DNA of 46,611 bases from an uncultured Candidatus Bathyarchaeia archaeon (GCA_964450845.1 CAYVGZ010000005.1:1-46611); one strand, 5' to 3'; positions 1 to 46,611 are shown, counted from the stretch's first letter. The notes: generated by a model not told the origin, from the letters alone. Translations and numbers: made by a program.

Positions 1-1268
1 TGTTTCATGGTTGCAGCATTTTGAGAGGCTAAGCTTAGAAGCTGAACAGAATATCTAAGAGAAGACTTGACTCCTATCTCAGTCAGTCTCTCTAAAGCAG
101 CGTCATCTAGAACTGCTTTTTCTTCGCCCGCTCTAATGTGCAGAATTTCCTTTATGCTCTCCCCATCATACTCGCTGGTAGCTATTATGACTGAACGATC
201 TACAAGATCCAGTGGAAAACCCAATGGACTTTTGACGTCTGTGCCACGAATTGTTGTAACGCCCCTGTTTGTCGCCAAAATGATTATCGGGACAAGCTCG
301 CTTTCCAAAGCTCGACCAAGAAAACTGAACGCCTCCAAATCTAGCAAGTGGCTGTCATCAATGAATAGAACGCCTGGATGAATAAACGCGTTACCTTCGT
401 CAACAAGTTTTTTGACAGATTCATCGACAGCCGTTCTGATTTCAGTGTCTATCTCTTTGGTTTCAGCACCACCGAAAAAGAGCGAAAACATGCTACCGCC
501 CGCTCGGTTTCTAGCGTTTATTTCATCCATTCCCGCAAGAGTAAGCATATAAACGAATTCCTTCTCCTTCAATACGTCGCCTGTGGGTCTAGGAACCTTC
601 TCGCTAGTGTCGACATCGTAAGTTTTGCCTTTCGCGCTTTCTAAGCTCAGTCCCAAGTTTGCAATTCTGCCAGTTTCAGCATCGATTTGGATAATGTAGC
701 CTTCAGTTATTCCCTGCTGAATTATTTGCTGTGCAATAGAGGCACCTGCCTCAATGGTTTTTTCCTGGTTATTGGTTTTCAAGGTTATTCGCACGCTTTC
801 TGGAACCTTTTGATATGGGTTATAAGGATGCGACGTGGTTCGCACATCGACGTTTACAACTTCGCCTTCGTACACCTTGCGCATTTCATGTATTTCAACG
901 CCGATGCATTTTCTAATAGCCTCAATCAAAACTTCAGTCTTCTTGCGCTCGCTACTGTAGATTTCGCTACCACTCATCTGAATGAAAGGAACGTTGGCGC
1001 CCAATTCTCGAGAAACAGCCACGGCAATGGCAGTCTTGCCAGTTCCCGGAGGACCAGCCAAAATCACGGTTTTCCCACTCAACTTTCCTTCTTTAATCAT
1101 CTGAACCACTAGACCCGCCGCTTCTCGAGCCTTCTCTTGACCTACCATGCCATCCTTAACCTTGACGGCTTTCAAGTTTTTGTCCAAGCCCAAGCCCTTA
1201 ATGTGAGTGTGAGACCCTACACGTTCGAAGCGGCTGGGTTTTGTAGGCACTTCTTTTATTGTAGGCAT
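1..1268 (-). CDS. TIP49/RuvB-like AAA+ helicase, 3'-partial (runs off the window's left edge)
   Basis: Not in the ORF track because it has no stop in the window. Manual translation from ATG at 1268: MPTIKEVPTKPSRFERVGSHTHIKGLGLD...GMVGQEKAREAAG...Walker A GPPGTGKT...SGSEIYSSE...Walker B PGVLFIDDSHLLDLEAFSFLGRALESELVPIIILATNRG. These are typical TIP49 motifs. Confidence 0.93.
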   Translation of the reverse strand, partial: MPTIKEVPTKPSRFERVGSHTHIKGLGLDKNLKAVKVKDGMVGQEKAREAAGLVVQMIKEGKLSGKTVILAGPPGTGKTAIAVAVSRELGANVPFIQMSGSEIYSSERKKTEVLIEAIRKCIGVEIHEMRKVYEGEVVNVDVRTTSHPYNPYQKVPESVRITLKTNNQEKTIEAGASIAQQIIQQGITEGYIIQIDAETGRIANLGLSLESAKGKTYDVDTSEKVPRPTGDVLKEKEFVYMLTLAGMDEINARNRAGGSMFSLFFGGAETKEIDTEIRTAVDESVKKLVDEGNAFIHPGVLFIDDSHLLDLEAFSFLGRALESELVPIIILATNRGVTTIRGTDVKSPLGFPLDLVDRSVIIATSEYDGESIKEILHIRAGEEKAVLDDAALERLTEIGVKSSLRYSVQLLSLASQNAATMK

Positions 1269-1354
1269 AAAAATCCCCTAGATTATTTTCCAATTTTCTA
1301 TTTTGTGCAACCATTTTGAGAAATAAAAATTTATCGTTTTTCAAAAGATACAAA

Positions 1355-1894
1355 CTAAGTTAGCTTATCTAGTATATCCTTTCCAATGTTGTCTTCGCCT
1401 ATTTTGAAGGTTTCAGGCTCTTCTATTTTCAATATGACTTTTAAGGCTCCAGAGTCAAGTTCGCTGACAAGCGCCAATATTTCTCTTTTAGCTAATTCAA
1501 GATGTTTTTTCAGGGTCCCCTTATTCTTGTATAGTACTCCAGCCAATGGACAGATTTTTTCCGTTTTCAGGTGCCATTCAATTTTTTGGTTTTTTATGTT
1601 TATGTCAAACGTTATAGGACCCGCAATGCATGTTTCTGGCTTTACTGAATGAATGAGGCACTTTCCAGTTTTCTTATCATAAAATATGCAATATTCTTCT
1701 GCGTCCTCTTTTGGAAAAACGTATTCTGCTTGAACAAAAGGATTGCCAAAGGGAATTTTTTGCTTCTTTAAGTAAGCTTCTATAATTTGTTTACGTTTAA
1801 TGGTTAGTGGGGGCCTAGCATTTCGACAACAAGCGCCTCCGCATTGGCTACAAACGTCGAAAAAACTGTTCTCTCTTCTGCTTTGGGTTAGCAT
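1355..1894 (-). CDS. YkgJ-family (CxxCxxCC) putative Zn/Fe-chelating cysteine-cluster protein
   Basis: CSQCGGACC near the N terminus, then CIFYD...CLIHSVKPETC...CPL, the usual YkgJ/FliB-like cysteine pattern. Confidence 0.8.
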   Translation of the reverse strand: MLTQSRRENSFFDVCSQCGGACCRNARPPLTIKRKQIIEAYLKKQKIPFGNPFVQAEYVFPKEDAEEYCIFYDKKTGKCLIHSVKPETCIAGPITFDINIKNQKIEWHLKTEKICPLAGVLYKNKGTLKKHLELAKREILALVSELDSGALKVILKIEEPETFKIGEDNIGKDILDKLT

Positions 1895-1914
1895 AAGGGC
1901 AACGCCATCATTTT

Positions 1915-3084
1915 TCAGAAATAGGGTTGATTATCAATAAGGCTCTTTATAAGCATTGAGTAAACATTGATTGCTGCTTCTTCAAAATCTGTTCTTTGAG
2001 CTTTTCTCTGAACTCTTTCTCGTATAATCTCCGACAAATTCCCACGTTCTATTCTTTTCTGTATTATCGAAAGATACTTCTTCTCTTCTTCTGTCGCATT
2101 TCCCCAAGCAATCCTGAGGAACCGCTGACAGACTTGGCGTGCCGTTTGTCCATTTGGATGTGCAACTTTTGCGTCTAACCCCATTCTTACAACCGAATTA
2201 AAATCTTTTACCAAAATTTCGTGCGGCAGAAATTTAGCTTTTCTTTCTATGAGTCCCCTAAGCAGTGCTCTTATAAAACAACTTAATGCAACATCCGACT
2301 TAACGCATTCCTGTTCATCCATCACACGTATCTCTATGGCTTTCCTGTCAAACCTAAAGACTGCTCCACGCGAGTTAACCCAATCCTTAAAGAGAAGACA
2401 CTCATCCACTCCAGCACGCGCCAAGTCCAGCGAATACGTCTCAATAATTTCCTTTTCATACTGCCCAAATGAGGACACATATTCTGGAATCACATCTCCA
2501 GTTACCGAAGAAACTTCCTTCTGGTTCAGCATATAAAAAAGCAATCTGTTATCAACATTTTCTCCAAATTTTCCTTCATAAATGGGAGACGAAGCCGAGA
2601 TTGCTGGCAAGTAAGCACAAATCTCCGAGAGCATGTTATGCATGAGAATAGCGTTTTCTTGGTTGGAGTATGGAATGTTTAATTGAAAGCTCTGGACGTT
2701 GAGCCATCCATGCTGATTCAGGTTGAAGACTTTACTGTAAGCTTCGTAAATTTTCCTATGACGGTGAGGCCAAACTCCAGTCTCTTCAAGTTTAAGTAAA
2801 GGGTGCATGCCTGCTCCAAGGAGATGCGCCCTATATTTGGTTTCTAAAAAATCTGTGAGAGTCAAAACTGCCCCGTGCATGATTTCCTCGAAGTTTTCAG
2901 GCGATCTGAAAGGCGTGTTGGGTTTAATTTCCATAACATGTAACTGGATTTCTTTTCCAAAAGTGAAGTTTGACAACTCTACAAAATTCACAACACGCCC
3001 ATGGAAATCTTTTATGACTTTGTCCACGATGGGCAAAGCGTTTAGTTCTTCGTTAACCAATGAAAATTCATGTTCTGGGCCCAA
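1915..3084 (-). CDS. Glutamate-cysteine ligase family 2 (GCS2) / carboxylate-amine ligase; true start uncertain
   Basis: GPEHEF, ELQ-like EIQLHVMEIK, GAGMHP, HGWLNVQSFQLNIP, SASSP, RFDRKAIEIRVMDEQEC motifs. The frame stays open for 8 more plausible codons (GTYKTLEV) upstream of the TTG. Confidence 0.82.
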   Translation of the reverse strand: MGPEHEFSLVNEELNALPIVDKVIKDFHGRVVNFVELSNFTFGKEIQLHVMEIKPNTPFRSPENFEEIMHGAVLTLTDFLETKYRAHLLGAGMHPLLKLEETGVWPHRHRKIYEAYSKVFNLNQHGWLNVQSFQLNIPYSNQENAILMHNMLSEICAYLPAISASSPIYEGKFGENVDNRLLFYMLNQKEVSSVTGDVIPEYVSSFGQYEKEIIETYSLDLARAGVDECLLFKDWVNSRGAVFRFDRKAIEIRVMDEQECVKSDVALSCFIRALLRGLIERKAKFLPHEILVKDFNSVVRMGLDAKVAHPNGQTARQVCQRFLRIAWGNATEEEKKYLSIIQKRIERGNLSEIIRERVQRKAQRTDFEEAAINVYSMLIKSLIDNQPYF

Positions 3085-3170
3085 GACCTCTAGGGTTTTA
3101 TACGTACCAGTTCCTCTTTCAGTCTATTTGGTTTCGGAATGCGAATATAAATGTACAGTTAATCTTAAAT

Positions 3171-3908
3171 ATGACTGTTGCAATACCGTGCATTCAATCA
3201 TCTGGTGTCACATTGGTGTTGGTCGTATCAAACATCGACCTAACGGCAGATTTGCCTATAATGAATCCATCGACGTTTCTCGAGTCGTCAATTAAAGATT
3301 TCACTCTCAACATCAATAACGATTATCGGTATCTCAAAACAGGATATTACGTATCTCTACATGCGGAGATTTTGGGCAATCAGGTAATTCCTTCAAGTGA
3401 AAACATAATTGACGCCTACAGAACGCCCATTCTTTTGCTCAGAGCCTCAAAGGCTGGAATTCCAACAATGCCTTACTTAGTAACGGGCTCAGTGAAGCAG
3501 ATAATCTCTGAATTCAATTTTCCAGTGGTTATCTTTGCTGTCAACCCATTCTCTTACAATGGCTTCAAGATAGCAAAAAACAGAAGCGCCCTTTACCGAG
3601 CGGTAAAGAGTTTAGGTATGAACTACAAATTCGATGTTTGCGCACAACCCCTAAAAGGCGAAATGATTTCGCTTAAATCCATCTTCGGAAAATGCGAATT
3701 GGACGGAGATGCAAGCAAAATCTCAGAGAAAATATACGAGGTCTTCAAGATTCCAATTTGCAAGTTACACATTCAACGCGTCCAAGAAAAAGCTTACTTG
3801 TGCGGGTTTCAACCACTAAAAAATGAAGAACTCTGCCCGCGCGACTTGAAAATAATCTCTAAAGAAATTTCTCAAATTTCCAAAAATGGTGAAAACTTAG
3901 TTGGCTAG
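3171..3908 (+). CDS. RimK-like ATP-grasp N-terminal (RLAN) domain protein with a degenerate ATP-grasp-like C-terminal part
   Basis: NINNDYRYLKTGYYVSLHAE..GNQVIPS matches the RLAN pattern. The track start at 3060 overlaps the divergent gene, so ATG 3171 or a nearby TTG/GTG is more plausible. Confidence 0.72.
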   Translation: MTVAIPCIQSSGVTLVLVVSNIDLTADLPIMNPSTFLESSIKDFTLNINNDYRYLKTGYYVSLHAEILGNQVIPSSENIIDAYRTPILLLRASKAGIPTMPYLVTGSVKQIISEFNFPVVIFAVNPFSYNGFKIAKNRSALYRAVKSLGMNYKFDVCAQPLKGEMISLKSIFGKCELDGDASKISEKIYEVFKIPICKLHIQRVQEKAYLCGFQPLKNEELCPRDLKIISKEISQISKNGENLVG

Positions 3909-4779
3909 TATAGCCTGTTTTGTTGAGAAGTATAATTTTACAGACCCAAAAGAAGCTAAAGCCCTCCAGAATTTCAAGACTGCCGCAGAAACAATGGGTC
4001 ACAAATTCGATTTTATGTTTAGAGAAAACCTCCTCGAAATTCCAAAATACGACGCTGTCTTCATCAGAGCAACAACAGACCCCCTTTTCACCGCCTACAT
4101 AGTTTCTAAAACAGCATGGGAACTAGGCCTAAAAGTCGTTGATGATCCAAAGTCAATTCAGATTTGCGGAAACAAAATTCATCTGTACGAACTTTTCAAA
4201 AAATACGACGTCCCTAACATCCCAACAGTTTTCATAAACAAGGATGAACTGCACCATAAACGAATCTTGGAGATTTTCAGAACCTTCGGAAGACCAGTCG
4301 TGGTTAAAGCGCCGTACACAAGCTTCTCTAAGTATGTGGAAAAAGTTGCTTGTGAAACAAGTTTTCGCGAAGTTGCTAAGAGATTTTTCAGGAAATCTGA
4401 TGTTTTGGTTGCGCAGAAGTTTATGCCCTCAGCCTTCGATTGGAGAGTTGGGGTCTTAAATGGCGAGGTCTTGTACGTATGTAAGTATATGGTGCCTAAA
4501 GGCAGATGGAAACACGGCGCCAAACGCAGAGGCAAGCCTAGCTTCATTTGGGGCAGAACAATATCGCTCAAAAGAGAAAACGCACCCGTGAAACTGAAAG
4601 AAACGGCTTTGAAAGCGTGCGAAGTAGTTGGACGTGGACTTTACGGAGTAGACATCAAAGAAATTAACGGCGATTACATTGTAGTGGAAGTGAATGATAA
4701 CCCAAGTATTTACGCGGGCCATGAAGACCTAAGAGATGAGGATTTGTACAGCAAAATAGTAGCCTATTTAGTTGACTAG
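3901..4779 (+). CDS. RimK-family ATP-grasp ligase
   Basis: FIRATT, VVDDPKSIQICGNK, PVVVKAPYTSFSKYVEK, QKFMPSAFDWRVGVL, YGVDIK, VEVNDNPSI. Overlaps the RLAN gene by 8 nt, indicating an operon. Confidence 0.88.
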   Translation: MASIACFVEKYNFTDPKEAKALQNFKTAAETMGHKFDFMFRENLLEIPKYDAVFIRATTDPLFTAYIVSKTAWELGLKVVDDPKSIQICGNKIHLYELFKKYDVPNIPTVFINKDELHHKRILEIFRTFGRPVVVKAPYTSFSKYVEKVACETSFREVAKRFFRKSDVLVAQKFMPSAFDWRVGVLNGEVLYVCKYMVPKGRWKHGAKRRGKPSFIWGRTISLKRENAPVKLKETALKACEVVGRGLYGVDIKEINGDYIVVEVNDNPSIYAGHEDLRDEDLYSKIVAYLVD

Positions 4780-4896
4780 CAATACATGAAAACTTGACCG
4801 CCCCCTAAACCACTTTTATAGGTTTAATGCTTAAGGGATAGTTTAATAAAGCTAAAATTTGAAGTTTCTGAATTACCAGTTAAAGGAGAAAATTGC

Positions 4897-5832
4897 ATGT
4901 TGAAAAATGTTGTTGAAGACCATACTTTTTTTGAGGGCATGTCTGTGGACGAGCTTGTTTTGCAGATGGAAAAGGCTTGGGGTTTCACGGCTGGTAAGCT
5001 GGCTTTGGGTGTGAGAATTTTGGAGAACATGATTAAGGATAGGAGTTGTGTGAAGTTTCTTTCTTTTACAGGAAACCTTGTGGCTACGGGAACCAGAGGC
5101 GTTTTGAAAGAACTTGTTAAGCGTAATCTTGTTGATGTTGTAGTTACAACTTGCGGAACGCTCGATCATGATATTGCCAGGAGTTGGGAAAAATATTACA
5201 AGGGCTCGTTCGAAATGGATGATGCTAAACTTCGTAAAAAGGGCATAAACCGCTTGGGAAATGTTCTGGTTCCGAACGAGTGTTACGGGATAGTAATCGA
5301 AAACAAAATGCAAGTGCTACTTCAAAGTCTGTGGAAAGAAGGCGTCAAGGAAGTTTCATCTAATCAAATGTGCCGAGAAATAGGAAAAAGAATCTGTAAC
5401 GAAAGTTCCATCCTCTACTGGGCAGCCAAAAACAACATACCCGTTTACGTACCTGGCATTACAGACGGTGCTGTAGGATACCATTTATGGTTTTTTTCAC
5501 AAGATCATGACTTCAAAGTTAATTTGCTAAAGGATTCTGGAGAATTAAATGACATTGTTTTCACGGCGAAGAAGACGGGCGCTTTAATAGTGGGCGGCGG
5601 CATTTCAAAACATCATACGCTTTGGTGGAACCAGTTTAAAGAAGGATTAGACTATGCAATATACATTAGCACAGCCGTAGAATGGGACGGTAGCCTCTCT
5701 GGTGCAAGACCCCGAGAAGCAGTTTCGTGGAAAAAGATAAATGAAAAGGCTGAGCGCATTATGATTGAGGGCGATGCTTCACTAATCCTGCCAATAATGG
5801 TAGGTTCGCTCATAACTAGGTTAGGCGCTTAG
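4897..5832 (+). CDS. dys: Deoxyhypusine synthase
   Basis: FTGNLVATG, VTTCGTLDHD, NRLGNV, ITDGAVG, GGGISKHH, EWDGSLSGARPREAVSW. AAGGAGA RBS upstream. Confidence 0.95.
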   Translation: MLKNVVEDHTFFEGMSVDELVLQMEKAWGFTAGKLALGVRILENMIKDRSCVKFLSFTGNLVATGTRGVLKELVKRNLVDVVVTTCGTLDHDIARSWEKYYKGSFEMDDAKLRKKGINRLGNVLVPNECYGIVIENKMQVLLQSLWKEGVKEVSSNQMCREIGKRICNESSILYWAAKNNIPVYVPGITDGAVGYHLWFFSQDHDFKVNLLKDSGELNDIVFTAKKTGALIVGGGISKHHTLWWNQFKEGLDYAIYISTAVEWDGSLSGARPREAVSWKKINEKAERIMIEGDASLILPIMVGSLITRLGA

Positions 5833-5847
5833 TCTAAAGCTGATGGG

Positions 5848-6528
5848 GTGAAAAAATTGCAGATTTCAAGAGAAGAACTAGCCAAAATGATAGATTCAAC
5901 GAATGTTAAGGCAGTTGCCACAAAAAGCGAAGTTGAAAAATTATGCAAAGAAGCCGTTAAGTATGGTTTTCGATGTGCTGTTGTTAACCCTGTTTACGTG
6001 AAATTTGCAGCAAAACTGTTGGAGGGCTCGGATGTTAAGGTTTGCTCAACTGTGGGTTTTCCGTTTGGTGTTTCTCTGTCAGAAATAAAGGCTTTGGAAG
6101 CGGTCAAAGCTGTGGAGGATGGCGCGGAAGAATTGGACATGGTCATTAATTTGAGTGCATTGAAATCTGGTGATTATGAGTTTGTAAAGCGTGATGTTGC
6201 GGCGGTTGTAGATGTTAAACGCTTGTCTAGGGAGATAATCGTTAAAGTCATTATTGAAACTGCCTACTTAACAAATGATGAAAAAATAATCGCGTGCAAA
6301 CTCGCCAAAGAGGCTGGAGCTGACTTTGTGAAAACGTCAACTGGCTTGTTTGGTAAGGGAGCAACTGTTGAAGATGTTAGGTTGATGCGGCAAACCGTAG
6401 GCAAGAACATGGGTGTCAAAGCAGCAGGCGGCGTAAGAACATACGCTGATGCAGTAACCATTATTGAGGCTGGTGCAAACCGCATAGGAACAAGCACGGC
6501 AGTTGCAATAATGGAAGGAGCACCTTAA
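5848..6528 (+). CDS. deoC: Deoxyribose-phosphate aldolase
   Basis: VGFPFG, GAEELDMVIN, KVIIET, ADFVKTSTG (Schiff-base Lys), GVKAAGGVR, RIGTS. Confidence 0.95.
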   Translation: MKKLQISREELAKMIDSTNVKAVATKSEVEKLCKEAVKYGFRCAVVNPVYVKFAAKLLEGSDVKVCSTVGFPFGVSLSEIKALEAVKAVEDGAEELDMVINLSALKSGDYEFVKRDVAAVVDVKRLSREIIVKVIIETAYLTNDEKIIACKLAKEAGADFVKTSTGLFGKGATVEDVRLMRQTVGKNMGVKAAGGVRTYADAVTIIEAGANRIGTSTAVAIMEGAP

Positions 6529-6531
6529 ACT

Positions 6532-8496
6532 TTACATTTTTTCAGGCGCCACTATGCCAATGAGGTTAAGCGCGTTTCTTAACACAATTCTTACGGCGTC
6601 AACTAAGGCAAGTCTTGCGTCGCTAAGCCCTTGTGGTTCAGCCTTTATCACAGACAACGCGTTGTAAAACGTGTTGAACTTGTCAGCCAAGCCATTTGCA
6701 TAGTCAGCAATCGAATTGGGCTTGAGAAATTCTGTTGCTTCGATGAAAACATTTGGGAAGCTCGCTAAATCCAAAACTATTTCGTGTTCTATTTTCTCTT
6801 TTAGCAGTTCATAGGCTGGTTTTTCTGGTTTTCTTACCGCTTTTCTTAGGATGCTGCAGGCTCTTGCATGAGTGTATTGGATGTAAGGTGCACTGTTTGT
6901 TTCGAAGTTCAGTACTCTGTCCCACGTGAACATGACGGTTTTTCCAGTGTCAACCTCTATAAGCGCGTAGCGTACTGCGCCGACGCCTACAAATTCTGCA
7001 ATCTTCTGTTTCTCCTCTTTGGACAATTGCGGAGACCGCTTCGAAACTTCTTCGAAAGCCCTCCACACCGCTTCGTTCATCACTTCGTCAAAGGCAATGT
7101 AGTGACCCCTTCGGCTGGACATCTTGTAACCCGGAAGTGTGACAAGGTTGTAGGCGAAGTGAACAAGATTGTCTGCGAGCATACCGTGCCCCAAAGCGTA
7201 CAAAGCAATCTTCAACTGCAACTGAGCCAACATCTGATCCATCCCTATAACGTTAATCACCTTATCTGCCCGCTCGAACTTCCACAAATGGTAAGCCACA
7301 TCCCTCGTAGTGTAAAGCGTCGTGCCATCTGCACGCACAAGCGTCAACGGCGGAACCTCATAATCCTCACGTAAACCAAGTTTCGCCTTTAGATCGAGAG
7401 CTTCTACAGCCTTTTCCGCATCAAACTCTAAAACTCCACCTTTCTCATAAACATACGGCGACTTTTCTAAACTATGAAGGGCTCTTGCGACGCTGCCGTT
7501 CCACACGAAATCGCCTTCCCAATCCCACGAATCATAAGAAACCCCTATCCTGCTCAGTGTTTTTCTGAAACCGTCCAAGCACAATTCGCTGACTTCTCTA
7601 ATGAGTCGTTTGGCTTTCTCGTCTCCAGCCTCGTACGCTCGGTTCAGCTTGCTAATCGCGCTTTCGGAGTCTTCATCTTTACTTATTTTTGCGAGGAGTT
7701 CTTCGAAGAGTTGTGGATGCTTGCCCTTTAACTCTGCTGCTATTGAAACCCACTCGTCTAGTTCTCTGTTGATTTTGATGACCTCGTCTTCAGCGTTAAC
7801 CCTCTTGGCGCGTTCAAGTTCTTTCTTTAAACGGTTGATTTCAACAATACAGCTTGTGATTGTGTAGACTTGTCCTACGTAATGGTCGGGTTTTCCCTCA
7901 AGCTTAGTCTTGCCCAACTTCAAGTAACCGTAAGCCAGTACTGAGGATTGCCGTCCAACATCATCTATGTAGTAATGACGCGAAACGTTGTGCCCCCTGG
8001 CGCTGAGCAGCCTAGCAATGGTGTCTCCTAACATGGGGTTTCGAGCGTGCCCAATGTGTATTGGATGCAACGGGTTGGCGCTTGTGTGCTCTACAATAAT
8101 TTTCAAAGGCTTTTCAGTTTTAACAAAGCCATATTCAGCGTCAAGTTGCCCAACTGATTCAATGGTTAAGGCTGAAAACTTCTCAAAATCCAAATGAAAG
8201 TTTATGTATCCTCCTCCAGCAGGGGCAACACGTTCGATTAAAGAAAACTTTGACTTATCCATAGATTTGACTAAACGCTTAGCCAAAGCAAGAGGCTTCT
8301 CACCCAACTGTTTACCAAGTTCAAAACACAATGAAGAAGCCAGTTGCCCAAACTCTGAAGCTGGCGGCTTTTCTAACGCTAGATTCGCTATTTGAATTTC
8401 CGGAAAAACCTTCTTAAGAGCGTCTCCTAAAACAGTCTCACATTCTACGCGAAATTGAGCAAACGGGTTTTCTGAAACCACTAACACGTTCCCCAT
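6532..8496 (-). CDS. argS: Arginyl-tRNA synthetase
   Basis: EHTSANPLHPIHIGHARN (HIGH motif), RADGTTLYTTRD, KMSSRRG, YIQYTHAR, C-terminal anticodon-binding GIVAPEKM. Confidence 0.97.
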   Translation of the reverse strand: MGNVLVVSENPFAQFRVECETVLGDALKKVFPEIQIANLALEKPPASEFGQLASSLCFELGKQLGEKPLALAKRLVKSMDKSKFSLIERVAPAGGGYINFHLDFEKFSALTIESVGQLDAEYGFVKTEKPLKIIVEHTSANPLHPIHIGHARNPMLGDTIARLLSARGHNVSRHYYIDDVGRQSSVLAYGYLKLGKTKLEGKPDHYVGQVYTITSCIVEINRLKKELERAKRVNAEDEVIKINRELDEWVSIAAELKGKHPQLFEELLAKISKDEDSESAISKLNRAYEAGDEKAKRLIREVSELCLDGFRKTLSRIGVSYDSWDWEGDFVWNGSVARALHSLEKSPYVYEKGGVLEFDAEKAVEALDLKAKLGLREDYEVPPLTLVRADGTTLYTTRDVAYHLWKFERADKVINVIGMDQMLAQLQLKIALYALGHGMLADNLVHFAYNLVTLPGYKMSSRRGHYIAFDEVMNEAVWRAFEEVSKRSPQLSKEEKQKIAEFVGVGAVRYALIEVDTGKTVMFTWDRVLNFETNSAPYIQYTHARACSILRKAVRKPEKPAYELLKEKIEHEIVLDLASFPNVFIEATEFLKPNSIADYANGLADKFNTFYNALSVIKAEPQGLSDARLALVDAVRIVLRNALNLIGIVAPEKM

Positions 8497-8584
8497 TTTT
8501 TCTAAATTCTCTAAACCTTTAAGAGGAGAGGTTATATTTTAATTTGAAAATTACCGCTTCATTACTGTATGGACGTAAACACCC

Positions 8585-9433
8585 ATGAAAACAAAAATAA
8601 TCTTTTCAGAAAAATGCCTAGGCTATGGACAATGGCACATAGAAGGACCTGAAAGAGTCAGAAAAGCTGCTGAGGTTTTGAAGGGGTTGGGTTACGAGTT
8701 TTTAGAGCCTACACCTGCCAGCGAGGACGACTTGCTCAAGGTGCATAACACGGATTATGTTTGGAATGTTAAGAAAAGCCTAGTTGACGACCCAGACACA
8801 CCCGCATATGACAATATTTACGAGTTTGCAAGGCTTTCAGCTGGCGGCGCCATTCTCGCTGCCAAGGTTGGAGGATTTTCAATTATGCGTCCGCCAGGGC
8901 ACCATGCTGGAAGAAACGGTGCAGCACTTGGAGTGTACACACGGGGATTCTGCTATTTTAACAACATTGCAATAGCCATCAAACATGAGGGTAAGCGTAC
9001 GTTGATTTTGGACATTGATGGACATCATGGAAATGGGACACAGGAAATTTTTCTTAACGATGAAAATATGACTTACGTGTCTTTGCATACGCATCCAAAT
9101 TATCCAAGCACAGGAGTAGTTTCTGAGGCGAATTGTTTGAATTTTCCGTTGCCGCCTGACTGCGGAGACGAAGAATACGTAAGAACGCTTGATAAGGCGT
9201 TGAGTTCGGTTGATGTGGATAGGTTTGAGATGGTTGCGGTTTCGGCTGGTTTTGATACGCATGCTGGCGATTTGGCTTCGCTTGGATTAACTGAAAAAGG
9301 CTACAGAGAAATCGGCGAGCGAATTGCTGGATTAAAGAAGCCCACGTTTTTCGTTTTGGAAGGCGGATATCAAGGCGAAAACGTGGGAAAAGACATAAAC
9401 ACACTGCTAAAAGCCTACGAAACTCAAACATGA
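8585..9433 (+). CDS. Histone deacetylase / acetylpolyamine amidohydrolase family Zn hydrolase (compact form)
   Basis: RPPGHH, GFCYFNN, DIDGHHGNG, SAGFD, LEGGY. Confidence 0.92.
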   Translation: MKTKIIFSEKCLGYGQWHIEGPERVRKAAEVLKGLGYEFLEPTPASEDDLLKVHNTDYVWNVKKSLVDDPDTPAYDNIYEFARLSAGGAILAAKVGGFSIMRPPGHHAGRNGAALGVYTRGFCYFNNIAIAIKHEGKRTLILDIDGHHGNGTQEIFLNDENMTYVSLHTHPNYPSTGVVSEANCLNFPLPPDCGDEEYVRTLDKALSSVDVDRFEMVAVSAGFDTHAGDLASLGLTEKGYREIGERIAGLKKPTFFVLEGGYQGENVGKDINTLLKAYETQT

Positions 9434-9546
9434 GCCGTGCGAAGAAATCACGGATTGAACAAAACAAGCTTAAATCTAAACTGAAATTGAAGCCAAAATT
9501 CAAGGTATATATAAGGGGGGTCTAGACACGACGGAGAGCTAGAGTA

Positions 9547-10522
9547 GCGGGCCCGAGTAGATTTAAATCCACGTTTAAATTCCCCATGTTAAGTAGCTTA
9601 AACATACAAGTTCAAGGGCATAAAAAAGGGTTCAAATAACTTTAGACGACCCAAAACTTCATTCGGTAAAACATAAATCTAATTCATTGAGGAATAAAAT
9701 AGCGGAGATATCTTGGGATAAAAAATGAGTGAGAAAAAAATCAAAGTCTTCGGGAAGGTAACTGATTTTGGAAAAAATCCACTGCAAGACGCTGTGGTTG
9801 AAATAAAAAGTGCTCATTTCGAGGCAATTTATAAAACTTATACAAATAGTGCTGGTGAATACGAAATTCTTGTGGAAAAGGGCTTGTATATGGCTTTAAT
9901 GGCATACAAAGACTATAAAACAAAGTATCTGGAGTATTGGGCTTGGAACGTTCCTGCACATCAGGACTTACAAATAGACCCACGTATTGGCGGACTAGAA
10001 GTATATGCGATGAATGCTTTTAGACCTCAAGGGGCATATCCATCGCTTTTTATTTATTTTCGCCCAATGAGTCTAAAAAGATGGCAGAAGTTTGAAAGCA
10101 GAAAAGCTGTCAAAAAAACTGAGGTTATCGATATCTCTCCTGATCTCTCAAAAGATTGTATTGAAGTAAAAATCAATAGGAACCCTGTTAAGATACTTGA
10201 ACTCAATCGAGTAAAAGAATATGCTGGCGAAATTGATTCCATAATCACTTATCTGGCTCAATTAACCATGCCTAAAAGGTCATTGATTGCTTACCTAATT
10301 AAAGCAGCTTTTCATATAAGAGGATCTGAAAGCAGAGGAAATTTGGGATATGCTCGTATTGATGTTACTATAAGAGACCCACAAACTGGAGAAAAAGGTG
10401 AGGGTTGTTTATTCTGGAAGAGTAACAGATACAAATAACTCTTTAATAGATACTCACAGAATGCTTACCTTTTTCAGTCAAGCGTTACTATCATCTTGGC
10501 GGGCCCGAGGGGATTTGAACCC
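9547..10522. mobile_element. Putative decayed mini-island at the tRNA-Arg 3' end, bounded by degenerate direct repeats
   Basis: 9547-9570 GCGGGCCCGAGTAGATTTAAATCC versus the tRNA 3' end at 10499-10522 GCGGGCCCGAGGGGATTTGAACCC: 20/24 identical, same orientation. No integrase is present. Confidence 0.5.
9725..10438 (+). CDS. Hypothetical protein with an N-terminal carboxypeptidase-regulatory-like beta-sandwich
   Basis: 237-aa ORF with VFGKVTD...PLQDAVVEI...TYTNSAGEYEILV.KGLY, a CarboxypepD_reg-like pattern. GGAGA RBS-like sequence upstream. Confidence 0.65.
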   Translation: MSEKKIKVFGKVTDFGKNPLQDAVVEIKSAHFEAIYKTYTNSAGEYEILVEKGLYMALMAYKDYKTKYLEYWAWNVPAHQDLQIDPRIGGLEVYAMNAFRPQGAYPSLFIYFRPMSLKRWQKFESRKAVKKTEVIDISPDLSKDCIEVKINRNPVKILELNRVKEYAGEIDSIITYLAQLTMPKRSLIAYLIKAAFHIRGSESRGNLGYARIDVTIRDPQTGEKGEGCLFWKSNRYK

Positions 10523-10611
10523 CTGTTCTCCGGCTTTCTTCCATCAACTGTCCGGAGGCTTGCGCATCTATATGTGATTCGGCGCCTTAATCCATACTGG
10601 GCTACGGGCCC
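10497..10611 (-). tRNA. tRNA-Arg(CCG) with two introns (29/30: 10560-10579; 37/38: 10536-10551) and encoded CCA
   Basis: Minus strand: GGGCCCG TA GCCC AGTATGGATTA AGGC G CCG[20-nt intron]GC CT CCG G[16-nt intron]A GCCGG AGAAC AGGGG TTCAAAT CCCCT CGGGCCC G CCA. Acceptor, anticodon and T stems pair, A20 (Arg identity element) is present, and both introns form BHB motifs. Confidence 0.93.
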
Positions 10612-10698
10612 ACACAAAATAGAATTAATTATCACTCCAATTAATTGTTACTGCATATCTCCCCACAATAGTCCAGTCCAAAGCACAATTCAACCTAT

Positions 10699-10715
10699 AA
10701 ATAGAGGGGCTATAA
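10699..10715 (-). repeat. Dispersed intergenic palindrome, copy 1 (TTATAGCCCCTCTATTT on the minus strand)
   Basis: Shares AGTTATAGCCCCTCTAT exactly with 46203-46219. Confidence 0.7.
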
Positions 10716-10749
10716 CTCCCCATTTAGCATTAGAGCAACTTAACACACG

Positions 10750-11265
10750 CTACGTTCCAACTAATTCCTCGTTTATCCACCAAGCCTTTTTCTTACCTGA
10801 TTTTTCTCCTGAATAATATTCTATTATGGATTTTCCAAGCTGCTTCCTCGATACTTTTTGCATTCTTCTCAGCCTATTCAGAACCAGCCACCTGTTTGTT
10901 TTCATGTATTCTGCCAGTTCTGGCGTTGTTGCGCCCTTATAGTGAATTAGGTAATCTATTATTTTGTGGTCCGTTTCGTCCATGCAAAACGTGTAGGGGT
11001 TTGTTTTCCCACGCTCATATGTAAGCAGTTCCAAGTTTGCAAGATATTTCCTAATTTCTGAAAACTCCCCTTCCATCTTGCCCATTCTCTGCTCTAACTC
11101 CAAAATTTTGTCCGGTTTAGGCGTTTTTTGCAATTTTTCCACTATAGCATCGCGGATAAAGCTACTTCTATCACCTTCTGGAACACGCAGAACCATTTCT
11201 TTGTAAACTTCTTCAGGTATTTTCACAGATACAGCTTTCACCCTTTCCACAAACGCGTCCCCCAC
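10750..11265 (-). CDS. Putative DNA-binding regulator: N-terminal ribbon-helix-helix, coiled coil, C-terminal winged HTH
   Basis: KAVSVKIPEEVYKEM...DRSSFIRDAIVEKL (RHH); heptad-rich linker; DHKIIDYLIHYKGATTPELAEYMKTNRWLVLNRLRRM (wHTH). Confidence 0.7.
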   Translation of the reverse strand: MGDAFVERVKAVSVKIPEEVYKEMVLRVPEGDRSSFIRDAIVEKLQKTPKPDKILELEQRMGKMEGEFSEIRKYLANLELLTYERGKTNPYTFCMDETDHKIIDYLIHYKGATTPELAEYMKTNRWLVLNRLRRMQKVSRKQLGKSIIEYYSGEKSGKKKAWWINEELVGT

Positions 11266-11381
11266 TACTCAAATTGTATAACTCTTATTATTTCACGGTT
11301 TCCTCACCAATTTTGCTTCGCAAGTTTTTTAAAAGCTACAGTCTAACTCTAAACCGAAGCCAAATTTAAAGTGATATATTT

Positions 11382-12503
11382 ATGCCAAAAAAAACCACGA
11401 TTTCCCTAATCAAATGCGACGTAGGCTCATTAGCAGGTCATCACATCGTTCCAAAACCTCTTTTAAAAATTGCCGAGCAAAATCTTAAAGGCGCAATGGA
11501 AAAGGACTTGATAAACAGCTATTATGTTTTCAACGTTGGAGACGACCTCGAACTCCTTATGGTACATGAAAAAGGTGAAGTAAACCCAGAAGTTCACAAA
11601 CTTGCTTGGGACACCTTTAAAGAAGCCGCAAACAAAGCCCTAGAACTGAAACTTTACGCCGCTGGACAGGACCTCTTAAAAACCGCCTTCAGCGGAAACA
11701 TTCGAGGCATGGGTCCAGGTATTGCAGAAATGGAAATAGAAGAAAGAGCCTCAGACCCAATAGTAATCTTCGGAGCTGACAAAACTTCAGGAGGATCCTT
11801 TAACTTTCCTCTCTTCCGCATCTTTGCTGACCCCATGAACACTGCAGGTCTCGTAATCGACCCACATATGATTGGAGGCTTCAAATTCGAGATTTTAGAT
11901 ACCATGGAAAACAAGAAAGTCACGCTCAAATGCCCAGAAGAAACATACGAACTAATCGCCTTAATCGGAACAGTGCAACGCTACATGATTTCTCGTCTTT
12001 GGCGAGCTAGAGACGACTTAATATGCGCCGTAGGTAGCGTCACTAGACTTTCGCAAATCGCGGGAAAATACATTGGAAAAGACGATCCAGTTATGATTAT
12101 ACGTGCACAACATGGATTACCAGCAGTAGGCGAAATTCTCGCACCTTTCATGCACAGCTATCTTGTCGAAGGATGGATGCGAGGAAGCCATTGGGGTCCA
12201 ATAATGCCAGTTGGCTTAAATGATGCTAAATGTACAGCGTTTGATGGCCCTCCAAGAATGGTTGCCTTAGGTTTTCAGGTGGCAAATGGTAAAATTGCAA
12301 GCGACGATGATGGAAAACCGATGATTGCAGACTTGTTTGATGATCCAGCCTTTGCTCTAGCTAGGCATGAAGCCTTGGAAAACGCTTCTATGCTCAGGCG
12401 CATGGGCGAATTTGAACCAGCCCGCCTAGGTCCTCAAGAGATGGAATACACGACCCTACAGCAGATTCTAGATAAACTTAAGGAACGCTTTAAGCCAGCT
12501 TAA
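11382..12503 (+). CDS. fbp: Fructose-1,6-bisphosphate aldolase/phosphatase (class V FBPase)
   Basis: KCDVGSLAGH, GDD, YAAGQDLL..FSGNIRGMGPG, ADKT, YIGKDDP, GWMRGSH.GP, EYTT. Confidence 0.96.
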   Translation: MPKKTTISLIKCDVGSLAGHHIVPKPLLKIAEQNLKGAMEKDLINSYYVFNVGDDLELLMVHEKGEVNPEVHKLAWDTFKEAANKALELKLYAAGQDLLKTAFSGNIRGMGPGIAEMEIEERASDPIVIFGADKTSGGSFNFPLFRIFADPMNTAGLVIDPHMIGGFKFEILDTMENKKVTLKCPEETYELIALIGTVQRYMISRLWRARDDLICAVGSVTRLSQIAGKYIGKDDPVMIIRAQHGLPAVGEILAPFMHSYLVEGWMRGSHWGPIMPVGLNDAKCTAFDGPPRMVALGFQVANGKIASDDDGKPMIADLFDDPAFALARHEALENASMLRRMGEFEPARLGPQEMEYTTLQQILDKLKERFKPA

Positions 12504-12514
12504 AGTCGATTGGA

Positions 12515-13078
12515 TTATCCCGATGATTCTTCATGCTTCCTTATTTTCGCTAGCTCTTCGCATCGATTTTTCACAATTTCGTAAAGTTTCTTGCGCAGCT
12601 CCTCTCCCAAAACTTTCTGTTCCCTTATGAGCAACATTTTCCTCGCCAACTCGATATCACCTAATCCCATAAACCACGCTTCAAAATCTCCGCGATTTGT
12701 ATGAAATTCCACTGAGCTTTTATCAATTTTCAAGATTTTGTCACAGAAATCTTGAAGACTCGCTACATGAATGTTTAAGGGTTTTCCGATGTCAACGTAA
12801 AAGTGAAATGATTTTTCTAATGGTAGATAGGCTAAAATTTCGTTTGCTTTTTCTTTGTTTATTTCTGGAAAACCAAGAGTTTTCTTACCCTTCTCTGTTA
12901 TGGCATAATATCCTTTTTGACGTTGCTCTAAATATCCCATGCGATTGAGCCCAATTATGTGCATCATAACCGTTGGAAACCCCAATCGGGTTTCCTTAGC
13001 TATATCTGCAGCCTTTGCAGGCTTATCAAGCATCCACATAGTTTCAAGAATTAACCTTTTAACTGGTGATGTACTCAT
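12515..13078 (-). CDS. wHTH domain fused to a DUF5752-like domain
   Basis: N-terminal ILETMW..DKPAKAADIAKE...MMHIIGLNRMGYLE...YYAITEKG (wHTH); C-terminal FHFY.DIG......ASLQDF...SVEFH..RGDFEAW (DUF5752-like). Confidence 0.65.
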   Translation of the reverse strand: MSTSPVKRLILETMWMLDKPAKAADIAKETRLGFPTVMMHIIGLNRMGYLEQRQKGYYAITEKGKKTLGFPEINKEKANEILAYLPLEKSFHFYVDIGKPLNIHVASLQDFCDKILKIDKSSVEFHTNRGDFEAWFMGLGDIELARKMLLIREQKVLGEELRKKLYEIVKNRCEELAKIRKHEESSG

Positions 13079-13259
13079 CTTATTGCACTCCCTTATATTT
13101 TATTATATGTTATTAATATGTTTTTTAGATTTACCCATTTGTGGTTAGGCTGAAAATCATAGACTTAGAAATATACATGCAGATTTGTGGATAACGCTTT
13201 AATCAAGTGCATTATAATAACATAAAAGCAGTGAAACCAGCAATAAAAGAGGAAAGCGG

Positions 13260-13895
13260 TTGACCGAATGGAACCAAATACTGCAGGAAAAACGGTACAG
13301 CCAAGAAGAACCCGACGAACTAGTTGTTAGCTTTGTTGACTTCTTAAAAAAGAAGAACAAAAAAGCACGCGTTCTCGATCTTGGATTTGGCGCAGGAAGA
13401 AATCTGATATACATAGCAAGTCAAAGATTCACAGTTCATGGATTAGAAATATCCGATACTGGTATAAACTGCACCAAAGAAAGACTCAAAAAGCGAAATC
13501 TGAAAGCTTATGTTGCAAAGGGCGACATGCATTCATTACCTTACGTTAGCTCTTGCTTTGATGCAGCTATATGCCTTTTCACTATTTATCATCAAGAGCT
13601 TGAAGGAATTCAAAAAACGATTTTCGAAATCCATCGAGTACTAAAGAAGGATGGCATTCTCCTTACAAACTTCCATTCAAAGAGAAGCGGTATGTATGGG
13701 AAAGGAGTAAAAGCTGAAAAAGACACTTTCATCCGACAAAATGGCGCAGAAAAAGGAGTTGCCCACCACTTCACTGATGAAGAAGAAATAATGAAACTTC
13801 TGAAAGACTTCAAAAACGTCAATATAGAACTCAGAGAGCAAAAATCGGCAAATGGATATCTCCAAAGCCGCTTCATAATCACAGCAACCACATAA
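13260..13895 (+). CDS. Class I SAM-dependent methyltransferase
   Basis: RVLDLGFGAGRN motif I, GLEIS, GDMHSLPY, FDAAI, EIHRVLKKDG. Confidence 0.9.
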   Translation: MTEWNQILQEKRYSQEEPDELVVSFVDFLKKKNKKARVLDLGFGAGRNLIYIASQRFTVHGLEISDTGINCTKERLKKRNLKAYVAKGDMHSLPYVSSCFDAAICLFTIYHQELEGIQKTIFEIHRVLKKDGILLTNFHSKRSGMYGKGVKAEKDTFIRQNGAEKGVAHHFTDEEEIMKLLKDFKNVNIELREQKSANGYLQSRFIITATT

Positions 13896-13991
13896 GTAAC
13901 GTGGTTAATAACAGGCGATTGAAGAGTTTAAGAAACGTAAATAAGCAATGTTTTAGTAGCAATAAAGCATTATTGGAGCAAACAAGAGACG

Positions 13992-15254
13992 GTGAAGAAA
14001 TCAATGAAGATGGCTGTGCTGGTTTACGAATATCCGCCAAAAATTGTAGGTGGCTTAGGAACTTATGCCGCTGAAATCACACGCAAGTTTGTTTTGATGG
14101 ATAATGACGTCACGGTTTTCACGATGAATGATGATAATGGCAGCCTTCCGACACGGGAAATTTGGAGAGGAATAGAAATTCACAGACCATTACACATTGA
14201 CATTTCTGATTCATTGCCAGATGTGATTGCTGAAGACATTAGAAAATGGGGCAGAGGCATCCACTTGTTCTCTAAAATCCTTATCTACAATTACCTAAGT
14301 GCTTCGAAACTCGTAAACGAACTAATCAAAAAAGAAGGTTTCAAATATGACATAATAGTTGCGCATGATTGGCTATCTGCAATAAGCGGAATAACCATCA
14401 AAAAAGAGGTCGGATTGCCCTTCGCGTTTCACGTGCACTCCACAGAGAAAGGAAGAACTCTTGGAAATGGCTCTGAAGTCGTGAGCAACATTGAGCTCCA
14501 CGCTGCCAAAGCAGCAGACTTAATCGTAACTGTATCCTACGCCATGAAAGATGAACTCATAAAACTCGGCTTTCCTCAAGAAAAAATCCAAGTATGCTAC
14601 AACGGCGTTGACCCACAAAAATACAATCCAGAGACGGCAAATGCTGAGCAGATAAGAAAGATAAGGGTTTCTTATGGTGTAAAAGACGATGAGCTTATGA
14701 TTCTTTACCTTGGAAGACTTGTCGGCGTTAAAGGTGTTGACAGACTAATAATGGCAATGCCGCATGTTTTACAGAAAACACCAAAAGCAAAACTTGTAAT
14801 TGTGGGTTTAGGTGACTTGCAGGATTATCTGGTAAACTTGGTTAAAACCATGAGACTGCAAGATTCTGTAAAATTAAACTTCGCATTTATTTCAGAGGAG
14901 GAACGTATTCTTCACTACGCCGCATGTGATGCCGCAGTTTTCCCAAGCCTCTACGAGCCCTTCGGAATAGTTGTTCTCGAAGCAATGAGCATGGAACGCC
15001 CAGTTATTGTTGGCGCAGCAGGTGTTAGTGGAATGCGGGAGATAGTTATTTGCTGCGGTGAGGAGCAGTGCGGCTTCCACATAAATCCAGATAATCCATC
15101 AGACATTGCATGGGGGATAAATAGCGCCCTTGAGAGCCCTGAAAAAAGAAAATGGCTTGGGAAGAATGGTAGACGTAGAGTCTTAGAAGAGTTTACATGG
15201 GATAAGATAGCTGAAAAAACCATAGAACTATACGAACAAATAGTGAAATGTTAA
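13992..15254 (+). CDS. GT4 glycosyltransferase (glycogen-synthase-like GT-B fold)
   Basis: EYPPKIVGGLGTY, AHDWLS, HVHSTE.GR, NGVD, YLGRLVGVKG, FPSLYEPFGIVVLEAM. Confidence 0.92.
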   Translation: MKKSMKMAVLVYEYPPKIVGGLGTYAAEITRKFVLMDNDVTVFTMNDDNGSLPTREIWRGIEIHRPLHIDISDSLPDVIAEDIRKWGRGIHLFSKILIYNYLSASKLVNELIKKEGFKYDIIVAHDWLSAISGITIKKEVGLPFAFHVHSTEKGRTLGNGSEVVSNIELHAAKAADLIVTVSYAMKDELIKLGFPQEKIQVCYNGVDPQKYNPETANAEQIRKIRVSYGVKDDELMILYLGRLVGVKGVDRLIMAMPHVLQKTPKAKLVIVGLGDLQDYLVNLVKTMRLQDSVKLNFAFISEEERILHYAACDAAVFPSLYEPFGIVVLEAMSMERPVIVGAAGVSGMREIVICCGEEQCGFHINPDNPSDIAWGINSALESPEKRKWLGKNGRRRVLEEFTWDKIAEKTIELYEQIVKC

Positions 15255-15288
15255 GTGTTGTTATAATCTAAATTTTATTGGTGAACGT

Positions 15289-15906
15289 TTGAACGTTGAT
15301 TCTCTAGGATTAAGAAAGAGAATTGCGAGGGAAGCCGCCAGTCTTCTCTACTTTGGTGTTGAAAAAGAGTATAAACAGGCAAAGCTTAAAGCTGCAAAAA
15401 TAGTTAAGTCCAAGTTTCTTCCGTCAAATTTTGAAGTTGCGTTGGAACTTGACAAAATAGCAGAGGAAAACGAAGGTTCAGTTAGAAAGGATCGTTTAAT
15501 TCAAATGCGTAAGGAAGCCTTAAAGCTGATGCAAATTCTCAAAGCATACAAGCCTATTCTAATTGGAAGCGTGTGGCGTGGCACAATATATTATGACAGT
15601 GATGTGGACATAGTTGTATATCACGATGAGCCTGAAGATGTTTTAAAAATCCTGAAGCAAAATGATCTCAAAATAATGCAGACTGAATGGGTCACTGTGA
15701 CAAAGAAAGGAAAAAGGCACGGTTCTTTTCACATATATGCTGAATTGCCCTCCAAAGAAAAGGCTGAAATCAAAGTTATCCAAAGCTTAGAAGCCTCTAA
15801 GAAAGAAAAATGCGAGATATATGGAGACGAAATTACCGGTCTTTCTGCGCGAAAGTTAAAAAAGTTGCTTAAAGAAAACCCGGCACAACGGTTTGTTCCT
15901 TCCTAA
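15289..15906 (+). CDS. Pol beta-superfamily nucleotidyltransferase domain protein
   Basis: IGSVWRG...DSDVDI (GS and DxD motifs), plus an N-terminal helical IAREAA..LY...EYKQAKLKAA segment. Confidence 0.8.
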   Translation: MNVDSLGLRKRIAREAASLLYFGVEKEYKQAKLKAAKIVKSKFLPSNFEVALELDKIAEENEGSVRKDRLIQMRKEALKLMQILKAYKPILIGSVWRGTIYYDSDVDIVVYHDEPEDVLKILKQNDLKIMQTEWVTVTKKGKRHGSFHIYAELPSKEKAEIKVIQSLEASKKEKCEIYGDEITGLSARKLKKLLKENPAQRFVPS

Positions 15907-16004
15907 ACTATTGGTTTGTCTCTTAATTTTGAAGACACTTAAATATCGGCTTTTCCATTAAATGAAGTAAGGATGCATTGCTACTACAGTTGAAGGTGCT
16001 AAAC

Positions 16005-16349
16005 TTGGGATTTGACAAAGAGTCCTTCAAAAAAATGTTTCCAAACCTAGCTAAAGAGTTAGAATCCGACGAGAATAAAGTTTCAGTAAACTCTGTGCGA
16101 ACAGATGTGCAAACTGGAGAAGGCGCAACCTCTGAAAAATTTGTCCATTACATGCCTGACGTAATAGACTTTATCCGCAGATGCGACACAGAGGAACAAG
16201 CAGAAGAAATAATAGCTTACATGGAGAAAAGAGGCGAAATAGAAAAGCAATATGCTGAAAGGCTTAGAAAACAACTTAAAGACAGAGGGGTAAGAAGCTT
16301 CGGACCTGAGAAGGAAGAAAACTATTATCTTAAACATGGCCAGTTGTGA
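16005..16349 (+). CDS. DUF2095-like archaeal protein
   Basis: FKKMFPNLAKEL...PDVIDFIRRC.TEEQAEEII.YMEKRGEI...GVRSFG..KE..YY. TTG at 16005 follows an AGGTG RBS. Confidence 0.75.
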   Translation: MGFDKESFKKMFPNLAKELESDENKVSVNSVRTDVQTGEGATSEKFVHYMPDVIDFIRRCDTEEQAEEIIAYMEKRGEIEKQYAERLRKQLKDRGVRSFGPEKEENYYLKHGQL

Positions 16350-16675
16350 ACTTTTCGCCTAGATTTGTTCTGGTAGGATTTTGTCCAACAGATAATTCGC
16401 ATATTTCAGCTTATACATTTTTACCTTCTTAATTACATGTGAATACAAAATTAAATCGGCTAATTGCCTTTGAACAGGGTCATAGAAGAGTGTTAAGTCT
16501 CCTACGGTCGTAATTTGGTGTGATTATATCCTATTAATTATTTAAACTGGGCTCTTCTTTGACGGGAACGGGTAAGTATATACGTAACCAAGATAGTGTG
16601 ATTCTAAAAGTAAATAAATGTGCTCATCAATAAATAGAGAGCCTGAAAATTTGGAAACTAAGCGGAGGAGCCCAA

Positions 16676-18406
16676 ATGAAAAAAACAGCTCTATTAATTA
16701 CAATGGCAAGTGTTGCTATCATAATTCTTCTTTCAATCTCGTCTAACATAAAAACCGTCCAAGCACAAAACAGTGGAAATTATACTATAGATCATGTGAA
16801 CCATGAAATAGAGATTTTGTACAATGGCTATATTTTCATAAATGACACCATGCAAATAACAGGAAACGCATCCGACGGTTTTCTCATGGGTTTTCCATAC
16901 AAGTATGCTCCACATATTCTTCAATGTGTAGCTTATAATTCATCAAGCATTTTTCAAGTTACTCTCGATGTACCTTTGGAAAACCATGTTGGATTTTATG
17001 GGGTAAAGATTGATTTTCCGCAAGAAACTCCGCAATTATTTACTGTTGGATTTATACTCTCAAATGACCTTCTCACACAAGACACTTCAAATACAAGTCG
17101 CTACACCTTAGACTTTCCGGCATATCCAAGTTTAACGAAAACAGCAACTGTGTGCAAAGTCTCAATCGGTTTGCCAACAGGCGCAACGTATATAAGCGGA
17201 ACAGTTAATGCAACCAGTTATTCGAAAGAAAACTTGCCGGAATTTACCTATTCACCCGCAAACATAACCTTCCTATCAACTGATGACGAAATACAGATGT
17301 TTGATGTAAAAGAGCTAGAAAGCGAGGTTAGAATAAGCGGAATAGGCGAAGTAGAAGGTTCAGACAGTTACTACATAGAAAGTAAATCAGTTGCAGATGT
17401 TTCCGCCATCGAAATAAATTTACCTCCAAACGCTTTCGATCCAAGTGCTCAAGATCAGTTTGGGAGAAAAATGTCGCAACCTGTGCAGACAGATGAGGAA
17501 ACGAACCGTTACAAGATTAGTTTTGCCTCACCGTTGGAAAGCTACAGATCCACTAGGTTTACTGTAAAATACAAGTTTCCCAGCAACTACACTACGCAGA
17601 TGGGAACAAACAACTTCAATATTACATTTCCATTGTTTCAAAATTTGAATTATTACATCGAGTGGGCCTCAGTAACTTTTGTTTTGCCAGAGGGTGCAAG
17701 AATAGCAAGTTTCGAAACCACTTTAATCGGTAGTGCATACAATATTGCGAGGGGCGTTTTCCAAGAAGCAGTAACCATGAATAGGAGAAGCATCAGTTTA
17801 TTGGAAAATGGTCTTCCTTCAGAGAATGTTTTGCAGATCGTTTATGAGTATAATCCATTATGGCTATCTTTCCGTCCTACGTTGTGGATGTGGGCTTTGG
17901 CAATTGTTGGGTGTGCGGTTGCTATTGTTTGGAAAAGACCTGAGGCTCCTGTAGGAGTTGCTGTGTCTGCAGTAGCTATGAAGCTTCGTCCGGAATATAT
18001 TAGGTCTTTTGTAGAAGCATACGAGGAGAAAAGAAAAACAACTTTTGAAATTGAATCACTTGAAAATAGAGTTCGTAAAGGGAAGATTCCAAGGCGTCGG
18101 TATAAGGTGCAGAGAAAAACCTTAGAAACACGTCTTACCACCTTGTCCAGAAACTTGACAGAGTCCAAAGAGAAGATGCATGCGGCAGGGGGTCAATATG
18201 CCGAACTAATGCAACAACTTGAAATCGCAGAAACCGAAATCAACGAAGTTGAAGCCAACATGAAAAGCATTGAGTCTCGTCACAGCCGGGGCGAGCTTTC
18301 ATTAGAAGCCTATCGAAAGCTTTTGTCAGATTATCAGCGCAGAAAAGAGAGGGCTAATACAACAATTGACGGAATCCTCTTAAGACTTCGTGAAGAAATC
18401 CATTAA
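16676..18406 (+). CDS. Ribophorin I (RPN1/Ost1)-like type I membrane protein
   Basis: Signal peptide, two similar beta-rich extracellular domains with many NxS/T sequons, one TM helix (about residues 395-420) and a cytoplasmic helical tail resembling the RPN1 C terminus. Confidence 0.6.
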   Translation: MKKTALLITMASVAIIILLSISSNIKTVQAQNSGNYTIDHVNHEIEILYNGYIFINDTMQITGNASDGFLMGFPYKYAPHILQCVAYNSSSIFQVTLDVPLENHVGFYGVKIDFPQETPQLFTVGFILSNDLLTQDTSNTSRYTLDFPAYPSLTKTATVCKVSIGLPTGATYISGTVNATSYSKENLPEFTYSPANITFLSTDDEIQMFDVKELESEVRISGIGEVEGSDSYYIESKSVADVSAIEINLPPNAFDPSAQDQFGRKMSQPVQTDEETNRYKISFASPLESYRSTRFTVKYKFPSNYTTQMGTNNFNITFPLFQNLNYYIEWASVTFVLPEGARIASFETTLIGSAYNIARGVFQEAVTMNRRSISLLENGLPSENVLQIVYEYNPLWLSFRPTLWMWALAIVGCAVAIVWKRPEAPVGVAVSAVAMKLRPEYIRSFVEAYEEKRKTTFEIESLENRVRKGKIPRRRYKVQRKTLETRLTTLSRNLTESKEKMHAAGGQYAELMQQLEIAETEINEVEANMKSIESRHSRGELSLEAYRKLLSDYQRRKERANTTIDGILLRLREEIH

Positions 18407-18466
18407 TGAGCCTAAAAGCTTTTATTCTACTGCTTAAATTTCAATGAAACTCTAGTTAGAGAAGGA

Positions 18467-18655
18467 ATGGAAATGGTAAAAATATTAGTTAATAATGACA
18501 AATGCACTGGATGCGGCACATGTGTAGATACTTGCCCAGTTGCAGTTTTTGAGATTAAAAACGAAAAGTCCGTTCCTGTAAAACCTGAAGAATGTTTGGT
18601 ATGCAGAGCTTGCGAAGTTCAATGTCCAGAAGGGGCAATTCAAGTGATCGAGTAG
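18467..18655 (+). CDS. 2x[4Fe-4S] ferredoxin
   Basis: CTGCGTCVDTCP and CLVCRACEVQCP. Confidence 0.93.
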   Translation: MEMVKILVNNDKCTGCGTCVDTCPVAVFEIKNEKSVPVKPEECLVCRACEVQCPEGAIQVIE

Positions 18656-18659
18656 CCTG

Positions 18660-19724
18660 CTAGTCTATATTCCAAAAAGCTTTTTGAACTTCTTTCACAT
18701 TCTCTATGATCTTTTCGCCTTGCCTTCTGTTACGTTTGCTGATTGCTGGAACTTTATCATCTACGACGTAAAGGGTTTCACTCGTTTTTGCGATGGCTGC
18801 TGCAGCTATTTTTCCAACAAATTTGAGGCTGTAACCTCCTTCAAGAACTGAAACTAGCCTCCCGCCGCATATTTCTGATGCTAAACTCACTATTACATCG
18901 TAAATGTCTTGGTAACATAACGCTGACAGGGAAAGGCTCGCCACTGGATCTGTGTAGTGACCGTCTAATCCAGCTGACACCAATATAAATTGCGGTTTAA
19001 ACTGGTATATTATTGGCGTTACAATTTCTCTTATTGCCTTTAGATAGATTTGGTCGCCAGTTCGGAAGGGAAGTGGAATGTTTACGTTGTAACCTAAACC
19101 GTAGCCCTTTCCGATTTCGTCTATAAAACCTGTTCCAGGAAACGCTCGTGGATTCTGATGCAAACTTATGTATAAGACCTTATTGGTTTCATAGAAGGTT
19201 TCTTGTGTTCCGTTTCCATGATGCGCATCTATATCTAATATTAAAATTTTCTGCAAATTGAATTTTTTAAGCAGATGTCTAGCGGCTATGGCAATGTTGT
19301 TGAAAATGCAAAAACCTTTTGCACAAAACTTTTCAGCATGATGTCCAGGTGGTCGCACTAGAGCGAAAGCATTTTCAAACCTTTTTTCCATGACAAGGTC
19401 GACAGCTTTAAGCGTTCCGCCCACAGCGTAAAGTGCAACTTCGAAACTCTCGGGAGAAGCTACTGTGTCTTCTAAATCCATGAGTCCTCCTCCAGACCTG
19501 CAGAAAGTCTCAACAAATTTAATGTATTCTATATCATGGACTAATTCGACATCTTCTATGCGAGCTTTTTCCGGCGCTACGAACTGCCAATTCTTGCTTC
19601 TCGAAAGTCTTCCCCTCTTTAGTTCGTTGACGATTATGCCAAGACGTTTTGCAGATTCTGGATGACCTCTGCCAGGATTGTGCTTATAGTATTCGGGAGA
19701 AAAAATGACAGCGGTTTTGTTCAT
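18660..19724 (-). CDS. Histone deacetylase family Zn amidohydrolase
   Basis: HPESAKRL, RPPGHHA, GFCIFNN, DIDAHHGNGTQ, SAGLDGH, LEGGY. Confidence 0.93.
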   Translation of the reverse strand: MNKTAVIFSPEYYKHNPGRGHPESAKRLGIIVNELKRGRLSRSKNWQFVAPEKARIEDVELVHDIEYIKFVETFCRSGGGLMDLEDTVASPESFEVALYAVGGTLKAVDLVMEKRFENAFALVRPPGHHAEKFCAKGFCIFNNIAIAARHLLKKFNLQKILILDIDAHHGNGTQETFYETNKVLYISLHQNPRAFPGTGFIDEIGKGYGLGYNVNIPLPFRTGDQIYLKAIREIVTPIIYQFKPQFILVSAGLDGHYTDPVASLSLSALCYQDIYDVIVSLASEICGGRLVSVLEGGYSLKFVGKIAAAAIAKTSETLYVVDDKVPAISKRNRRQGEKIIENVKEVQKAFWNID

Positions 19725-19725
19725 G

Positions 19726-21180
19726 TCATATCATCTTTTTGAGGACTGTTTGGAAAGTTTCCTGCATGTATTTCTTCATGGATATTCCTTTCATTGTGGC
19801 CAATTTTTTGAGAGTTTTGTTTATGCCCGTTGCATACTGTATTGCTCTTTTTGGTTTCTTCACTATAAATTGTGGAAGACCAAGATTTTCAGCAACCCGC
19901 CTCAAAACAAGTTTTCGTAGCCCGTTATTTTTCATTTCTATTTTTAGCTCTACTGGTAACTCTGTGGCGAATTTTGCTATTTGGTACGTTGCAAAGGGTA
20001 ACCGCAGTTCCACATCGTGAAAAGCGCAGATTTTAAAATCCCTTTCGAAGTTGGTTTTGTGCATTTTAAGAGCATCGTTAAAAAGTGTTTCACGTAATTT
20101 TTCACCACCATATGCTAAATAATCGTGTACGTATCGGTGATAGCCCCCGAAAAGCTCATCTGCGCCTTGCCCAGCCAGCATAACTTTAAAATTCATTTCT
20201 GCCGTTTTTTCTGCTGTCCAATAGAAAGGAATGCCTATACTCGCTTTAATGGGGTCTGACTCCTCAATCAACCAAAGAACCTTTGGAAGAACTTTTTCAA
20301 CATCCTCTGTATCATAAAAGTGGACATGAATTGGCAGTTCCAATTTTTCTGCTGCCATTTCTGCTTGTTCCGTTTCTGGCTGATTTTTTAGGCTTACATG
20401 AAGCAAATGCACATCTACGCCTGAATTTTTAGCCAAAAACGCAATTATGCTGCTGTCTAATCCTCCTGAAAAAGCCACTGCAACTTCCTTCAAGCCTGAA
20501 ACTCTTTCCTTGACTGAGCATTGCAAAAATTTTTGAAGTTTTTTTGCTGCAACAAACATTGTTGTGTGCTCTGCCTTCAAATAGGCAAGAGTCTTTATGG
20601 GTTTGAATTTGAAGCCGTTTTTATCAACGAATGCCATGTTTCCGGGCGGAAACGAATTTGCAGTTTTTATTCCGATTCTCCATAACGTTTTCTGTTCGGA
20701 AGCTAGAGCCGCAAAGTCCGTGTTTTCGCCATAATAGAAAGGTTGAATGCCCATGGGGTCTCTGCCTGCGATAATTTTTTCGGCTTCAGCTACTGCAAAA
20801 GCGAAACATCCTTCAGACTCTTCAATTAGGTTTTTAATGGCTTCTTTGCGGTTCTTTCCAAGTTTTTTGGCAACATCCTCTGCGTCAGAAACTTCCTTGG
20901 CTGGATAAATTCTTCCTTCAAAAGTTAGCGTTGCATCTTCAAGTTTTGTTGGTTGAGGCGTGTCATGCCTGAGAATTTTTGAGAAACCGTGTCCAACAAC
21001 TATTAGCGAATCTAAATTCTGGTTCTGCAGTGCTTCGACGGATTTTTCTATCTTTACAACGGTTGGTGACGCTATTCCAAAGGCTTCGATGCCTTTATGT
21101 TTTAACATTTTGAGCATAGCAACTGCTGTCTCTGTTGCATTTTCACCTCTCTTGTTAATCACCGCTATTATTGCTCCCAT
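19726..21180 (-). CDS. Asparagine synthetase B-like amidoligase lacking the N-terminal catalytic Cys
   Basis: RDPMGIQPFYY, AFSGGLDSS (PP-loop), GQGADELFGGY, ELRLPF, RPK-like KPKRAIQY. Begins MGAII instead of MCGI. Confidence 0.85.
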   Translation of the reverse strand: MGAIIAVINKRGENATETAVAMLKMLKHKGIEAFGIASPTVVKIEKSVEALQNQNLDSLIVVGHGFSKILRHDTPQPTKLEDATLTFEGRIYPAKEVSDAEDVAKKLGKNRKEAIKNLIEESEGCFAFAVAEAEKIIAGRDPMGIQPFYYGENTDFAALASEQKTLWRIGIKTANSFPPGNMAFVDKNGFKFKPIKTLAYLKAEHTTMFVAAKKLQKFLQCSVKERVSGLKEVAVAFSGGLDSSIIAFLAKNSGVDVHLLHVSLKNQPETEQAEMAAEKLELPIHVHFYDTEDVEKVLPKVLWLIEESDPIKASIGIPFYWTAEKTAEMNFKVMLAGQGADELFGGYHRYVHDYLAYGGEKLRETLFNDALKMHKTNFERDFKICAFHDVELRLPFATYQIAKFATELPVELKIEMKNNGLRKLVLRRVAENLGLPQFIVKKPKRAIQYATGINKTLKKLATMKGISMKKYMQETFQTVLKKMI

Positions 21181-21254
21181 GGCAAAGAGCCCTTTCGCTG
21201 TAAGACGTTATCTATTCTTTCGGTAAAACATTAATCTTTAATCGCCTTATCTTC

Positions 21255-22655
21255 TTGCGAGGGATAAATGACTTGTCCATTCTTCCCATAGACACGGGTC
21301 CAATTGAAACGGGCCGTTACGGAACTGCTGAAATGAGGAGAATCTTCGAGGAAGAAGCGCGGGTGCAGAGAATGCTTGATGTGGAAGTAGCCTTAGCATG
21401 GGCGCACGCTGAGGTTGGCAATATACCACGAAAAGATGCTGAAAAGATTGCTGCTGTGGCTTCGATAAAACATGTTAGATTAAGTCACATAAAGGAGATT
21501 GAACGTGAAATAAAACATGATGTTACCTCTTTGGTCAGAGCTTTTGCAGAAGCATGTGGACCAAGCGGGGCATATGTTCATCTAGGCGCAACAAGCTATG
21601 ATATCGTGGACACCGCAAATGCTTTACAACTAAAACAAGCTCTGGAACTAATTGAAAAAAAACTGGATGACTTCGAGAAGATCCTAATGGAAAAAGCCTT
21701 ACGGTACAGAAGCACGTTGATTATGGGTAGAACACATGGTCAGCATGCGTTGCCGATAACTTTGGGCTTTAAATTTGCAGTTTGGATGCGCGAGATTTCG
21801 CGGCATATTGAAAGGCTTAGGCAATGCAAAGAACGTGTTTTGGTTGGAAAAATGAGCGGAGCAGTAGGCACTCAAGCTGGCTTAGGTCCTAATGCTGTGA
21901 AGATTCAGGAACTCGTTATGCAACGGTTAGGGATTAAAGCTGCTGATATTTCTACACAAATCGTGCAGCGAGACCGCCATGCAGAACTTGTATGTTTGCT
22001 GGCTATGATTGCTTCTACGCTTGACAATTTTGCCACCGAGGTTCGAGAGTTGCAGAGACCTGAAATTGGGGAGCTTTTCGAGTTTTTTGAGGTTGAGAAG
22101 CAGGTTGGAAGTTCAACCATGTCTCAGAAGCGCAATCCTGAACTCTGTGAAAGGGTTTGCGGACTGGCTAGAATCGTTAGAAGCCTTGTTGTTCCAGCTT
22201 TAGAGAATGTTGTAACATGGCATGAACGCGATTTGACGCAGTCTTCTGCAGAGCGTTTCATAATTCCCGAAACATGCATTCTGACTGATCACATACTTTT
22301 CTTGATGATTAAAATTGTGGCTAATCTGCGTGTTGACGAAAAGCGCATGCTAAAAAACATTGAGCTGACTCAAGGACGTGTAATGTCAGAAGCGGTTATG
22401 ATTGCATTGACGAGGAAAGGCGTGAGTCGCCAAGAAGCCCACGAACTGCTTAGAAAATTGACAATAAAGAGTGAAACAGAGAGGCGACATTTCAAAGAAA
22501 TACTTTTAGAAGACAAGAACGTGAGGAGAAAACTCGCAGAGAAAGAAATCGAAGAGGCTTTAAAACCTAAAAATTATTTGGGAACGGCTAAAGAACAAGT
22601 TGCACGCATAGTTAAAAAAACAATAAAAGAGCGCAAGGCTAGAGGTCTAACTTAG
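21255..22655 (+). CDS. purB: Adenylosuccinate lyase (alternative TTG start at 21273)
   Basis: RYGTAEM, HDV, VHLGATSYD, GRTHGQHA.P, GAVGT, TQI..RD, GSSTMSQKRNP, HERDLTQSSAER. Confidence 0.95.
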   Translation: MRGINDLSILPIDTGPIETGRYGTAEMRRIFEEEARVQRMLDVEVALAWAHAEVGNIPRKDAEKIAAVASIKHVRLSHIKEIEREIKHDVTSLVRAFAEACGPSGAYVHLGATSYDIVDTANALQLKQALELIEKKLDDFEKILMEKALRYRSTLIMGRTHGQHALPITLGFKFAVWMREISRHIERLRQCKERVLVGKMSGAVGTQAGLGPNAVKIQELVMQRLGIKAADISTQIVQRDRHAELVCLLAMIASTLDNFATEVRELQRPEIGELFEFFEVEKQVGSSTMSQKRNPELCERVCGLARIVRSLVVPALENVVTWHERDLTQSSAERFIIPETCILTDHILFLMIKIVANLRVDEKRMLKNIELTQGRVMSEAVMIALTRKGVSRQEAHELLRKLTIKSETERRHFKEILLEDKNVRRKLAEKEIEEALKPKNYLGTAKEQVARIVKKTIKERKARGLT

Positions 22656-24883
22656 TATTCTGTTAAAGCCTTTTGCTTCCAAGCCTCTTCTTTTTCGAGT
22701 TTTTCCCAAAATTCCTTCTTTACAAAACCGCCAACTTGTTCTTTAATCCTCTTTGCTACTCTGGGTCCTATAAGCGGCAGATTCATTAAGTCTTCAATTT
22801 GCACTGTTTTTATGTCTTCTATTGTTTTATATCCAGCATTGTATATTATGCGCCCACGGGCTCTGCCAATCCCCTCCAGTTTAACTATTGGCAACAGTTC
22901 TTTCTTTACTCCTTTCTCTACTCTTTCCTTGAGTTCAATGGTTAGCGGCAAAGCTTGTTTGTTGCCGAAAAGCGTTGCTAATTCATGTGTGGCGTGAAGC
23001 AGCCATTTTGCGTTTTCAATGGTCCTGTAGAGATCGCCAGGTTGCGCTCTGAACCGTTCAATTATTCCATCTTCAGTCATCTCTTCAATCCAAGCACACA
23101 AAGTCATGGCTGTTTTTACTTCACCGAGAAACTGCTCGTAGATTATGCGGTCTTCCCACTCGTTTGGTATATCTACTAAGAGTTCTGTTCTGTGTTCTTC
23201 CATGAAAACAGATACTTCGTCTAATTCACGCGCATACGGCCGTAACACTGGACCCATGTCTGGAGTGTGCGCAATCATGTGGAGAAGGCTTAAATCTGTT
23301 AGGTATGCTGGTTTCCGCCTTAAGGCGTCGCGGATTATGACTCCTGAAACTGGGTCTATGTAGAGTTCGCTTACTCGCTTTCCAAACTTTGTAGCATAGA
23401 TGTTGTCGGCTGCAAGGTCAATCATTTCCTCATCGTATAGATATTTGAGGATTTTTGCTATGATGCTTTTAATTGCATTGACATCGTATTGGTGAGCGTA
23501 AAAGGTTCTGCCGAAAAAGTCGTAAATTCCCTGTTCCGTGTGAGCGAAATCTGCTGCAATCGTTGCTAAGACGTGCGATCGCAAAATTCTTTCAACAGCA
23601 AGCCGTGACCATATTCGCTCTGGACGCGCAAGAATGTAGCTTTCCATTAGATAGTCTGATTCATCAGCAGTTTTAGCGATAAGCAGGGCTTCTCCAACCT
23701 TGTCGTATTTTGGTCTTCCAGCTCTCCCTGCCATCTGTTTGTACTCTAAAACGCTGATTGGGTAATAGCCATATCCAGGTTCGTATCGTCTATAATCTTG
23801 GATTATAACTGTTCTGGCAGGTAGGTTTACGCCGAAAGCCAGTGTTGGCGTTGCCGTTAAAACCTTAATCTTTCCCTGTCGGAAAGAATCCTCTATTAAT
23901 TTGCGGTGTCCACCGCCTAAACCAGCGTGGTGAAAGGCTGTGCCACGCTTAACCAGCTCTGCAAGTGACTCGCTTATTCTTGTTCTTTCGCCAGCCACCA
24001 AAATTCTCTCTGATTCGTTCTCTAAAGCGCGTTTCACAGACTTGGATAAGACTTCGTCAACTTCGCCTGCAACTCTATTCGCAAGAGTAACAGCGTTTTT
24101 CCGCGTAGATGCAAAGATTAACGCTTGACCGCCAAATTTGACCGTGTTTAATGCCAAATTTATTGCTGTGTTCTTTGTCTTCTTCTCTATTTTGCGTGCG
24201 TCTCCATCCCTGAATTGGATTTCGTCATGTAAGAGAACGCCTTCCTTTAGAGGGATTGGCCTCCATTCAGTTGTAACATAGTCTGCTTTAAGCCACTCCG
24301 CAATTTCTTCAACATTGTTTATTGTTGCGCTTAAGGCTAAAACCTGTATGTCCGGATTAATCTGCATGAGCCTTGCCAAAACAACCTCAAGGGTTGGACC
24401 GCGTTCAGCTTCATTTAGCAAGTGCACTTCGTCGGCGACTATGAGCGAAATCTCGTCCATCCATTTGGCTCTATGTCTCAGAAGCGAGTCTGCTTTCTCG
24501 TTTGTAGTTATGATTATGTCATATCTTTCCAGCCACGGGTCGTTGCTGTCAAAATCGCCTGTGCTGATGCCTATCCTTACACGTTTTCCTTCAGTTTTCC
24601 TTATTGAAGCATATTTTTTGAAATCTTGGAATTTTTCATTGGCTAGAGCCCTTAGAGGCGTTAGATAAATTGTTTTTCCGTTTTTTTCTAATATATGCTT
24701 GAGGGCGCAAAACTCCGCAACCAAAGTTTTTCCAGAGGCTGTTGGACTGGCTAGAACAAGATTTTTTCCTTCAAGGGCTCCAGCTTTTATTGCTTCCTCC
24801 TGCGGCGGATAAAGCTCAACGATTCCAGACCTAATTATAATTTCTTTAACTGATTCTGGTATCTGCAAATCCGTTACTTTCAC
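22652..24883 (-). CDS. hel308: Hel308/Hjm Ski2-like SF2 DNA helicase
   Basis: LYPPQ, SPTASGKT, ADEVHLL, LSATI, AFHHAGL, TLAFGVNLPA, QMAGRAGRP, C-terminal HhH (LEGIGRARGR). GTG at 24883 is preferred over the track start at 24925. Confidence 0.95.
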   Translation of the reverse strand: MKVTDLQIPESVKEIIIRSGIVELYPPQEEAIKAGALEGKNLVLASPTASGKTLVAEFCALKHILEKNGKTIYLTPLRALANEKFQDFKKYASIRKTEGKRVRIGISTGDFDSNDPWLERYDIIITTNEKADSLLRHRAKWMDEISLIVADEVHLLNEAERGPTLEVVLARLMQINPDIQVLALSATINNVEEIAEWLKADYVTTEWRPIPLKEGVLLHDEIQFRDGDARKIEKKTKNTAINLALNTVKFGGQALIFASTRKNAVTLANRVAGEVDEVLSKSVKRALENESERILVAGERTRISESLAELVKRGTAFHHAGLGGGHRKLIEDSFRQGKIKVLTATPTLAFGVNLPARTVIIQDYRRYEPGYGYYPISVLEYKQMAGRAGRPKYDKVGEALLIAKTADESDYLMESYILARPERIWSRLAVERILRSHVLATIAADFAHTEQGIYDFFGRTFYAHQYDVNAIKSIIAKILKYLYDEEMIDLAADNIYATKFGKRVSELYIDPVSGVIIRDALRRKPAYLTDLSLLHMIAHTPDMGPVLRPYARELDEVSVFMEEHRTELLVDIPNEWEDRIIYEQFLGEVKTAMTLCAWIEEMTEDGIIERFRAQPGDLYRTIENAKWLLHATHELATLFGNKQALPLTIELKERVEKGVKKELLPIVKLEGIGRARGRIIYNAGYKTIEDIKTVQIEDLMNLPLIGPRVAKRIKEQVGGFVKKEFWEKLEKEEAWKQKALTEY

Positions 24884-25044
24884 TTGAATGCGCCCATTTC
24901 TTCTCTTACAACAGCATTTTACCACATCAACAATTATAAAATGTTATGTGTGGATAACAAGTTTGTTTAGGTTATGTTTTTTTATTAGATGAGTGATACT
25001 AAGCTTTAGAAGAATGGTATTTGCCCATTGAGGATTGAGTTAGA

Positions 25045-26268
25045 ATGGTTGAAAACGTGAAACAACTGCTTAAAGCGCACGAAGGCATAAAACACGAGGT
25101 CTATCTTGACATTGAAAATTCAAGCATTGTTTCCAAAGAAATAATTGAAGCGATGCTGCCATACTACGATCAACGCGCGTATGGCAACCCAACGCTAACG
25201 CATAAGCCTGGCTGGGAAGCCTTCGAAACAATAATGGAATCAGCACAAAAAATTTCCACATTTTTGGGATGCAAAACACTTGAGGAAGTCAACTTTACCC
25301 CAGGAGAAACAGAAGCCAACAACCTAGCATTGATAGGAACAGTCTCTTCAATGAAAGACAAAGGCAAAAAAATTGTGATTTCAGAAATTGAGCCCATAAG
25401 TGTTTTGTATGTTACCGAAATGCTGCAAAAACACGGATTTTCCACAACGAAAATCCCAGTTGACAGCGAAGGCTTCATAGACCTTGAAAAGCTAAGAGAA
25501 GCTGTTGATAAAGAGACAGTTCTTGTAAGCTTGTCGGTTGTAAACCACGAAATTGGAACAATACAGTCAATCAAAGAAGCGATAGAAATAGTTAAGGACA
25601 AAAACTTGGAAACAATTTTCCACACTGATGCTTCAGATGCTTATGGCAAAATTCACTTCAATGTTAAGGATTTAGGTGTAGATTTAGCCACGATAAGCAG
25701 CTACAAAATTTTGGGACCGCGTGGAATAGGCGCCCTATATATACGTGAAGGGGTTAATGTGGAAAGAATTTTGGAAGGTCAAATAGGGACGCAGAAACTT
25801 TGGCCTGGAGTTGAAAATACGCCTCTAATTGTTGGTTTCGCTAAAGCGTCTGTCTTGGCTTTCCAAAATTTTGAAGAAAACGTTCGTCACATGCGAAGGC
25901 TGCGGGATAAACTGTTTGATGGGATAACTGGAAAAGTATCGGATGTTAGAGTTAACGGACCTAAAGGCGACAAAAGGTCTCCTGACAACGTGAACATAAG
26001 CTTTCTGAGGTGTGAAGGTGAAGCTTTAACAATCGAGCTAAGCCTAAACGGCGTTTACGTTTCAAGCGGAAGCGCGTGTACACGGCGTCTCCTCCAACCG
26101 AGCCACGTTCTTGTTGCTATGGGCAGAAAGTTTGACGAAGCCCACGGCAGCATACTAATGAAGGTCACACGGTATCATACTGAAGAAGATATAGACTATG
26201 TTCTAAGCGTGATTCCAAAGGCTGTTGAAAGAATAAGAGGAATAACTGGTTCCACAGGAGTTGAGTAA
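25045..26268 (+). CDS. IscS/NifS-like cysteine desulfurase homolog with degenerate PLP/substrate-binding residues
   Basis: Group I fold (YGNP, NHEIGTIQ, KILGPRGIGALY, SSGSACT...PSHVL.AMG), but EH to EP, DAxQ to DASD, SGHK to SSYK, and IRFS to ILMK. Confidence 0.85.
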   Translation: MVENVKQLLKAHEGIKHEVYLDIENSSIVSKEIIEAMLPYYDQRAYGNPTLTHKPGWEAFETIMESAQKISTFLGCKTLEEVNFTPGETEANNLALIGTVSSMKDKGKKIVISEIEPISVLYVTEMLQKHGFSTTKIPVDSEGFIDLEKLREAVDKETVLVSLSVVNHEIGTIQSIKEAIEIVKDKNLETIFHTDASDAYGKIHFNVKDLGVDLATISSYKILGPRGIGALYIREGVNVERILEGQIGTQKLWPGVENTPLIVGFAKASVLAFQNFEENVRHMRRLRDKLFDGITGKVSDVRVNGPKGDKRSPDNVNISFLRCEGEALTIELSLNGVYVSSGSACTRRLLQPSHVLVAMGRKFDEAHGSILMKVTRYHTEEDIDYVLSVIPKAVERIRGITGSTGVE

Positions 26269-26270
26269 TT

Positions 26271-26771
26271 ATGTCGCGAACGCCTCTGCCCTATAATCCT
26301 AAGGTTCTAGATTTGTTCAGAAATCCTAAAAATCTGGGAAAAATGGAAGATGCCACAGTTACGGCAGTCGCGGGAAACCCCTTATGCGGAGACATGATCA
26401 CCTTCTACCTAAAAATCAACGATCAAGACGTAATCGAAAAGGCATCCTTTGAAAGTTACGGTTGCGCCGCAAACATAGCAACTTCAAGCATAGTCACAGA
26501 AATGATTAAAGGAATGAAACTTGAAGATGCATGGAAAGTCTCGTGGAAAAGCGTTACAGAAGCTGTGGGTGGGTTGCCAAGCATAAAGTTTCACTGTGGC
26601 ATTCTGGCCGTTGGAGCACTTAAAAGGGCCATCAGAAAATACTTTGAAAACAAGGGAGACTCTCCTGATTGGCTGTTGAAAGAACCAAGTTTTGAAGAAA
26701 AACAAGCATTGGAAGAAGAAGAGCTAGCAAAAGTACTCTCAAAAAGAATGAAAACCGAAGAGGAAAAATAA
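26271..26771 (+). CDS. iscU: IscU/NifU-N-type Fe-S scaffold protein with a charged C-terminal extension
   Basis: NPKNLG, GNPLCGD, FESYGCAA, LPSIKFHC: three Cys plus the conserved Asp and His. Confidence 0.92.
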   Translation: MSRTPLPYNPKVLDLFRNPKNLGKMEDATVTAVAGNPLCGDMITFYLKINDQDVIEKASFESYGCAANIATSSIVTEMIKGMKLEDAWKVSWKSVTEAVGGLPSIKFHCGILAVGALKRAIRKYFENKGDSPDWLLKEPSFEEKQALEEEELAKVLSKRMKTEEEK

Positions 26772-28006
26772 TGTTGGATCCGTACAAAATTCGGGAAGAC
26801 TTTCCAATATTAAAGCGAAAAATAAACAATTACCCACTGATCTATTTCGACAACGCTGCAACTTCGCAAAAACCAAAACAGGTAATCGACGCCATCAAAA
26901 ATTTCTATGAAAATCATAACGCAAACGTCCATAGAGCCGTTCACACGCTTTCTCAGGAAGCATCTGAACTTTACGAGGAGGCGCACGAAGAGGTTGCCAA
27001 TTTCATAAACGCAAATAGCATGGAAGAAATAGTTTTTGTGAGAGGTACAACTGAAGCAATAAACTTGGTTGCCTACGCTTGGGGTCTTCGAAATTTAAGG
27101 AAAGACGATGAAGTCATAGTGTCATTGATGGAGCATCACAGCAACATCGTTCCTTGGGAAATTCTTTCAAAACTGACCGGGTTTAACGTTAAGTACATAG
27201 AAGTAAATGATGATGGAACCCTAAATTATGAGGCTTTTGAAAATATAATGTCCAACAAAACTAAAATTGTCTGCATCTCTCAAGTTTCAAACTTTAGCGG
27301 GGTCATAAACGATGTTAAGAGAGTCGCAAGGGTTGCCCATGAGCATGGTGCCTTAACCGTCATCGACGGAGCGCAATCCGTTCCTCATTTACCTATTAAC
27401 GTTAAAGATTTGGATGTAGATTTTTTTGCGTTTTCTGGACATAAAATGTTGGGTCCAACAGGCATAGGCGCCCTATACGGGAAGCGTGAGATTCTGGAGA
27501 AGATGGAGCCATTTCAAGGTGGTGGCGAAATGATACGGGAAGTCTCCTTCAACCAAGTAACTAAACGCTGTTCCATCATATGGAATGATTTGCCTTGGAA
27601 GTTCGAAGCTGGAACACCCGACATCTGCGGCGGCGTTGGGCTGATGGAAGCAGTAAAATATCTGAGAAGGCTAGGTATGGAAAACGTTAAGGCACATGAA
27701 TGTATGTTGACAGAATATGCCACGCGACGCATGCAAGAGTGCCAAAAGGTCAAGATTTACGGACCAAAAGATGCGTCCGTTAAATGTGGCATAATTCCTT
27801 TTAACGTTGAAGGTTTAAGTTCGCACGACATTGCCCTGTTCTTGGACAATTATGGAATCACTATCAGAAGTGGCTTCCACTGCGCCCAACCATTACATGA
27901 AATATTCAGGCTAAAATCCTCAGCTAGAGCAAGCTTCTACATCTACAACACTCGCGAAGAAGTCGACCGATTCATTCAAGTTTTGAAGGAGATTGAGCGG
28001 GTTTAA
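26771..28006 (+). CDS. sufS: SufS-type (group II) cysteine desulfurase
   Basis: YFDNAATSQKP, NANVHR, MEHHSN.VPW, DGAQSVPH, FSGHKMLGPTG, KFEAGTP, RSGFHCAQP, ARASFY.YN. Confidence 0.94.
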   Translation: MLDPYKIREDFPILKRKINNYPLIYFDNAATSQKPKQVIDAIKNFYENHNANVHRAVHTLSQEASELYEEAHEEVANFINANSMEEIVFVRGTTEAINLVAYAWGLRNLRKDDEVIVSLMEHHSNIVPWEILSKLTGFNVKYIEVNDDGTLNYEAFENIMSNKTKIVCISQVSNFSGVINDVKRVARVAHEHGALTVIDGAQSVPHLPINVKDLDVDFFAFSGHKMLGPTGIGALYGKREILEKMEPFQGGGEMIREVSFNQVTKRCSIIWNDLPWKFEAGTPDICGGVGLMEAVKYLRRLGMENVKAHECMLTEYATRRMQECQKVKIYGPKDASVKCGIIPFNVEGLSSHDIALFLDNYGITIRSGFHCAQPLHEIFRLKSSARASFYIYNTREEVDRFIQVLKEIERV

Positions 28007-28275
28007 TGGTTACCATTGAAGATTATGTGGCTAGAATTGAAGAAACATGTGGCGAAGAAAAGGACTTTATCGTCATTTTTAAATATGATAAGAAAGAACA
28101 AACAATTGCAAAAATCATGAAAAAGGCAAGAATTGAAAAGTCAATTTCTGCTATAATTTTTGAATTAACCTTTAAAGATGTTTCTTTTCGACTTTATGGG
28201 ACAGGCAAGGCTATTTTTCGAGATTTAAAAGACAAAAGCGAACTGCAGAACGTTTTGGCTGATCTTTTATCGTAA
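28006..28275 (+). CDS. Small hypothetical protein, possibly similar to the ThiF/MoeB C-terminal accessory domain
   Basis: 89 aa, start overlaps the sufS stop (TAATG). ETCG...FELTFKDVSFRLYGTGKAIFRDLKDKSE. Confidence 0.6.
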   Translation: MVTIEDYVARIEETCGEEKDFIVIFKYDKKEQTIAKIMKKARIEKSISAIIFELTFKDVSFRLYGTGKAIFRDLKDKSELQNVLADLLS

Positions 28276-28296
28276 TTGTTACACGCTGACCAGTGA

Positions 28297-28770
28297 TTAA
28301 GTGTAATTGCATGGCTTATGAGGCTTGACAAACAGAAAAGCCATTGTCAAATATAGAAAAGCGCCAGAAACCTGCCGCATTAAATCTGGAGCATGCCAAA
28401 ACCAACTTGCACCTCCACTGAAATGCAATCCAGCAACAAACCATGCGAATATGATGTCAACAAAGGGTTCAATGACTATGGCAGTTTTGAATGGTGTTCT
28501 TATGACATGAGAGTCTAAACTCAAAGTTATGTAAATCGGCAGGTTAGCTACTAACACAAACACGGTCAGCCCTAACGGTATACCAAATGTTTCCATAAAG
28601 GTTCTTGCGTACAGATTGGCTTCCTCATGAGGGGCACGACAAAAAACAAGTGTTGATAAATAGTCGAATAGTATGAAAGTAAAAACCAAAATTGTTCTTT
28701 TTAACCAATGGTTATTTCTAGGCAAGAAAAAGTGTTTTAGACTAAGCATTGTGCCTAGTTTAGTTTGCAT
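28297..28770 (-). CDS. Hypothetical multi-pass membrane protein (DUF5658-like)
   Basis: About four hydrophobic segments and a FDYLST...EEAN motif. Confidence 0.6.
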   Translation of the reverse strand: MQTKLGTMLSLKHFFLPRNNHWLKRTILVFTFILFDYLSTLVFCRAPHEEANLYARTFMETFGIPLGLTVFVLVANLPIYITLSLDSHVIRTPFKTAIVIEPFVDIIFAWFVAGLHFSGGASWFWHAPDLMRQVSGAFLYLTMAFLFVKPHKPCNYT

Positions 28771-28977
28771 TCCTTTCTCCCCGTCAGCTTCTGATTTTCT
28801 TCTTACTTATGGTTTGTCCATTATTACTTAAAAGTTTTGAATCTGCATTTTGAATGAGTAGTTGCTTTTGCTGATTAGAAGGAATGGAAAAAAGAAAGCT
28901 GTAGTGTTGTGAACGAATTACGATACTATGGTGAGATTCTTTAAAACGTTTTTCCTTGAATTATGAAACAACGATTC

Positions 28978-30477
28978 TTAGACTTCTCCTCTAATCCTAA
29001 ATTTAATCTCCTGCCACACATCGTTAGCCAACGTTTTTGCTTCCTTGTCGATTAGTATTAAAACCGCAAGATAGAGAACTGCTCCTGCTGCTGTTATGCC
29101 TAAAGTGGACGACAGTCTTGTTGGATGTGGAATTAAAAATAGAACGAACATCATAACAACTGAGGCGAAAACATATTTTGCAATGTTCTTCCACGGAATA
29201 TTCAGTTTAGCTATTCTGCGTATAATGGCATATAAAACTAGAAACATCGCCCAAGTGGCTATTGTGTCAATTATGCTTACGTATAATGCTGCGGTCACTG
29301 GCTGATTTTGTGTGAGGGTCGTTAAGACATAGAAGGTTGTTGGTAATGCTATTGCGGATTGGACATAAGGTAAAGTGAATGCTATGAACAGTGGGCGTTT
29401 CGCAAGTTTTTGCAATGGTATTTTTGCTTCATCATCTATGTTTTCAAGTCCCAAAAGTACATAGAGGTAGAATTGTGTAATAATTTGGACAAAAGCGCCT
29501 ATAGCCAGAACCATGAGTACTGGCGATGCTTCCTCGTAAATTTTGTTCAGAATTATGAGATACGAGTTTGATAGCGCTATTGCTCCTGCCGTCATTGGTA
29601 TAGCGAACATTAAAACGGTTTTTAACGAAGTCGTTATGTCTTGGATGCTGCTTTCTGCTAGAAGTTTTGGGTATAATGCGAAAGATAGGAAATAAGAGTA
29701 CGTGATTATGTTTGCTATGGTTAAGGCGGCTTGGTACATGCCTCTTGCTTCTGGGCCGGCTATGGGGTCATAAGCAATCAGCATGATTAATATGAATGTT
29801 GCTATTCTGGTGCCTACAAAATAGTATATGTTTATTGTTGAGCCTTTCAGCCATTCTTTCACGTAGTTCCAATTGACTGGTTGCTTTAGTTCTTGGGATA
29901 AGAGTTTAAGGTAGTAGATGATTCGTACAGCGAAGGCAATTGTGATGGCTAATAAAGCCCCCAGGATTGGTTGTTGAAGTTTGACGATGAGTATATAGGC
30001 TAATAGAACTTTGCAGATTTCTGCAAGTAGTAGTCCATATCCAATGGTTTGTGGTATTTTTGCGCGTAGGCAGGATTCTAACATAGTTGTTATGTAAGTT
30101 TCAATTATTTGCGTTGAAGCAATTAAGTAGGGGATTATGTAGGTTTGGCTGATACCGAGCAGTGGCATGATTAGTGGAATAAGTGGAAGGTAAATTACTG
30201 TAGCTATCATTGAGAGAGTTAGATTTGCCAGAAGTCCTGTTTTTACCGTTCCTTCTTTGTTTCGTGCTACGAATCGCGTTGCCCAGAATGGGAATGCGGG
30301 GGCGAGGAATGCAAAATAAGCAATTATGTCATTAATGTTGCCCCATATTCCTAATTGGTCTTCTGTGATGGCTCGTGTTAACATTAAAGTAAAGACTAGT
30401 CCTGTAGCTACACTAAGTATTCTGGCGGCAAATATTATGAAACCAGAATATTGTAGCCTAATCTCACGCTTTGCCAA
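28978..30477 (-). CDS. Wzx/MATE-like oligosaccharide flippase / polysaccharide exporter
   Basis: 499 aa with about 13-14 hydrophobic segments, G.Y.AA and FALYPKL motifs, and a location next to glycosylation genes. Confidence 0.8.
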   Translation of the reverse strand: MAKREIRLQYSGFIIFAARILSVATGLVFTLMLTRAITEDQLGIWGNINDIIAYFAFLAPAFPFWATRFVARNKEGTVKTGLLANLTLSMIATVIYLPLIPLIMPLLGISQTYIIPYLIASTQIIETYITTMLESCLRAKIPQTIGYGLLLAEICKVLLAYILIVKLQQPILGALLAITIAFAVRIIYYLKLLSQELKQPVNWNYVKEWLKGSTINIYYFVGTRIATFILIMLIAYDPIAGPEARGMYQAALTIANIITYSYFLSFALYPKLLAESSIQDITTSLKTVLMFAIPMTAGAIALSNSYLIILNKIYEEASPVLMVLAIGAFVQIITQFYLYVLLGLENIDDEAKIPLQKLAKRPLFIAFTLPYVQSAIALPTTFYVLTTLTQNQPVTAALYVSIIDTIATWAMFLVLYAIIRRIAKLNIPWKNIAKYVFASVVMMFVLFLIPHPTRLSSTLGITAAGAVLYLAVLILIDKEAKTLANDVWQEIKFRIRGEV

Positions 30478-30596
30478 AGTAGTTCACTATTCTGCAGTTT
30501 AGGTTTAGTAGGTATGGTTTTATGTTTAAATGTTTTTAAGTATTGATTCTATCTGAAAAGTGAGAGGAGAGAGTATATCAAAAGGGAGAAAGCAGC

Positions 30597-31397
30597 TTGA
30601 AATTTGCATGTGGCGTAGTAATAAAGGTTAGAGATGAGCAAGATGCGATCGAAGATAGCCTTTTATGCCTGTTAAACCAAACGCTGAAGCCTTTTATCGT
30701 AGTGGTGAACGACGGGAGTATAGATAGAACTGGAGAAATTGCCTCTAAATACGCAGATGTTGTTGTTAATTTGCCGAGGCATGAGGAGAATTGGGTTGGT
30801 AGACCTGAGTTAGCTAAGGTTGTTAATGCTGGTCTAAACGTTTTAAAAGATAAAGAACTAGATTTTGTACTTTTCAGTGATGGAGAGGTTGTGTATCCAC
30901 TACATTACATTGAGGAAATTATTAAAAGGATGAAAGACGGTGATGTTGTTCTGGCTTCTGGGGTGGCTGAGGGTGAAGTATCTCGTTCTTTTTCTCCAAG
31001 AGGTTCTGGCAGAATCGTCGATGCCAAATGGTTTAGGAGCATTGGGTTTAGGTATCCTGAGAATTATGGTTTTGAGGCTTATCTCGTTTATAAGGCTCTT
31101 TCAGAGGATAAAAAAGTCGTTGTTTTTCCTGATTTAACGTTCAAATTATCCAGAGAAACAAGGCTTTTTCCAAACAAGGCTTATTTCTGGGGTAAAGGAA
31201 TGAAAGCCTTAAACTATAACTTTTTTTACGCTTTAGGAAGATCGCTTCTTGTTTTGCTAAAATCTCCTAGAAATGGTTTTGCATTGTTTAAGGGCTATTT
31301 TTCAGATGTTGACAAATACAGAGATGTTGCGGATTTTGTTCCCGCTTTTCAAAAGAGACAGTTTTGGAAAAGGGTTAGAGAGGTTTTGCATTCTTAG
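30597..31397 (+). CDS. GT2 glycosyltransferase
   Basis: VRDEQDAIEDSLLCLLNQT, VVVNDGSIDRT, FSDG(E) DxD-like motif. Confidence 0.85.
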   Translation: MKFACGVVIKVRDEQDAIEDSLLCLLNQTLKPFIVVVNDGSIDRTGEIASKYADVVVNLPRHEENWVGRPELAKVVNAGLNVLKDKELDFVLFSDGEVVYPLHYIEEIIKRMKDGDVVLASGVAEGEVSRSFSPRGSGRIVDAKWFRSIGFRYPENYGFEAYLVYKALSEDKKVVVFPDLTFKLSRETRLFPNKAYFWGKGMKALNYNFFYALGRSLLVLLKSPRNGFALFKGYFSDVDKYRDVADFVPAFQKRQFWKRVREVLHS

Positions 31398-31459
31398 AAA
31401 TGTATAATTGCTTGTTTTTATTATGTATGTAAGCTACGATGTGTAATGGATGTGTCGAC

Positions 31460-32275
31460 ATGAAGATTTGCGTTATTGGTTTGGGCGAGGTTGGCTTTGC
31501 AACAGCGAAATATATTCTTGATAAGGAACTTGACGTTTGGGGCTATGACATTAGCTCGACGGCAGTCAAAAGAGCGAAAAAAGCTGGAATTGTTAGAGCT
31601 ACGCAGGTTTGGGATACTATTCCTTCGGCTGATGTCTATTTGATATGTGTGTACACTGGACTTAAAGAAGGAGGTCCGGATTTATCTGCTATTTTTGATG
31701 CTTGCGAGAAGGTTAAGGGTAAGACTGGTTTATCTACTAAACCTTTGGTTTCTATTGAGAGTACAGTGGTTCCTGGTTTGTGTAAACGTGTTTTTAGAGA
31801 CGTATTTGAACAACGTGTTCGTTTGGTGCATGTGCCGCATAGGTATTGGGCTGAGGAACCTGATGAGCATGGTGTTAAGCAACGTCGTGTTATTGGAGGT
31901 GTAGATGCTGAGAGTCTCAAAACTGGCATGGCGTTTTACAAAGATGTGCTGGAGGTCCCTCTTCACGTAGTCTCTTCTATTGAGGTCGCTGAAATGTCAA
32001 AGATAGCTGAAAACGCTTATCGTTATGTTCAAATAGCTTTTGCTGAGGAACTGCGGATGATTTGTGAGGAAAATGGTTTAAGTTTTGATGATGTGCAAGC
32101 GGCTTGCAATACTAAATGGAACACCGAGATTTTGGAGGCTAGAGACGGCATTGCTGGACATTGTTTGCCGAAAGATATCCGTTATTTGGCTTCTTTAAGT
32201 AGTTTTAACGCGTTGATGAAGGGCGCTTTAACTGTTGATGAGCAGTATAGAGAGTGGTTAAAACATAAACAATGA
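31460..32275 (+). CDS. UDP-sugar (UDP-ManNAc/GlcNAc-type) 6-dehydrogenase lacking the C-terminal domain
   Basis: MKICVIGLGEVG, IESTVVPG, HVPHR, RVIGG, AEMSKIAENAYR...AFAEEL, GIAGHCLPKD (catalytic Cys). ATG at 31460. Confidence 0.85.
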   Translation: MKICVIGLGEVGFATAKYILDKELDVWGYDISSTAVKRAKKAGIVRATQVWDTIPSADVYLICVYTGLKEGGPDLSAIFDACEKVKGKTGLSTKPLVSIESTVVPGLCKRVFRDVFEQRVRLVHVPHRYWAEEPDEHGVKQRRVIGGVDAESLKTGMAFYKDVLEVPLHVVSSIEVAEMSKIAENAYRYVQIAFAEELRMICEENGLSFDDVQAACNTKWNTEILEARDGIAGHCLPKDIRYLASLSSFNALMKGALTVDEQYREWLKHKQ

Positions 32276-32373
32276 AGGATGTTGCAATTGTGCGATCTGG
32301 CAGTTGGGTCGTTGGACTAGGGCATGATGTTGATACCGTTTATGATTTGAGGTGTGGCCTCTCCTCGTTGTGA
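32272..32373 (+). pseudogene. 33-codon remnant resembling the start of a nucleotide-sugar enzyme or GT4
   Basis: ATG overlaps the upstream TGA (ATGA). Reads MKDVAIVRSGSWVVGLGHDVDTVYDLRCGLSSL*. Confidence 0.35.
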
Positions 32374-32459
32374 ATCGGTATGACAACGCTAAACTTCATA
32401 GCAAAACGAGAAATAGCTATGAAGAACAAAGACTTAAAGATTAAGGCGAGGCATCTGCC

Positions 32460-33638
32460 ATGAAGAGAGTTCTGCTCGTAGGCGCTAGTTTTCGAAACAA
32501 GGGCAGCGCTGCTATGCTGATAAGCGTTGTAAAAACCTTGAAATGTTTTATTCCAGACGGAGAGTTTGTCTTGGCCTCAGGATACCCACATCTCGATTAC
32601 AAACAAGCTAAAAGACACGGTTTGGAGATCTTTGATTATCGGTTCACAACAAAGCGTGCTCTGAAATCGATGTTGTCCATGATTTCTAGGCTTCTCAATA
32701 CTGATATTATTATAGATTTGAGTGGTTTTCTTTTCTCTGACAAAGGCAGGAAGACAGGAATACTCGTTAGAGGATTAACCATTCTAATGTGCAAGTTATT
32801 TCGAAAGCCGGTCATTCTGTATTCACAGAGTTTTGGACCATTTAATTCTAAATTTACAAGAATATTTTGCAAGATCTGTCTGCAAAGAGCAAATGTTATC
32901 GTTGCGCGAGGAAAAATCTCACGCAGCTACTTATATGGTTTAGGAATAAGAAAAAATGTTAAAGTCTACTCTGATTCCGCTTTTCTTTTAGAACCTGCAT
33001 CGCAAAAACGGCTAAATGAAATATTGAAAAAAGAAAATATAGAGAAAAGAAAAGGTGTGCTGAAAATTGGAATTGCTGTTAATCTCCGAATTTACGAACG
33101 AACTAAAGGTGCAGAAACTGAAAATCATTACGTAAACGTCATGGCTCAACTTTCCGATTTTCTTGTCAAAAATTTAAATTCTGAACTTGTGTTTGTTCCT
33201 TACGAGTTTCCGTATAAGTCTGCTGCTAGGGGATATGATGATCGCTTTATTGCAAGGATGATATATATAAAAGCCAAAAATAAACACAGAATACAACTGA
33301 TTGAGAATGAATATGATCCAAGAGAATTGAAGGCATTAACTCAAATTTTTGATCTATTTATTGGATGCAGATTCCACAGCATAGTAGCCTCTACTTCAAT
33401 GTGTGTGCCTACCATAACAATAGGTTGGAGCCACAAATATTTGGAGACGATGGAACTACTCGATCAAGCAAAATATGTATGTGACTATAAGAATTTATCT
33501 TTAAATCATTTGACTAATCTCGTAAACGACGCCCTATATCGAAGAAAAGAAATAAAGAAAGAATTAGAAGCTAAACGGAAAGAAGTGAAAAATTCAGCCT
33601 TCGAAAATGCTAAACTTGTAGCCCAAATGATAGATTAA
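32460..33638 (+). CDS. Polysaccharide pyruvyl transferase (WcaK-like)
   Basis: NKGSAAM, IIDLSG, SQSFGPF, ARG..S, DSAFLL, IGCRFHSIVAS...P.ITIGWSHK. Confidence 0.9.
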   Translation: MKRVLLVGASFRNKGSAAMLISVVKTLKCFIPDGEFVLASGYPHLDYKQAKRHGLEIFDYRFTTKRALKSMLSMISRLLNTDIIIDLSGFLFSDKGRKTGILVRGLTILMCKLFRKPVILYSQSFGPFNSKFTRIFCKICLQRANVIVARGKISRSYLYGLGIRKNVKVYSDSAFLLEPASQKRLNEILKKENIEKRKGVLKIGIAVNLRIYERTKGAETENHYVNVMAQLSDFLVKNLNSELVFVPYEFPYKSAARGYDDRFIARMIYIKAKNKHRIQLIENEYDPRELKALTQIFDLFIGCRFHSIVASTSMCVPTITIGWSHKYLETMELLDQAKYVCDYKNLSLNHLTNLVNDALYRRKEIKKELEAKRKEVKNSAFENAKLVAQMID

Positions 33639-33647
33639 AATTCAGAC

Positions 33648-34967
33648 GTGATCATCGTGGAAATCAAAAATACACAAGAAATAAGTAAACAACGTCTATG
33701 CGTTGGATGCGGCACTTGCACAGTCATATGCCCCACAAACGCCATTGAAATGCGTATTAATGACAGAGGATTTTTCGAGGCTGTTGTTGACAATTCAAAA
33801 TGCACAGCGTGCAAGCTATGCCTTGAAGTATGCCCAAGCTATGTCATTGACTTTGACGAGATAAACAATTTTGTCTTCAATAAACGGGCTTCAGATGATT
33901 TAATCGGAAACTACATGCGGTTCTACGTAGGACACGCTAAAGATAGCTCTATTTATAAAAGCGGACAAAGTGGTGGTCTAGTCACCGCTCTTCTGGCGTT
34001 TGCTCTCGAAAAGGGCTTCATTGACGGTGCAATAGTAACTAAGATGGTAGAACCTGACCCTCTACATCCTAAAGTAATCATTGCAAAAAATAAAGAGGAA
34101 CTACTATCTGCAACTCGGTCAAAGTATTGTTCTGCCCCAGTGAATATGGAAATCAAGGAAATATTGAAAAGAGATGGCAAATACGCCGTGGTGGGGTTAT
34201 CCTGCCAGATTTATGCTCTGCGAAAATTAGAAAGGCTAATACCTCAGCTTAAGGACAAAATAGTCTTACATATGGGACTCTTTTGTTCCCACGTCTTGAG
34301 TCTAAAGGTTATCAATTTTTTATCCTATAAAGCAAGTGTTCACAAAGAAGATATAGCAAAATTCGATTATAGAGCCAAAGAATGGCGAGGATGGCCCGGC
34401 GACGTTCTTTTTAAACTTAAAAATGGAACAACAAAATTCTTACCGAGAAATTACAGAATGCTAACGAAAAACTTCTTCACTCCTTGGCGGTGCAAAATGT
34501 GCTATGACCACCTCAACGAATTCGCTGATGTTTCCTTTGGCGACGCATGGCTTCCAGAAGTGGTGAGACAACGAAAAGGAGAAACAATTGTCATAACTAG
34601 AACTAAGAGGGGAGAGAACCTGATTCAGAAAGCAAAAGAAGAAGGAGTTATTGAAGTTAGAGAAGTATCTAGAACTACACTAATGCAAGCACAAAAAAAT
34701 TCAATCACAAGAAAAAAGAACTGGCTGAAGGCACATTTATATGTCGCAAAACTTTTTGGAAGGGCTGTCCCTAACTACTATGTAAAATATCCAAAATCGA
34801 CCAAATCACAAATTTTCCAAACCATCTGTGACTACGTGAACTCTCAGATCCCATATTCTAGACTAGCTTATTTTTTCCTAAAGAACCTCCCATTACCACT
34901 TTTGAAAGGGTACCTAAAGGCAAATAACCTTATGAACAAAGCAATCTCATTCATTCTGTCTGCATAA
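33648..34967 (+). CDS. FrhB/FdhB-like protein (F420 hydrogenase beta-subunit family) with an N-terminal 2x[4Fe-4S] domain
   Basis: CVGCGTCTVICP, CTACKLCLEVCP, QSGGLVTALL, RSKY, VVGLSCQ, GLFCSH, YR..EWRGWPG, CKMCYD, DVSFGDAW. Confidence 0.9.
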   Translation: MIIVEIKNTQEISKQRLCVGCGTCTVICPTNAIEMRINDRGFFEAVVDNSKCTACKLCLEVCPSYVIDFDEINNFVFNKRASDDLIGNYMRFYVGHAKDSSIYKSGQSGGLVTALLAFALEKGFIDGAIVTKMVEPDPLHPKVIIAKNKEELLSATRSKYCSAPVNMEIKEILKRDGKYAVVGLSCQIYALRKLERLIPQLKDKIVLHMGLFCSHVLSLKVINFLSYKASVHKEDIAKFDYRAKEWRGWPGDVLFKLKNGTTKFLPRNYRMLTKNFFTPWRCKMCYDHLNEFADVSFGDAWLPEVVRQRKGETIVITRTKRGENLIQKAKEEGVIEVREVSRTTLMQAQKNSITRKKNWLKAHLYVAKLFGRAVPNYYVKYPKSTKSQIFQTICDYVNSQIPYSRLAYFFLKNLPLPLLKGYLKANNLMNKAISFILSA

Positions 34968-35219
34968 TTGTTACAAGATTGACTAGACATCAGCTACATG
35001 AAAAGAAAAAAATTGGAAGAACATTTAAAAGCGAACCTAGATGGCATATGTTAAGTACGTTTTTAGATGTATGCAAAAGAACCTGTTACTCATTCAGATA
35101 GTTTATGCAGGAGTGCCTTAACACGAAGAGGATTCCAGTTCTGGCAATTCTTCATGGGATGGGCTAACCGTGTTAAGCGTTAACAGAGTAACGACATTGC
35201 TGACTTAAATACTGGTTCG

Positions 35220-36053
35220 TCAAATATGAAAAGAAAAATGCTTTTTGGATGATATTGGGTAATCACGCTTTACCAGGCAGAGCCCCATTCTCCCTAAATC
35301 AACTGAGGTGGCAACATTTTTATGGACGCATATGCTCTTCCATGCCTTAAACATTCCTTGTGACCATCGTATGTCATCAAACATCATAATTCCATCCTGT
35401 CTCATCTTGCCTATTAGCCAATTAAAATATTTCAAAGTCGCATCGTACGTATGATTACCATCAACAAACACAAAATCAACTACCACATTATCGTGTAACA
35501 ACCTAGATAAAACATTTTCAAAATAATCATTAACTAACTTACACCGTCTATCATTTGCACCAAACTTGTGTAGGTTATTCTGCGCTAAGTCTACTAGTGA
35601 TTTGCTAGCCTCAATTGAAACAAATGAATAGTCTAGCTCGTTCACTGATTCTAACCCTCCAACAATATACATCGCTGAAAAACCTACACATGTTCCTAAT
35701 TCAATAGTCATTTTTGGAGCAAAACATTTCGCAATCATTGTCAACAACATACCATACTTGCCCCGCGTACCAGCTTTCAACAACCTATTAGTATCACACT
35801 CTCTCCCACTTGCAGAAAAAATTTTAGCGTCCTTTACGCTCAAATTGTCTACAATGTCCATAACTTTTGAATGGACTTTTTGCACATCTTCGTCAATAGA
35901 ATATTGTTCCAAAACATAATACATTTTTGAAACAACCGGAGACGGATCTGTCGCCATCGCTTTTCTTCCTAACAGCATTTTCAATAGTAAGGGTGCCTTC
36001 TTAGACTTAGCAAAATTTTTCGATACGTTCTCTTTGAGTCTATTCATTTTCAA
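35220..36053 (-). CDS. Class I SAM-dependent O-methyltransferase (Methyltransf_24-like)
   Basis: IELGTCVGFSAMY, SIEA, VDFVFVDGNHTYD, GIMMFDDIRWS.GM..AW. Confidence 0.88.
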   Translation of the reverse strand: MKMNRLKENVSKNFAKSKKAPLLLKMLLGRKAMATDPSPVVSKMYYVLEQYSIDEDVQKVHSKVMDIVDNLSVKDAKIFSASGRECDTNRLLKAGTRGKYGMLLTMIAKCFAPKMTIELGTCVGFSAMYIVGGLESVNELDYSFVSIEASKSLVDLAQNNLHKFGANDRRCKLVNDYFENVLSRLLHDNVVVDFVFVDGNHTYDATLKYFNWLIGKMRQDGIMMFDDIRWSQGMFKAWKSICVHKNVATSVDLGRMGLCLVKRDYPISSKKHFSFHI

Positions 36054-36418
36054 ACACTAGCTTGAAGGTACAATTAAATTCAAACCCAAGCCTGCGCTTC
36101 TCAGTCTTTCATACAGGTTAAAGCAAATTGATGTTAAAACTTTTTCGCACATTGTACGAAACGTGGACAACCCGATAACTCCGTCTGCTCTCCTGCACTC
36201 CATGCAACAACCCAGTCCTTTCCATCGCATCTTTATGCGAATAAACCATCCAGAACTCGGAAGAAAGCAGAACTGAGCATACACGTACTCAATGAAGTTA
36301 TAGCCACTGAGACGGCCACCATTATTTTTCAAGGCTTAGAGGATTAGAAAATCCATGAAATCCTTGATTATTCAATTCTCAATTTCAACAAAAACCCAAA
36401 TAAAGCATATTTGGCTCC

Positions 36419-36435
36419 AGATAGAGGGGCTCTAA
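36419..36435 (-). repeat. Dispersed intergenic palindrome, copy 2 (TTAGAGCCCCTCTATCT on the minus strand)
   Basis: Core AGCCCCTCTAT is identical to the copies at 10699 and 46205. Confidence 0.6.
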
Positions 36436-36465
36436 GCTGTTGCACGCACACGCAAACAGACAAAC

Positions 36466-36810
36466 CTATGCTTTTCGCATAAGAGACTTCACTTGACTAA
36501 CAAAATCACTTTCTTCTTGCACTCTCTCTAATTCCAACCTGCGAAGTAAGCCATAATTTGAGTATATATCCTCCAAAATCTTTCGCTCAACAACATAAGC
36601 ACCAGACCTCAAAAACCCTTCAAGACCCGCAGCAAACACCTCAATTTTCTCCGTTATCTCATTCCGTCTAAGAGAATAATTATTTTCCAAATGCCTATAA
36701 ATCAAATGTGTAGCTTCTTCTCCAAAAACCTGCCTCAAAACCTTATCTACAATCTTCGAAATCTTATCCTCTTTTCCGTTTATCTGCTGACTTATGCCTT
36801 CCATTAGCAA
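36466..36810 (-). CDS. DUF3227/NitrOD5-like small helical protein
   Basis: IVDKVLRQVFGEEATHLIY.HLE..Y.L...EI.EK.EVF..GLE.FL.SGA.VVERKI pattern. Confidence 0.65.
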   Translation of the reverse strand: MLMEGISQQINGKEDKISKIVDKVLRQVFGEEATHLIYRHLENNYSLRRNEITEKIEVFAAGLEGFLRSGAYVVERKILEDIYSNYGLLRRLELERVQEESDFVSQVKSLMRKA

Positions 36811-36900
36811 GTCCTCAGAGTATCGAGTATATTACGACTTAATAAGTTTTGCCGTATATTCGCTCAACAAACATACAGTTAAAATACGTAAAAACGTTAG

Positions 36901-38187
36901 TCACATGAAATTAGTAAGATTCAATTGTTGAACTCTTTGCGACAGAGTCTTCTCTGTGAATTGCTCATCAAAAATTACTAGTTGCCCGTAAACACCATCA
37001 TATCCAGGCACCACTTTGATTTGCCCTTCTCTGACTCTGATTATCGCTTCAGCAATTTTCTCTTCAACAATTGTGCTTAACGCCTCTTTTGAAACATCCA
37101 TGAGCACACTATACTCGTCGCCGAATTTTTCGACAAGTAAATTGTAAATGTTCCACACTTGTTGGGTGGAAGGAGAATCGACGCCTAAGACTGTTGCAAT
37201 AATTTCTGAAAGTGGGAGCAAATGCACAAAGCCCACAGCTCCTTTAGGTTTGAATCCTGCTGGGCGATCAGCCAATTCTTCAACACGTTGCTCAACGCCT
37301 TTAGTAAGTTTTCTGCGGCAAACTGGGCAAATGTTTCCAAGTTTTACTGCCTCTTGTGGAGAAAGCACTACGTGACAGTTTCGGTGGCCAGTCCAATGAT
37401 ATTTTCCATATGCTGGGTCTGTCTCTATCGTAAATTTGAATTTTTCCGTATCTTTAAGGCGGATAGCATCTACGATTTCACGATAGCCTAGTTTTTTCAA
37501 CTCGAAGACGTTGGCTTCTCTTCCAATGCGCCAAGGCCAAAAGCTGTGGCTGTCACTGTTTGAAACGAGGACGAAATCGTCAAGTTTGCTTAAGCGCCAG
37601 TTCATGGGAGGGTCCGATGAAAGCCCAGTTTCTAAAGCGTGAATGTGTTTTGTCATGTCTTGGTAGCATTCTTCAACGCTGTTGAAACCGCTGAAGGCGC
37701 CGAAAATGCCGAACCAAGGCGTCCAAGCATGGGCTGGAAAAACCATGTTTTCGCTTGAAACCTCCATGACCTCTTCAACCAAATGCGACGCATCCATGTT
37801 CAATGTTGGTCTACCATCAATTGTTAAATCGCCATATTTTACTAATCTATTGTTGATTTGAACCGCAGTTTCTATGCTAGACGTCAAAATTACATGGTGG
37901 ACTTTTTTAATTTCATTTTCAAAAGTGAATGTGGTACATACCTCTGTTGTTATCATAAAGTATACAGGTGACCTTGAATTTCCTGCAACTTTATACAAGC
38001 CCATATCCCATTCAGGAACAAGGATTTCCTGCAGTTCCCTAAGCCATTTAGGATGCGTAAAATCTCCTGTGCCTACGAGGTTTAAGCCCTTAATCTTTGC
38101 AAAGCGGGCTATTTCTTCAGGGCACATTTTCTCGCTGGTGGCACGGCTATAACGGCTATGAATGTGCAGGTCAGCAATGATTCTCAA
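36901..38187 (-). CDS. endoQ: Endonuclease Q family (PHP domain) DNA repair endonuclease
   Basis: ADLHIHSRYSRATS, GTGDFTHP, HH, PAHAWTPW, ETGLSSDP, SNSDSHS, GREAN, GKYHWTGHRNC...CPVC, PGYDGVYG. Confidence 0.9.
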   Translation of the reverse strand: MRIIADLHIHSRYSRATSEKMCPEEIARFAKIKGLNLVGTGDFTHPKWLRELQEILVPEWDMGLYKVAGNSRSPVYFMITTEVCTTFTFENEIKKVHHVILTSSIETAVQINNRLVKYGDLTIDGRPTLNMDASHLVEEVMEVSSENMVFPAHAWTPWFGIFGAFSGFNSVEECYQDMTKHIHALETGLSSDPPMNWRLSKLDDFVLVSNSDSHSFWPWRIGREANVFELKKLGYREIVDAIRLKDTEKFKFTIETDPAYGKYHWTGHRNCHVVLSPQEAVKLGNICPVCRRKLTKGVEQRVEELADRPAGFKPKGAVGFVHLLPLSEIIATVLGVDSPSTQQVWNIYNLLVEKFGDEYSVLMDVSKEALSTIVEEKIAEAIIRVREGQIKVVPGYDGVYGQLVIFDEQFTEKTLSQRVQQLNLTNFM

Positions 38188-38378
38188 GCTTTTTCCCTAA
38201 CCCTCAAGTTTAGGATGTTTGATTTCGTTTCCTAACCAGCAGTAGCTCGCTTTCTTTGCATACATGTTCAAGGACGACCTCAAATAGCTCCTTTTATTTC
38301 TACAGCGCTCTTGCTATTTTAAAGTGAGGCCTTTTCGAGAAATAACATTTTCAATGCAGCACGGGCAAGAATATTAAA

Positions 38379-38960
38379 TTAGGAAAGACTCGAGTAACTT
38401 CTTCTTTTAAAAATTTTTTTGGCGATTTTCCCAACATCGACTTTCAACAGTATTATGGTTAAGACTATAGTTAGGATTATTGAAGCAATCATGAGAGCTT
38501 CTTGACTCATCCACGGAGCTAAAATTCCCTGGCCGAACCTCGCCAGATAGGCGCCGACAATTGTTATCGACAATTTACCTGCAAAGTAGACTACGTAAAA
38601 CTTGACTGGGCTATACTTTAATAGGCCTAATGGTATTACCACTGGCTCATCAGGCAATGGTGATGCAGCTACCACGAAAAGCGCCAAGAAAGCCCAACGT
38701 TTAAGCTTTACCCCTGCAGCATCGAGGCGTTTTCTACGTTCTTCCCCTAAGAAACCCCCTAGGAAAAACGTGACCACATAATGAATAAACTTTGCTGATG
38801 CTGAGCCTAGAGCTACGAGGAATCCTATAGAGAATGGATCCGCATCGACGAGCAGAGCGGCATTGGTAGCTATGAGAAGGTTTGAGGGGCCGGCGAAGGG
38901 TATAAGATTCAAAACAAAGGAAATTGCTATAATACTTAAGAGTTCGTACAGCACGGCCAA
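38379..38960 (-). CDS. DedA/VTT-like membrane protein
   Basis: Hydrophobic protein with NLIPFAGPS and ASPLPDEPVVIPLGLLKY...F...FAGK motifs. Confidence 0.72.
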   Translation of the reverse strand: MAVLYELLSIIAISFVLNLIPFAGPSNLLIATNAALLVDADPFSIGFLVALGSASAKFIHYVVTFFLGGFLGEERRKRLDAAGVKLKRWAFLALFVVAASPLPDEPVVIPLGLLKYSPVKFYVVYFAGKLSITIVGAYLARFGQGILAPWMSQEALMIASIILTIVLTIILLKVDVGKIAKKIFKRRSYSSLS

Positions 38961-39098
38961 TTTTACAGCTCCGAACTAGGCTTTTTCTCTTTTCAAATGA
39001 ATTGAGAAATCAACACTTAAAGAATTATCGTATGAAGCACCACCTTTAAATTGAAGAAACCCTTAGGAAAATCTACAATATTTTAGAGGCATTTAACT

Positions 39099-39626
39099 TT
39101 GCCAACAAAAAAAGAACAGATATGGATCGCACGAGAACTTTCAAAATGCAGTGGATGCCGAAAATGTGAAATTGCATGTTCGCTTTTTCATGAAAACCGT
39201 ATATGGCCAGAAGCTTCAAGAATAAGAGTCTTCATGCTGGTTCCTGGCACTGAATTTCCACACTTCTGTGCCCAATGCGAAGACTACCCATGTGTAAAAG
39301 CGTGTCCAACAAAGGCGCTGTCAATAAGCAAAAGAACAGGCGCAGTTTTGGTGAAAGCTAAAGCCTGCATCGCCTGCGGAAGATGCATAGACGCTTGCCC
39401 AGGCAGAATCCCACATATGCATCCAACGGAAAATCGCATTATAATTTGCGACTTATGCAAAGGCGAGCCACAATGCGTGAAAGTGTGTCAAGAAGGCGGA
39501 TGGAACGTACTAACAATAGTTTCAAGAAAAGATCAGGCTTACAGGCTTTATGCACGCACGCCAGAAGAAATAACACGGGATTTGGCTACTAAAATGTACG
39601 GAGAGCAAGGGGAGGAATACGTATGA
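39099..39626 (+). CDS. 4x[4Fe-4S] electron-transfer subunit of a tungsten oxidoreductase (WOR5S-like)
   Basis: CSGCRKCEIAC, CAQCEDYPCVKACP, CIACGRCIDACP, ICDLC..PQCVKVC. Overlaps the next gene by 4 nt. Confidence 0.9.
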   Translation: MPTKKEQIWIARELSKCSGCRKCEIACSLFHENRIWPEASRIRVFMLVPGTEFPHFCAQCEDYPCVKACPTKALSISKRTGAVLVKAKACIACGRCIDACPGRIPHMHPTENRIIICDLCKGEPQCVKVCQEGGWNVLTIVSRKDQAYRLYARTPEEITRDLATKMYGEQGEEYV

Positions 39627-41491
39627 TTTTGGGTTATGCAGGAAAATTTCTTGAAGTTAACCTTTCAACGGGAAAAATCAAAGATATAAAATTTGACGAT
39701 GACATTTTGAAAGATTATGTTGGCGGCAGAGGTTTGGCGGCCAAGATTCTCTGGGACAGACTGGGCAGTAGATGGGAAACAATAAATCCTTTAGGGCAAG
39801 AAAACATGCTTTTATTCTTAACAGGTCCGCTAACAGGATATTATCCAGGCGGCAGAACGTGTATTTCAGGTAAGTCTCCGCAGAGCAACGGCATGATAGG
39901 TTCAACCGTGGGCGGAGAGTTTGGGGTTGAGCTAAGATGTGCTGGTTACGATGGTATAATTGTAAGCGGCGAAGCGGAAAAGCCCGTTTATTTGTTTGTT
40001 AAGGATTCTGACGTTCAAATTAGAGACGCAATCCACGTTTGGGGTAAAGATGCAAAACAAACAGTTACAACACTCACAAAAGAGGGCAGAGAACATTTGA
40101 AAAAGTGTTATCCCGAATACGGCGAATGGAAAGAACCCGCACTGCTATATATTGGTCCAGCAGGTGAAAATAAAGTGCGGACGGCGATTGTCGCAGCGAA
40201 ATGGACTCATGCAGCGGGTTATGGTGGTTATGGTGCAGTTATGGGTTCTAAAAAGCTAAAGGCAGTGGCTGTTAAGGGCACTGGACCGTTGCCTGAAGCA
40301 GCTGACTTGAGAAAGATGAAGCGGCTAATTCAAGTCGTTAACGACAATGCTTATGAAAGCGAACTGTGGAGGCGCTGGGGAACTGGTGCAGGCGGCTATG
40401 AAGTCGGGGCAAAAACAAGCTCTGAACCTGTTCGGAATTGGCAGGATGAGTGGCATGATGAAAGAAGTTTTGGCGTTGACCAGTTTGAGAATAGAGTTTG
40501 GATAAAACAGTTTTGGAGCGATTTTGGCTGCCCAACTTGCTGCTTAAAGATAGCCATGGTTAAGAGTGGAAAGTTCAAAGGAGCAATAACTGACAATCCA
40601 GATTATGAAATGCAAGCCTACTTAGGTCCAAACTTGGGAATTTTCAGTCCAGAAGAAAATGTGTTCCTCGCTTCACTCATCGACGATTTAGGCTTATGCG
40701 GCATACAAACAGGAAATGGGATGGGTTTTGCCGCTGAGCTGTTCCAAAGAGGGATACTGACAAAGAAAGATTTAGATGGCATAGAACTCAAATGGGGTGA
40801 CACCGAAGCCTTCGCAGCTTTAGCTAAAAAAATTGCTTTTAGAGAAGGTGTAGGTGACTTATTGGCTGAAGGAACCTACCGTGCAGCATTAAATATTGGA
40901 AAAATGAAGAAAGTCGATGTTCTAAAATACGCTGTTCAAGCTAAGGGCATAGGCACCGGTGCTCACGGAATCCGCAGTGGAAAAGACTATCCAGAAGCGA
41001 TTTCTTACGTGTGCTCAGTTCAAGGCGGAGACCACACATCTACAACTGGTTTACCACTGGATGGATCTGGAAGTGAGTTGGGAGAGATTTTTAACGATTC
41101 AGGAGTCTTTTGCAACTTTAACAGTTTCGGCGTGCCACGCAGAGTCAAATTCGACTTTTACCAAGCAGTTACTGGCATCGAATTAACACGAGAGGAATGG
41201 TTCAGATCTAAAGCGTTGAAAATACTGCAACTGCAGAGAGCAATGCTATTGTTGGGTGGACCAGACTTGAAATGGAACCCCAAAATTCACGATGCCAACC
41301 CGCCTAGATTCTACGAACCATTACCCTCCGGTCCATACAAGGGAAAAACTGCTGACAAAGCTAAGGTTGACGAGGAAAAGAGAATGTATTACGAAGCAGC
41401 TGGATGGGACGAAAATGGCATTCCGAAAACAGAAACTCTCAAAGCGCTTGGACTTGAAGATGTCGATAAGTGCTTAGAAAAACTGCGCTAA
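39623..41491 (+). CDS. Tungsten-containing aldehyde:ferredoxin oxidoreductase family catalytic subunit (WOR5-like)
   Basis: GGRGL, GKSP, AGYDG, YGAVMGSKKLKA, DDLGL, EGxY, GGDH, NDSGVFCNF, YYEAAGWDENGIP. Confidence 0.92.
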   Translation: MILGYAGKFLEVNLSTGKIKDIKFDDDILKDYVGGRGLAAKILWDRLGSRWETINPLGQENMLLFLTGPLTGYYPGGRTCISGKSPQSNGMIGSTVGGEFGVELRCAGYDGIIVSGEAEKPVYLFVKDSDVQIRDAIHVWGKDAKQTVTTLTKEGREHLKKCYPEYGEWKEPALLYIGPAGENKVRTAIVAAKWTHAAGYGGYGAVMGSKKLKAVAVKGTGPLPEAADLRKMKRLIQVVNDNAYESELWRRWGTGAGGYEVGAKTSSEPVRNWQDEWHDERSFGVDQFENRVWIKQFWSDFGCPTCCLKIAMVKSGKFKGAITDNPDYEMQAYLGPNLGIFSPEENVFLASLIDDLGLCGIQTGNGMGFAAELFQRGILTKKDLDGIELKWGDTEAFAALAKKIAFREGVGDLLAEGTYRAALNIGKMKKVDVLKYAVQAKGIGTGAHGIRSGKDYPEAISYVCSVQGGDHTSTTGLPLDGSGSELGEIFNDSGVFCNFNSFGVPRRVKFDFYQAVTGIELTREEWFRSKALKILQLQRAMLLLGGPDLKWNPKIHDANPPRFYEPLPSGPYKGKTADKAKVDEEKRMYYEAAGWDENGIPKTETLKALGLEDVDKCLEKLR

Positions 41492-41553
41492 TGAAGCTAA
41501 TGCTTAAATAATATAATTTTTATATCTAATTCAATCTTGTCTGTAAGCAGGAA

Positions 41554-41865
41554 GTGAAAAGATTGAGTTCGAAATGGGCAAAGGAGTTAAGCTCCAAGTG
41601 TAATTTAGATCCAAAATTTCTGGAATTTGCGCTAGAAGAATTAAGCGAAAGTTGCCATGGTGATGCAAGAACTTCGAAAGAAGTTATTGAAGAACTAACT
41701 CTAAGTTGCCACCTCAACGAAGATGATTTGAGAAAGTTTATCGAGGATGTCTCCAAAAATTGCCCAGTTGACGCAAAGAAACTAAAAAAGGAAATATTAC
41801 AGGCAGGGGGCAGAAAAGAATTGGCTTTCCAAGCTATACATAGAGTCTCAGCAAAACCGATTTGA
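41554..41865 (+). CDS. Hypothetical protein built of four tandem 18-aa Cys-containing helical repeats
   Basis: GTG start after GGAA; Cys at residues 16, 34, 52 and 70. Confidence 0.75.
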   Translation: MKRLSSKWAKELSSKCNLDPKFLEFALEELSESCHGDARTSKEVIEELTLSCHLNEDDLRKFIEDVSKNCPVDAKKLKKEILQAGGRKELAFQAIHRVSAKPI

Positions 41866-41989
41866 GAATTTCTGCGCAACTATTATTGCTAATTTTATTG
41901 TTTATTATCCTGTTATTTTTTCGGCCAGTAAAGATGACAATTAAGGAAAACCTGAAAAAGCAAGGGCGTAATGGATAAGGGATGAAATG

Positions 41990-43183
41990 CTAGATTATGT
42001 GCATTTCTTTTCCAATTTTCTCGAAAGCGTTTATGGCAAAGTCTAAGTCTTCCCGTGTTAAGGCAGCGTTCATAATGGTTCTTATTCGGGCTTTATCCCG
42101 CGCAACCATCGGATACACAATTGGCAAGGCAAAAACGCCTTCCTCAAAGAGACGTGCACTCAGTTTTTTCGCGGCGCCGCTTTCACCAACTATGACTGGT
42201 GTTATTGGTGTTTGGCTGTTGCCTACATCAAAGCCTAAATCCTTCATGGCTTTCTTGAAATACCTAGTGTGTTCCCAAAGTGTTTGTATGTGCTGAGGCT
42301 CGCTTTCTAAAACGTCAATGGCAGCTATACAAGCAGCCGCAACAGCAGGTGGATGCGACCCGCTTAGAAGCCAAGTTCGTGACCGATTGAAGGCAAAGTT
42401 GATCAAATCCTTGGAACCAGAAACATGCCCGCCTACAACGCCGAAAGCTTTAGAAAAAGTGCCCATTTCCACGTGAACTTTGTCGCGGCCAAGCTTAAAG
42501 TGTGAAACTATACCTCTTCCCCCTTCGCCCAAAACGCCCTCGCCATGAGCGTCATCCACATAGACCATGGCACCGTGTTCTGCGCCCAGTTTGGCTATTT
42601 CATCGAGTGGAGCTATGTCGCCGTCCATGGAGAAGACGCCGTCTGTGATTATCAGTATTCGCCTATATGGTGGATCGTGCTTTTCGGCTTCAACCAAAAC
42701 GCGTGACAAGTCTTGCGTGTCTGCGTGTTTGTAAATTGCCCTTTCAGCGTGTGATAGCCTAACGCCGTCAATTATGCTACCGTGGTTAAGTTCATCACTT
42801 ATTATTAAATCGCCTTTGCCAGCTAACTGAGGAATCAAACCAGAATTAGCCGCTACGCCTGTCTGATAAACAAGTGAAGCTTCTGCATGCTTAAACTTTG
42901 CAAGTCGTCTCTCAAGTTCAACGTGCAAATCCATAGTTCCAGCAATGGGACGAACTGAACCGGAACCGGCGCCGTGAGTTTGCACTGCTTTTATTGCTGC
43001 CTCTTTCAGTCGTGGATGATTGCTGAGGCCCAAATAGTTGTTAGAACAAAACATTAGAACCTTTTTTCCATCAACACTACACCATGGCGTGCTTGGACCT
43101 TGCAGAACCCGAATCTTCCAGTCAAGCTCATCTTTTACTAAGTCTTCATATTCTTCTCGCAAGAACGCTGTTGGATTCCGCAT
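41990..43183 (-). CDS. kbl: Glycine C-acetyltransferase (2-amino-3-ketobutyrate CoA ligase)
   Basis: FCSNNYLGL, GSGSVR, SDELNHGSIIDG, DGVFSMDGD, VDDAHGEG, GTFSKAFG, ARIR. Adjacent to an SDR-type Tdh. Confidence 0.88.
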   Translation of the reverse strand: MRNPTAFLREEYEDLVKDELDWKIRVLQGPSTPWCSVDGKKVLMFCSNNYLGLSNHPRLKEAAIKAVQTHGAGSGSVRPIAGTMDLHVELERRLAKFKHAEASLVYQTGVAANSGLIPQLAGKGDLIISDELNHGSIIDGVRLSHAERAIYKHADTQDLSRVLVEAEKHDPPYRRILIITDGVFSMDGDIAPLDEIAKLGAEHGAMVYVDDAHGEGVLGEGGRGIVSHFKLGRDKVHVEMGTFSKAFGVVGGHVSGSKDLINFAFNRSRTWLLSGSHPPAVAAACIAAIDVLESEPQHIQTLWEHTRYFKKAMKDLGFDVGNSQTPITPVIVGESGAAKKLSARLFEEGVFALPIVYPMVARDKARIRTIMNAALTREDLDFAINAFEKIGKEMHII

Positions 43184-43237
43184 TATACCATACCTCTTTT
43201 CCCTAATCTCTCACCCATTCTTTTAACTTTTTCCAGC

Positions 43238-44212
43238 CTAAATTTCGGTTGCAAATTTCTTCGACAGCTTTTCTATCATGTCCTTCGTCATAGAAGCCAA
43301 ATCAAACATGGGATTCCAACCCCACTCTCGACGGGCTACACTGTCATCTATTGACATAGGCCAAGAATCTGCAATTTTCTGCCTAAAGTCAGGCTTGTAT
43401 TCACATTTGAATTCTGGAATATGCTTCTTGATTTCAGCGGCTAAGGCTCCGGCAGAGAAGCTCATCGCTGTCACGTTGTAGCTAGTACGATGTTTGACTT
43501 TTGAGGCATCAACTTCCATTAGGTTTATGGCTGCATTGATGCAATCTGGCATATACATCATGGACAGCACTGTGTCCTCACTCACAAAGCACATGTAACG
43601 CTTCTTCTTAATTGCTTCACAAAATATCTCTACAGCGTAGTCTGTTGTACCTCCGCTTGGGGGCGTCTCACTGCTTATTATGCCGGGATAGCGAACACTT
43701 CGCACATCCAAACCGAATCGAAGGAAATAATAGTTACACAGCAATTCTCCCGCAACCTTTGTGACGCCATATATGGTTCCTGGAGTTAGGACAGTTTCCT
43801 GAGGCGTATTAACACGAGGTGTTGAAGGACCAAAAACAGCAATAGAGCTGGGCCAAAAAACTCTGACCATTTCGTGTTCTCTTGAAACCTCAAGTATGTT
43901 GTAGAGGCTGCGCATATTCACATCCCAAGCAAGCTGTGGGTTTTGTTCGCCAGTAGCCGAGAGAACTGCAGCTAAATGGTAGACTGTGTCAATATCATGC
44001 TTTCTTACAACTTTTTCAATGTTATCTTTGTCTGTGACATCAACGTACTCGAAGGGTCCTGACTGGAAAAGCTTCTCGCTGGGCGCCCTTTTATGCCCTG
44101 CCGCAATGACATTGTCACCGCCATATTTCTTTCGTAGCTCTATTGTCAATTCCGACCCGATTTGCCCTGTAGCGCCAGTCACAAGAATTCTTTGCATATC
44201 TTTTTTTGGCAT
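43238..44212 (-). CDS. tdh: SDR-type L-threonine 3-dehydrogenase
   Basis: VTGATGQIGSEL, YHLAAVLSATGEQNP, PSSIAVFGP, YGVTK, PSGGTTDYAVEIF, FRQKIADSWP.SIDDS.AR.EWGW. Confidence 0.9.
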   Translation of the reverse strand: MPKKDMQRILVTGATGQIGSELTIELRKKYGGDNVIAAGHKRAPSEKLFQSGPFEYVDVTDKDNIEKVVRKHDIDTVYHLAAVLSATGEQNPQLAWDVNMRSLYNILEVSREHEMVRVFWPSSIAVFGPSTPRVNTPQETVLTPGTIYGVTKVAGELLCNYYFLRFGLDVRSVRYPGIISSETPPSGGTTDYAVEIFCEAIKKKRYMCFVSEDTVLSMMYMPDCINAAINLMEVDASKVKHRTSYNVTAMSFSAGALAAEIKKHIPEFKCEYKPDFRQKIADSWPMSIDDSVARREWGWNPMFDLASMTKDMIEKLSKKFATEI

Positions 44213-44306
44213 TCAACAAGACCTCTATTATTGTAAGAGAAAAGGATGTTAGAATCTGTTAGATATAAGAATTCTCAGAAAAAAAGCTTTTTCACATCAT
44301 TTCTTT

Positions 44307-44916
44307 CTATGGAATTCTCAGCTTGCGGCACAAGTCTTCGATGGGTTTCTTATGCACATCAATTTTTATTTCCGCTTCCACTTTTTCAGCATCGATTAAG
44401 ATTAATGCTGCAGATTTTTCGCCCCGTCTGTCTCCACCACTTTTGTTTCCCGCCTTTAGTACCATCGCCAATCTTTGAGCTAAGTCTCCGCTGGAATTCT
44501 CAAATTCCTTTCCCATGCTGTTTACCACTTCTTTTCCAGTAAGCAAATTTTCAATCACAACGTAGTTTTCACCTAAAAGTTCTCCATGAAAACTTGGAAC
44601 TTTGGCACCCGTGAAAACAGCCTTTCTCTTCTTGAAATCCATAATTGCGACCTGTCTTAGCTCTCTTTCAGGGTCTTCCACCAAAAGCTTATCCAAAGCC
44701 TCCTTCGGAGACAGCCCCTTCGCCAATAATTCCAATCCTTTAATTCCATAAGCAACATTCGTGTATGCTTGTGTAGCTATAACGCCGACCCCGGGCTTTG
44801 CATGCGGGACTCTGTCTCCTACTGATGTAGAGCCTGAAGCGACGGCGACACCCTATTAGTTTAGAGTCGGGTGAAATGGCTAAAATGGAAAATGTTCCTG
44901 TTTTTCGCTTCTCCAT
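44307..44916 (-). pseudogene. DUF1028 (Ntn-hydrolase-like) gene broken by a +1 frameshift
   Basis: ATG 44916: MEKRKTGTFSILAISPDSKLIG; one extra G in the run at 44851-44853; then VAVASGSTSVGDRVPHAKPGVGVIATQAYTNVAYGIKGLELL...GDRRGEKSAAL. Confidence 0.82.
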
Positions 44917-44972
44917 TAAACTGATAACCCCTGCATTCTATGAAAATGGTTTATTAGTTTACGCAATAAATC

Positions 44973-46109
44973 TTGTCACCGATGAAGACTATGAAGATGG
45001 GTTTTATCGTTAATCCAATAGCAGGTATGGGAGGCAGGGTAGGCCTTAAAGGAACAGATGGTGTATTGAAAGAGGCAATTGCCAAAGGGGCAAAGCCAAT
45101 AGCGTCTAAAAGAGCAGTAGAATTCCTGCAAAAACTAAAAGAAAACCTGACGGAAATAGCAATTGAAGTTTTGACTTGCCCTAGCATTATGGGGGAAAAA
45201 GAGGCAAAGGCTGCTGGTTTTCCAGTTTATGTTTTGCCCATGGAAATCGGGAAAGAAACCAGCGCTGAGGATACGAAAACTGCGGTTAAACTTTTGGTTA
45301 AGGCGGAGGTGAATTTGATTGTTTTTGTTGGTGGAGATGGCACGGCTAAAGATATTTTTGATGTCATGCAAGGCAGTGGTGAAGTACCCGTTTTAGGTGT
45401 TCCTTCAGGAGTGAAAATGTATAGCGGTGTTTTTTCAGTTAACCCTTCGGATGCTGCGAATGTTGTTTTGGCCTTCGCTGGAAACCAAGCGGAAATAGCG
45501 GAGTTTGAAATCATGGATGCTGATGAAAAGGCAATTCGAAGCGACACTTTCGCGGTGAAACTTCATGGTTTTTTGAAATGTCCGTTCGTTCCGACGAGAA
45601 TTCAGGGAAGCAAACAGCTAAGTCCAGAAACAGTTGATGAGAAAGAAAATCAAACAGCAACAGCACGATACATAATAGAAGAAATGCAGCCAAACGCAAC
45701 ATACATACTTGGCCCGGGAACAACCGTCAAACGCATCGCAGAACTGCTAGGCATCGAAAAAACCGTGTTAGGCGTGGATATCTACAAAAAAGGCAAAGTC
45801 ATACTTGATGTAGACGAAAGCAGAATTTTGGAAGAGACAAAGGACTGGCAAAACACTTGGATCATTCTTTCACCAATTGGGCACCAAGGAATTCTTCTAG
45901 GAAGGGGAAACCAGCAGATAAGCCCTGAAATCATTAAACGTATTGGAAAGCAGAGAATAATTGTTGCGGCAACTAAGAGCAAGCTTCAAAGTATAGAAGG
46001 AAACGTCTTAAGGGTTGACACGGGTGATGCCAAAGTTGACAATATGCTTAGAGGATACATCAAGGTTGCTATTGATTATAGAGAATGGCGTCTTGTGCAA
46101 GTACGATAG
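44973..46109 (+). CDS. ATP-NAD kinase / AcoX-like family protein
   Basis: GFIVNPIAGMGGRVGLKGTDG, FVGGDGTAKD, GVPSGVKMYSGVF, GPGTT, LGVD, GILLGRGNQQISP, LRVDTGD. Confidence 0.88.
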   Translation: MSPMKTMKMGFIVNPIAGMGGRVGLKGTDGVLKEAIAKGAKPIASKRAVEFLQKLKENLTEIAIEVLTCPSIMGEKEAKAAGFPVYVLPMEIGKETSAEDTKTAVKLLVKAEVNLIVFVGGDGTAKDIFDVMQGSGEVPVLGVPSGVKMYSGVFSVNPSDAANVVLAFAGNQAEIAEFEIMDADEKAIRSDTFAVKLHGFLKCPFVPTRIQGSKQLSPETVDEKENQTATARYIIEEMQPNATYILGPGTTVKRIAELLGIEKTVLGVDIYKKGKVILDVDESRILEETKDWQNTWIILSPIGHQGILLGRGNQQISPEIIKRIGKQRIIVAATKSKLQSIEGNVLRVDTGDAKVDNMLRGYIKVAIDYREWRLVQVR

Positions 46110-46204
46110 TAGAAATTGTTTTCAATTTTAATTTTGATTTGAAAAATGTGTATTGTAGGTTTTCTCTTTGGTTTTAGTGTGGGGTTTTTGTTGTTTTGCG
46201 GAAG

Positions 46205-46221
46205 TTATAGCCCCTCTATAA
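46205..46221 (+). repeat. Dispersed intergenic palindrome, copy 3, perfect arms (TTATAG-CCCCT-CTATAA)
   Basis: 6-bp inverted arms around a 5-bp asymmetric core; related copies at 10699 and 36419. Confidence 0.7.
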
Positions 46222-46545
46222 ATAGAGTGAAGCTCAAATCTAATGTAAAGTTGGAGCATGTCAAAATAGTGTCTTTGCATCTAAGGCAGAACAACTATCA
46301 ATAGCAACTACGAACGTTGCATGTTAACTTAAATAGGAACAGAAATCGCCGATAATTGAAATATGACAAATAAGTATGCAGTACCCGATTGTGGAAATGT
46401 TTAATAGTGTCTTTTGACATTTTGGTGTGAAGTGGTTGCTATGGGCGATTGCGTTCCACATTGCTAAATTCTCGCAACACTTAGCCCACATTAGGATTAA
46501 TTTTGCAGTAGAATTATATTCAGCAAATATCAAACAAATGGAGAG

Positions 46546-46611
46546 ATGAAAATGTCAGACATGGGAATCACCGTTAAGAAAACTGAAGACTTCTCAGAAT
46601 GGTACACTCAA
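46546..46611 (+). CDS. proS: Prolyl-tRNA synthetase (archaeal/eukaryotic type), first codons only
   Basis: GGAGA RBS followed by MKMSDMGITVKKTEDFSEWYTQ; KK.EDFSEWY is the usual N terminus of archaeal ProRS. Confidence 0.8.
   Translation, partial: MKMSDMGITVKKTEDFSEWYTQ

Follow-up and report, generated by a model that had tools for sequence, protein, structure and literature searches.

An eroded, conserved IscS homolog encoded with IscU, SufS and a small cysteine protein: a possible non-catalytic platform for Fe-S cluster assembly in Bathyarchaeia

Can a cysteine desulfurase homolog that has lost many of its catalytic residues still take part in the building of Fe-S clusters, and if so, where does the sulfur come from? 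The question arises in Bathyarchaeia, archaea that abound in anoxic sediments and have many Fe-S enzymes. It is raised by an open reading frame at positions 25045-26268 (+) of a 46,611-nucleotide stretch of DNA from an uncultured member of this class (GCA_964450845.1 CAYVGZ010000005.1:1-46611), hereafter the window. The product of this frame is referred to as IscS*. A preliminary description of the locus had invoked the IscS of Archaeoglobus fulgidus as a precedent, and the precedent is real: that protein carries Asp in place of the Schiff-base Lys, has no desulfurase activity, donates its Cys as a ligand to the IscU cluster, and binds PMP/PLP even without the Lys (PMC8918507, PMC7585200). That an inactive IscS can partner IscU is already known from A. 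fulgidus, and it leaves a puzzle, namely how an IscS-IscU pair can assemble clusters if IscS cannot mobilise sulfur. A likely answer lies in the operon described here, where the IscS, eroded independently of that in A. fulgidus, is accompanied by an intact SufS and a small Cys protein. Some genomes have no other recognisable means of assembling clusters.

The frame is full length, with 407 codons open and no internal stop, and it encodes a homolog of type I (IscS/NifS-like) cysteine desulfurases whose active site is eroded. The Pfam Aminotran_5 model (PF00266) matches residues 19-386 with 189 bits, placing the protein in the aminotransferase class V fold, and among family models NifS and IscS fit best; with the corresponding NCBIfam equivalog models the protein scores 370.7 for NifS and 306.4 for IscS, far below the respective cut-offs of 530.75 and 643.2. 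The nearest named homologs are from Bathyarchaeia, and the best PDB matches, at E ~1e-87, are 9WER, a canonical desulfurase, and 4EB5 and 4R5F, both A. fulgidus IscS2.

Residues were mapped by script from a MAFFT alignment with E. coli K-12 IscS (NC_000913), and pairs of residues are given with the E. coli number before the IscS* number. Every motif change listed in the preliminary description was seen in this alignment. The canonical neighbors that were sampled do carry the catalytic residues replaced in IscS* at positions 104, 183, 205, 240, 243 and 354. The PLP-stacking, acid-base His that an active enzyme would carry is replaced by Pro (H104 to P117, TEH to IEP), the Gln contacting O3' by Asp (Q183 to D198, DATQ to DASD), a cofactor-contacting His by Tyr (H205 to Y220, SGHK to SSYK), the phosphate-contacting Thr supplied by the partner subunit by Val (T243 to V256), and the Arg that binds the substrate alpha-carboxylate by Leu (R354 to L371, SIRFS to SILMK). 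Further changes are R240 to W253 (RSGT to WPGV), S73 to P86 and A75 to E88 (TSGATE to TPGETE), and the conversion of YSATT to IENSS at residues 23-27, and two of the replacements, E88 and D198, bring acidic residues into the phosphate/pyridine pocket. The Schiff-base Lys (K206, K221) and the nucleophilic Cys of the mobile loop within SSGSAC (C328, C345) are retained, as had been noted before, and so are the pyridine-N Asp (D180, D195), T76 (T89) and S203 (S218).

Orthologs were sought in 201 species genomes of the class. IscS* orthologs at 62-85% identity occur in ~45 genomes from several Bathyarchaeia families, and all 27 genomes sampled from the window's family have one. The preliminary description had proposed that orthologs be aligned for the same substitutions, and these recur in at least 41 of them. 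In 41 full-length orthologs P104, D183, W240, V/I243 and L354 are invariant (P117, D198, W253 and L371 of IscS* being invariant in the core-clade orthologs), position 205 is Tyr or Phe in all but two, and Leu is found at position 354 throughout the core and sister sequences defined below. K206 and C328 are likewise invariant, and the longest invariant and most conserved stretch of the protein is the Cys loop with its flanks, residues ~323-375.

In comparisons with two relatives for which dS was unsaturated or nearly so, dN/dS of IscS* was 0.084 and 0.075, as against 0.085 and 0.068 for the helicase gene flanking the operon, 0.093 and 0.083 for SufS, 0.075 and 0.078 for IscU*, and 0.082 for adenylosuccinate lyase (first relative only). 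Furthermore, identity to the window protein was at least as high for IscS* as for SufS in every locus compared. Because the pattern of replacements is fixed across families, and because dN/dS of ~0.08 resembles that of the neighbors, the eroded IscS* is under ordinary purifying selection and represents a selected state, not decay. The earlier view that the degeneration looked selected rather than random is thus upheld, as recurrence of the same residues in at least 41 orthologs with dN/dS of 0.075-0.084 is more than chance would give. The loss of so many catalytic residues and the low family HMM scores might bring to mind a decaying pseudogene copy of iscS, but the frame is full length and open, identical substitutions are found across several families, dN/dS is low, the gene is present in 27/27 sampled family genomes, and in several genomes it is the sole IscS-type gene. 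Ortholog conservation and dN/dS rule out decay, and we give it next to no chance of being correct.

IscS* is the first gene of an operon with the order IscS*-IscU*-SufS-orf89, in which a spacing of 2 nt between the IscS* stop and the iscU-like gene, as originally reported, is followed by 1-nt overlaps of the IscU* stop with SufS and of SufS with orf89. A Hel308-like archaeal helicase gene (22652-24925, -; DEAD, Helicase_C, archaeal domain 4 and HHH_5) lies divergently upstream and keeps its place beside the operon in most loci of the window's family. The genes downstream are convergent, and the neighbors of the operon in the window are the helicase and adenylosuccinate lyase. The gene set recognized at the outset, IscS-IscU-SufS, stands, and what it overlooked are orf89, a C-terminal tail on IscU*, and a second IscS-IscU pair of the A. 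fulgidus type elsewhere in the genome. The synteny of IscS*, IscU* and SufS is conserved in 26 of the 26 family loci examined and does not extend in that form to distant orthologs, which have SufS nearby instead. At 63-68% identity the order becomes (SufS)-IscS*-IscU*-orf89, where SufS either precedes the other genes or lies on the opposite strand.

IscU* (26271..26771, +) is an IscU-type scaffold protein of 166 aa that matches Pfam NifU_N with 132 bits, and the alignment shows that all of the cluster ligands, C39, D41, C65, H108 and C109, are kept. Its scores against two NCBIfam models fall short of the cut-offs (NifU_clost, 139 against 187.9; SufU, 65 against 92.5), and assignment as a SufU is ruled out by the low score with that model together with the retained IscU-type His-Cys pair. 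Following the scaffold domain is a conserved acidic C-terminal tail of ~38 aa, W-L-x5-T-x-EEKQALEEEELA-xx-LSKR, that AF2 confidently predicts as helices in a model with a mean pLDDT of 91. The tail is found on the IscU proteins of the core and sister clades of IscS, and is absent from those that accompany near-canonical and A. fulgidus-type IscS. This restricted distribution indicates that the tail appeared together with the eroded IscS, and it probably stabilises or regulates the IscS*-IscU* complex, making it a candidate clamp on the eroded subunit.

In contrast to IscS*, the 411-aa SufS of the operon (26771..28006, +) is an intact cysteine desulfurase of type II and scores 584 bits with TIGR01979, above the cut-off of 475. 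Across 10 orthologs there is no variation at H122/H123, D199, Q202, H224, K225, C371 and R386, and the full catalytic set is kept in both the 62% and the 44% identity groups. The last gene, orf89 (28006..28275, +), encodes an 89-aa protein with a TGK motif and one invariant Cys, C15, which with the equally invariant G16 lies within an ExxCGE motif. No Pfam family was found for orf89, and those of its 1352 homologs that have a named source are all from Bathyarchaeia. The gene closes the operon in the window, in locus L062, and in 13 loci at 63-70% identity. AF2 predicts a small alpha/beta domain (pLDDT 87) with C15 in the loop of the first hairpin, between beta1 and beta2. A Foldseek comparison with the PDB returned no match at E <= 0.001; the best likenesses were to TBP (probability 0.97, TM 0.55) and to the N-terminal domain of RNase H3, a wide VIA-align search peaked at Z 6.4, a value that common arrangements also reach, and in the Atlas the only matches were orf89's own Bathyarchaeia clusters and domains within ThiF-family proteins (TM ~0.6). 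The predicted structure of orf89 thus bears a weak likeness to known folds, best to TBP, and the fold assignment is tentative. The protein is a candidate persulfide carrier or accessory factor. Complex prediction for SufS with orf89 scored 0.35 (runs 0.31, 0.40 and 0.35) as compared to 0.00 for the best control, with run agreement of at least 86% and partner pLDDT of at least 83. Of 80 solved complexes 58 reach the mark applied to such predictions, as do 2 of 110 mismatched pairs, and passes scoring 0.60 or less comprise 7 of the 80 solved complexes and both passing mismatches, being more often wrong unless the pairing was likely beforehand; the predicted complex at 0.35 is accordingly weak support, and is not counted as evidence here.

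What else could supply sulfur or a scaffold in the same cell? The window's genome, 93.5% complete, has four class V aminotransferase genes of substantial size, those for SufS, IscS*, a 380-aa protein, and a second IscS on contig C53. The 380-aa protein (contig C7, 1471-2613, -) is 29% identical to SufS; it has the PLP Lys, lacks the catalytic Cys segment, and has conserved counterparts in relatives, at ~185 bits with PF00266. On contig C53, genes at 839-1075, 1101-1469, 1483-2667 and 2667-3050 encode a TusA with a CPEP motif, a DsrE-like protein, an A. fulgidus-type IscS, and a canonical-scoring IscU. This IscS has the SSND motif and the changes H205N, K206D, Q183A and R354L, so that each of the genome's two IscS-like proteins has lost a different set of catalytic residues. 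A full catalytic set was found in this genome in SufS alone, which is hence the only canonical desulfurase found there.

The SMS/SUF scaffold is usually viewed as widespread in archaea. No match to the SufB/SufD core domain (PF01458, SUFBD_core) was obtained in the 93.5%-complete genome of the window, although 14 of 14 control genomes were matched, and within the window's family, this genome included, only 14 of 61 genomes have a match. The SMS/SUF scaffold thus seems dispensable in the family. In two relatives, G082 (95% complete) and G145 (94% complete), IscS* is the sole IscS-type gene and IscU* the sole NifU_N gene, SufS adjoins them, and searches for SufB and for a second NifU_N protein found neither. 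In at least these two relatives the operon is the only recognisable Fe-S assembly system, and it must therefore be functional there. More broadly, the four-gene operon looks like the main Fe-S cluster factory of many Bathyarchaeia.

Two maximum-likelihood trees of IscS proteins (quick search, SH-aLRT support) suggest how the eroded state came about. The IscS* core clade has a support of 99, and nearest to it in the trees is a sister clade at 50-55% identity that shares D183, W240, V243 and L354 with the core and retains H104 and H205. Core and sister are joined, with a support of 97, by P0126, a third degenerate lineage. The next group outward, L063-L065, is near-canonical, as it keeps R354, K206, H205 and T243, lacks only Q183, and has SufS adjacent. 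The simplest order of erosion is loss of Q183, followed by loss of R354 and T243, then R240W and Q183D, and finally H104P, H205Y and A75E. Proteins of the A. fulgidus type (SSND), represented by the C53 copy and P0143, form a marked clade of their own away from IscS*, and membership of IscS* in that clade is ruled out both by its residues, SSYK and not SSND, and by the trees. The separation of the clades means that the losses in IscS* and in the A. fulgidus type were independent, and that the carboxylate-binding Arg was lost convergently.

The sister clade also differs from the core in its surroundings. In 10 of 10 loci (L053-L059 and L066-L068) the order is DsrE2-TusA-IscS'-IscU', with no SufS or orf89 nearby. 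The IscU' proteins carry the tail, and the IscS' proteins share Q183D, R240W, T243V and R354L with IscS*, so that what distinguishes this system from that of the window is the retention of H104 and H205 and the linkage to DsrE2/TusA rather than to SufS/orf89. A true SufS is absent from four of the five sister-clade genomes checked, and in three of the five no other IscS- or SufS-like gene was found; there, the protein lacking R354, Q183 and T243 may still supply sulfur, or sulfide may be used. In one sister-clade locus, L054, a flavodoxin gene follows IscU.

Known systems each share part of this arrangement. A. fulgidus IscS2-IscU, the 'inactive cysteine desulfurase paralog' of PDB entries 4EB5, 4EB7 and 4HVK, with the D199K variant in 4R5F, resembles IscS* in its type I fold, its IscU neighbor and its retained mobile Cys loop, and in the PDB-match alignment its carboxylate-binding Arg is also Leu. 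However, A. fulgidus IscS2 has lost the Schiff-base Lys (Asp199) and kept the stacking His, whereas IscS* has kept the Lys, has lost H104, Q183, H205, R240 and T243, and is accompanied by SufS, orf89 and a tailed IscU; furthermore, an A. fulgidus-type copy is separately present in the window's genome, on C53. The canonical IscS-IscU pairs, represented by E. coli (PDB 3LVL/1P3W) and by the archaeal MIS system (MisS-MisU, the IscS2-IscU2 of M. acetivorans), have the same two-gene core, fold, IscU ligands and Cys loop. Unlike IscS*, which falls far under the equivalog cut-offs, the canonical and MIS IscS proteins have the full residue set and are active as desulfurases, and their IscU partners are without the extra C-terminal tail of IscU*. 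The Bacillus subtilis SufS-SufU pair (PDB 5XT5) likewise sets a type II SufS next to a member of the NifU_N family to which its persulfide could pass, but IscU* keeps the His before the last Cys and has no SufU insertion, and the window's genome has an extra IscS-like protein and no SufBCD scaffold that could be found.

Taken with the gene context, these observations make it somewhat more probable than not that SufS makes persulfide while a non-catalytic IscS* and IscU* build the cluster, as the assembly platform of a hybrid Fe-S machine. The division of labor proposed earlier, in which SufS supplies sulfur and IscS* is dead, fits the context of a sole canonical desulfurase, SufS, and the failure to find SufB. 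The residue pattern suggests that IscS* would have lost its PLP chemistry and activity, and from the operon as a whole we infer the direction of sulfur flow and the roles given to orf89 and the IscU* tail. SufS would take sulfur from L-cysteine as a persulfide on C371, and the sulfur would pass to the IscS*-IscU* complex, either directly or by way of the invariant C15 of orf89, C345 in the mobile loop of IscS*, or both. The cluster would be built on IscU* (C39, D41, C65, H108 and C109), with C345 of IscS* acting as a relay and/or providing the fourth ligand, for which the A. fulgidus (IscS-IscU)2 structure is the model, and with the acidic tail, whose origin falls on the branch of the eroded IscS, probably stabilising or regulating the complex. 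The strongest comparative argument that sulfur enters such platforms from outside is that three eroded IscS-IscU lineages each stand beside a different sulfur-handling module, namely SufS and orf89, DsrE2-TusA, and TusA-DsrE.

Two points count against a non-catalytic IscS*. K206 is present in all 50 aligned sequences, D180 in 49 of the 50, and S203 and T76 are nearly invariant, as would be expected if PLP were still bound. The other is that three of the five sister-clade genomes, as noted above, have no second IscS- or SufS-like gene. It is conceivable, though improbable, that IscS* remains a PLP enzyme with altered chemistry or substrate while SufS serves another pathway, and the conservation of K206 and D180 is the main argument for this. 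IscS* could, for instance, be a desulfurase that is slow or needs a partner for activation, or else a lyase for substrates that lack a free alpha-carboxylate, cysteine bound to a protein or carrier being one case. The invariant P117, D198, W253 and L371 could then mean that the pocket was remodelled and not emptied, and some sister-clade genomes are without another desulfurase candidate. However, the stacking His, the O3' Gln, the trans-subunit phosphate Thr and the carboxylate Arg are all gone together, acidic E88 and D198 have been placed in the phosphate/pyridine pocket, and an intact SufS is kept in the same operon. Moreover, the phosphate-contact positions vary within the clade, position 76 being T, S or V and position 205 Y, F, N or S overall, and this drift, with that at D180, fits a dispensable cofactor. 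The single exception at D180 is an ortholog 85% identical to IscS* (locus L011, genome G008) in which the equivalent residue is Pro (FHTPASD); either the cofactor site, being dispensable, has truly changed there, or the assembly is in error.

The operon might instead serve sulfur trafficking outside general Fe-S cluster assembly, for instance the thiolation of tRNA or of sulfur-carrier proteins, with IscS*-IscU* acting as a persulfide relay. Related eroded IscS pairs do adjoin the carriers TusA and DsrE, but IscU* has the complete ligand set, including the His-Cys pair, and the window neighbors are the helicase and adenylosuccinate lyase, not thiolation genes. Furthermore, as no other scaffold was found in G082 and G145, a trafficking role would leave those genomes with no recognisable Fe-S system, and such a role is judged quite unlikely. 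An assembly platform supplied with sulfur by SufS remains the preferred reading of the operon.

Searches of the literature on Bathyarchaeota cysteine desulfurases and IscU, and on archaeal TusA/DsrE2 with IscS, found no description of this system. New with respect to the searched literature are an independent lineage of inactive-looking IscS with different losses, the constant linkage of this lineage to SufS, to an IscU with a tail and to a new small Cys protein, and its apparent role as the sole Fe-S system. A more far-reaching proposal, to be held only tentatively and doubtful at present, is that these genes form a self-sufficient and hitherto undescribed type of Fe-S machine apart from ISC, SUF, NIF, MIS and SMS, in which sulfur would pass from SufS through orf89 to a non-catalytic IscS*-IscU*, which would be the sole housekeeping Fe-S system in many Bathyarchaeia, and in which the series from near-canonical to sister to core would record an enzyme turned scaffold subunit. 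Such a compact four-protein system places sulfur donation and the scaffold or ligand function on separate polypeptides, where each can be tested separately, offers a natural series of intermediates between a PLP enzyme and a structural subunit, and bears on how clusters are synthesized in Bathyarchaeia without SufBC.

The region upstream of the operon holds two elements. A perfect palindrome, TGTTAT-N6-ATAACA, lies at 24942-24959, between the helicase and IscS* genes; it has no match upstream of IscS* in ~50 orthologous loci, and was dropped as a regulator site on that account. Nearer to the operon, ~60 nt upstream of the IscS* start, is a promoter-like T-rich element, GGTTATGTTTTTTTATTAG (24970..24988, +), and many orthologous loci of the window's family have a GGTTA(T/G)GTTTTTTTA-like motif equally far upstream of IscS*, suggesting that the element is a putative BRE/TATA element.
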